Positions 1 to 30,597 of a stretch of DNA of 30,597 nt are shown here, piece by piece. The stretch is from positions 1 to 30,597 of the IMG/VR virus record IMGVR_UViG_3300020471_000032. One strand, written 5' to 3'. Each line of letters opens with the position of its first letter. Within the stretch, counting starts at the first letter, position 1. The translations under genes were made by a program, and so were the position numbers. The notes under the pieces were generated by a model. It was not told the DNA's origin. It worked only from the letters and a program-made list of their open reading frames with translations, and searched no databases. Source of the stretch: a virus (lineage: Duplodnaviria > Caudoviricetes).

Positions 1-90
1 AACATACTTGTATGTAAAAAAACCACCGCCTAGTATTCCCAAAACTAAGACAGTAGTTAAAATTGTTAAAGCATCAAGAATTTTTCGCAT
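1..90 (-). CDS. Small membrane protein, truncated by the window edge; not in the ORF track
   Basis: Read manually: ATG at 90-88 gives MRKILDALTILTTVLVLGILGGGFFTYKYV, open to base 1. Basic N-terminus plus one hydrophobic helix; same strand as the late module; resembles small membrane proteins of marine cyanophages. Confidence 0.7.
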   Translation of the reverse strand, partial: MRKILDALTILTTVLVLGILGGGFFTYKYV

Positions 91-229
91 GATTAAGTAC
101 CAGATAATACGAGCTTGCTCACTAATGAGCTTAGTCGTTCTGCTTCTTATAGTAGCAATCAGCCCTCTTTACGTCACTATGGGTTTAATGACTAGACAAA
201 TGCAAGATAAGATTAATGAAAATAATTGA
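89..229 (+). CDS. Small hypothetical membrane protein (46 aa from ATG 89)
   Basis: MIKYQIIRACSLMSLVVLLLIVAISPLYVTMGLMTRQMQDKINENN has one TM-like stretch. The track start at 8 is non-ATG and antisense to the minus-strand gene. The stop overlaps the start of the oxygenase gene. Confidence 0.5.
   Translation: MIKYQIIRACSLMSLVVLLLIVAISPLYVTMGLMTRQMQDKINENN
149..177 (-). promoter_or_regulatory. Possible sigma70-like promoter for the minus-strand ORF starting at 90
   Basis: Minus strand reads GTGACG-N17-TACTAT about 60 nt upstream of the ATG; partly resembles the repeated GTGACCGTAA motif. Confidence 0.35.
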
Positions 230-731
230 AAACTTTATTTCAAATAAAGAAGCAAAAACAATAAAAAATTATATATTTAATAACGAAAAAAAAATAAAAG
301 ATATGGGGCCTGACTTATATCCGGGTACAGAAAACAATTCTCTTACTGGTCGTTGGTATTTATATAATTGGTTAACTTCAAAAACGTGCGGTTCTATATT
401 AATACCAAAATTAAAAAAAGAACTTCCTAATTTAAACATAAGATTATGGGCAAACATTTTTAGGAAAGGCGAAGGAATAAGATTACATAACCATGGTAAA
501 ACTATAAAACTTTCTGGTAATTTATATCTTGATGGGCCAGAAGACAGCAAAACTTATTACGAAGGAGAACCAGTACATAATAAAATTGGTACGCTTACTA
601 TTTTTGACCCATTAATTAACCATTGGGTATACCCTAATGAAAGTGATACACCAAGAGTCAGCATGGCATTTGATACGATAGATATTATTCAAAAAGATGA
701 TTGGTCTTCACATACTTTTATTCGCCTTTAG
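216..731 (+). CDS. Putative 2OG-Fe(II) oxygenase (cyanophage TIGR02466-like)
   Basis: WANIFRKGE..HNH..LSGNLYL..GTLTIFDPLINHWVYPN..RVSMAFD: HxH...H metal triad, RxS 2-oxoglutarate motif and DSBH pattern. Confidence 0.85.
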   Translation: MKIIENFISNKEAKTIKNYIFNNEKKIKDMGPDLYPGTENNSLTGRWYLYNWLTSKTCGSILIPKLKKELPNLNIRLWANIFRKGEGIRLHNHGKTIKLSGNLYLDGPEDSKTYYEGEPVHNKIGTLTIFDPLINHWVYPNESDTPRVSMAFDTIDIIQKDDWSSHTFIRL

Positions 732-1089
732 CTTTGTCATTTATAAATTTCTCTGTTAAATAAAACATCCATTTACCATCAATAGTTGCTGTTTTAGAAA
801 AACAATCTTGAACCCAAGAATCATAATCTTCTTTATTTAATTTTGCTAAAGATTCTGATGTACTAATTGATACTAATAACACTTCTTTTGCAACTAAACT
901 ATCTATAATAGTTTTTGCTTCTTCTTCAGTAAAACCTGCATCAAGTACATCTTGTGCAATAAATGCAAAATATTTATAATTGTTATCTTCTATATTTAAA
1001 TAACCTTTTGTGGAATCTGTAAATTTAGAAAAATCTAAACTACCACATGAAGCTACTTTAAGTTCATCTGCTGTTAAGGTAAAACTCAT
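718..1089 (-). CDS. Hypothetical protein downstream of the adhesin
   Basis: 123-aa ORF with ATGA overlap on the upstream stop (translational coupling); no family recognised. Confidence 0.75.
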   Translation of the reverse strand: MSFTLTADELKVASCGSLDFSKFTDSTKGYLNIEDNNYKYFAFIAQDVLDAGFTEEEAKTIIDSLVAKEVLLVSISTSESLAKLNKEDYDSWVQDCFSKTATIDGKWMFYLTEKFINDKAKGE

Positions 1090-2012
1090 GGTGCATTTCC
1101 TTGTAAAGTTCCAGAATTACTCAATGTATAACTAACGCCTGATAATTGAATGTATTTACCAGCAGGCCCACCATTACTACCACCATTGCCTCCGTTGCCT
1201 CCAGCATTACCATAAGTACCACCATTACCTCCATTGCCACCAGTACCTCCGTCTTGATAAACTCCGCTATTGTTACACTCAAATGTAGATGGGCCAGCAC
1301 CGGGGCTTTGTGGATATAAATATGCTAAATAAGCTGCTTTAGAAGTACCGCCAGCACCGCCAGCACCGTTTGATTGAGATTGGTCGTAACCTTGTCCGTT
1401 ACCACCGTTACCACCAGCACCTCCAGTACCACCAGCACAATAAAAAAAATTGTTAATAGTTTCACTTGCACCGTTTGCACCGTCAGCACCTTTACCACCA
1501 CCACCACCGCCACCACGGATAGTTCCTGTGTTGGTTACGGTTACATTAGAAGAGGCAATAAAAAGAGCAGTTCCTCCAGTACCACCAGCACTAGATGTAG
1601 ATGTACTTCCATCACCACCAGCACCTGATAGGGTTCCAGCATTTTGTATAGTTAAAGTACCACCCATACCAGAAGGTACTTGTAGTGCATAATTAGATAA
1701 AGATGTAGCTCCAATATGAACACCACTACTAATAATTAAAAGTTTAGGAATACCAGAAGTAAAGTTAGAGCCAAATAAAGTGGATACGTTTTGGTTAGTG
1801 GCATTAGAACTTACGGTTACAGAAACTTGATTAGCAGCACCATAAAAATTACTAAAAGATATTTCACCGCTTGAAGGTACATTAGGCGCACCTCCTGATG
1901 TTACCCCTGCACTACCGCCAGCATAAAATTCAGATAAAGAATGAGGTTGAGAATCTCCAAATTCAGCAGCAATTTGAGCAAAAGTAATTGTTCCAGAGCT
2001 TTGTAATGGCAT
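1086..2012 (-). CDS. Glycine-rich tail-fibre tip adhesin (T-even gp38-like)
   Basis: N-terminal MPLQSSGTITFAQIAAEFG..HSLSEFY..SGEISFSNFYG module; IQNAGTLSGAGG / NTGTIRGGGGGGG and GGNGGNGG polyglycine repeats; directly follows an S74-chaperone fibre. Confidence 0.75.
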   Translation of the reverse strand: MPLQSSGTITFAQIAAEFGDSQPHSLSEFYAGGSAGVTSGGAPNVPSSGEISFSNFYGAANQVSVTVSSNATNQNVSTLFGSNFTSGIPKLLIISSGVHIGATSLSNYALQVPSGMGGTLTIQNAGTLSGAGGDGSTSTSSAGGTGGTALFIASSNVTVTNTGTIRGGGGGGGKGADGANGASETINNFFYCAGGTGGAGGNGGNGQGYDQSQSNGAGGAGGTSKAAYLAYLYPQSPGAGPSTFECNNSGVYQDGGTGGNGGNGGTYGNAGGNGGNGGSNGGPAGKYIQLSGVSYTLSNSGTLQGNAP

Positions 2013-3343
2013 TAGCTATCTCCTTTTAATGCGTCTACTTCTGCTTTAAGTTCGTTTACTGCGTTTATAAGAACAGAAACCAATCTTCCATAATCAACTG
2101 TTTTAATGCCATCTTCAGTTTCTTTTATAACTTCTGGTACTACTGCTTCTACTTCTTGTGCTATTACACCAATGTCTTCTTGTTCATTACTTATCCATTT
2201 GTAAGTAACACCACGCAATTTACCTACAATTCCTAGAGCATCATTAATTGTAGATACTTCTTTTTTTAATGTTGCGTCAGAATATGCAGTTACATTACCT
2301 GATGATGTAAGACTAGTACAGTTAACTGTTCCAAAAGAAACGTTGCTACTAGTGTTTGTAGCTTGGTTAGAACTATAAGTTGTATATCCAGCACCGTTAG
2401 TAATGTTGCTGTTATTAAGAGTTATGTTTCCTGTACCATCAAAACTAGTTCCTGAAATAGTCCTAGCCGTAAGAAGTTTAGTCGCTGTAGCAGCATTACC
2501 AGTACAAGACCCTGACGATCCAGTTGTGTTTTGGTTTAATGTTGGAACTCTCGCAGCTGGTATAGTTCCAGATGTTAAAAGACTTGCGGAATGATTTGGA
2601 AGTCTTGCTGCTGGTATAGTTCCAGTGTTTAAATTAGAAGCATTACCCGCAGTAAATCCACCAGATGTTCCTGTTGTATTTTGGTTAAGAGTAGGAACTC
2701 TAGCTGATGCTATGGTTCCAGACGCAATATTAGATGCGTTTAAACTTGTTAAAGATGAACCATTACCTGAGAAAGTTGCTGCTGAAATTTGATTACCGTT
2801 TGAAATATTTTGGCTGTTTAAATTGATTGAGCCACTCATTGTACCGCCTGCTAAAGGCAATTTAGTAGCAATACTATTTGTAACTGTTGTTGAAAAGTTA
2901 GAATCATCACCAAGTGCTGCTGCTAATTCATTAAGTGTATTTAATGCACCCGGAGCGGAATCAACTAAATTTGAAATTGCTGTAGTTGTATAAGCTGTTG
3001 TTGCAACTTTTGTAGAATTATCACTTGCTGATTGTGTAGTTGCAGTAACCCCACTTACTAATGTTCCACTTATAGTACCTGTCGTGACTATATTTTGACT
3101 ACCAAAATTAGGAGAAATTTTTGTACCAGCTATTGCAGCAGATGCGTTAATGTCTGCGTTGTCTATTGTACCTGCTGGTAAATTAGACATGTCTTCTCTT
3201 AAAAGCGTATGCCCAGTAGCAGTGCTGCCGTCATGTACAACTAATGTATCTTTAGTTGTGTCTACAGTTACTTCACCTTCTGCTCCAGTAAAGCCATTGT
3301 GATCTGAAGTTGAACCTCTTCTCAGTTTTAAAAGTTTAGCCAT
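2012..3343 (-). CDS. Tail fibre with Mtd_N-like N-terminus and C-terminal Peptidase_S74 intramolecular chaperone
   Basis: N-terminus LKLRRG..FTGAEGEVTVDT..VHDGST; APGALNTLNELAAALGDD fibre motif; C-terminus YSDATLK..GVIAQEVEAVVPE..VDYGRL..AVNEL coiled coil. Confidence 0.9.
   Translation of the reverse strand: MAKLLKLRRGSTSDHNGFTGAEGEVTVDTTKDTLVVHDGSTATGHTLLREDMSNLPAGTIDNADINASAAIAGTKISPNFGSQNIVTTGTISGTLVSGVTATTQSASDNSTKVATTAYTTTAISNLVDSAPGALNTLNELAAALGDDSNFSTTVTNSIATKLPLAGGTMSGSINLNSQNISNGNQISAATFSGNGSSLTSLNASNIASGTIASARVPTLNQNTTGTSGGFTAGNASNLNTGTIPAARLPNHSASLLTSGTIPAARVPTLNQNTTGSSGSCTGNAATATKLLTARTISGTSFDGTGNITLNNSNITNGAGYTTYSSNQATNTSSNVSFGTVNCTSLTSSGNVTAYSDATLKKEVSTINDALGIVGKLRGVTYKWISNEQEDIGVIAQEVEAVVPEVIKETEDGIKTVDYGRLVSVLINAVNELKAEVDALKGDS
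2510..2745 (-). repeat. Three imperfect protein-level repeats in the fibre shaft
   Basis: NASNIASGTIASARVPTLNQNTTG, NASNLNTGTIPAARLP and SASLLTSGTIPAARVPTLNQNTTG. Confidence 0.8.
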
Positions 3344-6300
3344 TTAAATAGTACCAAAATCGAGTTGTAAATTAGCACCACTTATAGTGCCTATGTTTGT
3401 CAGGTCGTTGTTTTGACCATCTAAATCTCCTGCTAATTGAGGAGTAGTATCAACAACCAAATCTGTATTTACATTTCCAATGGCTGTTGTTACATATGCA
3501 GTAGTTGCTATTTTTGTAGTATTGTCGGAAGCACTCTGAGTAGTTGCAGTTACACCGTTAGTCAGTACTCCAGAACTAGATGTTAGGCCACCAAATAATG
3601 TGTCTCTAGTTGCTACGTCTACACCGTCAACTGTGCCTGATACCGTGATGTTTCCTGTAACTGCTGCACCTGCTTGAAGTGTTTGTAATCCACTAAATGT
3701 GTTAGTGCCTAAACCAGCTAAATTTCCTGATGCTGTAACGCCACCTTGCCAAGTAGAACCGTTATATACTCTTAATTCATTAGATGTGGTATTAAAATAA
3801 AGATCTCCTTGATCGTTATTAGTTGATGGATCAGAACTATCTATACGATATAAATTTGCAAAATTATTAATATTTGTAAGATTACTTGCAGCAGTATTAA
3901 TGTTAGTAATATTAGTTGCAGCAGTGTTTACGTTTGCAATTGAACCACTAACTGTCGTTACGTTAGCGTTGTTACCAGCAACTGCATTAATATTAGTTGC
4001 ATTAGACACAACAGCATTTATATTAGATTCGTTACTGACAGCAGAGTTTATATTTGATGCGTTAGATACAGCAGCATTAATATTTGTCGCATTGTTATGA
4101 ACAGCATTAACGTTAGAAATGTTAGTTCCTACGCTATTTACATTTGCAATGTTAGTTGCAACTGTGTCTATTTCAGACGTGCTTTCGTTAAGGTCATCAG
4201 CAACAGTAATTATTTTTGCTATATTTGTCGCATTTGTATCCATGTTGGTTACATTTGCAGTTGTAGCTAATGTGTTCATGTCTGCTACTACATCAGTAGT
4301 GCCAAGTATTGCCATATCAGCTACAGCATCAACAGTACCTAATCTTCCAACTTCTGTAATTTTTCCAGCTACAGCATTAATATTGGCAGCGTTTGCTGCA
4401 ACTTGTCCAACGTTTGTGTTTCCACTAGCTACCGCAAGTATATTAGTTATATTGTCAGATACTGTTTTTATTGGATCATCTTTAACAGTGATAGTGTTAC
4501 CCATTCCACTATGTTGTGTGCAATAGTATGCAAATGTAGTTGGCTGTGTTTCTGGTACAACAAGTTGTACTTTTGCACCTGCTTGACCTTGTGTTCCAGT
4601 AACAACTACTCCAGTGTTGTATGCACTACCGCCACTAGAAAAACGTAATGGATGTGTAGCATTAGAAGCATCGCTCACATCAAATGTATAAGTCCAACCT
4701 TTATATAAAGTTAATGCAGGTTTATCAACACCATCAATTATAAATTTGCCAGTAGCTGCTGTAACTGTAAATGTTATTTCATCTTCTAATGCGTCAGCAA
4801 CAATATCTAAAGAACCGTTAGAAGTGCCTGTAGCAACTGCATCAGTTATTAAACCTAAATCTTCTGAATATGTTATTGCACCAGAAACAATAGATATATC
4901 ATCCAGTACAGTTTGTGTTGGAGATATATTGTTCCAATTAGTGCCATCGTAAACTCTTAAGTTATCGTTGCTGTTGTCAAACCATAAATCACCTTCTTGT
5001 AAACCTGAACCATCTGCTCTTTGACTTGGCGGACTATTTGATATTTGATATATATCTGCAAAGTTATTTATGTCAGCTACGTTTACACCTGCTGCCACAA
5101 CATTAGTAATATTATTACCAACTGTATTTACGTTTGATATAGAACCTGCAACTGTAGTTATATTGCTTGCATTAGAAACTGCACTATTGATATTAGTTGC
5201 ATTGCTAACAGCAGAGTTTATGTTGCTTGCATTAGAAACTGCTGCGTTTATATTTGTAGCGTTACCAGCGACATCCGTAACATTTGAACTAATACCTGCA
5301 ACTGTAGTTACATCAGACGAGATTCCAGCAACGGTTGTAACGTTTGCATTATTACCTCCAACTGTATTTACGTTACTGATATTTCCAGCAACAGTATTGA
5401 CATTATTAATAGAGCCAGCAGTAGTATTAACGTTTGCAATACTGCCTGAAACATTGCCTATATCTGTACCATCGTTTGCGACAGTTGTTACATCCGAAGA
5501 AATGCCAGCAACTGTGGTTACATTGCCACTTATACCGGCAACTGTATTTATGTTTGTGGCGTTACTAACGGCAGAATTAATGTTACTTGCGTTTGATACT
5601 GCACTATTAATATTGGTTTCGTTACCAGCTACCGCATTAACATTAGAAATATTACCGCCAACAGTGTTAACATTACTAATACTTCCGGCAACAATATTTG
5701 TATTAGTTAGGTTTGTACCAGTTATATTTAAATCTAACCAATTAGTATTACCAAGGTCATATACCCTCATAATATTTGAGGTTGTATTAAAATATAAAGC
5801 TCCATCTATTAATGCATTACCGTCATTGTCTAATGAAGGATTAGAATTTTTAGCACCTAAATATCTATCATCAAAAGAATCTAATGCAGTTTCTGCTGCT
5901 GCTTGTGCTGCTTGTGCTGCATTTTTATGATTGTTTGCATTCGTTTCTGACGTAGATGCTGCCGAAGCAGATGACGCTGCTGCGCTTTGCGAAGATGCTG
6001 CTGCGCTTGCACTATTAGCCGATGCTGTTGCAGAGTTTGCAGAATTTGTTGCGGACGTAGCTGCGTTGTTTGCAGATGTCGTAGCTGCTAATGCGTCTAC
6101 AATAAGATCCCAGTTGGCAGCATTAGTATTAGTTGTTAAGGGTTCTGATCCAGAGGATGTATGCGCTAAATTGCACATAAAAACATTATTGGTAGTTGTA
6201 TCTTTTACAAGATCTCTTACCGCATAAGATCTACCAGCTGCCCAATCACCTCTATATGTTCCTATCTCTTGTTGAACAGTAAAGTCACCGTCATTATTAA

Positions 6301-6790
6301 ATGATAAAACTTTATTTTTACGAGCATCAACACTTTCTGTAATTTCTGAATTACTAATAGTATTTGTTAATGAAAATTTTATAGATCTATCTAATTCGTT
6401 TTGTTGCTGTTGATGTAAAATTGCTGATTTATCTAGTGCATCATTAATAACTTCTGGATAAAATCCACCTTGGTTTGTAAGATCTGTTCCTTGTAATGAT
6501 TGAACATTAGATGTAATAACAATTTGAAATCCACTAGGTAAATTAAAATTATTACCACCTGATTTTAAAGTTATGCTTCCACCGGGATTACCGTTTTGAT
6601 CATTGCTAAGTGTAACTATATAATCATTGTTTACGCCAAGTGTTAATGTAGTCTCCACACTTGTTGCTACTTCTAATTTTTTTACAACTATTTCAGAATC
6701 TTCAAATACTTTAAAACCAAACGGATATGTATGAGCATTACCATTCCCAACAAAATTTTGTGTTTTTCTTGTAGTCGAATTTATTGTCAT
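3344..6790 (-). CDS. Long tail fibre protein (1148 aa)
   Basis: Podovirus-type anchor (GNGNAHTYPFGFKVF..TDLTNQGGFYPEVINDALD); CBM-like WAAGRSY module; Ala-rich coil; about 10-aa NINAVAGN repeats; three G(A/D)L(Y/W)F..RVY.G..W knob motifs; cupredoxin-like insert. Confidence 0.9.
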   Translation of the reverse strand: MTINSTTRKTQNFVGNGNAHTYPFGFKVFEDSEIVVKKLEVATSVETTLTLGVNNDYIVTLSNDQNGNPGGSITLKSGGNNFNLPSGFQIVITSNVQSLQGTDLTNQGGFYPEVINDALDKSAILHQQQQNELDRSIKFSLTNTISNSEITESVDARKNKVLSFNNDGDFTVQQEIGTYRGDWAAGRSYAVRDLVKDTTTNNVFMCNLAHTSSGSEPLTTNTNAANWDLIVDALAATTSANNAATSATNSANSATASANSASAAASSQSAAASSASAASTSETNANNHKNAAQAAQAAAETALDSFDDRYLGAKNSNPSLDNDGNALIDGALYFNTTSNIMRVYDLGNTNWLDLNITGTNLTNTNIVAGSISNVNTVGGNISNVNAVAGNETNINSAVSNASNINSAVSNATNINTVAGISGNVTTVAGISSDVTTVANDGTDIGNVSGSIANVNTTAGSINNVNTVAGNISNVNTVGGNNANVTTVAGISSDVTTVAGISSNVTDVAGNATNINAAVSNASNINSAVSNATNINSAVSNASNITTVAGSISNVNTVGNNITNVVAAGVNVADINNFADIYQISNSPPSQRADGSGLQEGDLWFDNSNDNLRVYDGTNWNNISPTQTVLDDISIVSGAITYSEDLGLITDAVATGTSNGSLDIVADALEDEITFTVTAATGKFIIDGVDKPALTLYKGWTYTFDVSDASNATHPLRFSSGGSAYNTGVVVTGTQGQAGAKVQLVVPETQPTTFAYYCTQHSGMGNTITVKDDPIKTVSDNITNILAVASGNTNVGQVAANAANINAVAGKITEVGRLGTVDAVADMAILGTTDVVADMNTLATTANVTNMDTNATNIAKIITVADDLNESTSEIDTVATNIANVNSVGTNISNVNAVHNNATNINAAVSNASNINSAVSNESNINAVVSNATNINAVAGNNANVTTVSGSIANVNTAATNITNINTAASNLTNINNFANLYRIDSSDPSTNNDQGDLYFNTTSNELRVYNGSTWQGGVTASGNLAGLGTNTFSGLQTLQAGAAVTGNITVSGTVDGVDVATRDTLFGGLTSSSGVLTNGVTATTQSASDNTTKIATTAYVTTAIGNVNTDLVVDTTPQLAGDLDGQNNDLTNIGTISGANLQLDFGTI
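3860..4470 (-). repeat. Decapeptide (about 30-bp) imperfect repeat tract 2 of the tail fibre
   Basis: NINAAVSNAS / NINSAVSNES / NINAVVSNAT / NINAVAGNNA units. Confidence 0.8.
5070..5720 (-). repeat. Decapeptide (about 30-bp) imperfect repeat tract 1 of the tail fibre
   Basis: About 20 units such as NVNTVGGNIS, NINSAVSNAS and DVTTVAGISS. Confidence 0.85.
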
Positions 6791-6816
6791 TAATAGACAT
6801 TTTCACTATCTTATTA

Positions 6817-6850
6817 AAGTTAGCTTTACTTTTTCTTATTACGGTCACAC
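6817..6850 (-). promoter_or_regulatory. Putative phage late promoter (copy upstream of the tail fibre genes)
   Basis: GTGTGACCGTAA-N16-TAACTT in the intergenic gap. Confidence 0.7.
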
Positions 6851-6852
6851 CT

Positions 6853-9800
6853 TTAACGTCTTCCACGTTTACCTGTAATTAACCCTCTTATAAAGTCAAT
6901 TGGATTATCTGGTACTATTTCACCACGTTGTACGTCACGTAGATAACCTGCTGATTTGCCAAATGGTGTAATTGGTACACCAAAAGTTTGTGTAAGCATA
7001 CTAGATATATCTCTAATTTGTCTGCCAGTAATTTCTTCTCCTTTAACCAGTGTTTCTAAAAGTCTTGCCGTACCTCCTAATCCTTGTTCTATTGCTTGAA
7101 ATGAAGGACTAGATGTAATTGTGTCATCATAAGGCAAATCATTAAGTGCATTAATTGGTATTATTGCTGCTTGGCCAACAATTGGTATAAATGCAACTTT
7201 ATATTTTAATACGTCACCAAACACTGCTTCTGCTACATCGTCTAAATATCCATCATCATCATCATCGTTTAAATTACCACCTAATGATCTTGCAATTAAA
7301 CCTGCTACAACTGCTGGCATAAATACAGAATAAATATATGTGTAAAGCATTTGAGCACCTTGTTGTGATTTATTTTTAAAACCTATATCGTCTTGTATTA
7401 ATTTTTTAAATTGTGTTGCATTAAGGTTAGCCATTGTATTGAAATAACCAGTAAATTGTGTAATTGCTTGTACAATTGGTGTAGAGTTTTGAAACGCTGC
7501 TCTATCTTCTGGCAATAAACTATCTTGTGTTAAACGTACATTTGCATCTGCTTGTTTTATAGCTTCATCTAACACTTCTTCGTTAGTTAGTTCTGATCCT
7601 AGTTCTGCGTGAACTTGATTAAATGTTCCTAACCAAACAACAGCATCTACTTGATTTTGAAAAGTTTGCTGTAAAAAATATGCGTGTTTTGTAGACCAAT
7701 CTTTAAATTTTTGAAATTGGTTTGGATCAATAATTAATTCATTTAAACGACCTTGTATATCAAACATTTGGTTTCTTTGGCGATCTTCCATAAATGGCGA
7801 TGCACCTGCAATCATTTCTTGTATACCTTGCCTATCTTTTGTATAAGCAACTAATGCACCGTTTAAATATTTACCTTTTACTTTTAAATTTGCAGGGAAT
7901 ATACCTGTGTATTGTTGTATAGCGTTAGAAATGTTAGCAAACATAATACCTATACCTGCTCTTCTTCTTTGTGCCACTAACAACTTATCTATGTTTGGAT
8001 CTAGTCCAGAAGGTGTGAAAGTTGTTTGATTTGCAGCAGTTTGTAACCAAGGCAATATCATTTCTTTCATTACAGTTGGGTCTATTACTTCTAAAGTTTT
8101 TTCAAAATCTTTATGTTTTAAAATTTTTAAAGTATCTTTTAAAACTGGTTGAACATATGCAAAACGTAAAGAGTCATCTATATGTTTTGTCATGTATCCT
8201 AAATGCAATGACAATGGTGCTGCATAATTTTCAACACGACTTTTTGTCATGCCTTTTGGAGCAGAAGGTAATGAATTTTTAAACTGTAATTTTGTTGTTT
8301 CTATAGCTTGATCTACTGGTTGATCTACCATTAACGGATCAGTTTTTGCAGGTACATATCCACCTCTGTATGTGCCAAATCTATTTGTTATTGGTGTAGC
8401 TTCAACTTCTTTAAAATAATATCCTTCTGTTTCTTTATGTGCTTTTTGTAAAAGCGGTTTCATTTTTTCATTTAAATCCCATACTGCTTGTAAAAAAACA
8501 TAATCATTTTCTGTAAGATGTCCTTCATTTATCATGCGTTCTACAAAAGTATCCCATCTTGTTGTATTTAAACTACCGTCTTCATTTAACTCACCCCATT
8601 TTCTACCAAGTAATAATTTTCTTAAATTACTTTTATTACCTGTGTGCAGCATTGCTCCAAGCAATTCCACCTTACCTCTAGCGTTTGAGTTTGTACCAAA
8701 ATCATAATTTAGTTCGCCAGAAAATATTGAATCATTACCAAAATCTACTTGTGCAATAAGATCTGAATATTCTTTAGTAAATATAAGTTGTTGCTCTCTA
8801 TATTTTGTTAAAGCATCTTTCATAGGAAACCATAAAGTGTTATAGAATTTGCCTAATTTACCTCCTTTTAATTCTAAAACTGTTGTACCTACGCTACCTT
8901 CTTTAACTTGATCTGCACCATCCATGCCATCTACCCAATGTTCCATACGTCTTAATTTTGCTTTAAATCCAAGCATCATTTTATAAATTTGATATTTAAA
9001 ACCTATTGCTTTTCTAGCTCCGGGCGGATTTTCTTGTCTTTCTTTTAATCGAGGACTTTTATTTATTTTTTCTTTCATATTATCTATAAGTGGTGTTGCT
9101 GCTTCTTCTACGCTTTGTAATTTACCTAACATTCTTACTTGCTCATCACGCAACGATTGATGCCACAACGATTGCACCATCTCATATACATAATCAAAAT
9201 CCTCAGTTGACAGATCTGTAAGTGATTTTTGATTATTGCTTGCCTGTAAATCAAGTATAATTGGTTCTATTTCTGCGTATAATTGTGGGTCGTATGTTTC
9301 TAATTTTTTTGTAAAATCATTAGGATTTTCTATTACTGGGCCAACACCGTAAGAAGACATAATAGCTCTAGCAGCGTTTACTAAATCTGTGTTTCTAGTG
9401 TTTGCTATTTTACTATCGCTTTTTTTAAATAATTTAGTAACAAAAAAACTTTTTGCTGCATCGTATCTCTTTTGTATATCTATTGCTGTTTTAGCTAATT
9501 GATTATTTAGTAATTGTGATCTTTTTGCTTCTAATGCAGCTTGACTGTCACCTTTTTTCATTGCAGCTTCAGCAGCTTTTAATGCTCTAGCTTCTGCTCT
9601 TGCAAATTCTGTTGGTCTAATTTCTGATAATTTTTTCTTTGCTAAAATATCTTCTGCAACTTGTTTAGCAGCAGCGAGTTGTAACCTAACTGGTTGCATA
9701 GATTTAGATAAAAAACGTAACTCAGCAGATATAAACCTTGCTCTAGCTTCGTTATGTATTGCTTCTTGTACTTTTAATTCTTGTTGTCTTGGATCTAAAA

Positions 9801-12800
9801 GATTACTAAATTCTTCAATCATTCTTTGTTCAGTTCTTTCTTGTACACGATCTTCTATTGGTTGCATTTCTAATAATGCATCTACCATATCTGTTGCTGT
9901 TTTAAATCCAAACATTTCTGATATAAGTTTTACGTCTACACCCTTTTTAGTAGCCATACGTTTTTGTGTTAATTCTTTTATTTCAGACTTCATATCATAA
10001 AATGGTATTAATTTACTAAGACTTTCTATAGATAATTTATGGCCTGTTTTAACTTTTACAATTTTGCCTTTTTCATTTACAGTTTCGCCACGTTTCAAAT
10101 ATGCAGCTAATTTATATATTTTTTCTTGTTTAACTTTTTCTTGTTCTTCTGCTTCTACTTTTTTATATAATTTTTTGGTATCTTTTTGGTATTTTTTTAA
10201 TAATCCTTGTCTTGAATTATTTAGCCAACGCACTTGTCTCATGCTATCTTGTGTCATTATTTCTAGTGATTCTTCTTCTGCTTCTTTAAGTGCTGCTGTA
10301 TATTCTGCCCATTGCTCATTGTTCATACCACTAGTTTCTTGTGTTTCAAACATTGCTCTCATATCGTATATATCGTTTGCTTGTATTATTTGCTCATCAC
10401 TAGCTAACATACGATCCATAACGCTTCTAACCTCATCAGTTAACATAGGTAAATCTTGACCAGTTTCTTGTCTATACAAATCATTAATTCTTCCTCTTAC
10501 ATCTTCGTAAACTTTCTTTATGTAATAACTAAATCTTTGAAACAATTTACGTAAACCAGTACTTGGTGCTTTATTTTCGTGTAAATAAATTTCGTAATTG
10601 TATGCAAATTGTTCGTGATATTTACGTTTTTGTTCTAAATCAAATGTTTTCCATGTTTCTATATCTTTGACACCCCAAAAATCTAATAATGTATCAAAAT
10701 CACTAATTAAAGTTGATGGGGCATTTTCTCCTGTAACTATATTTTCTAAAACAGTTAACATATAATGTGCTGTTTCATGTGCAAAAGTAGAAAAATCTGC
10801 TTCCTTAGTTAATAATGTCGTTAACGTTCTTGGATTAAAACGACCTCTAGGCCCTTGTGGTATTTGATTTTGTGAAAATAATTTACTTTGTTCTGCAAGA
10901 TCTATTACGTCTACTCGAATAGAACCTCTAGGTCTTCCAACTGAGAGTCTGTAATCTCTTCGTCCGTTTGGGAATTCATCATCGAGACTAAGTCTAGAAG
11001 GGTCGACTCTGAGTCCAACTGAGGTATCACCATAGCCAGTATCTGCGATAGCTCTGGTGGTAACGTAGACATCAGGTTCTCCAAGGCTTCTAAGTTCACT
11101 GGACTCTCTGATTGATTTGGCTGCTTGTTTGTTGGTGTGGTGGTAGACAGTAACGGTTCCGTCTGGGTTAAGAGGGAGTCCTGTTCGCTCGTCAATGTTT
11201 GTGCTGTCTGCTCCTTGTTGTTGGAAAGTATTAGCTCCTCGTAAGCTTCCTGTTCCTCCAACATCTCGTTGTGTTCCTGTTGTTCTGTTAGCTGCCTGAC
11301 GTTGGAGTTCATCGTTAACTTCCTTTAGTTTAATTTGGATGTCAGCTTCTGACACGCCTAGTTCTACTGCCATTTTAGCAGAAGCATTAGCGTAGTCAGG
11401 AGCTTCGCTTTCTTCGTATCCTCTTATTATTTCGTCTGTATCTAATTTTGCAGTGTCATACAGACGTTTTTCTGGATACCAAAGCAATGCTTGTAGGTCT
11501 GCCATTGTAAGATCTTTGTACTCTTGTTGCAATATGCTCAACACTTGTTCAAAGACTTTTGTAATATTTCTTCTCTCTGGAGCACCGCTTGGTGTTTCTT
11601 TTTGACCATCTAAAAATTTAGCTAAAGCATTACCACCTTTACGTATTTCGCTTCCTAAACCTACTCTTGGTGTTCCTTTTCTAGGGTTGCCTAGTACATC
11701 TTGTAATAGCTGTGCATTCTTAGGATTAGTAACTAAACCTATAGCGTTCATAAGATCTCTATTGTTTTCTGACGTACTAGCTTTTTGTATTGCAACAGCT
11801 ACCTCATCAAGATTAGATAGTCTTACTTTTGTTTTTATTATTTCTTCTAATGCTCTTTTTTCTTTTAAAGTTAAACCTTTAATTATAGATTTTAATTGTC
11901 CACGTTTTACTTTTGCTTGCTTTGTGTAATCAAGAACTAATGTTCCTGTCATTCTGCCCCATGAACGTATTAACCATCTATCCATAGTTAACTGTTCATA
12001 ATGACCTTTTAGATTTGCATAAAAACCATTACCAATTTTTGGCCCCATTATTGCAGCACCATATGCTGTATCACTTTTGTTTAAACCAGTTACTGTAGAG
12101 CCTGTGTAATCTTCTATGTCCTTTACTAAATGTGTGCTTCCTAAATATTGCTCTAATGCTTCAAATCCTTTTTCTCTAATTAATTTATTAAACATTTTAA
12201 AATTACGGTTTATAGCTTTCTTTGCATCGCCTTCACCAATAGTTTTTTCAGGAAATGTGCCAAAGGGATTATCTTCTGTACGTGATTCTTGCCAAGCAGT
12301 ATATGCAGTTTCTGCTAATTGCAAGTTTCTATCAACCTTAATCATGTTAGATGTATTCGCTAACGCATAGACAAATGCAAAATTAGCAACTGGATCTGTT
12401 TCTAGCTCTGGATGTATAAGAGACAAAATACCTTTAGCTTTTGCCAATGTTGTGTCGTACCAACCAATAGCATTGTCATTATTCTCTAGTGCATATCTTG
12501 CGTCTGCTAATGCAGTGTTGACTAAATATTTTTCTACTTCTGCTGTAAATACTGAGACATCTACGCCTGCCTTTTTTGCTTCGTCTTTTACTCGTTGTTG
12601 CAAAGCTAATTTAAAATCACGGTTAGTCTCAAATGTGTTTTTGCCTGCAAAATCAAAACTCTCAATTAAATTAGCAATTTCTTTTACAGTTTCTGGAACA
12701 ACCTTGCCTTGTTTTTGTGTACCTTGTTGTTCAAAAAATTCGTTTTCTAATTCTACTTGTTGTTGTTCGTATAAATTATCTAGCTCTCTAGACCAGTTCC

Positions 12801-15312
12801 CTTGGTTGTCAACTGACTTAACTGCGTTAGTGTCAAATACAACTATTTCTCTACCATCTAATACCTCCATTATTGCACCGTCATAACCTTCACGAATTAA
12901 TTTATCTCTAAAAGCAGCAGACGCAGCTGCTCCTCCTCTTTTAATAATGTTTTTATCCTCTGCGGTTGCTAGATAAGGATTTTCTAAACGTACATATAAA
13001 GGCATTACTTTTTTATCTTCCGCAGGTGCTTTAGTTTTTACTTTTTTATTTGTTGCATATGTCTGTGCCAACTCTTCTCTATCTGTTAAATAAATGCCTT
13101 TACCTAAAAACCCATTGTCATATTTATTTGGGTGGTCAAGATCAAACTGATCAAAACTATCAGTAGTGCCATGATATACAACCATTGGAGTTCCATCAGG
13201 ATTTTTTATTATTGACTTGCCAAACCAATTTTTAAAAAATTCAGTTTCTGTTTTAATAGTTCCGTCTTGATTAAATAATTGTGATCCAAACTGACTATCT
13301 TTTTTATCAAATTTAATATTATAAAAATGTTGATTTATAAATTCTTTTGGTGTTTGACCTGTAAGTTTAGAGTATGCACCTGCAAATGCAGAAGGCAACC
13401 CTGCTAAAAATCTATTGTCGTTTTCAGTAAATTTTGTATTTAAAACTTTTAATTGTGCAGCTATTTGTCTTTTTATTTGTTTTTCTTCTTTAGCTGCTTG
13501 TTCCATTCTATTTTTTTGCTCATTCATTATTGTGACAACTTTGTCTAATGCTTCTTGTTTGTTTTTAAGTTGTGATGCCGAATAATCAGTAAGGCTTAAA
13601 CTGTCTGCACCTAGACGTAAGTGTGGTTGTAATGATTTATCAAATTCAGTACCTGCAATGTTTGCTGCATAATCACCAGTTTTAATTTTTATATCTTTAC
13701 CTACTAATCCTTCTTTTTTTATATCTTTTATTTGTTTACTAATATCAGGGCTAAATAATTCTAATTGTTGTTCAGTAATTAAATTCTTATCTAATTGGTT
13801 TAAAAATTCACCAGCATCAATATAAAAATCATCTACACCTTCACTGTCTGAAATTTGTTGTATGTAATTTTGAAACACAGTTGCATTTCTTTTTTTAGTT
13901 TTATCATTTGCAGAAACTTGGCTTAATTTTTCTATAAAAGCAACGTCACTTTTTGCTTGATTTACTTTGTTTACTTCATTTACATAGCTACCGCCACTAC
14001 CTACTAGTCCAAACAAAACCATGCCTTTCATAGTTTGTGTCATTGTAGACCAAACTCTATCGCCTATTTGTTCTGGTGTAAGTGTATTTATATCTTCTTG
14101 ACTTAAATTAGATAAAACGTTTACACCTGCAATAGATACTAATTCTTGTAATACTTCCGTTCCTGTTTCAGAACCTATATTTGTAACGTAATTACCACCT
14201 AATGCTTTTAATGCACCTAGCTGCGTTGCCTTTTGTGCATTTTTGCTCATTGCTTGCACAGTTACTCGTCTTAATATTCTTTTGTTAAATTGATTAATTG
14301 CTACGTCTTTTGCTCCTTTATAAACCTTGCCTAACAAAGCTAAATTAACTCTTTCAAGAGCACCATTAACAACTCCAACTATTTGTGCTCTAGTCTGTGC
14401 TTCATCTTTTGTATAACCCCTATCTAACAATTCAAGGTACGCATGACCTTCTTCTACTTGTACTGTATCTAATGCAAGTTTGTTTGTAAAAGCACCCCAG
14501 CCAGAAAGGCCACCCAAAACACCACCAATAACTGAACCTTTTGGGCCACCTGCTGAACCTACTGTTGCTCCAAGTTTTGCTCGTATTTTAGCCGTAGCTA
14601 ATCCAGTAAGTGCTGCTTGCGGTACAGACGCACCATATTGACCAATATAATATGTAGCTGCTTCTATAAAATTTTCACCATCTGCGTCCATTCGTGCAAT
14701 TTCTTCATCAATTTCTTTAATCCTGTCAAAAATTTCTTGATCTGTTTTACTTAAATTTAAAAAATCACCTTGAGTTGCAGTACTTAAAACTCTAGGTATA
14801 TCAATAGGGCCTAAACTAGATTTTAATTGTGAACCTAATTTACCTTTTTCGTTGCTTAATATTCCTTTTCTAGTGCCTTGATACGCACCTTTTAAACCTA
14901 CAGTGCTATATAGTTTTTCAAAAAAACCTAAATTTTCAATATTATCGTGTGCTATTTGTGCAAAACTAGGATTACGCAATCGTTCTCCTAATATAGGATT
15001 TACAAGAGATAATCTACGTTGATCTATTAATTGTTGTTTTTTTCTTTCTTCTAAAAATTTTAAAGATTTTTCGGGATCTAATGCCATGCCATCAGGCAAG
15101 CCTAATTCTGCAACTAATTTTTGTGCTTTACCTGCCTTGTCAGGATCAGTACTAGACGCAGCTTTAATTTGTGCTTTTATAAATTCATCTTTTTTTTCTT
15201 GTTCTTCACGATAATAGTCACTAAATGGATTAAAATTTGGATCAAATTCTGTACCATAATCTAGGTTTGTTGAGTTGTCTACAAGCTGATCAAAAGGGTT
15301 TGATGAAGTCAT
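6853..15312 (-). CDS. Giant internal virion/ejection protein; polyvalent protein with LPD22-like N-terminus, two ART-like domains, an HhH glycosylase-like domain and a zincin motif
   Basis: 2819 aa at the T7 gp16-equivalent position. Motifs: FKNWFG..VVYHGT..GIYLT..GYDG..EIVVF..VKS; GWYD..GPKIGNGFYANL..TMDRW..LQALLW; VTVYHHT..VYVTT..DDEFP; FAHETAH..HEQFA. Confidence 0.85.
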   Translation of the reverse strand: MTSSNPFDQLVDNSTNLDYGTEFDPNFNPFSDYYREEQEKKDEFIKAQIKAASSTDPDKAGKAQKLVAELGLPDGMALDPEKSLKFLEERKKQQLIDQRRLSLVNPILGERLRNPSFAQIAHDNIENLGFFEKLYSTVGLKGAYQGTRKGILSNEKGKLGSQLKSSLGPIDIPRVLSTATQGDFLNLSKTDQEIFDRIKEIDEEIARMDADGENFIEAATYYIGQYGASVPQAALTGLATAKIRAKLGATVGSAGGPKGSVIGGVLGGLSGWGAFTNKLALDTVQVEEGHAYLELLDRGYTKDEAQTRAQIVGVVNGALERVNLALLGKVYKGAKDVAINQFNKRILRRVTVQAMSKNAQKATQLGALKALGGNYVTNIGSETGTEVLQELVSIAGVNVLSNLSQEDINTLTPEQIGDRVWSTMTQTMKGMVLFGLVGSGGSYVNEVNKVNQAKSDVAFIEKLSQVSANDKTKKRNATVFQNYIQQISDSEGVDDFYIDAGEFLNQLDKNLITEQQLELFSPDISKQIKDIKKEGLVGKDIKIKTGDYAANIAGTEFDKSLQPHLRLGADSLSLTDYSASQLKNKQEALDKVVTIMNEQKNRMEQAAKEEKQIKRQIAAQLKVLNTKFTENDNRFLAGLPSAFAGAYSKLTGQTPKEFINQHFYNIKFDKKDSQFGSQLFNQDGTIKTETEFFKNWFGKSIIKNPDGTPMVVYHGTTDSFDQFDLDHPNKYDNGFLGKGIYLTDREELAQTYATNKKVKTKAPAEDKKVMPLYVRLENPYLATAEDKNIIKRGGAAASAAFRDKLIREGYDGAIMEVLDGREIVVFDTNAVKSVDNQGNWSRELDNLYEQQQVELENEFFEQQGTQKQGKVVPETVKEIANLIESFDFAGKNTFETNRDFKLALQQRVKDEAKKAGVDVSVFTAEVEKYLVNTALADARYALENNDNAIGWYDTTLAKAKGILSLIHPELETDPVANFAFVYALANTSNMIKVDRNLQLAETAYTAWQESRTEDNPFGTFPEKTIGEGDAKKAINRNFKMFNKLIREKGFEALEQYLGSTHLVKDIEDYTGSTVTGLNKSDTAYGAAIMGPKIGNGFYANLKGHYEQLTMDRWLIRSWGRMTGTLVLDYTKQAKVKRGQLKSIIKGLTLKEKRALEEIIKTKVRLSNLDEVAVAIQKASTSENNRDLMNAIGLVTNPKNAQLLQDVLGNPRKGTPRVGLGSEIRKGGNALAKFLDGQKETPSGAPERRNITKVFEQVLSILQQEYKDLTMADLQALLWYPEKRLYDTAKLDTDEIIRGYEESEAPDYANASAKMAVELGVSEADIQIKLKEVNDELQRQAANRTTGTQRDVGGTGSLRGANTFQQQGADSTNIDERTGLPLNPDGTVTVYHHTNKQAAKSIRESSELRSLGEPDVYVTTRAIADTGYGDTSVGLRVDPSRLSLDDEFPNGRRDYRLSVGRPRGSIRVDVIDLAEQSKLFSQNQIPQGPRGRFNPRTLTTLLTKEADFSTFAHETAHYMLTVLENIVTGENAPSTLISDFDTLLDFWGVKDIETWKTFDLEQKRKYHEQFAYNYEIYLHENKAPSTGLRKLFQRFSYYIKKVYEDVRGRINDLYRQETGQDLPMLTDEVRSVMDRMLASDEQIIQANDIYDMRAMFETQETSGMNNEQWAEYTAALKEAEEESLEIMTQDSMRQVRWLNNSRQGLLKKYQKDTKKLYKKVEAEEQEKVKQEKIYKLAAYLKRGETVNEKGKIVKVKTGHKLSIESLSKLIPFYDMKSEIKELTQKRMATKKGVDVKLISEMFGFKTATDMVDALLEMQPIEDRVQERTEQRMIEEFSNLLDPRQQELKVQEAIHNEARARFISAELRFLSKSMQPVRLQLAAAKQVAEDILAKKKLSEIRPTEFARAEARALKAAEAAMKKGDSQAALEAKRSQLLNNQLAKTAIDIQKRYDAAKSFFVTKLFKKSDSKIANTRNTDLVNAARAIMSSYGVGPVIENPNDFTKKLETYDPQLYAEIEPIILDLQASNNQKSLTDLSTEDFDYVYEMVQSLWHQSLRDEQVRMLGKLQSVEEAATPLIDNMKEKINKSPRLKERQENPPGARKAIGFKYQIYKMMLGFKAKLRRMEHWVDGMDGADQVKEGSVGTTVLELKGGKLGKFYNTLWFPMKDALTKYREQQLIFTKEYSDLIAQVDFGNDSIFSGELNYDFGTNSNARGKVELLGAMLHTGNKSNLRKLLLGRKWGELNEDGSLNTTRWDTFVERMINEGHLTENDYVFLQAVWDLNEKMKPLLQKAHKETEGYYFKEVEATPITNRFGTYRGGYVPAKTDPLMVDQPVDQAIETTKLQFKNSLPSAPKGMTKSRVENYAAPLSLHLGYMTKHIDDSLRFAYVQPVLKDTLKILKHKDFEKTLEVIDPTVMKEMILPWLQTAANQTTFTPSGLDPNIDKLLVAQRRRAGIGIMFANISNAIQQYTGIFPANLKVKGKYLNGALVAYTKDRQGIQEMIAGASPFMEDRQRNQMFDIQGRLNELIIDPNQFQKFKDWSTKHAYFLQQTFQNQVDAVVWLGTFNQVHAELGSELTNEEVLDEAIKQADANVRLTQDSLLPEDRAAFQNSTPIVQAITQFTGYFNTMANLNATQFKKLIQDDIGFKNKSQQGAQMLYTYIYSVFMPAVVAGLIARSLGGNLNDDDDDGYLDDVAEAVFGDVLKYKVAFIPIVGQAAIIPINALNDLPYDDTITSSPSFQAIEQGLGGTARLLETLVKGEEITGRQIRDISSMLTQTFGVPITPFGKSAGYLRDVQRGEIVPDNPIDFIRGLITGKRGRR
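10911..11312 (-). CDS. Putative nested (+1 frame) acidic protein overprinted on the second ART-like domain
   Basis: 133 codons; AAGGAAG 6 nt before the ATG; local GC about 48% against about 20-35% in sampled flanking lines; host-frame codons avoid creating +1-frame stops. Confidence 0.55.
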   Translation of the reverse strand: MNSNVRQLTEQQEHNEMLEEQEAYEELILSNNKEQTAQTLTSEQDSLLTQTEPLLSTTTPTNKQPNQSESPVNLEALENLMSTLPPELSQILAMVIPQLDSESTLLDLVSMMNSQTDEEITDSQLEDLEVLFE

Positions 15313-15314
15313 TT

Positions 15315-17693
15315 TTAACCTGCCATTAATCCATAAATTTTTGTTGCTTTAATATTTTTATCAGCTTCATTTAATGTCATAGGTTTGCCAAACTTAACCC
15401 ATTCTTTAGCAATTTCTAGTTGCGACATAGGTAAACCACGTTGGTATAACGATCCTTGTATTGCTGTTAAAACTTTAGTTGGTATTTGATTACCATATAT
15501 TCTTGTAGTTGTTAATTTACCGTTTACAACTTCTTGTACATTAACGTATGTATCATCTAAATTATCACGGTCAACACCGCTATATAACTTACCTTTTTCA
15601 TCATATAAAAAATTTCTATTATCAATATTAACTTTGTCTGAAATAACATTATATACAAAATTTGCTTTTTCTTCTCGTGTCAATTTTTTTCCTGATATTC
15701 TTTGTGCATAATCTATTCTGTTTTCTACTTCAGCAAAAATAGCATTATATTTTTTTGCTTGAACAAGATTGTTTTTTCCTTTACCAAACACAATATCTTC
15801 AAAACCATTTTTTGCTAATATATCTTTAAATAATTGTGTATCCATAGTTGCTTCAAGTATTTTTCCTTCGCCACCATTTGCTATATTTTCTCCTTTTATT
15901 TTTAATTTTCTAAAATGTTCTTTTGACAATAAATGTCTGTATTTATTTATATTTTCTGGAAGTATTTCTTTAACATCGTTAGAAAGATTAGTGTATGTAT
16001 CTGTATCTGATTCTTCTGGATGTCCATTTTTTAATATTTGCTTATCTTCTCTTGTAAATTTTTCAAATGTTTCTGCTTTAATTTTTGTCCAACCACCTTC
16101 TTCTGCAAATGCTTTTTCTTTAGCTAGGTCTAAAGCTTCATCATAATTTGTTTCTGCAAAAACTTTACGTTCATTATGTATACTTTTTAAATTAGTTTCT
16201 ACATATTCTAGAACAGTTTTGTCTTGTATATTATCTCTAGCACGAGTTAATGCATCTTCTAAATTAAATACACCAAGTTCATCTACACGAATTTGTGGTT
16301 GCTGTGTGTCTGCATATTTGTAATCTATTTTTGATACTACAAAATTTAAATCTTTATTTGCTATATCTAATTCATTACCTACTCCATATTTTTTAGTTAA
16401 TTCAACTTTACCTATTGCCATTGTTTTTTCTATTAATTTTGTATTTACTTCTGCTGCATAAGCATTATCAATTTTCATTCTTTCTTTGTCTATAACAAAA
16501 CCATCTTCTTTTAATAACGTAGTAGCTTTTGTAAATATCTTATCTGCTTCTTCTACACCTAATTCTTTTGTTAAAAATAAATGAGTTGTACGGTGTTCTG
16601 GCGGTAAAAAAACAGTAGCATCTGCTCTGTAAAATTTAGATGTATTCTGTAAATTTTCTAAATTTTTATGTGTAATTTCTTTTCCATTTCCTTCTTGGTA
16701 TGGTAAACCATTTTTATTATTTACATTATTACTACTCTCTAATGACATAATAAAATTTATCGAACTTGTAGCACCCCCATCATTAGAATTTAAATCTTTT
16801 GAACTAATAATACTTTCAACAATATCATCACCATTCTCTTTTTTTATTGCCGTAGTAACTGTTTTTATATGTTTATTAAGTTGAGCACTTGATATTGTAC
16901 CGTTTTTTTCATTCCAATCTAAATAGTCTTTTACTTTGCGATATTCATTACCCTGCATTAATTTGTTTATTGCACTGTCATGTACATCGTTTAAAAAACC
17001 ATTTCTTAAATTAATATATGATTCGCTATTTATTTCACTACCATTAGAATCACCTATAAAAGTTACACCTTTTGCGTCAAGGTAATTTTTAATTTTTACG
17101 TCTAATGCAAGTAAATTTTTAACATATTCACTGTCTTGACCTAAATTAAAATCATCAACAGATAATGCAGCTTCTATAGCTGTATTATTAATGTCTGCCA
17201 AAGCATTAGTGTTTGCATATTTAGTTTGTTCTGCTAGAGAATGTTTACTCATTCTATTTGTTGAAGAATATAATGATGCTGCTGTTTTTTCGTTATATAT
17301 TGCTAATTGATTTTTATTTTCTGCCTTTTCAGCTATTTCTTCTTTTAATGCATTTAGGTCGTTAACTTTTTGATCATATGCAAAAATTGGTTTTCCATCA
17401 TCACCAGTACCTACTTGAGCAACAGCGTTTCCTTGCTCTAAAGCTAAATAAGAATTTTCTATCTCTAATGCTCTTGTTTGATATTCGTTACTTAACTCTT
17501 TTGATTTTGCATCATCTTTTTCTAATTGAATAGTTTTTGCTATTTGTGCAAATTGATTAAATGCTTGACTAGATTTTTGTATATCATCAGTAACTACATC
17601 GTCCATAGGACGTACATTTGTAGCACTCATTTGTGGTGCTGACCCAACTCTAAGTTGTTCTGACGGTGTGTTTTGAAAAGGTACTGTAGCCAT
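15315..17693 (-). CDS. Internal virion/ejection protein (T7 gp15-equivalent position)
   Basis: 792-aa, predominantly helical composition, MATVP start, between the small and giant internal proteins; call rests on synteny. Confidence 0.7.
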   Translation of the reverse strand: MATVPFQNTPSEQLRVGSAPQMSATNVRPMDDVVTDDIQKSSQAFNQFAQIAKTIQLEKDDAKSKELSNEYQTRALEIENSYLALEQGNAVAQVGTGDDGKPIFAYDQKVNDLNALKEEIAEKAENKNQLAIYNEKTAASLYSSTNRMSKHSLAEQTKYANTNALADINNTAIEAALSVDDFNLGQDSEYVKNLLALDVKIKNYLDAKGVTFIGDSNGSEINSESYINLRNGFLNDVHDSAINKLMQGNEYRKVKDYLDWNEKNGTISSAQLNKHIKTVTTAIKKENGDDIVESIISSKDLNSNDGGATSSINFIMSLESSNNVNNKNGLPYQEGNGKEITHKNLENLQNTSKFYRADATVFLPPEHRTTHLFLTKELGVEEADKIFTKATTLLKEDGFVIDKERMKIDNAYAAEVNTKLIEKTMAIGKVELTKKYGVGNELDIANKDLNFVVSKIDYKYADTQQPQIRVDELGVFNLEDALTRARDNIQDKTVLEYVETNLKSIHNERKVFAETNYDEALDLAKEKAFAEEGGWTKIKAETFEKFTREDKQILKNGHPEESDTDTYTNLSNDVKEILPENINKYRHLLSKEHFRKLKIKGENIANGGEGKILEATMDTQLFKDILAKNGFEDIVFGKGKNNLVQAKKYNAIFAEVENRIDYAQRISGKKLTREEKANFVYNVISDKVNIDNRNFLYDEKGKLYSGVDRDNLDDTYVNVQEVVNGKLTTTRIYGNQIPTKVLTAIQGSLYQRGLPMSQLEIAKEWVKFGKPMTLNEADKNIKATKIYGLMAG

Positions 17694-17695
17694 AA

Positions 17696-18256
17696 TTAAC
17701 CTTCAAAATATTTGTTTTTAGCAATATCACCAATACCAGTTAATAAAGTACTACTCATGTTTAAAAATGGGCTTACTGTAGATGCGTTAGCTAATGCACC
17801 TGCTTGTGATACACCAAGCATTGTTCCTCTAATATCCATATTTACCTTACGCATTCTTGCTTCATTCATTGCCTGTACTTTATTAGTATTCATTGTAATT
17901 TTGTCTATTTCTTTCATAATCTCGTCACTAGCAAAAAGATTTGCTGTACTTCCATAACCTAAACTTCCACCTCGTGCAGCTGCACTTGCTGTAGCTCTAC
18001 CTCTACGTTGACCTGCTGCCATAGTTTTAATCATTATTTGTCTATTCATTGCTTTTCCAACTTGTCTTACTTGCGTGTCTAACATACGGCTATTAATTTT
18101 AGCCATATCTTTTTTATGCTGATAACTAAGAGCCATTGATTTATATTTAAACTTTTCTGTTTCTGCTCCGTAATAATTTGCTGCTATTCCTTGAACAGTT
18201 CCGGCTATAGAAGTTATACCGCCTATTCTATTCCATTTATTTGGATCTGTTGCCAT
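17696..18256 (-). CDS. Small internal virion/ejection protein (T7 gp14-equivalent position)
   Basis: Gly/Ala-rich hydrophobic ends with a central helix and GQRRGRATASAAARGG motif; follows the nozzle gene. Confidence 0.7.
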   Translation of the reverse strand: MATDPNKWNRIGGITSIAGTVQGIAANYYGAETEKFKYKSMALSYQHKKDMAKINSRMLDTQVRQVGKAMNRQIMIKTMAAGQRRGRATASAAARGGSLGYGSTANLFASDEIMKEIDKITMNTNKVQAMNEARMRKVNMDIRGTMLGVSQAGALANASTVSPFLNMSSTLLTGIGDIAKNKYFEG

Positions 18257-18281
18257 AACATCAACAACTACTTATTTTTCT

Positions 18282-18315
18282 AATATACAGACACTATATC
18301 GCCTTACGGTTACAC
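18282..18315 (-). promoter_or_regulatory. Putative phage late promoter (copy upstream of the ejection protein genes)
   Basis: GTGTAACCGTAA-N16-TATATT; the first G overlaps the nozzle stop codon. Confidence 0.7.
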
Positions 18316-20780
18316 TATCCACCTATAGCCACTTCTAATGTTAATCCAACAATTGTTAATGGTAATGGATCAGATTGTCGTACAAATAACTGTCCATTGT
18401 CTTGCCATGTAGGTGTCAACATTATTTTTATATCTTCTGTTTTTAAATTAGGTGGCGATCCATATGGTTCTGTTGTACGTTGTTTTGCTTCTACTAATTT
18501 ATCGGCACTAGGCCCTGCAAAAATACCAGAACTTTCTAATACTCTTATATATACATGATTTAAATTTTTAACACGGCCTTGACCAAACGCTTCTGCTTGC
18601 AATGCTAATGGTAATGATTGTAAATCGCTGTCATAAGGTAAACCAACATGAACAACGCTAGATGCTTGATCTAAGGTAATAGAACCGCTAGATACTACTT
18701 TTTGTGGATGCACAGCACCGTCAGCCAATATGCTTACTGTTTTTCCTTCAAGCCATGTAATACCTGATATAACATTTCGTGCAACTTCATATGTTGTTAT
18801 TGCTGTGTTACGCAAAGATGCAGGTAAAGATTTATCTAATTTTACTGTTGCTACAGTTTGACTTGATGTAGAAACAATATTGCACCTATAAAGAGTTGCG
18901 CCATCAACTAAAACAATGGCATCACCTATGTCAGCAGTACTAGGAGGTGCATTAAATAAATTGTAATTAGCAGTTATAGTAACGCTTTCTCCTCTTGTAT
19001 AATTTGTACCGCCAGATATAGTTACGTTTTGTCCTGTGTTTGTATTAGTGCCGTTATATGTTGCACCTGCGTCAACAAAAAAACTATCACGTTGAGTTTC
19101 ATACAATCTTGTACCCATACGTTCTATATATTTTTTTGATGCACCATTTATAGTTCTTTTTATAACACAATAAACTACATCATCATTTCCTTCGGAAACA
19201 CTAGCTACGCTTTCAAACGTGCCATCTGTATCATGTTGATGCCATGCTCCTACTTGTTGTTCTGGCACATATGTAAATCCTAATAATTTACCGTTACTAC
19301 TTGTCATCCAAACAATAGGCAGTGGTGCTTTAGCTAATGCCATATCTACAATTGTCAAATTATCAAACAAATGTGGCGCACGAAGAGATAAATCACCTGT
19401 AATAAATCCATTAGCTTGCCAGTTATAACCAAGTTCTCTAACGTGGCCACCACGAGCAGCAGCATATACCATACTGTTATTTACAATAACTGGTTGTGCA
19501 TTATTAGCACCAACATAAGATTGTGGTTTTACTGATATAGAACTAGGTGTTATAGCGTCACTATTTACAGATGCTATGCGCCACTCTGCTGACCCTGTAA
19601 GCAATAGTAATTGTGTTAATGGAACAATGTGTCGTATTGTGTTTGCTTCACGAGCAGCAACCCTAAACTTAATACGGTCATCATCTCTAATAGGAATACC
19701 AAAAGACATATTACTTTCTGTTCCTGATTTAGTCATATAAATAGTTTGCGGATCATTATTTGTACCTGCAAAAACTCTACGTTGTTCAAAATAAGATACA
19801 GCACCCGGAAAATTATTAGAACTTGGAAAGGGATTGTCATAGACAGGAGGAGTTCTAGAAAAATCTGGTGCAATGTTTGCGTCAACAATTGATGTACTAG
19901 TTGTTTCTCCTAAAAATCCATATACACCTGCTTGTTCTTTATAAACTCTGTACCTTGCTGCACCAGCAACAGCATTCCATGTCACCGTATTTTTTGCACC
20001 AGTTACAAAAATATTATTATTTACAGATTGAGAACTTGATTGTGCGCTTTCATCTATAAGATTACTGCCAATGGCTGTAACTACATATTCATGTGCTTCG
20101 TAAGTGTCTGTATCTGTACTAGATGATGACGGTATATAAGCAACAACAGATGCAATAGTTGGTGATGCAATAGGGCTGCCAAAATTAATTTCTTTTAATT
20201 CCCATTGTGTTGCGCCAAGTCTTCTTAATTCTCTAGGTGCATGATTAGGATGCACAATTGTCATAACATCAGCAGATTGCACATAATGAATATTAAATAA
20301 TTCTGCTTCTAAATAAGGTGATGGTATTTCATATGTCATGTCAGCAGGTAAAGCATACCAATTTGTTGCATTTGGTGGCTGACTATTTGAGTGTATTGTT
20401 TTTGAATAATAATTTGTACCACTATATTTAGCAATTGATCCGACTATATAATTAGTACCGCTATTCCATGCTGCACCATCACTATAATTTAATGTTGCAC
20501 CTTGTGTATGAAATCTAAAATATTGATCACCCATTTCTATAACCATTGTTTGCACTGTAGAAAAAGTAAATGACATCAATCTTACTGCTTTTGTGCTGTC
20601 TTTTACTTCTTTTACAAATGCAAATCCGGGTCTGTTTTCCGCAGGGCCTTGTGGTTTAGCAATAAAATTACGCATTGTTGCAGCACCTTGTTGATATTTA
20701 GTGTCATCAATACGGCCAAACATTTCTGGTGATATCTCACCTCCAGAAAATGCTTGTTTAAAATTGCGTGTTACAGGCAT
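18315..20780 (-). CDS. Tail tubular protein B / nozzle
   Basis: FSGGEISPEMFGRID..NFIAKPQGPAENRPG..YVQSADV..FEQRRVFAG..AWHQH..PLPLTI; 821 aa. Confidence 0.92.
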   Translation of the reverse strand: MPVTRNFKQAFSGGEISPEMFGRIDDTKYQQGAATMRNFIAKPQGPAENRPGFAFVKEVKDSTKAVRLMSFTFSTVQTMVIEMGDQYFRFHTQGATLNYSDGAAWNSGTNYIVGSIAKYSGTNYYSKTIHSNSQPPNATNWYALPADMTYEIPSPYLEAELFNIHYVQSADVMTIVHPNHAPRELRRLGATQWELKEINFGSPIASPTIASVVAYIPSSSSTDTDTYEAHEYVVTAIGSNLIDESAQSSSQSVNNNIFVTGAKNTVTWNAVAGAARYRVYKEQAGVYGFLGETTSTSIVDANIAPDFSRTPPVYDNPFPSSNNFPGAVSYFEQRRVFAGTNNDPQTIYMTKSGTESNMSFGIPIRDDDRIKFRVAAREANTIRHIVPLTQLLLLTGSAEWRIASVNSDAITPSSISVKPQSYVGANNAQPVIVNNSMVYAAARGGHVRELGYNWQANGFITGDLSLRAPHLFDNLTIVDMALAKAPLPIVWMTSSNGKLLGFTYVPEQQVGAWHQHDTDGTFESVASVSEGNDDVVYCVIKRTINGASKKYIERMGTRLYETQRDSFFVDAGATYNGTNTNTGQNVTISGGTNYTRGESVTITANYNLFNAPPSTADIGDAIVLVDGATLYRCNIVSTSSQTVATVKLDKSLPASLRNTAITTYEVARNVISGITWLEGKTVSILADGAVHPQKVVSSGSITLDQASSVVHVGLPYDSDLQSLPLALQAEAFGQGRVKNLNHVYIRVLESSGIFAGPSADKLVEAKQRTTEPYGSPPNLKTEDIKIMLTPTWQDNGQLFVRQSDPLPLTIVGLTLEVAIGG

Positions 20781-20783
20781 AAA

Positions 20784-21452
20784 TTATCTCCCGGATGTCC
20801 AAGGTACTATATGTTCTACAGTTATATCTCTGTGTAAATTGTCTGATTGTTTTGCTTGCGTTAAATATCCTTGCATCATTTGTGTACTACGTTTTGCTTC
20901 AGCCATTCCTTGGTCACCTTTAATAATAGGCCCTGCCAACATTGATGCTAAATGCCATGACAATGTAGTTATAAATAACGGAGAAAATGTAGAAGGGTCA
21001 GTTACATATGCTTGATATCTCAACATTGCATTTTCTTGGTTTGTATAAATATATGTTCCTTCTACTGCAAATTGTTGTGGTGTATATTGCCCTGCCACAA
21101 TTGTAGGTGCATAATTACTTGTTATTCCTCCCGGAGTATCACCAGCTGACATTCTTGTAGCGTAATCGTTTTGTGCCGTAGGAGATATAACTGCAACAGG
21201 ATTCATCATATCCGCAGGTGCTATATATGCATAATCCCATTGATCTAGTTCATTTGTAGTTAATGCTAAATTTTCACGTTTTGCTGCAAAATTCCATGTG
21301 TGCATTTCTAGCAAATTGTTTCTTGCTATTGGATAAAAACGTTGAGCTTTTTCTGCTTGTGCAGATCCTTCTGGTGGATTAAGCGAAGCTATTGTTGCAT
21401 CATCACCCAAGTGAGCTAGGGCAAGGTTGCAAATATCTACTTCAGTTGCCAT
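20784..21452 (-). CDS. Tail tubular protein A / adaptor
   Basis: EVDICNLALAHLG..LLEMHTWNFA..YIAPAD..FSPLF..LASMLAGPI; AGGAG RBS. Confidence 0.88.
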   Translation of the reverse strand: MATEVDICNLALAHLGDDATIASLNPPEGSAQAEKAQRFYPIARNNLLEMHTWNFAAKRENLALTTNELDQWDYAYIAPADMMNPVAVISPTAQNDYATRMSAGDTPGGITSNYAPTIVAGQYTPQQFAVEGTYIYTNQENAMLRYQAYVTDPSTFSPLFITTLSWHLASMLAGPIIKGDQGMAEAKRSTQMMQGYLTQAKQSDNLHRDITVEHIVPWTSGR

Positions 21453-21462
21453 AACATCTCCT

Positions 21463-21500
21463 AAAAAAAGAGGAGGTTAGCAGTATTACTACTAGCCCCC
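21463..21500 (-). terminator. Intrinsic terminator after the capsid module
   Basis: Minus strand GGGGGCTAGTAG-TAATA-CTGCTAACCTCC followed by TCTTTTTTT; imperfect GC-rich hairpin plus U-tract. Confidence 0.75.
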
Positions 21501-21525
21501 AGTAAGTAAATAAGATAATCGATGC

Positions 21526-21834
21526 CTACTTATTTGCTTCAACAAGTTGACTAATAAGAGTTTCTTTAGTTTGTCTTCTATCTAGTTCAATACCGATAGT
21601 ACGACCAAACACTTCGAGTTCTGCTTTAGTCATTGATTTATAATCAATTGATTGAGTAGTTGGCTGAACATCTTCTGACGGTACGGTTGTGTTTGACGCC
21701 ACAGGTAGGTCAGGTTCAATTCCTCCAACTAATTCAATATTACTATTAAACTCTCCGTTATATTCAAACTCTTCGTTAGCTTCTCGCATGGATTGACCAA
21801 CGAAACACTTGATTTTAGCTCTGTAAATAGGCAT
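21526..21834 (-). CDS. Hypothetical protein with C-terminal Rho_N/HeH-like helical motif
   Basis: KSMTKAELEVFGRTIGIELDRRQTKETLISQL; AAGGAG RBS. Confidence 0.75.
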   Translation of the reverse strand: MPIYRAKIKCFVGQSMREANEEFEYNGEFNSNIELVGGIEPDLPVASNTTVPSEDVQPTTQSIDYKSMTKAELEVFGRTIGIELDRRQTKETLISQLVEANK

Positions 21835-21846
21835 AGATTCTCCTTA

Positions 21847-22278
21847 TTAAGCTACAGTAAAGCCAGAAGTATAGTACTTTTGACCATCACCTATTGTTTC
21901 TACTATATCAGCAGTAACTTTACCTGCATTATAAGTACCTGCAACTGTGTATCTAGCACCAAGATATCTTTGGCCTTTGCCAGCAATATCTGGATTTAGA
22001 CGTACAACAATGTTTTTACCTAATGTAAGTGATGCTGTAGCAACTGCTGTACTACTACCAATAACGGTAGGTGTACCTAAGTTTGCACTTGCACTAGTAA
22101 TAACTTCAAAAGTTACACTTGTACCGTTAGCAAATGCTTCAGTTAATGCAAAGTTCATGTACAAAGCAGTACCTTCACCTACATCTCTAGCTGATCCTAA
22201 ATCAATAGTGTTAGTAGATACAGCAGTAGATGTAACCGCTTGATCTTCGCTAACTCTAAGCAATGAATCTGTAATCAT
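21847..22278 (-). CDS. Capsid cement/decoration protein (BPP-1 Bbp16-like)
   Basis: MITDSLL..SEDQAVT..STNTIDLG..GEG..RYLGARYTVAG..AGKVTA beta-rich pattern directly after the capsid gene; AAGGAG RBS. Confidence 0.8.
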   Translation of the reverse strand: MITDSLLRVSEDQAVTSTAVSTNTIDLGSARDVGEGTALYMNFALTEAFANGTSVTFEVITSASANLGTPTVIGSSTAVATASLTLGKNIVVRLNPDIAGKGQRYLGARYTVAGTYNAGKVTADIVETIGDGQKYYTSGFTVA

Positions 22279-22305
22279 TTTAAATCTCCTTTGTAAATAA
22301 TAAAA

Positions 22306-23325
22306 TTAAACTACACGAGCTTCGTTGTTAATTAACGAATCTACTTGTCTGATTGGAGTACCTAAGAATGATAAGTAGCTTTTAGCTGTTCCAAACTGTG
22401 ATAAACCTTTTTGGATTTCAAGAACATTTTGTGACTTATCCATTGCTGCAATTGATAAACCAGAATGAACTGTTCTATTCATGTAGAACGCTGCTCTACC
22501 CATAGCCATGTTAGGTATTCTATAAGTTGCTCTTGCCATTAACTTAGTAAGGCCAGTTGCAGCAGTTGTTGATTGTGTGCCAGTAACACCAAGTAAATCA
22601 GAAATGTCGATGTTACAAATACGAACAACGTATCTCCAATCTTTAACAACTAAACCGTTTTTCCACTGATAACGAGTAGCAAAAGCCTGTAGTCTTGTAC
22701 CGTCACTGTTGTATACAGTTTGCTCGCCAAGATCTTCGTGAGTTAAACCTGCTTTAGATCCTTTAGGGAAAGGACAATATACAGTTTGATCACCCCAAAC
22801 TACTAGATATACAGAAGCATTATCAGAACCTGATCCACCTGCATCAAGAATGTTAACTGCGTTATCTGCTGATAAATCGCCATATCTTGGTGCTAAACCT
22901 AGAAACTTTTTAGGATCTGTTCCGGGATTACCATAGAACATAGTTTCAGCTTGAGTTTGGTTCATTGCTTCCAAGAACGCAGTATCTTCAGATAGACGGA
23001 ACTGTGCAGTGTTACCATTTAACATTGCTAAGTCTTTGTCTACTTCAGAACGTGCTTCAAGAATTGCACAGGCTTCATCAACTTGAGCAGTTGTTGACTT
23101 GCTGCCGGGAATACCTTGGTTTAATGCACGGAAATAAACTGAAGGTAAACCAGTTCTAATAATTACACGTTCACCAGTAGGTAAATTACCTTCCTTAAAC
23201 ACGCAATCATCTAATATTTCGTTGGTTTGAGATAGTAGCTCTGCAACGATTGGCACTCTACCGTCTGGGTCAGATCTTTTTGCCCAATCCGCTAGTGTTA
23301 AATTTGAGGTTGAGAGTGTAGCCAT
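22306..23325 (-). CDS. Major capsid protein (BPP-1 Bbp17 / epsilon15 gp7-like)
   Basis: LTLADWAKR.DPDG..ELLSQTNEILDD..RTGLP..SEVDKDLA..FLGLAPRY..KDWRYVVRICNID; AAGGAG RBS. Confidence 0.95.
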   Translation of the reverse strand: MATLSTSNLTLADWAKRSDPDGRVPIVAELLSQTNEILDDCVFKEGNLPTGERVIIRTGLPSVYFRALNQGIPGSKSTTAQVDEACAILEARSEVDKDLAMLNGNTAQFRLSEDTAFLEAMNQTQAETMFYGNPGTDPKKFLGLAPRYGDLSADNAVNILDAGGSGSDNASVYLVVWGDQTVYCPFPKGSKAGLTHEDLGEQTVYNSDGTRLQAFATRYQWKNGLVVKDWRYVVRICNIDISDLLGVTGTQSTTAATGLTKLMARATYRIPNMAMGRAAFYMNRTVHSGLSIAAMDKSQNVLEIQKGLSQFGTAKSYLSFLGTPIRQVDSLINNEARVV

Positions 23326-23336
23326 TTAATAACTCC

Positions 23337-24008
23337 TTACTTGTTTTGCTGATTTGAATATAGTGCGTTAGCTATGCTGTTGAAATCTTTAGGATCTGCC
23401 CCTTGAGACATAGCACCTTCTGAATTGCCAACATAACTGTCTTCACTAATTGCCGAACCTACTTTGAACATAAACCTGATTATCTCAGGATGGTTGCCAA
23501 AGCCTGTTTCATGTAGCAGCGACTTCAAAGTATCAGAACCAAAAGCATCTAAAGATTTTTTTGCAATTTCTAGATTTTCAGCTAAATTTTCACCGCCAAA
23601 TTCTTTGTCAGCCTGTGAATCGTTAGCCCAATCTGTCTTTACTTGCTCTAGTACCTTGGCTTGTTTTGCCTGTATAACAGGTGCAACTTTGTCTAATACT
23701 TTTTGTGCAGCATCTTGTGGCAGGTCAAGTTCTTTAGCGACTTCACCGAATGCAGTTACTACTTCGGGGTCGAGTTCAGAAGAATCGTCAGAAATTTTCG
23801 TATTAAACTCGTATGTTTCAGGCGCACCTTCTGGTGCTTCTGATTCGCTAGTTTCATTTTCAACAGCGGTTTCATCCGAAACTTGTTGTTCCTGTACACT
23901 TTCAGCTTGCTGCTGTGTGTCAGTAGTTGCTTCAGTTGATGCGTCTACTGGCTGCTGCGTATCGCCTTCATTGGTTTGGTTGGCTTCCGTCATCAGCGTT
24001 TCTGACAT
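23337..24008 (-). CDS. Capsid scaffolding protein
   Basis: Acidic disordered N-terminus; APETYEF..AKELDLPQDAAQK..DKEFGG..GFGNHPEIIRFM..ISED; directly upstream of the capsid gene. Confidence 0.85.
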   Translation of the reverse strand: MSETLMTEANQTNEGDTQQPVDASTEATTDTQQQAESVQEQQVSDETAVENETSESEAPEGAPETYEFNTKISDDSSELDPEVVTAFGEVAKELDLPQDAAQKVLDKVAPVIQAKQAKVLEQVKTDWANDSQADKEFGGENLAENLEIAKKSLDAFGSDTLKSLLHETGFGNHPEIIRFMFKVGSAISEDSYVGNSEGAMSQGADPKDFNSIANALYSNQQNK

Positions 24009-24312
24009 TTTTTTGCTCCTTAATCATTGTCGGATACAGTTCTGGGCAGAGAGTGTGGACTTGGTTAAGAAGTTTCAAACCATAGTTTCTGTTACCTTCG
24101 CTAAATGACATTGCCATTGCGTTAGTGTTGAACGATGATCGAAATACACCTGCCATTTCCAGAAGCCTCCAGATAAATCTGCGACCCCTCTTGCTGCTCA
24201 TAAGCCATTTTATATCCGCTTCCTCGGTCTGTCGGTCAACTTTTTCTTCAAACTTTTTATTGTCTTTAGATTTTTGTTGACTTTTAAGATCGAGTGGATT
24301 GTAATCGCTCAT
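23968..24312 (-). CDS. Bbp19-like phage protein
   Basis: DIKWLMSSKRGRRFIWRLLE..F..SF..EGNRNYGL motif between portal and scaffold. Confidence 0.8.
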   Translation of the reverse strand: MSDYNPLDLKSQQKSKDNKKFEEKVDRQTEEADIKWLMSSKRGRRFIWRLLEMAGVFRSSFNTNAMAMSFSEGNRNYGLKLLNQVHTLCPELYPTMIKEQKNVRNADDGSQPNQ

Positions 24313-24317
24313 GCTTA

Positions 24318-24351
24318 AATATATCTAGCTATAACTTGGTTACGGTCACAC
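24318..24351 (-). promoter_or_regulatory. Putative phage late promoter (copy upstream of the scaffold/capsid genes)
   Basis: GTGTGACCGTAA-N16-TATATT, ending 5 nt before the ATG at 24312. Confidence 0.72.
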
Positions 24352-24507
24352 CTATTTTTGATTAGGATACATTTTTTTTGCAGTTTTTGCTGCATTTTTA
24401 AAATCTTTGGCACTTGGTCTACCTTTTTCACCTTTTTTTTTCATACGCTCGCCAGAACCTGCTTTAATTCTTTTGCGTTTTGCGTGGATGTTTTCGTATA
24501 AGCTCAT
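24352..24507 (-). CDS. Small highly basic protein (51 aa); not in the ORF track
   Basis: MSLYENIHAKRKRIKAGSGERMKKKGEKGRPSAKDFKNAAKTAKKMYPNQK; fills the gap exactly; resembles small basic proteins recalled from marine phage head modules. Confidence 0.8.
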   Translation of the reverse strand: MSLYENIHAKRKRIKAGSGERMKKKGEKGRPSAKDFKNAAKTAKKMYPNQK

Positions 24508-24509
24508 AG

Positions 24510-24686
24510 TTATTCAAATAATGAGGGGTAAAGTTTCATAAGTTTTTCTTTTTCTTTTAAATGTTTTTCTTTGGCCATACCGCCTTCTTCCATAGCTTCT
24601 ATAATTGCTACTTTGTTTTTTATTTTTCTAGGAATAATTTCTTCCGCACCTTCAGTTGGTTTTACTCTAAATTTCCCAAATGGCAT
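24510..24686 (-). CDS. Small hypothetical protein (58 aa); not in the ORF track
   Basis: MPFGKFRVKPTEGAEEIIPRKIKNKVAIIEAMEEGGMAKEKHLKEKEKLMKLYPSLFE; AGGAGA RBS; 2-nt gaps to both neighbours. Confidence 0.75.
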   Translation of the reverse strand: MPFGKFRVKPTEGAEEIIPRKIKNKVAIIEAMEEGGMAKEKHLKEKEKLMKLYPSLFE

Positions 24687-24688
24687 AA

Positions 24689-25063
24689 TTAATCTCCTGT
24701 AAGATATGTGCCTGTAGTAGGTGTAGCGACAGGCTTTGCTTTTGGTGGTGCAATAGCCTTCTCACCATACAATCCATCTGCTTGATCACCACTTTTGTCA
24801 AATGGTTCTATACCCATTGCACATATTTGTAACTCTACATTCTGTTCTACGCCATCTTTTTCTTTACTTTCCCTAACAGTTTTTACATAAGCTATAGCTT
24901 TGATCATCATTTCGCTACCAGCTTCTGGTAATTTTTCTATACCTAACTTTTCTAACTCTTCTCTACCTAACGATATACACAAGCCATAACTATACATTGG
25001 CTCTTCGTACATTTCGTTGCTGTCTATCGGTTGTGGGTCTTTTTTTAGATCAATTAATTCCAT
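24689..25063 (-). CDS. epsilon15 gp10-like (capsid staple-like) protein
   Basis: YSYGLCISLGREELEKLG..LPEAG..AYVKTV..NVELQICAMG matches the recalled gp10 pattern YPWGLRITL..LG..LP.VG..VELQITDIG. Confidence 0.7.
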   Translation of the reverse strand: MELIDLKKDPQPIDSNEMYEEPMYSYGLCISLGREELEKLGIEKLPEAGSEMMIKAIAYVKTVRESKEKDGVEQNVELQICAMGIEPFDKSGDQADGLYGEKAIAPPKAKPVATPTTGTYLTGD

Positions 25064-26740
25064 TTATACCTCCAATGGTGATGGCGAGTTGTAACCACTA
25101 AATTGATTCATCATATCCATAGCATTACCTGACTCTACTTTACCAAGTTTTGCCATGTTTTCTACCGCTTGTTGTTGTTGTTCTGCCTGTGCTGCTGCCT
25201 GTTGCGCTGCTGCTCTTTCCTGACGTATTTTAGCTACTACCTGTCCGGGTACTATTAATGCCGGATCAATGCCTAGCATATCTGCATATCCATCTGCCCA
25301 TGCGTCAGAATCAAATTTATCAAGTACATCAGGTTTCATTTGTGCAATCATGCCCATTGTATTTGTATATCTATCAACACTATTAGTACCAATTGCACGT
25401 TGCGCTTGCGCCAACATAGACACAAACTCTACATTTAATTCCATGCCTTGTAATTCTTCTGGTGCAGGTGGTATTAAATTTGCTTCTATCATTCTGCTAA
25501 AAGTAATATCTATTAACGGATCTAATAATTCATTGTGTAATCTTTCTAAAACTGGCCCTAACATTAACAGTTTTTCTTCGTGACGTTCTGCTACTTCTGT
25601 TGCGGTCATGCGTGTATCAGTAGCATTTGCCAACATAAGGAACAAATCAGCATAAAAACTTCCATTTATGCGTTGCCTTACGTCTTGTATGTCCATTAAC
25701 AAGTGTTGTAAATTTAAATTTACGTTAAATGCTGTCTCAATTTTGCCCTGTTGACCATCAACATATGTAACCCCACCCGGTAAACTGTCTACATCACGGT
25801 TTTTCATGTAGCTAGGCACTTGTAATGGTGGTTTTGTCTGGTAGTCAATGCCTTGTGCTTTGCGTAATTGCTCATGTTGTAACTGTTTTATGTCACCTAA
25901 TGCTTCCATTCCCGGTGAATTACCATAAATATCGCCACCTGCTATGCCCCATCTAGGTACAACTACAGGAAAATCTTTGAACCCACTTTCTCTTAACACT
26001 TTATCGCCTTCACCACCTTGCTCAAAATAACAAGATTTGTATTTCATGTTCATATTGTCTTTCTTATTGTAATCACGCTCTCTATCATCTCTTGGTTCTA
26101 TAGCATGAATAATAGTTATCCATTGATCTAATGAACCTCTGTCGTGCAAATTTTTAACGGACGTTGAACAGTTGTTATATCCAAACTCTCTTACTGTTTC
26201 TCCTACTGTTTTTTGAAATTCTCTAAACAATGTATTTACTCTACCCTGATAATCTGTAGCTATTGCATACTCACCACACGTTACTGGGTAATGATGTATT
26301 GCATTTTTCATATCAGGTAAAATAATTGACCCTGCCGTTCCAAATGCTCCTAATTCTTCGTATATACCATGTAATGTTCTGTATGTATTAGATTTAGTAA
26401 ACACTAATTGCATACGTTCTGTAACATCGTTTAGCCACATCTTTACTGGTGGATATTTGTTTAATTCTGGGTCTACTGTACCTAATCTAAACCAAGGTCT
26501 TGCAGGAGATGTCGCACCTGCCATCATGCCAGCACCTAAAGTTCTTAATGCTCTTGTACCAGTATTGTCGTATATCGAATTGTGTCTTCTATGTCCTTTG
26601 TTTCTGTCTTGTACAAAATATCGTCCATTTCTTGGCAACAAATATGTTGTTACTTCTTGCCAATGTGACCACCAAGTAGCCCTTTCAGATCTGAGGTGAC
26701 CCCATCTCGTCAATAATTTACTTCTCTTGGTTTCGTACAT
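25064..26740 (-). CDS. Portal (head-to-tail connector) protein
   Basis: 558 aa; TSPARPWFRL..FGT..PRW..YGNSPGMEALGDIKQLQ..MTATEVAERHEEKL.MLGPVLERL. Confidence 0.95.
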   Translation of the reverse strand: MYETKRSKLLTRWGHLRSERATWWSHWQEVTTYLLPRNGRYFVQDRNKGHRRHNSIYDNTGTRALRTLGAGMMAGATSPARPWFRLGTVDPELNKYPPVKMWLNDVTERMQLVFTKSNTYRTLHGIYEELGAFGTAGSIILPDMKNAIHHYPVTCGEYAIATDYQGRVNTLFREFQKTVGETVREFGYNNCSTSVKNLHDRGSLDQWITIIHAIEPRDDRERDYNKKDNMNMKYKSCYFEQGGEGDKVLRESGFKDFPVVVPRWGIAGGDIYGNSPGMEALGDIKQLQHEQLRKAQGIDYQTKPPLQVPSYMKNRDVDSLPGGVTYVDGQQGKIETAFNVNLNLQHLLMDIQDVRQRINGSFYADLFLMLANATDTRMTATEVAERHEEKLLMLGPVLERLHNELLDPLIDITFSRMIEANLIPPAPEELQGMELNVEFVSMLAQAQRAIGTNSVDRYTNTMGMIAQMKPDVLDKFDSDAWADGYADMLGIDPALIVPGQVVAKIRQERAAAQQAAAQAEQQQQAVENMAKLGKVESGNAMDMMNQFSGYNSPSPLEV

Positions 26741-26743
26741 TGA

Positions 26744-27067
26744 TTAACCGCCTAATAAGGTGGATTTGCCTAAGTTTAATTTCTCTGGATCTATACCCAT
26801 ATTGCCAGTAAGCATAGTACCTGCTGCCCCACCTTTACCTGCTAGTACACTTTCGTCAGTAATAGCACCAACATCCGCTGTTTGTCTGTTTGCTTTGTTG
26901 TATTCCATGTCGGCACGATCTGCTTCTGCTTTAGCTGTCTTTCTAGCATCTTCATTTGCCTGTGATTGCAATGCTAATTGCTTTTTTTGTTGCTTTTTCT
27001 GTTGTTCACCTTGATAAATTGAATAACCAGTACTAGCAACTGCTGCTATAGCTGTTGTAATTGCCAT
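26744..27067 (-). CDS. Small virion protein upstream of the portal (107 aa)
   Basis: Start moved to MAITTAIAAV (ATG 27067, AAGGAG RBS); ends GTMLTG..LGKSTLLGG, typical of the gene preceding the portal in this phage type. Confidence 0.75.
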   Translation of the reverse strand: MAITTAIAAVASTGYSIYQGEQQKKQQKKQLALQSQANEDARKTAKAEADRADMEYNKANRQTADVGAITDESVLAGKGGAAGTMLTGNMGIDPEKLNLGKSTLLGG

Positions 27068-27068
27068 G

Positions 27069-27578
27069 TCATAGCTCCTTAGAGAACATAATATCTTGTA
27101 CACCATATTTTAATCTCGGTAACATTGCAGCTAAAGTGGTGTTTTCTTTTGCGTGCCATAACATAAGTTTGCATCCGAGCGATGTTGCGTGCTTCTCTGT
27201 TTCTTTTATCAACTTTAAACCAACTCTGCCACCCCTATGCTCTTTGCTAATAAACAACAAATCGTTTTGGGCTAACTTAAGATCGGCATAATGTAAATGG
27301 TTAGATACAAAGTTAACAGAATAGCCAATTAGGACGTCATTCTGCCTAGCTGACAAAATAAAAATACTACCCATTTCTTCCGATTTGCGGTAGGTTATTT
27401 CGTCTGGTTTTAGCACCATAACGTGTTTGTTTCGGGCAATCTCTTCGTAATGCTCGTCAAACAATGTTTGGGCCTCTGCCAACATTTCGTCAACTGTGGC
27501 AAGTTTGATTTCCGTTTTGGATATCCTACTTTTGTCTACAGTAGCTGTACTATCTGGAATTACGGTCACACTCGTCAT
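27069..27578 (-). CDS. GNAT-family acetyltransferase
   Basis: LIGY..LFISKEHRGGRVGLKLIKETEKHA..GC..LKY acetyl-CoA binding motif A. Confidence 0.85.
   Translation of the reverse strand: MTSVTVIPDSTATVDKSRISKTEIKLATVDEMLAEAQTLFDEHYEEIARNKHVMVLKPDEITYRKSEEMGSIFILSARQNDVLIGYSVNFVSNHLHYADLKLAQNDLLFISKEHRGGRVGLKLIKETEKHATSLGCKLMLWHAKENTTLAAMLPRLKYGVQDIMFSKEL
27538..27571 (-). promoter_or_regulatory. Putative phage late promoter (copy inside the 5' end of the GNAT ORF, upstream of the portal)
   Basis: GTGTGACCGTAA-N16-TACTGT. Confidence 0.6.
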
Positions 27579-28135
27579 AAAGAATTCTTAGGTACACAAT
27601 CAAATATTATATGCACTCTGTCTGTCATGCCAACATTGTGTGCTGTGTGTAGCTCTTTATGGTTAAACCACCAAACCTCGCCTACCTCAAACTTTTGTTC
27701 CTGATCTCCGCATGTTTGGCTGCACCATTGGTTAGATTTAAGTACAAGATGAAACCTTTTATAATGATCTGCATACGTTCCTTGATCATTGTGTTTAGTT
27801 ACATGGCCACTAGGTTTTAAATTAACAATAATTACCCTTCCCATGTCTTCTACGTCTAGTTGTTCTAATATTGGCTGCATCAATGGCACTAATGCAGGTT
27901 TTAAATACTCCATACATGGATAATCGTATGATCCTGTATCCCACATGACATAGTATTGGCTCATTTTTAGTGGCCCTCTAACGTATATACATTCGGTATC
28001 TTTATGTGGTGATTGCGTTACTTTTTGCCTTGCTGTTATCTCTGTCCATAATTCTGGTTTATCGTCTAACAATTTTAGTAATGGGTCTACATCTAAACCT
28101 GTAGCTATGCGTTTAAAGTACTTTGTATGGGTCAT
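27575..28135 (-). CDS. Aspartyl/asparaginyl beta-hydroxylase-like 2OG-Fe(II) dioxygenase
   Basis: LKPSGHVTKHND..RFHLVL..GEVWWFNHKELHTAHN..DRVHIIFD: HxD...H triad plus conserved Arg. Confidence 0.85.
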   Translation of the reverse strand: MTHTKYFKRIATGLDVDPLLKLLDDKPELWTEITARQKVTQSPHKDTECIYVRGPLKMSQYYVMWDTGSYDYPCMEYLKPALVPLMQPILEQLDVEDMGRVIIVNLKPSGHVTKHNDQGTYADHYKRFHLVLKSNQWCSQTCGDQEQKFEVGEVWWFNHKELHTAHNVGMTDRVHIIFDCVPKNSL

Positions 28136-29447
28136 AATCCGTCTTCTGTGTCGATGCTTTACGTCTTTTGATGTATATGTCCTCTGGTACTTTCTTGGCT
28201 ACTGGAAGGGCAAAGGTCAATGCTAGTGCATCAGCTAAATCTGGCGACCCTGCACCCTGCAATCTTTTTTTTATCTGATCCTTACTTTCCAATACACGCC
28301 TACCTACATTGTCAAACCAATATATCGGTGTTGCTAACTCTTGTTTTAGGGCTATGTCGTTTGGTATTGCACCTCCTTCTTCTATCCATTGCTTCATTAG
28401 CCACCACATCTCACTTCTACGGTTGATGTACTGCTCTGGTTTCATTGCCTTGCCACCAAACGGTATTTCGATTACGTCATAATCCAACTGCCTGAGTCTG
28501 TCGATTACTCCACTACCTGCACCTGCATCACAAAACACTGCATCTGGGTCATGCTCTTCTATCAAGTTGGCTACTCTGGCTGCTAGTTCCATGTTGTCTA
28601 TACCTCGATATATAACTGGCTTAAATGCTTGCCTACCTTGCCTACGAAACACTACAGATCGGTCATCACCAAACCTTGCAGGGTCAATACCAAAAACTAT
28701 TGGTGACAGCCTGACATGATCACGTTGGTATGTCCTCTTTGCTGCATCCTCTGTGTCTGCCAATGCGATTAGCTGGTCATCTCCTTGGGCTGAGAAATCA
28801 CAAAGGTACTCTCTTGCAAAACTAGTCTCACTCATATCACGTTGCAACCTTTTTACCTCGTTAGGATGCAAGCTATCTGTGTCGTAAACAGTATACCTAG
28901 CTGCTGCCCAATCGTCCTCCTCTATGGCCTTGTAATACAACTCAGAGAACAAGTTAATGCCACTAGGTGTACCGATGAATATTGACCAACCAAGACGGTC
29001 AGAGAGAGCCGGCTGCACTATGTCTGTCCACAATTCATTTTTCAACTGAGACACTTCATCCAAAACGCAACCATCAAGTCGTAATCCTCTCATCGCATCT
29101 GGATTATCGCCCCCAAACAATCTAATGATCGCTCCATTATGTTTAAACCTGACCGATAGTTCACCCTCGTTGATGTCGATTACAGAGGTTCTACGCAATG
29201 GTTCTATCTTCTGTTTTAATCTTGCCCATGCAATCGCTTTTGCCTGTCTCAGGAACGGTGCAACATAGACAAACATAGCTAGTTCCTTGTCTGTCTTCAT
29301 GGCCTTATCAATTAGCTCCATGATGGCCAACTCAGTCTTACCTGACCTGCGATGCAATGCGTAAACGCTAAACCTTTGTTTCTTTATATGGCATTCTCTC
29401 TGCCAAGTTCTAGGTGTGTAATCTAGTTTGATCAACGGTTGTCTCAC
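28113..29447 (-). CDS. terL: Terminase large subunit
   Basis: Walker A HRRSGKT, Walker B CVLDE, coupling motif IGTP, RNase H-like nuclease GIDPARFGDD..SPDLADALALTF. Confidence 0.95.
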   Translation of the reverse strand: MRQPLIKLDYTPRTWQRECHIKKQRFSVYALHRRSGKTELAIMELIDKAMKTDKELAMFVYVAPFLRQAKAIAWARLKQKIEPLRRTSVIDINEGELSVRFKHNGAIIRLFGGDNPDAMRGLRLDGCVLDEVSQLKNELWTDIVQPALSDRLGWSIFIGTPSGINLFSELYYKAIEEDDWAAARYTVYDTDSLHPNEVKRLQRDMSETSFAREYLCDFSAQGDDQLIALADTEDAAKRTYQRDHVRLSPIVFGIDPARFGDDRSVVFRRQGRQAFKPVIYRGIDNMELAARVANLIEEHDPDAVFCDAGAGSGVIDRLRQLDYDVIEIPFGGKAMKPEQYINRRSEMWWLMKQWIEEGGAIPNDIALKQELATPIYWFDNVGRRVLESKDQIKKRLQGAGSPDLADALALTFALPVAKKVPEDIYIKRRKASTQKTDYDPYKVL

Positions 29448-29905
29448 ACTTGTGGAACGCCTGTTGAAATAGTCAGGTTAATATCTCCTTTTGCTTCTAC
29501 CCCTACACGATCTCCATAGCGTTGCGGAAACCACTTGGATAATAGTTTCAATGCAACATCACTTTTGGCCTTCTGGAGAGCCACCCACGCAGGGTCTATA
29601 CGAGGATTATCTCCTTCTATCATCTCTGGCTGTTCATTCATTATCTCCATAATAGAATCTGCAATCATGTCTGATCCAACCTCACGCGCGCGCACGAAGC
29701 GTTCAGTAAATTCCTTATCTTTATTCAACCAATTGTAAATAGTAGTAAAAGCAGGTTTACCTTTTTGTCTGCAATAAGCACGCAAAGTATTACCAGAAGA
29801 AATCCAAAACAAAACTTCTTCCATAATTTTCAAATCAGGTTTAGCTATTGGCCTACCTAACTTGGATTGTTTTGTAACGAGTTGCGTAGCTGACTCTTTT
29901 TTCAT
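29444..29905 (-). CDS. terS: Terminase small subunit (Sf6 gp1-like)
   Basis: HTH GNTLRAYC..PAFTTIYNWL..EF.ERF.RARE..LLSKWFPQRYGD; overlaps the terL start. Confidence 0.88.
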   Translation of the reverse strand: MKKESATQLVTKQSKLGRPIAKPDLKIMEEVLFWISSGNTLRAYCRQKGKPAFTTIYNWLNKDKEFTERFVRAREVGSDMIADSIMEIMNEQPEMIEGDNPRIDPAWVALQKAKSDVALKLLSKWFPQRYGDRVGVEAKGDINLTISTGVPQV

Positions 29906-30119
29906 AACGGCAAATTTGAGCTATGTAACCACGAGAAATACCAAACATTATAGAAAGGCAACCATAACCAATACCATAATCTTCGTGCAGTTCTCGCAAT
30001 GCATCTACAATCACCTGTGTAATGCGACCATTGTAATTATGGTGATCTTCATTACAGCGATGACCAGAATCTGTAACACCAACAACAATAGTTTTTGGCC
30101 TAAGTGCTGCTAGTGTCAT
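29853..30119 (-). CDS. Small HTH DNA-binding protein
   Basis: EDHHN..ITQVIVDALRELHE..GYGCLSIMFGISRGYIAQICRY: HTH resembling the DNA-binding tail of HNH homing endonucleases, without a nuclease domain. Confidence 0.7.
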   Translation of the reverse strand: MTLAALRPKTIVVGVTDSGHRCNEDHHNYNGRITQVIVDALRELHEDYGIGYGCLSIMFGISRGYIAQICRYEKRVSYATRYKTIQVR

Positions 30120-30142
30120 AAAAAATAAATAAAATTATTCAT

Positions 30143-30171
30143 AATATAGAGAAATGTAGAGAAAATCGCAA
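30143..30171 (-). promoter_or_regulatory. sigma70-like promoter for the HTH-terS-terL operon
   Basis: TTGCGA-N17-TATATT, 23 nt upstream of ATG 30119. Confidence 0.55.
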
Positions 30172-30188
30172 TATCTAAAATTAATTTG

Positions 30189-30219
30189 TTGACAGGTGTT
30201 GGGATAAATGCAATACTAT
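30189..30219 (+). promoter_or_regulatory. sigma70 early promoter
   Basis: Perfect TTGACA, then N17-AATACT with extended TG (or N19-TACTAT), upstream of ORF 30248. Confidence 0.65.
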
Positions 30220-30247
30220 AAGAGTACATTACTAATTTCTATTAACA

Positions 30248-30547
30248 ATGATTACTGAAACTTTCACACCTGACGAAATCAAAGACCAAGCACAGCTATG
30301 GTTTGACACATATGCAGGTACTTATGCAAGATTGCTCAAGCGTACTAAAGCAGAAGCAAATAGAGCATTTGTTGTATTCTGCGATTTAATGCTTGGAGTT
30401 GACTACAGAGATGTCAAAGGCCAAAACAAAAAAGTTTTTATTGAATCTTTTATGAACAGCAATCAAATGACTCGTGTCTCTCATAAGAGCGTAGTTGATG
30501 GTTCTGTTGAATACAGAGAATTAGTTGACGCATACTTGGGTGAATAA
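30248..30547 (+). CDS. Hypothetical protein, probable first early gene
   Basis: 99-aa ORF divergent from the late module, with a promoter upstream and a hairpin at its end. Confidence 0.75.
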   Translation: MITETFTPDEIKDQAQLWFDTYAGTYARLLKRTKAEANRAFVVFCDLMLGVDYRDVKGQNKKVFIESFMNSNQMTRVSHKSVVDGSVEYRELVDAYLGE

Positions 30548-30564
30548 TTTCACCCATTTTTTTT
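30537..30564 (+). terminator. Intrinsic terminator overlapping the stop of ORF 30248
   Basis: TGGGTGAA-TAAT-TTCACCCA perfect 8-bp stem followed by T8. Confidence 0.7.
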
Positions 30565-30597
30565 ATCCAATTTTTTATTAACCAGACCAATGACAAC

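Follow-up and report, generated by a model that had tools for sequence, protein, structure and literature searches.

A probable nested gene in the +1 frame behind a glycosylase-like domain of a phage polyvalent protein

The window analysed here, a stretch of viral DNA of 30.6 kb, carries on its minus strand a structural cluster of podovirus type, which comprises terminase, portal, a GP7-type capsid protein, tail tube proteins, three genes at internal-virion positions and tail fibres. The capsid protein is 82-85% identical to those of two Manatee Spring phages, phage zth2-2 and Limnohabitans phage DC33, and a DNA-level search of the phage collection returned no named relatives of the window. 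At an internal-virion position of the cluster lies a gene (6853..15312, minus strand) for a polyvalent protein of 2819 aa, hereafter the host protein, which is likely injected from the virion. Its layout consists of LPD22, ART-PolyVal, an HhH-like domain, an ART-like domain and a PHROG 9880 C-terminal region. The Pfam ART-PolyVal domain (host residues 706-837; 12802..13197, minus strand; E 1.6e-21) is a separate domain that is not overprinted, and its +1 frame has no long run. In being a giant multi-domain protein at a virion position with LPD22 and ART-PolyVal, the host protein resembles the polyvalent proteins; ART domains with an H-Y-D active site are described in the main text of the study of that group, of which the overprinted domain is reminiscent (Iyer et al., 2017; PMC5512222).

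A same-strand ORF of 133 codons in the +1 frame of the host gene had been proposed in the initial annotation of this DNA, and such an ORF is indeed present at 11312..10911 on the minus strand, under host residues 1334-1467. The sequence before its start reads TAA AGG AAG TTA ACG ATG. The SD-like AAGGAAG stands 6 nt 5' of the ATG, as had been described, but the +1 stop TAA, which had been placed immediately before the start, lies four codons upstream, where it overlaps AAGGAAG (11319..11327, minus strand). Three further features that had been read from the letters could be confirmed: the ORF ends where the host protein reads ..SIRV, its GC content is raised (47% versus 33% for the host gene) and its product is strongly acidic, with 27 Asp and Glu versus 3 Lys and Arg. 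The predicted protein has no Gly, Cys or Trp, and its linker is acidic and rich in Ser, Thr, Pro and Gln.

The codons of the host frame keep the nested frame open. There are 16 Leu, Ile and Val sites at which a synonymous host codon would create a +1 stop, and the stop is avoided at 16/16, in agreement with the earlier observation that these codons avoid NTA followed by a purine. When codons were resampled from the gene-wide usage, a mean of 10.5 +1 stops was expected and 0/20,000 runs were free of stops. Permutation of the whole gene, a check on ORF length that had been suggested before, yielded a +1 run of at least 137 codons in 0/3,000 cases (median run 50); the second-longest +1 run in the host gene is 46 codons. 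Permutation of only the region's own codons gave P=0.085, and the signal therefore sits in the codon choice itself. Third positions of the nested region are enriched in C and depleted of G (3/135). Import from a GC-richer donor, named in the initial annotation as an explanation that would undo the claim, is ruled out by this depletion of G together with the low-GC stand-alone copies of the ART-like domain, in which the +1 frame is closed. A scan for internal promoters gave 6 sigma-70-like sites versus 6.5 expected, and coverage by RNA libraries consisted of a single contig of 143 nt at 10816-10958.

Eighty viral loci were selected on the host domain without regard to the other frame. In 78 of these loci no stop interrupts the +1 frame over 125-145 codons, and the end codon is nearly always the same; the other two are L078 and L079. 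In the 67 distinct loci zero +1 stops were observed (67/67), with 9.5 expected. Most relatives have AGGAGG 5-7 nt 5' of an ATG, GTG or TTG, and the AAGGAAG of the window is a weaker SD than this. AGGAGG is formed by the host codons CAG (58/58) and GAG (66/67), both of which are rare elsewhere in the gene. The start codons ATG, GTG and TTG interchange at one place, indels are in-frame across the relatives, and a +1 stop stands 2-5 codons ahead of the start in most loci; in some high-GC loci the SD is weak or absent. The conservation of the +1 ORF, its SD and its start, which the initial annotation had proposed to check, was thus observed in these relatives. This arrangement of upstream stop and interchanging start codons disfavours a programmed frameshift as the main route to the product in the window clade; frameshifting could still operate at the high-GC loci L175 and L188, which have no canonical start near the motif described below.

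Selection on the nested frame was estimated as pN/pS from pairwise counts with a column bootstrap among related sequences, the nested ratio measuring how far nested-changing substitutions are depleted among host-changing ones. For the ART part the ratio was 0.38 [0.18-0.72]. It was 0.36 [0.18-0.72] for the N-terminal part, where the host frame itself is free of constraint (1.75), 0.32 [0.11-0.77] for the C-terminal part and 0.54 [0.24-1.33] for the nested linker part alone. The non-overlapped upstream domain served as a control and gave 1.01 [0.79-1.31]; a second control, 14 ART loci with a closed frame, gave 0.78 [0.46-1.41], an interval that overlaps that of the nested ART part. The amino-acid distance over the ART part is 0.18 versus 0.35. 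Because the frame is open, the SD and start are conserved and selection acts in the ORF's own frame, it is concluded from these sequence comparisons that the 133-codon ORF is very probably a real, selected and SD-led nested gene.

The model of the nested protein consists of a helix, a disordered linker and a four-helix bundle. The N-terminal helix is predicted at residues about 8-35 (11208..11291, minus strand; helix 10-35 in the model, with a low pLDDT of 51-66) and contains the motif (S/T/D)-x-Q-(Q/E)-x-H-(N/D), in which Q11 and N15 are invariant in 57 nested sequences. This widely shared part lies beneath an unconstrained linker of the host protein. The predicted C-terminal bundle (residues 74-132; 10917..11093, minus strand; pLDDT about 83) is clade-specific and is overprinted on the ART-like domain. 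A family search with the nested protein gave no Pfam match and one weak PHROG match (E 0.005), and a fold search gave nothing at E<=0.001 in BFVD and a best PDB Z of 5.5; the lack of a family or fold match is no demonstration of a new fold.

Upstream of the nested gene, host residues 860-1337 (478 residues; 11302..12735, minus strand) form a DUF7178-related domain whose model (pLDDT 88.5) indicates the fold of an HhH-GPD DNA glycosylase. In a wide structural search the top 23 matches of the model, with Z 5.4-9.7, were proteins that we take to belong to the HhH-GPD fold superfamily, and unrelated structures appeared at Z 5.0 and below. The match to 8-oxoguanine glycosylase had Z 9.7, which is moderate for a helical domain, with an rmsd of 4.4 over 193 aligned residues; NTHL1 (8.7), a queuine salvage enzyme (8.6), ROS1 (8.2) and the phage base transferase gp46/PUGT (7.1) were matched as well. 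A Foldseek search of the PDB gave no match, and neither this domain nor the ART-like domain was matched in a sequence search of solved structures. The ESM Atlas links the domain to DUF7178, and its BFVD matches sit in other polyvalent proteins. The lysine of GPKIG (host residue 1092) and the aspartate of TMDRW (host residue 1111), which are K233 and D252 of the domain, are invariant, and both are kept in 158/158 parsed HhH loci (9 were not parsed). They stand 19 residues apart, a placement like that in bifunctional glycosylase/lyases.

The predicted fold, the HhH lysine and the downstream aspartate are shared with the HhH-GPD superfamily (OGG/AGOG, endonuclease III, MutY, AlkA, ROS1, gp46/PUGT); the domain differs from these proteins in an identity of about 10%, in large helical insertions, in its virion-protein context and in the nested gene. 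It may be an active glycosylase/lyase or a base-modifying enzyme; group transfer to bases is known for phage enzymes with an HhH fold (8z2m). In the open-licence literature (PMC, bioRxiv) nothing was found on DUF7178 or on polyvalent proteins with an HhH glycosylase. The words 'glycosylase' and 'overlap' are absent from the main text of PMC5512222, and its relevant passages mention neither nested genes nor an HhH-GPD effector domain; supplementary files S1/S2 of that study may list the HhH domain under an LPD number.

The C-terminal part of the nested gene covers a small mobile domain (host residues 1370-1467; 10912..11205, minus strand) with a conserved His, Tyr and Asp, which is dual-coded in the window clade only. 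These residues are invariant in 19 sequences, with Tyr replaced by Phe in the L103 group. The Atlas neighbours of the domain include PARP (16%) and Tox-ART-HYD1 (71%), with scores of 0.92-0.94. No Pfam match was obtained for host residues 1370-1467 of the window protein, and its homologues gave weak Pfam matches only, in 5/28. The Pfam ART-PolyVal of the same protein is another domain, and the overprinted one, to which an ADP-ribosyltransferase-like character had been ascribed, is considered ART-like on weaker evidence than that domain.

ART-like domains of this type occur in 766 protein clusters. In the best 149 of the 766, the HhH-like domain is adjacent in 3, elsewhere in the protein in 2 and absent in 144. 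At the DNA level, 71 distinct ART loci could be compared. With the HhH-like domain present, the +1 frame is open in 54 and has a late stop in 1; without it, the frame is broken by 2-6 stops in 15/15. The remaining locus is open, and the tail of the HhH-like domain is visible there at the contig end. The loci with a broken frame include stand-alone copies in low-GC contigs; these copies have a GC content of 36-37%. A tree of 110 domain copies places the overlapped ART copies within one 27-row subclade (85/98; rough support), which also holds two stand-alone copies with a closed +1 frame. The closed stand-alone copies and the position in the tree suggest that the ART-like frame is likely the older one over the overlap, and that the nested frame was later extended over the ART-like domain in the low-GC clade. 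At one locus, L438, where another domain takes the upstream position, a second and apparently independent +1 frame is open over about 80% of the ART-like domain.

A search with host residues 1215-1334 returned 80 loci, 24 of them without the ART-like domain (one at a contig end). In 23/23 informative loci of this kind the nested N-terminal motif was found in the +1 frame just behind the HhH-like domain, followed by unrelated nested tails over different downstream domains. A motif regex drawn up by eye was applied to all 154 distinct HhH loci, which have a GC content of 31-71% and are related and not independent. It matched the +1 frame of 144 loci, the host frame of 36 and the +2 frame of none. 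A start codon is present within 15 codons in 142/144 motif loci, and the nested lengths vary between 24 and 132 codons while the motif is fixed in place. The ten misses comprise 3 motif variants, 6 loci with a different +1 ORF and 1 with none (L365), at which the HhH Lys and Asp are kept. Four of these six are stand-alone homologues from alphaproteobacterial megaplasmids (26% identity), and in four/four an SD-led +1 ORF of 55-68 aa lies in the 3' tail of the gene; these ORFs do not match the N-terminal motif, and the nested genes across HhH loci may not all be homologous. When compared across relatives, the nested gene follows the HhH-like and not the ART-like domain.

A sister family of small proteins of 70-80 aa has the same N-terminal motif and a C-terminal motif of its own. 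A DNA pattern for this family gave 15 matches, of which 5 are nested behind an intact HhH tail, 4 have only a short HhH-tail remnant, 5 are without an HhH domain within 900 bases and 1 is a chance match. In the 8 matches whose genomic context was read, cut-out copies adjoin transposase or membrane-protein genes in contexts that do not look phage-like. Such copies look like orphan immunity genes and fit a small gene with a job of its own equally well. In many sister proteins the acidic character is confined to the first ten residues. Comparison of the profiles of the window family and the sister family aligned 13 columns (E 0.026), and the proposed homology of the two rests on this short match and on position. 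At L462, a sister C-terminal piece stands before a downstream domain that we take to be GNAT-like by its motif, and no HhH tail is present in the 170 codons upstream; tracking of the GNAT-like domain gave 3 loci.

The initial annotation had suggested that the nested gene encodes the antidote of the ART-like domain. This pairing was not supported, as the +1 frame is closed in the ART loci without the HhH-like domain and the motif persists in the loci without the ART-like domain; a nested inhibitor of an effector is still conceivable, but with the HhH-GPD-like domain as the effector. It is tentatively proposed, with chances judged a little short of even, that the nested protein is an inhibitor of the injected, predicted glycosylase-like enzyme. 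The acidic N-terminal helix would bind and restrain the predicted DNA-attacking enzyme. Both frames would be translated from the same late mRNA, so that the small protein could block the enzyme while the new giant protein is synthesized; it would stay behind at injection, which would leave the injected enzyme free to act in the next cell. Since the enzyme domain is internal to a polyprotein, out-of-frame coding beneath the linker would be the one way for a downstream partner gene to remain attached to it. In the low-GC clade, an older mobile ART-like domain would have landed directly behind, and the extending nested frame would have given rise to a new four-helix bundle.

Several observations are in line with inhibition of the glycosylase-like enzyme. 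The frame is open in 54/55 ART loci that bear the HhH-like domain versus closed in 15/15 that do not, the +1 motif accompanies the HhH-like domain in nearly all loci (144/154), the plasmid homologues have a nested ORF in 4/4 cases, and the cut-out sister copies with a short HhH-tail remnant resemble orphan immunity genes. Against it stand L365, which has the Lys and Asp and yet no nested motif, the sister copies without HhH within 900 bases (5/15), which fit an independent function, and the shortness of the shared motif, whose by-eye regex also matches in frame 0 at 36/154 loci.

Same-strand genes embedded in other genes are known from phages, with lambda Rz1 in Rz and phiX174 B in A and E in D, and Rz and Rz1 are functional partners. 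The nested gene is like Rz1, B and E in having its own ribosome-binding site; unlike Rz1 it is not part of a lysis/lipoprotein pair, and it lies partly under a linker and partly over a folded mobile domain whose host frame is likely the older one. For phage MuF toxin domains, small genes directly downstream have been proposed as immunity genes (PMC5576092, which we take to be Jamet et al., 2017). Here, too, a short ORF in which no domain is recognized would come immediately after a virion-borne effector domain; in those pairs, however, the toxin is C-terminal and the gene follows its stop, whereas here the proposed effector is an internal domain and the small gene occupies another frame of the same ongoing gene. 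The small acidic protein also recalls the acidic DNA mimics Ugi, p56 and SAUGI, which are reported to block uracil-DNA glycosylase (PMC3711442, PMC3902945). Those proteins inhibit the host's uracil-DNA glycosylase, which has another fold, and are encoded by separate genes; no likeness of the nested protein to them in sequence or fold was found.

An ordinary small phage gene with a target of its own, for example a host or defence protein, may instead have been swallowed when domains fused; the giant frame would then read the small gene as linker, and the linkage to HhH would reflect only shared descent. This is the main rival, a real though somewhat doubtful possibility. It agrees with the constraint on the nested frame over the N-terminal helix (0.36), where the host frame is free to change (1.75), with the free-standing members of the sister family and the piece at L462, and with further SD-led +1 candidates in linkers of the same giant genes. 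It is harder to reconcile with an N-terminal motif that stays fixed behind HhH while everything downstream is exchanged, and with stand-alone HhH genes that at 26% identity still have a nested ORF in their tail.

A role of the nested protein as chaperone or scaffold in folding, packaging or ejection of the host protein is unlikely, as is a role of its start site in tuning translation of the mRNA. The gene does share mRNA and strand with a virion gene, and the layout of helix, acidic S/T/P/Q-rich linker and helix bundle would suit such a factor. It is linked, however, to a single domain that is optional, instead of to the conserved core of the virion protein, and it is present with stand-alone plasmid genes; for a purely translational role, selection at the amino-acid level would be needless.

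The pairing with the ART-like domain, including its weaker form in which only the C-terminal bundle would regulate that domain, is quite improbable. The bundle is under selection, covers the domain exactly and has the same end in nearly all loci, and a second +1 frame covers most of the domain at L438. Against this weigh the stops in all HhH-less ART loci, including low-GC stand-alone copies of the same subclade, the 144/149 best-ranked representative proteins without an HhH domain, and the upstream position of the nested start and oldest part, which persist without ART. That the ORF is no gene, its frame being open through codon bias, GC import or an RNA element, is scarcely credible: the RNA evidence is a single short contig and the low divergence of the ART part possibly reflects in part recent common ancestry, but the avoided stops, the conserved SD, interchanging start codons, indels that keep the frame and a pN/pS below 1 where the controls lie near 1 speak against it.

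Two points are new here: a nested gene is tied to one and the same enzyme-like domain in phages, prophages and plasmids alike, and the dual coding extends beyond a linker to a folded domain. No report of nested genes in polyvalent proteins was found in the open-licence literature (PMC, bioRxiv). If the nested protein is the inhibitor of the glycosylase-like enzyme, this would explain how a phage can safely make a DNA-attacking virion domain, would point to a new family of glycosylase-like effectors and would suggest a rule for antidotes of internal domains in polyvalent proteins, namely in +1 behind the domain. A more far-reaching and rather doubtful scenario is that an injected HhH-GPD effector and its out-of-frame cognate inhibitor travel together as a single cassette among polyproteins, plasmids and prophages, that bacteria capture the small gene as orphan immunity and that one clade grew a de novo domain over an older ART-like domain. 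Whatever its function, the clade-specific extension is likely a clear natural example of overprinting in which a helical domain arose on top of a widespread folded domain, and outgroups without the overlap are available.

The nested ORF is also present in the isolate Limnohabitans phage DC33 (PQ492659; locus L192), a cultured member in which the basic claim is testable, and in the two Manatee Spring phages. Nested frames of this kind are missed by annotation: the ORF is annotated in 0/3 of these phage records, and gene callers report the nested product only occasionally, mostly on short contigs.

In the L103-L111 subclade, the ART-like domain has diverged, carrying Phe in place of the strand-2 Tyr, and the full nested ORF is still kept. 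In L079 and L458, both low-GC contigs, the ART-like domain is encoded as a stand-alone gene with a closed +1 frame and a GC content back at 36-37%; in the tree of ART-like domains, these two copies fall in the same subclade as overlapped copies. The database protein P0169, which shifts between the nested and host frames and is probably a frameshifted assembly, was excluded from this tree.

At L438, the ART-like domain lies behind a different upstream domain, HhH-like by eye. There, a GGAG-led +1 ORF of ∼145 codons (∼1800-2245) starts before the ART-like domain and covers ∼80% of it, possibly as an independent extension. In L365, the Lys and Asp of the HhH domain are intact, yet the nested gene is absent; a short helix-like stretch read in the host frame itself (4230-4330) faintly resembles the nested motif.

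Further variation was observed in the sister family of small proteins, which share the N-terminal motif of the nested protein. In L462, the +1 frame upstream of position 1501 contains a nested ORF with only the C-terminal helix-turn-helix-like piece of this family, hinting that the nested proteins are modular. This ORF precedes a domain that is GNAT-like by its motif, and the upstream HhH tail is absent. In L466, L467, and L472 (∼690-970), a sister small gene with a 19-residue HhH-tail remnant is located behind the same membrane-protein gene, and was apparently excised from a phage giant gene. In L466, a transposase-like pair adjoins it.

Other giant genes also have SD-led candidate +1 ORFs of 45-77 codons in their R/G-rich linkers, at L363 (1013, 1520, 1799, and 2162), L193 (4057 and 4267), L366 (2744), L192 (6153), and L191 (1328, with L280 and L281); most are single copies in the set. 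In the window, an antisense ORF of 286 codons (5070-5930, + strand) falls within the tail-fibre gene (3344-6790); it may have arisen as a side effect of sequence repeats.
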